Positions 1 to 14,816 of a stretch of DNA of 14,816 nt are shown here, piece after piece. The notes below the pieces were generated by a model, which saw only the letters and a list, made by a program, of their open reading frames with translations, had not been told where the DNA came from and searched no databases. Source of the stretch: Lepidodermella squamata (lineage: Eukaryota; Animalia; Gastrotricha); the NCBI GenBank assembly GCA_047495785.1, contig JBLDXI010000149.1:1-14816 (forward strand), given 5' to 3'. Made by a program: the position numbers and the translations under genes. Every line of letters starts with the position of its first letter. The first letter of the stretch is position 1.

Positions 1-3000
1 TCCAGAGTTTCGCTGAATTGCTTCATTCTGCAAAATATATACAAATTAAATTTTTCAGACTAAAATTAATTTCAATTTCAATTCAATTATTTCAATGAAC
101 CAGCCAATCAAATTAATAATCAATTTCAATCATTTCAATTAATTTCACATTTTCAAATTAAAATTTTTCTCAAATTAAATTGTTCGTTAATTTTCAATGA
201 TTTTTATGAAAATAAATCTTACACGTCAGGTGAGCTGTTCTGTGAATTCTGAACCAGCCACGGGATATATCGACCCAGCGATCGAGGATCAGCACTAGTC
301 GCATCAGCCAGCAGACAGGAAGCAATTTGAGCAACCATCGACTTGATATAACCTCCTCCAACATCTTCCAATAACGGCGTTTCCAGGCCCTTCAACGCAA
401 CTTTCATGTTAACAATCGCATGCAAATCGGTAACGAAATTCATTAGATCAGTCAAATACGGCTTCAGGAGATCTGCGACATTCGCTGGGACGGTTAAAGC
501 GCCTCCTGTTAGGGTGACACCATGACTGACGAGAGAATTCGCGTCTAGTGGGACCCCAGAGGCTGGGTCGCAGATTCGTTGATCGAGATGCGATGTCAAC
601 GGCGGGCTGATACGGCAAGCATCGAGTGAGATGAACAGTAGCAACGAAACAGCGTTAGCATAATTAACCAGGCCAGTACAACGAATGACGTGTAACATCT
701 CGGCACAGACGAATTGAACAAAAACACGACGATCTCGCTCTTTCGCGTAACAACGGCTAATAGCATTGAATAAATTGACCATAGCCTGGACTGGGATACT
801 TGTATTCGGCTCGTGGAGAATCGCAGCGACCAATTTACAAGCAGCGTCCAGCAAATCGCGACTAGCAATCGGATGCAATAAGCGGAACATATGGCCCAAT
901 ACGTTGAAAATAGTTTTATTCGCTGATTGAAGAATTTGAGGCGATAGGCTCAGCTTCGTCAACAGCTGCGGAACTTGAAGGTCGAGTTCCTCAGACGGCG
1001 GGATGTTTTCCAGGGTCACGTGACTCAAATAAACGTCCAAATTCGCTAGAATTTGATCTGTATTCTCCAGATTCAACGACTTTTTCGAGTTCAGATTTCG
1101 AACTAGATCGAGCAACAACCCGCTATTCGTCAATTCGTGGTAGTCGTGTAAAGATGCGGCTAACGCGCCGAAAAATTGGCGGGGTCTAGAGATTCGACTC
1201 GAGAATAAAAGAGGCACAACTCCGTTCGGCTGAAGTTGACACATCGACATCCGCAAGAATTGTTTCGCGACAGATACGCAATTTCCAGGAATATGAACAT
1301 ACACGTCTTCCTTCTGCCAGAAATATTGGAAGGAATTAGACACTCGAGCGACAATTTGAAGCGCGTCGAGTAATAACGGAGCGGCAAGAGCCGGCTCGCG
1401 ATGCACAAAAGCGCATAGAGACACAATGCAAAGGCCAACGGTTTCGGGCGACATTGATAGAATCGGTTCGCCGCAAATCGAACAGGCCATAGTGCAGCGA
1501 CGGCGGGCTAGGGCTGCGTCGTTATCGTCACTAGCCTGTGCCTGTTGTTGACTAGCGGCGTGGACGCTCGGCGCTTTAGCCATTGAAGTTTTCGTAGCCT
1601 CGACTAGAATATCGCGGAGGCCGCCCTTTTTCTGGCCACCCCGTGGAAATAGCGAGAAGGCTGATTTCGAACTGGTCGAGACATGCCCGATAGACTGGTC
1701 GAGATTGCCATGCGCCTGGGCCTGAACTCCAAAGGCTAGACCCGGCGAAACTGTGCTGGGTAACACATCAGGTTCAGGGGTTGCCGACCATGAAGTTGAC
1801 CCTCTCATATTCGTCAAACTCAACGACCGCTTCAACCCGGGTTGAAAGGCCGCGGAGGAATGGAACGAATAATCGCCGGATGAATGAGCTCCGATACAGT
1901 CGTGAGTAGCTGAATGCAACGTGGCGATAACAATCGTCATCAAGCTAACAATCCCATCCGTGAACAACTGCTCGGTGTTATAGTCGTATTTGTACAGAAT
2001 CGCCGTCAAAGCCATAAGCCAATCACGCCGGATGAAGTGATGTAACGGGGCGAGGGTCGGCGCTTTATTGCTGTCTTCAGTCGATGAAACGCAGCAATGT
2101 TGCATCATGACAAGAATCGCCGGCATTAAAGTTCGGCCAATCTCGAGATTTCGATCGACCAACGCCGGTAATTGGCCCATAAATGCGTTGAAAACAACAG
2201 ATCGGCGAAACCGCTCGGGTTCGACGGTGATATTTCGAACAGTTGGGTTGAAGCCGAGAAGGTGATTCAAAAGGCGAAACAACGAATTCTGCGTTTTGCT
2301 GTCGTGGAAATTATCGCGCGTCGAAGTTGAATGCGCGTGATTTTGGGCACTCGCGGCTGGGCCGTTGTGCCCCGGCGCCGGGATCGGCACCGCACGTTCT
2401 CTCGCCGCCTCTCTCGGTAGGTCACTCATGAATTTCATTAGGAACGTGATAGTCCGATGCATAACCTCTCGCCGTTGTTTGTTCAGCTCAAAGGTTCGAA
2501 AACTAGCCTGTACCAGCGATGAATCGAACGAAGATGGCGGGCTGATATGCTTTTGAAAAACCAAATCTGAAAAATTGTGGAGAAAATCGAATTAACTACT
2601 GGGAACCAACCGCAGTTCAAACACATTCTTTACGGAAATAAAGGTTAAAAATTGATATTATCATTAAATCAGGTTTAAAATTAGATAGAAAAAGCCAGCT
2701 TTAACTTCAGCCTCATGTCGGTGGTGAGTCAACAAATTTCGCCTGGATGATTTTGAAAAAGGTAAAATAAAATTAAAGGAATGATTTTCAAAGAGCAAGC
2801 AGTAATATTTCAGATATAGAATTTCAAGTAACAAAAAGCATGCAAAGCGAATGATTCTTTTTTCGTATTTTCTCTAAAAATGACTGACAACAGTAACTAT
2901 AAATGATTGCGGCAAGCGATCATTTTTACGAGAGTTTCGTATTTTTATGTCAACCTGATCTACAAATGATGCTAAATATGTTTGCGGTCGATAACGGTTG

Positions 3001-5121
3001 CGCGTCTGTATTGTATTTTCAAAATTAAAATTATCAACAAATATTGGACATTAATTCAAAAAACACCCTTAGCTCAGGACGCCGTTATGATTTAGGAGAG
3101 ATCATCTAAAGGCTTGATCTAAACGAACGATATTTACACGTTTTATCTACGATTCTACGACGCCCATTGTAACGATAAATTTACTAGTCGCCGATGTAGA
3201 AGAAGGAGAGGCATTCACCATCGAAGGAGAATGAGCTGGCTGATGTACTGCCGAAGAAAAATTATTCAAAGGTACTCTGATTCGACGAAGTTAGTGAAAG
3301 ATCACTCTAAAACTACACGCCATGCGCTGGAAGGAAACACTTTTTATGGAAAGCATGAAAATTGTTACACGCCAGAAAAAATATTAATAATAAATAGCTT
3401 TAAAACAATTTTTGTCATCAGAAAAAAATTAACATTGTTAAAAAAATAACACGAGGAACAACGTCGTGAAAAAGGCGTCAAATCCGGAGCTTAATTTTCA
3501 CGCTATCATCGCAGATATCAAAAAATCATCTTCAACAAACCGAGTGTAGGAAATAGCGCGACTGCTTACCGAATATGTAAATATGACGTACAAACGTTTA
3601 ATACGTAGTGTGACATTTTATGTTCAAATCGCAAGTGTTTCACATGAGAAAATTACGAGAAAAAAGCTCCACCTTAATTATCTGAATTATCATACCTGCT
3701 GTTAAAAGCTGCTTTTTCGTGATGCTAGCCGATGAAGTCTGGCGGTTTAACGGGCTTGTTGAGTCCTTTCGCTGAGCAGCTTGAACCGAGGCAGCGTCTC
3801 CAGACGTCAAATCTGACAAGGCTAGTTGAAGGCTTCGAATGACAGTAGGATGGGACAGTGCGAAACGAGCTCTGTCCAAACGATTGTCATGTTCGGCAAT
3901 TTCCAGCGGGTCTAACAAATCGCTGCTGGCCTGAATTTCAGCGACTAGCGCGTCGATAAATTGGTAGACCAAGTCCCATGTGATAATCGTGTGGCGGCTT
4001 TGCAACGTCGCTGATAACAGCGATAGGGTGTCCAGAACCGACAGTCGGTCAACGATGCAGTATCTGAACTGAAATAACATCGATTCAACGATAGTTTTGA
4101 TCGAATTCGCCTGCAAAGTGCCGAGTAAAATAGTTGTCCGTTGAACAATCGTCAGATTCAAGTCTCGAATCGAGAGGGCCAGGTGATAAGAAACCAAGGC
4201 GAGGCAAGAGAGTAATTGCTGATTTTTGACAACGTCTTCAAATCTGATGAGATGGCAGAGATTAACCGCACGTTCGACGGCGTCAAATCGGCACAGCCAT
4301 TCGGTGTTGAGAAAATCGCGTTTGATGACGATATCAAAAGCGTGGCGGCAATCGTCGGATAACGTAAGGCATCGCAGTAAACAAGCAACTGCACATCTTG
4401 GGATTTCAGCGTGGCTCGAATCCAAAACTTGCCAAAGCCTAAGAATATCATTTTGATATATAAATTCATCAGAAAAAAAAGAAATCTTACTTTGGCAAGA
4501 ATTTTCCAACCAAAGCCACGCAATTCTCTTTCGTACTTTCAAGGGCCGCATAACGGCGAAGACTGTCATCGTGAGCAATCATCAACTGAAGGCAATCGAG
4601 CAATCGCCAAACAATCGTCGCAGATCCACCGATTGAGCTGATTCCGATACTCGACGAAGCTCCAGGCGTAAGAGACGTTATAAACTTTTCAATCATACAC
4701 TCGAGCAATTTCGGCGCCAATGATGGCGCAACGTTCGATTTAGCTGCTAGCTTCAAAGTCAAAGCAGCCGAGCTAGCACTTGTTTCCAATGTCGCCGTAG
4801 TCGAAGACGATTCAAGACTAGCGTTATTCGTCGCGTCGACATAGTCAAATTTCTGAATTTTCGACGCCTGCCGCTCACACAGCCACCTTAAAACTCTAGA
4901 GTAGGTTTGCAGAAATTCGCCACATCGCTCGCAAGTGAAACAAGCGGCATTAACCGATCCTGGAATCGGCCCATGTGGCTGGTGGGGCCACTTCCAGTCG
5001 ATCATACCGATCAAACACGGCAGAACTTGACTGGCAGATTTGCCCCAGATTGAGTCATGCTTTTGCAACTCGGCCAGTTCCATTTGCCCGATCAACACCT
5101 CCAGCATTAGATTCATCACGT
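1..5121. repeat. Left arm of a large inverted repeat (reverse complement of 6117-11237); runs to the window edge, so it may be longer
   Basis: ORFs lying within this arm have identical translated mirrors whose coordinates sum to 11238 (219..2564- / 8674..11019+, 3640..4578- / 6660..7598+, 3231..3449+ / 7789..8007-). Spot checks at 1-60 and 2581-2640 match exactly. Complementarity ends at 5121/6117 (5122 a vs 6116 g). Confidence 0.98.
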
Positions 5122-6120
5122 AAAACTTGTATTCATTCACGTCTTCGATTTTTCTCTGCTGAGGCGCATTTTGCTTGGCAGTTTCAAAACGGTAGTATTC
5201 CAATATTGACGTATCATAGGGCTGGAAAATGTTTCAAAGAGAATAATAAGCTACAGTTCAACATGCAATCTTTAGGTTTATATAGGCAAGGCAACACGAT
5301 AACAATCTCATTAACCAGGAATTCTACATCTCAAATTTCATTCAAATTCTAAGCGAATTCTACGTCTCAATCGGTAACCTGTAATTAATTGTTAGTTAAA
5401 AAAAATGCTAACTGTATTCCAACTGTATTTAAACGCGCAACTAAGCTATGTATGACTCATTTCAAAACGCTAATGGTTTGGCACTCGAACCTGATAATCT
5501 TGCGGTAGCACGAATTCTGTCTGTTTATAGGGCAAGGAGGTTTTGATTAGTTAGGATTGATTTGTATCTCAGCAACATTTCAAAACTCTTCTTCGAAACT
5601 AGAAAAACTCGCGAATCCTGTCAAACCCTATAGATTGCAATCTTACCGCTAGAATAACAGCATGATCCGCCGACATTTTTTGAATAACCGTCAACGGGAT
5701 GTTTTCCTCGTTGTCTTCGTTGTAATGAACCGAGGCGTGCGCATCTGGCGAGCAGATGTTGGTGATACTCAGCTTGAACATCTTCGTCAGGTGACTCATC
5801 GGCACGGTAATCGACATTGAAGTCAAAATTTGAAGCCACCTTAACGCTTGTTCCTGGACAAGCAGCGAGCCGTATTCCAGGCGCTCCGAGACAAATTGAA
5901 ACATTTGATCGACCGAAAACGGCAGCGTGCCGAAATCGATGTTGAACATTTTTGACAGGAAAAATTTGAATTCTGGCAGCTCAAGCTCCGGCACTTCGGA
6001 CTGGACAGCCTCAAGCCAGTGGGGTATGACCACGTCCCAGATTTCGAATGTGACCAAATCGTAAGGCATCAGGCAGAATAAGCAGTTCAATCCGTGTTTG
6101 ATTTGCTGAACTCGAGACGT
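1..6120 (-). CDS. unc-79: UNC-79 homolog, mirror copy, truncated 5' at the fold-back junction and 3' at the window edge; exons in reading order about 6120..5647, 5221..4491, 4438..3696, [3247..3185], 2566..223, 27..<1
   Basis: Identical translation to the plus copy within the arm, plus extra upstream coding sequence in the spacer (QQIKHGLNCLFCLMPYDLVTFEIWDVVIPHWLEAVQSEVPE...LSKMFNIDFGTLPFSVDQMFQFV), which resembles an internal conserved UNC79 block. May be an artefactual duplicate. Confidence 0.88.
5122..6116. other. 995-bp unique spacer of the palindrome, made of contiguous minus-strand unc-79 sequence (exon 5' end 5122-5221, intron 5222-5646, upstream exon 5647-6116)
   Basis: No mirror copy in the window. 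Minus-strand donor GCG|gtaaga (intron starts 5646) and acceptor attttccag|CCC (exon starts 5221) join in phase 0: ...HAVILA|PYDTSILEYYRF... Confidence 0.9.
5647..6120 (-). CDS. unc-79: Single-copy upstream unc-79 exon, broken at its 5' side by the inversion junction
   Basis: Core of ORF 5599..6198(-). UNC79-like sequence starts at about (T)SRVQQIKHGL; the residues before it are antisense of the right arm. Ends at donor gtaaga (5646). Confidence 0.85.
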
Positions 6121-9100
6121 GATGAATCTAATGCTGGAGGTGTTGATCGGGCAAATGGAACTGGCCGAGTTGCAAAAGCATGACTCAATCTGGGGCAAAT
6201 CTGCCAGTCAAGTTCTGCCGTGTTTGATCGGTATGATCGACTGGAAGTGGCCCCACCAGCCACATGGGCCGATTCCAGGATCGGTTAATGCCGCTTGTTT
6301 CACTTGCGAGCGATGTGGCGAATTTCTGCAAACCTACTCTAGAGTTTTAAGGTGGCTGTGTGAGCGGCAGGCGTCGAAAATTCAGAAATTTGACTATGTC
6401 GACGCGACGAATAACGCTAGTCTTGAATCGTCTTCGACTACGGCGACATTGGAAACAAGTGCTAGCTCGGCTGCTTTGACTTTGAAGCTAGCAGCTAAAT
6501 CGAACGTTGCGCCATCATTGGCGCCGAAATTGCTCGAGTGTATGATTGAAAAGTTTATAACGTCTCTTACGCCTGGAGCTTCGTCGAGTATCGGAATCAG
6601 CTCAATCGGTGGATCTGCGACGATTGTTTGGCGATTGCTCGATTGCCTTCAGTTGATGATTGCTCACGATGACAGTCTTCGCCGTTATGCGGCCCTTGAA
6701 AGTACGAAAGAGAATTGCGTGGCTTTGGTTGGAAAATTCTTGCCAAAGTAAGATTTCTTTTTTTTCTGATGAATTTATATATCAAAATGATATTCTTAGG
6801 CTTTGGCAAGTTTTGGATTCGAGCCACGCTGAAATCCCAAGATGTGCAGTTGCTTGTTTACTGCGATGCCTTACGTTATCCGACGATTGCCGCCACGCTT
6901 TTGATATCGTCATCAAACGCGATTTTCTCAACACCGAATGGCTGTGCCGATTTGACGCCGTCGAACGTGCGGTTAATCTCTGCCATCTCATCAGATTTGA
7001 AGACGTTGTCAAAAATCAGCAATTACTCTCTTGCCTCGCCTTGGTTTCTTATCACCTGGCCCTCTCGATTCGAGACTTGAATCTGACGATTGTTCAACGG
7101 ACAACTATTTTACTCGGCACTTTGCAGGCGAATTCGATCAAAACTATCGTTGAATCGATGTTATTTCAGTTCAGATACTGCATCGTTGACCGACTGTCGG
7201 TTCTGGACACCCTATCGCTGTTATCAGCGACGTTGCAAAGCCGCCACACGATTATCACATGGGACTTGGTCTACCAATTTATCGACGCGCTAGTCGCTGA
7301 AATTCAGGCCAGCAGCGATTTGTTAGACCCGCTGGAAATTGCCGAACATGACAATCGTTTGGACAGAGCTCGTTTCGCACTGTCCCATCCTACTGTCATT
7401 CGAAGCCTTCAACTAGCCTTGTCAGATTTGACGTCTGGAGACGCTGCCTCGGTTCAAGCTGCTCAGCGAAAGGACTCAACAAGCCCGTTAAACCGCCAGA
7501 CTTCATCGGCTAGCATCACGAAAAAGCAGCTTTTAACAGCAGGTATGATAATTCAGATAATTAAGGTGGAGCTTTTTTCTCGTAATTTTCTCATGTGAAA
7601 CACTTGCGATTTGAACATAAAATGTCACACTACGTATTAAACGTTTGTACGTCATATTTACATATTCGGTAAGCAGTCGCGCTATTTCCTACACTCGGTT
7701 TGTTGAAGATGATTTTTTGATATCTGCGATGATAGCGTGAAAATTAAGCTCCGGATTTGACGCCTTTTTCACGACGTTGTTCCTCGTGTTATTTTTTTAA
7801 CAATGTTAATTTTTTTCTGATGACAAAAATTGTTTTAAAGCTATTTATTATTAATATTTTTTCTGGCGTGTAACAATTTTCATGCTTTCCATAAAAAGTG
7901 TTTCCTTCCAGCGCATGGCGTGTAGTTTTAGAGTGATCTTTCACTAACTTCGTCGAATCAGAGTACCTTTGAATAATTTTTCTTCGGCAGTACATCAGCC
8001 AGCTCATTCTCCTTCGATGGTGAATGCCTCTCCTTCTTCTACATCGGCGACTAGTAAATTTATCGTTACAATGGGCGTCGTAGAATCGTAGATAAAACGT
8101 GTAAATATCGTTCGTTTAGATCAAGCCTTTAGATGATCTCTCCTAAATCATAACGGCGTCCTGAGCTAAGGGTGTTTTTTGAATTAATGTCCAATATTTG
8201 TTGATAATTTTAATTTTGAAAATACAATACAGACGCGCAACCGTTATCGACCGCAAACATATTTAGCATCATTTGTAGATCAGGTTGACATAAAAATACG
8301 AAACTCTCGTAAAAATGATCGCTTGCCGCAATCATTTATAGTTACTGTTGTCAGTCATTTTTAGAGAAAATACGAAAAAAGAATCATTCGCTTTGCATGC
8401 TTTTTGTTACTTGAAATTCTATATCTGAAATATTACTGCTTGCTCTTTGAAAATCATTCCTTTAATTTTATTTTACCTTTTTCAAAATCATCCAGGCGAA
8501 ATTTGTTGACTCACCACCGACATGAGGCTGAAGTTAAAGCTGGCTTTTTCTATCTAATTTTAAACCTGATTTAATGATAATATCAATTTTTAACCTTTAT
8601 TTCCGTAAAGAATGTGTTTGAACTGCGGTTGGTTCCCAGTAGTTAATTCGATTTTCTCCACAATTTTTCAGATTTGGTTTTTCAAAAGCATATCAGCCCG
8701 CCATCTTCGTTCGATTCATCGCTGGTACAGGCTAGTTTTCGAACCTTTGAGCTGAACAAACAACGGCGAGAGGTTATGCATCGGACTATCACGTTCCTAA
8801 TGAAATTCATGAGTGACCTACCGAGAGAGGCGGCGAGAGAACGTGCGGTGCCGATCCCGGCGCCGGGGCACAACGGCCCAGCCGCGAGTGCCCAAAATCA
8901 CGCGCATTCAACTTCGACGCGCGATAATTTCCACGACAGCAAAACGCAGAATTCGTTGTTTCGCCTTTTGAATCACCTTCTCGGCTTCAACCCAACTGTT
9001 CGAAATATCACCGTCGAACCCGAGCGGTTTCGCCGATCTGTTGTTTTCAACGCATTTATGGGCCAATTACCGGCGTTGGTCGATCGAAATCTCGAGATTG

Positions 9101-11940
9101 GCCGAACTTTAATGCCGGCGATTCTTGTCATGATGCAACATTGCTGCGTTTCATCGACTGAAGACAGCAATAAAGCGCCGACCCTCGCCCCGTTACATCA
9201 CTTCATCCGGCGTGATTGGCTTATGGCTTTGACGGCGATTCTGTACAAATACGACTATAACACCGAGCAGTTGTTCACGGATGGGATTGTTAGCTTGATG
9301 ACGATTGTTATCGCCACGTTGCATTCAGCTACTCACGACTGTATCGGAGCTCATTCATCCGGCGATTATTCGTTCCATTCCTCCGCGGCCTTTCAACCCG
9401 GGTTGAAGCGGTCGTTGAGTTTGACGAATATGAGAGGGTCAACTTCATGGTCGGCAACCCCTGAACCTGATGTGTTACCCAGCACAGTTTCGCCGGGTCT
9501 AGCCTTTGGAGTTCAGGCCCAGGCGCATGGCAATCTCGACCAGTCTATCGGGCATGTCTCGACCAGTTCGAAATCAGCCTTCTCGCTATTTCCACGGGGT
9601 GGCCAGAAAAAGGGCGGCCTCCGCGATATTCTAGTCGAGGCTACGAAAACTTCAATGGCTAAAGCGCCGAGCGTCCACGCCGCTAGTCAACAACAGGCAC
9701 AGGCTAGTGACGATAACGACGCAGCCCTAGCCCGCCGTCGCTGCACTATGGCCTGTTCGATTTGCGGCGAACCGATTCTATCAATGTCGCCCGAAACCGT
9801 TGGCCTTTGCATTGTGTCTCTATGCGCTTTTGTGCATCGCGAGCCGGCTCTTGCCGCTCCGTTATTACTCGACGCGCTTCAAATTGTCGCTCGAGTGTCT
9901 AATTCCTTCCAATATTTCTGGCAGAAGGAAGACGTGTATGTTCATATTCCTGGAAATTGCGTATCTGTCGCGAAACAATTCTTGCGGATGTCGATGTGTC
10001 AACTTCAGCCGAACGGAGTTGTGCCTCTTTTATTCTCGAGTCGAATCTCTAGACCCCGCCAATTTTTCGGCGCGTTAGCCGCATCTTTACACGACTACCA
10101 CGAATTGACGAATAGCGGGTTGTTGCTCGATCTAGTTCGAAATCTGAACTCGAAAAAGTCGTTGAATCTGGAGAATACAGATCAAATTCTAGCGAATTTG
10201 GACGTTTATTTGAGTCACGTGACCCTGGAAAACATCCCGCCGTCTGAGGAACTCGACCTTCAAGTTCCGCAGCTGTTGACGAAGCTGAGCCTATCGCCTC
10301 AAATTCTTCAATCAGCGAATAAAACTATTTTCAACGTATTGGGCCATATGTTCCGCTTATTGCATCCGATTGCTAGTCGCGATTTGCTGGACGCTGCTTG
10401 TAAATTGGTCGCTGCGATTCTCCACGAGCCGAATACAAGTATCCCAGTCCAGGCTATGGTCAATTTATTCAATGCTATTAGCCGTTGTTACGCGAAAGAG
10501 CGAGATCGTCGTGTTTTTGTTCAATTCGTCTGTGCCGAGATGTTACACGTCATTCGTTGTACTGGCCTGGTTAATTATGCTAACGCTGTTTCGTTGCTAC
10601 TGTTCATCTCACTCGATGCTTGCCGTATCAGCCCGCCGTTGACATCGCATCTCGATCAACGAATCTGCGACCCAGCCTCTGGGGTCCCACTAGACGCGAA
10701 TTCTCTCGTCAGTCATGGTGTCACCCTAACAGGAGGCGCTTTAACCGTCCCAGCGAATGTCGCAGATCTCCTGAAGCCGTATTTGACTGATCTAATGAAT
10801 TTCGTTACCGATTTGCATGCGATTGTTAACATGAAAGTTGCGTTGAAGGGCCTGGAAACGCCGTTATTGGAAGATGTTGGAGGAGGTTATATCAAGTCGA
10901 TGGTTGCTCAAATTGCTTCCTGTCTGCTGGCTGATGCGACTAGTGCTGATCCTCGATCGCTGGGTCGATATATCCCGTGGCTGGTTCAGAATTCACAGAA
11001 CAGCTCACCTGACGTGTAAGATTTATTTTCATAAAAATCATTGAAAATTAACGAACAATTTAATTTGAGAAAAATTTTAATTTGAAAATGTGAAATTAAT
11101 TGAAATGATTGAAATTGATTATTAATTTGATTGGCTGGTTCATTGAAATAATTGAATTGAAATTGAAATTAATTTTAGTCTGAAAAATTTAATTTGTATA
11201 TATTTTGCAGAATGAAGCAATTCAGCGAAACTCTGGAGCATATTCGATGCCTGTCATGGCTTTTAATCGGCGCTCTGAGCCAAATGGCACTAACTGCCCG
11301 GCCCTGTGCGCCAATCCCAACTGATATGCACAGCCGAGTTTCCGATCAAATCCTCCTAGTCCTATCATCCTACGTCGATCACGAGACGGCCTCAGTCGCT
11401 CATATGACAGCGCTATTTCATGCTTTTCTACTCTGCGAATTGTGGACACTTTACGTGGAGCAACTCGTCGTTTATTCGCCGACTTCCCCATCACCGCTCT
11501 CAGGAACAGGCCACATTTGCACTTCTGCATCTGAATTCTGGGCCAAAGTCACGCCCACCTTAATTCATCTGTTCAGCGTTACGGGCGAGCGATTGACCGC
11601 TCGTCTAACTGAGTTATTCACCCTGCACTTCGTAAATTTGATCGAGTCACTACAACGAGCTCGATCGTCGACTCTGGCTAGTCTAATGCCACTCTGGTCG
11701 CCGATTTTATTCTCAGCCTTTTCGGGCACGCTCTCTGGCAATACGAATGTCCGCCTTCAAAATGTTTTAAGCTGGATGCCCCCGGCGCCGGGTGATGTTT
11801 TCACATTGCTGCCAGATCGAGAAACAATCGCACCAAGCGATTCGGCCTACAACATCTTGGCTTGTTTGGCAAAACTACGCTTTAAATTATCGCAAATCGA
11901 GGTTCAATCTTCGGCTGCCGTTCGTTTGTACCGCGTTTGA
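6117..11940 (+). CDS. unc-79: UNC-79 homolog (NALCN channel complex subunit), 5'-truncated copy; join(<6117..6747,6800..7542,[7991..8053],8672..11015,11211..11940)
   Basis: Segments recognised from memory as UNC79-like: MLEVLIGQMEL, PKLWQVL...WLCRFDAVERA, FNAFMGQLPALVDRN, RDWLMALTAILYKY, CSICG...ETVGLCIVSLCAFVHREPALAAPLLLD, HIRCLSWLLIGAL, and C-terminal QIEVQSSAAVRLYRV. All GT-AG junctions keep frame: 6748-6799 (AA|G), 7543-8671 (G|AT), 11016-11210 (GT|A). From ATG 6122 the join is 4443 nt (1480 aa) without the optional exon. Confidence 0.93.
7991..8053 (+). CDS. unc-79: Candidate 63-nt in-frame unc-79 cassette exon, (V)HQPAHSPSMVNASPSSTSAT(N); mirrored at 3185-3247 on the minus strand
   Basis: Acceptor ataatttttcttcggcag| and donor |gtaaat; phase 1 at both ends, matching flanking exons; no stop codon; more GC-rich than the surrounding intron. 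Confidence 0.6.
11016..11210 (+). repeat. Very AT-rich intron with degenerate AATTG(A) low-complexity repeats (mirrored at 28-222)
   Basis: Runs such as aattgaaatgattgaaattgatt and aattgaattgaaattgaaattaatt. Confidence 0.55.
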
Positions 11941-12290
11941 AAATGACGAATGAATTAACAGTGCAAACAAATATTGTGTGATTATTTTGTATTTTTTGGA
12001 GTATTTTCTCACCCCTGGTTTTTCATCGCTCATTGTTGCTTATGAACATATCATTTTTCTAGTCGAAAGCTAAATCTCTTCGTTTGAGTCGAATCTTTAT
12101 TGCTGCTTGCCCTGACTGCCGTATTTTTATAAAACTGCCATTACTTTTTTGTCAATTTGTCGTGTCAAGTCTTCTTAGACGGTGCCTCTCGGACGAGAAA
12201 TCCTATTGCATGCATTTTTCTATACTATTTTTCTATATATTTATTTTAGCGCGTCAAATATTGTCATTAAAATTCTCCTTAATTATGGTC

Positions 12291-12309
12291 TTATTTTTCT
12301 AATTTTTAG
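12291..12309 (+). promoter_or_regulatory. Pyrimidine tract plus AG acceptor 20 nt upstream of the COPB1 ATG (trans-splice site or end of a 5'-UTR intron)
   Basis: ttatttttctaatttttag| ends at 12309, ATG at 12330; I see no consensus gtaagt/gtgagt donor in the intergenic region. Confidence 0.45.
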
Positions 12310-12329
12310 GGATTTAATTTAAGTTTAAG

Positions 12330-14668
12330 ATGGCTTTGGCTGATTTGCCGTGCTACACCTTGATCCACGCTTCTGCCGATCAGGAGCCGATCAATGAGAT
12401 GAACATCCGTCAAACCTTCGAAAAGGGACGCCCTAACGAGAAAGCCGATGCTTTGAAACGCGTCATCGTCGCCATCATCGCTGGTGAAAAAATGAGCCCT
12501 TCCATGCTGATGGCTGTGATCCGCTTCGTCATGCCCACGCACGATCATTTGATCAAAAAATTGCTGTTGATTTTCTGGGAGGTTGTGCCGAAACACGGCG
12601 CCGATGGCAAGCTGTTGCATGAGATGATTTTGGTCTGCGATGCCTATCGTAAAGATCTGCAGCACCCTAACGAGTTCTTGCGTGGCTCAACTTTGCGTTT
12701 TCTGTGCAAGTTGAAGGATCACGAGCTGCTTGAACCACTCATGCCGGCTATTAAGGCCTGCTTGGACCATCGCCATTCATACGTTCGTCGCAACGCTGTT
12801 ATGGCTATCTTCACTATTTACAAGTAAGTCGAAAAACTCTACATTTTCAAAGTGAAATGCATTACTTCAAATTTGAAGCCAGCTTTATCAGTGACTTCTT
12901 GAATTGATTAAAATCGCTTAAATGTTCTTTTTAATTACCTAAATTTCAAGAAAATCACGAACTTCTTGCGAGTCTTGAAAAAATCGTCGGCCAGTTTTTA
13001 ACCACAGGTAGCTCTTAGGTATGGCTAACGCCAGGTAAAATTGTGCTCTTATCGGGTCATCTACTGTTTCGTAGCAAAAATTTCAAATGCCTTCGATCAC
13101 AACCCTGATTTGACCTTGCGAGAAAGCATCAATTATTTCGATTTTATGGGATTTTGATCATCAATCGGCCCAAGAATATATTTTTCGTAGAATGCCTAGT
13201 AAAATCGCTAAAACCCTGATATTTTTCAGTAAAAAATTACAAAGAAGTTTAATATAATTTTGTAATCAGAGCAGCCTGGTTCTTCGACCTAATTTCTTAA
13301 GGTTGACATTTTTAAAATATTTTTAATTAAAATTTTTGAATATTTTTCAATCTATACCATTATTTTTTAATTTATTCTATTTTTTTATAATTATAATAAT
13401 TTTCCAGGAATTTCGAGTTCTTGATCCCCGATGCTCCAGAGTTGATTTCCAACTTTCTGGACACCGAACAAGACGCGTCATGCAAACGCAACGCCTTCAT
13501 GATGCTGATCCACGTTGATCAGGAACGCGCGTTGGGCTACCTGTCGCGCTGCATGGACCAAGTCGGCCAGTTCAACGACATCCTCCAACTCGTCATTGTC
13601 GAACTGATCTACAAAGTGTGCCACAACAACCCGTCGGAGCGCGCTCGCTTCATCCGATGCGTCTACAACCTGCTGTCGTCATTGAGCCCCGCTGTTCGTT
13701 ATGAAGCCGCCGGCACCCTGCTCACCCTCAGCTCGGCACCTACAGCTATTAAGGCGGTCGCCAGTTGTTATATCGAACTCATTGTGAAAGAGAGCGATAA
13801 CAACGTGAAACTCATTGTTTTGAACCGATTGATTGAAATGAAGGAAGATCCTGTGAAAGAGCGAGTTCTGCAAGACATGGTTATGGATATTCTACGAGTC
13901 CTTGGCTCGTCCGATCTCGAGGTTTGCCGTAAGACACTGAACCTAGCCCTTGATTTGGTCACGGCTCGAACTGTCACTGAAATGGTGATGGTCCTGCGGA
14001 AGGAGGCTATCAAAACCGCGAGTGCTGTTGAGCAGGAAGAGAACGGCAAATTCCGCCAGTTGCTGGTCCGAACCCTGCATCAGTGTTCGTGCCGCTTCCC
14101 GGAGGTTGCTGCCGCTGTAATCCCAGCTCTTTCCGATTTCTTGACCGATCAGCAAGACACAGCGGCTGGTGATGTTATGCTGTTCTTCCGCGAGGCCGGA
14201 CATCGTTTCGAGCACCTTCGCCCTATTGTTGTATCGAAAGTCCTCGAGGTGTTGCCGTCGGTTAAAAACGTTAAAATTTTCCGATCTGGCCTGTGGATTC
14301 TCGGCGAGTATTGCCGATCTGCCGAAGACATTCAGGCGGTCATGTGCGTTGTCCGCCAGACCCTAGGCGAGCTGCCGATTGTTGAAGACGAATTGAAACG
14401 CGCGGCTGGTGACAATAAGGAGGAAGAAGTCGCTCAGGTTGCGGCGGTTGGCCCGAAGAAGCTGGTCACGGAGATGGGTACGTACGCTACGCAGACGGCG
14501 TTTTCGGTTAAGCAGAGCCAGGCGGCGTCGCAGCGAAACAAGGACAGGCCGCCACTTCGCAAGTTTTTGATGGAGGGCGATTTCTTTATTGGCGCCGCGT
14601 TGGCTACTGTTCTGTGCAAGCTGGCCTACCGCTTCCAGAAATCGACCGATCACAAGAAGCTGAAGAAT
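12330..14668 (+). CDS. COPB1: Coatomer subunit beta (beta-COP), 3'-partial; join(12330..12823,13408..14668), 585 aa, continuing past an intron that starts at 14669
   Basis: Highly conserved beta-COP motifs: [119 protein letters not shown]. Intron 12824-13407 (AA|gtaagt...tttccag|G) joins YK-NFEFLIP in frame; next donor AAT|gtgagt at 14669. Confidence 0.97.
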
Positions 14669-14816
14669 GTGAGTTTTATTTTTTTGACTTTCCCATTTTC
14701 CCAAAATAACAAATTTTTCGAAGAAAACCAGGTAAACCCCCGATGTTAACTGTTTCGGTAAATTTATCGGTATTATACGAATTTCTCCCGTATTTTCTTT
14801 ACTCCTGTTTCCAAAT

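What the first reader, a model, noticed from the sequence alone, without database searches (positions are those of the whole stretch)
1..11237. Palindrome of at least 11.2 kb (5121-bp arms, 995-bp spacer) duplicating most of unc-79 head-to-head
Seen: the arms share one coordinate offset throughout (no indels) and give identical translations; the intron stretches I spot-checked also match. I did not compare every base. Inference: this lack of divergence means either an artefact (whole-genome-amplification chimera, fold-back long read, misassembly) or a very recent or gene-converted inverted duplication such as a breakage-fusion-bridge product. Artefact is more likely because both copies lack the 5' end of the gene and no promoter or first exon lies between them. 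If real, it would be a hairpin/cruciform-capable locus carrying truncated unc-79 copies.
Basis: partly seen in the sequence, partly recalled or inferred. Interest (0 to 1): 0.75.

Follow-up and report, generated by a model that had tools for sequence, protein, structure and literature searches.

The report
Fold-back copy of a truncated unc-79
A stretch of an invertebrate nerve-channel gene (unc-79) is joined to a perfect mirror-image copy of itself at one break inside an exon, which most likely arose during DNA amplification, sequencing or assembly and is not a real feature of the animal's genome.

Summary
Bases 1-5121 and 6117-11237 are exact reverse complements (0 mismatches, no indels) around a 995-base spacer. 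The DNA is from an unnamed small-intron invertebrate, not human.

The spacer is not neutral. Read on the minus strand it is the next upstream piece of unc-79: an exon matching human UNC79 residues 542-662, a 425-base GT-AG intron, and the start of the exon that runs into the left arm. Spacer plus left arm is therefore ordinary collinear gene, and only one join is abnormal: 6116/6117. There the antisense of one exon is fused to the middle of a Tyr codon of the next, with no inserted bases, no repeat and no mobile element.

The first ~530 codons of unc-79 are absent. The left arm is cut by the window start, so its outer edge is unseen. The right copy runs on to the stop codon and into a beta-COP gene.

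This is the shape of a polymerase strand-switch chimera, such as phi29 amplification makes. Natural fold-back duplications have the same shape, and no reads or second assembly could be reached.

My reading is about 75% technical artefact and about 15% real recent duplication. First-stage notes, unchecked by me, list several similar open-ended palindromes on other pieces of this genome.

The parts
1..5121 (-). Left arm. unc-79 gene body on the minus strand (exons and introns, about residues 702-2101 of Haliotis unc-79), collinear with the spacer. Cut by the window start.
   Evidence: exact reverse complement of 6117-11237; tblastn of unc-79 orthologues, minus-strand matches 5110-255.
5122..5221 (-). 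Spacer, part 1. This is the 5' part of the exon that continues into the left arm. The arm border 5121/5122 falls inside a Tyr codon, and an AG acceptor lies at 5223-5222.
   Evidence: sequence read on the minus strand; ORF 4487-5203 minus, open across the border.
5222..5646 (-). Spacer, part 2. A 425-base GT-AG intron of unc-79, phase 0 on both sides.
   Evidence: gtaaga donor at 5646, ttttccag acceptor ending at 5222.
5647..6116 (-). Spacer, part 3. unc-79 exon fragment covering the end of the Pfam UNC-79 domain, human UNC79 residues 542-662 and Haliotis residues 535-664. It is present once only. The similarity begins exactly at the junction.
   Evidence: PF14776, E 2.9e-19, profile positions 472-525 of 526; 7w7g_A, E 3.6e-31, query residues 28-148; seven orthologues, matches start at 6111-6123.
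6116..6117 (.). The only novel junction. On the plus strand it reads ...GAACTCGAG|ACGTGATGAA..., which is the antisense of the spacer exon fused to the second base of a Tyr codon of the next exon. There are no inserted bases. ACGT and CTCGAG are both self-complementary. In the right copy the exon frame meets TGA at 6107-6109.
   Evidence: sequence; homology ends here.
6117..11237 (+). Right arm. The same unc-79 gene body on the plus strand. Main coding blocks lie at about 6117-6700, 6700-7595 and 8665-11016, with the start of the last exon from about 11194.
11238..11940 (+). Rest of the last unc-79 exon and the stop codon (Haliotis residues 2113-2344). Single copy within the window.
12330..14816 (+). 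Neighbouring gene, coatomer beta subunit (beta-COP). It starts at ATG 12330 and has exons at about 12330-12827 and 13421-14749. It is incomplete at the window end and is not part of the palindrome.
   Evidence: Adaptin_N, E 4e-39 and 1e-62; coatomer beta hits up to 66% identity.

Best explanation
The record has the form rc(S+A) + A + B, where S is the spacer, A the arm and B the rest of the gene.

Most likely it is a technical fold-back chimera. A polymerase copying the antisense strand of unc-79 left its template and resumed on the opposite strand 995 bases away. The resulting molecule doubles back on itself. Displaced 3' ends do this during phi29 whole-genome amplification, and hairpin self-priming during library preparation can do it too. 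One or a few long reads of such a molecule were then kept by the assembler as a short piece or a contig end.

Shown: the exact arms, the single mid-exon junction, the missing 5' third of the gene, and the open-ended left arm. Inferred: that the switch happened in vitro, and that the true locus reads X-S-A-B (X being the missing upstream sequence).
For: 1. The arms show 0 differences in 5121 bases, introns included.
2. Only 6116/6117 is non-collinear. Minus-strand spacer plus left arm form a normal exon / 425-base GT-AG intron / exon series. The unc-79 similarity begins exactly at the junction in human UNC79 and seven other orthologues.
3. The junction fuses the antisense of one exon to the middle of a codon of another. 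It has no filler, no repeat and no mobile-element end, and the 470-600 upstream residues of every orthologue are absent.
4. The left arm is cut by window base 1, and the whole window (14.8 kb) is on the scale of a single long read. That the window is a whole piece is my inference.
5. The geometry matches published MDA chimeras. In that study 85% were inverted and most joined points under 10 kb apart, with numbers falling off with distance (PMC1855051). Palindromic reads made up 25-38% of MDA nanopore reads of tardigrades (PMC13265396). Assemblies of amplified DNA carry false inverted duplications (PMC6218980).
6. Unchecked first-stage notes on the same genome list at least six more palindromes. 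These have identical or near-identical arms of 'at least' 4-8 kb, spacers of 0.7-4 kb and spans under 20 kb. One follow-up judged a fold-back there a probable assembly error.
Against: - I do not know how this genome was sequenced, or whether any amplification was used.
- Natural fold-back inverted duplications have the same anatomy: an unduplicated spacer of 766 bp to 70 kb and 2-8 bp of inverted microhomology (PMC3907307). The sequence alone cannot separate the two.
- An assembler usually needs more than one read to keep a junction.
- Microhomology at the junction, expected in about 93% of proximal MDA inversions, cannot be checked without the missing upstream sequence.
- No read depth and no second copy of the locus were available.
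Confidence: 0.75

Rival explanations
1. A real, very recent germline inverted duplication made in vivo by a fold-back. A break inside the unc-79 exon left a 3' tail that annealed to itself 995 bases back and was extended, or a replication fork switched templates. The result is a palindrome with an unduplicated spacer.
For: The spacer size (995 bp) lies within the 766 bp-70 kb range of sequenced human fold-back duplications, and a clean junction without filler is typical of them (PMC3907307). The arm starts with the self-complementary ACGT, which could serve as 4-base inverted microhomology. Similar palindromes are noted elsewhere in this genome, which could reflect biology and not method.
Against: Zero divergence over 5.1 kb, so it would have to be extremely young. 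It would break a conserved gene mid-exon and leave both copies without about 530 N-terminal codons. The left arm is open-ended at the window start. Many read-length-scale, open-ended palindromes in one assembly fit a library artefact better.
Confidence: 0.15
2. A pure assembly error with no chimeric molecule. The assembler joined the two strands of the same locus in its graph, or scaffolded two haplotype copies in opposite orientation. The palindromes of the first Adineta vaga assembly arose in this way.
For: The palindromes of the A. vaga AV13 assembly vanished in the chromosome-level assembly and were put down to wrong scaffolding of phased haplotypes (PMC8494291). The structure here lies at the edge of the window.
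Against: There are no N gaps and no repeat at the junction on which a graph could cross strands. The arms are identical and not allelic or diverged. The junction is a sharp base-level join of two unique exon sequences, which points to a template in the reads.
Confidence: 0.07
3. A missed hairpin adapter, or both strands of one molecule read one after the other (PacBio or nanopore read-through).
For: Such reads are perfect palindromes of read length.
Against: They turn at the very end of the insert, so they have no unique spacer, or only adapter sequence at the centre. Here the centre is 995 bases of native gene (exon, intron, exon) with no foreign bases.
Confidence: 0.02

Closest known systems
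Inverted chimeras of phi29 multiple displacement amplification (Lasken and Stockwell 2007, PMC1855051; Pacasus, PMC6218980; tardigrade MDA reads, PMC13265396)
   Same: Two segments of one locus joined in inverted orientation, with breakpoints under 10 kb apart (here 995 bases). The join is sharp with no filler and falls at an arbitrary place in unique sequence. The palindrome is of read-length scale and ends up in an assembly.
   Different: Use of amplification for this genome is not known to me. The 2-21 nt complementarity at the priming site cannot be checked because the sequence upstream of the spacer is missing.
Natural fold-back inverted duplications with a disomic spacer (Hermetz et al. 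2014, PMC3907307)
   Same: An inverted duplication around an unduplicated spacer of about 1 kb, with a clean junction and a possible short inverted microhomology (ACGT).
   Different: The human cases are duplications of 10 kb to tens of Mb, mostly next to terminal deletions, and were shown by copy number and junction PCR. Here there are no copy-number data, the outer boundary is unseen and the arms have zero divergence.
Palindromes of the first Adineta vaga draft assembly (withdrawn in PMC8494291)
   Same: Gene-bearing palindromes in the assembly of a microscopic invertebrate that turned out to be assembly artefacts.
   Different: Those arose from scaffolding of diverged haplotypes. Here the arms are identical and joined without gaps.
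UNC-79, auxiliary subunit of the NALCN sodium-leak channel complex (Pfam PF14776; PDB 7sx3, 7w7g, 7wji)
   Same: The duplicated DNA encodes an orthologue. The Pfam domain end and C-terminal regions align in order with human, mollusc, insect and echinoderm proteins.
   Different: Only about residue 535 onward is present in the window, and the gene is interrupted by the junction.

Membership tests
unc-79 gene (Pfam PF14776 UNC-79; NALCN complex subunit) | Match to the Pfam UNC-79 N-terminal domain above the gathering score | tested here: met
   69.4 bits against a cut-off of 27, but only profile positions 472-525 of 526. The rest of the domain is missing upstream of the junction.
unc-79 gene (Pfam PF14776 UNC-79; NALCN complex subunit) | Collinear similarity to known UNC79 proteins along the body and C-terminus | tested here: met
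   human UNC79, E 3e-58; E 3.6e-31; eight orthologues, blocks in the same order up to the C-terminus at 11937.
WGA (phi29) inverted chimera | Two segments joined in inverted orientation with genomic breakpoints less than 10 kb apart | tested here: met
   the breakpoints are 995 bases apart on opposite strands. Criterion from PMC1855051.
WGA (phi29) inverted chimera | Short complementarity (2 nt or more) between the displaced 3' end and the new template | not testable with these tools
   This needs the true sequence upstream of the spacer, which is absent from the window and from every collection reached. ACGT at 6117-6120 is only a candidate.
WGA (phi29) inverted chimera | Junction absent or rare in unamplified DNA, and the library known to be amplified | not testable with these tools
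   No reads and no assembly record are available. The whole genome is not held.
Natural fold-back inverted duplication | Unduplicated spacer between the inverted copies, hundreds of bp to tens of kb long | tested here: met
   995 bases. The range 766-70,466 bp comes from PMC3907307.
Natural fold-back inverted duplication | Doubled copy number of the arms relative to the spacer, with the junction reproducible in independent samples | not testable with these tools
Missed-adapter or two-strand read-through palindrome | Symmetry axis at the insert end, with no unique genomic spacer (at most adapter at the centre) | tested here: not met
   The centre is 995 bases of native exon-intron-exon.
Haplotype mis-scaffolding palindrome (A. 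vaga AV13 type) | Arms are diverged allelic copies joined through scaffolding gaps | tested here: not met
   0 mismatches and no N in the window.

The most novel reading that the evidence does not exclude
The palindrome is real, and is one of many very young fold-back inverted duplications in this small invertebrate. The animal would then repair broken chromosomes or stalled forks by intrastrand fold-back unusually often, here destroying one copy of unc-79.
Probability: 0.12. Interest if true: 0.5.

Novelty: not a real feature. Interest (0 to 1): 0.1.

Why it matters
If it is an artefact, its value is practical. This piece, and probably the similar palindromic pieces noted in the same assembly, should be flagged or split at the junction, here 6116/6117. 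Otherwise gene counts, duplication estimates and 'truncated unc-79' annotations will be misled.

If it were real, it would be a base-resolved, brand-new fold-back duplication in a non-model animal. Together with its siblings it would hint at an unusual repair habit. Nothing here supports that over the ordinary explanation.

Tried and rejected
**Routes to independent data that failed**
- The window's own genome is not held.
- Two scans of JGI metagenome contigs and two of GTDB genome contigs found no relative. I used the spacer exon as one query and an alignment of the 781-residue exon with its three relatives as the other.
- A word-index protein search with the spacer ORF found nothing in its length range. 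The search with the 781-residue exon found only P0121 at 64-66% identity.
- Exact look-up of nine ATG-started ORFs of the window found none in the collection.
- The notes index held no other note on unc-79 or coatomer and no look-alike by sequence.

**Readings rejected**
- Human origin. The large exons, short introns, ~30% identity to human UNC79 and at most 66% identity to any beta-COP rule it out.
- A role for a transposon or repeat at the breakpoints. None is present.
- A missed-adapter read. The centre is a native spacer.
- A functional head-to-head gene pair with a shared promoter. The spacer is exon and intron of one copy, and the right copy's frame hits a stop three codons outside the arm.

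- I built and searched no joined (spliced) unc-79 model.
Full report
**Observation**

The repeat finder reports one inverted pair in the window: arms 1-5121 and 6117-11237, 5121 nt, 100% complementary, 995 nt apart. My own base-by-base count gives 0 mismatches and no N anywhere. Complementarity ends abruptly at the inner edges, with only 9 of 40 positions matching beyond them. The left arm starts at window base 1, so the outer edge of the palindrome is not seen.

**What the DNA is**

The contig is not human, and I handled it as an invertebrate sequence.
- The exons are large (one open block of 781 codons) and the introns short.
- The 781-residue block matches human UNC79 at only E 3e-58.
- In a scan of 1.84 billion representative proteins its best relative is P0121, an unnamed 802-residue ORF from an ENA metagenome at 66% identity. 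Next comes abalone unc-79 at 35%.
- The downstream gene is coatomer beta. It matches Adaptin_N at E 4e-39 and 1e-62, with best hits of 58-66% identity in molluscs, bryozoans, arthropods and vertebrates.
- Notes of this scan call the genome a small-intron animal.

I searched the exons one at a time by reference. I made no joined spliced model.

**Anatomy**

tblastn of eight unc-79 orthologues gives the same picture each time.
- The arms hold the blocks that correspond to Haliotis residues about 702-2101 of 2344. The left copy is on the minus strand and the right copy on the plus strand, so the copies lie head-to-head.
- 11215-11937 (plus strand) holds the C-terminus, residues 2113-2344, followed by the stop codon.
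- The spacer, on the minus strand only, holds residues 535-664.
- The spacer ORF matches Pfam UNC-79 (PF14776) at E 2.9e-19, but only profile positions 472-525 of 526.
- It matches human UNC79 residues 542-662 at E 3.6e-31, and that alignment begins at the very codon that straddles base 6117. Of the eight orthologues, the seven that match the spacer start their match at 6111-6123.

Read on the minus strand, the spacer breaks down as follows:
- exon from the junction down to 5647;
- a GT-AG intron at 5646-5222 (425 bases, phase 0);
- an exon from 5221 that runs without interruption across the 5122/5121 border, inside a Tyr codon, into the left arm.

Spacer plus left arm is therefore ordinary collinear gene, and the window has the form rc(S+A) + A + B. 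The single non-collinear join is 6116/6117. On the plus strand it reads ...GAACTCGAG|ACGTGATGAA.... In the right copy the exon's reading frame meets TGA at 6107-6109, three codons outside the arm, and what lies further upstream is the antisense of the spacer exon. The junction has no inserted bases, no repeat and no transposon end. The 470-600 N-terminal residues of every orthologue have no counterpart in the window.

**Mechanism**

A join of this kind means that DNA synthesis running along one strand resumed on the opposite strand 995 bases away. That can happen in a test tube or in a cell.

In vitro:
- phi29 amplification yields chimeras of which 85% are inversions, mostly between points less than 10 kb apart and fewer with growing distance. 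About 93% of the proximal ones show 2-21 nt of complementarity (PMC1855051).
- In MDA plus nanopore data of tardigrades, 25-38% of matched reads were palindromic (PMC13265396).
- Assemblies from amplified DNA carry false inverted duplications that vanish when such reads are split (PMC6218980).

In vivo:
- Fold-back repair of a broken end gives inverted duplications around an unduplicated spacer of 766-70,466 bp, with 2-8 bp of inverted microhomology (PMC3907307).

The sequence fits both. The arm begins with the self-complementary ACGT, which would be a 4-base microhomology if the missing upstream sequence ends in ACGT. Without that sequence this cannot be tested. The two codons before the junction (Ile, Thr) align only loosely with Leu-Ala and Leu-Cys in the orthologues, which decides nothing.

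**Why I favour an artefact (about 0.75)**
- The arms show zero divergence, introns included.
- The left arm is open-ended at the window start, and the window is 14.8 kb in all, about one long read. That the window is a whole piece is my inference.
- The junction sits at an arbitrary spot inside coding sequence and would disable a conserved gene, leaving both copies headless.
- First-stage notes on other pieces of the same genome, which I did not check, describe similar structures: 5150-base arms with a 745-base spacer; arms of at least 8.2 kb with a 1.4-kb spacer; at least 8.4 kb with 2.83 kb; at least 7.5 kb with 4.06 kb; about 4.3 kb with 2.6 kb. All span less than 20 kb.
- One follow-up in that genome judged a fold-back a probable assembly error. 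Another found fold-back junctions at short self-complementary motifs and could not tell cell from library.

Many open-ended, read-length palindromes with random junctions are what a library rich in strand-switch chimeras produces.

Two kinds of artefact are disfavoured. A missed adapter or two-strand read-through would leave no native spacer. Mis-scaffolding of haplotypes, as in the first Adineta vaga assembly (PMC8494291), would leave diverged arms and gaps.

**What stays open**

I could not reach reads, the assembly or any second data set of this species.
- The genome is not held.
- Four collection scans found nothing.
- Two further protein searches and nine exact look-ups found only the 66% relative.

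A real, very young fold-back duplication therefore keeps about 0.15.

**Verdict**

The structure is most likely not a real feature of the genome, and its interest is low apart from assembly curation.

Noticed in passing
window 12330-14816 (+): A coatomer beta (beta-COP) gene starts only about 390 bases after the unc-79 stop codon, on the same strand, and runs off the window end inside an intron. The locus is compact.
   Followed up: partly
window 5111-5142 (minus strand): The exon holds two near-identical 11-12-mers 21 bases apart, ACGTGAATGAAT and ACGTGATGAAT. The arm border lies exactly at the start of the second. Each begins with the self-complementary ACGT, which could have served as the landing site of a switching 3' end.
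   Followed up: partly
window 7596-8646 (+), mirrored at 2592-3642: A low-GC stretch (about 35%) between the unc-79 coding blocks has no match to any orthologue. It is probably one long intron or holds small lineage-specific exons. A 72-codon ATG ORF lies on the opposite strand (7789-8007 minus; 3231-3449 plus).
   Followed up: no
protein P0121 and its cluster (ENA metagenome contigs of 5-18 kb): The only close relative of this unc-79 exon (64-66% identity over 781 residues) comes from unnamed metagenome assemblies. A related small animal is therefore present in environmental data but absent from named genomes.
   Followed up: partly
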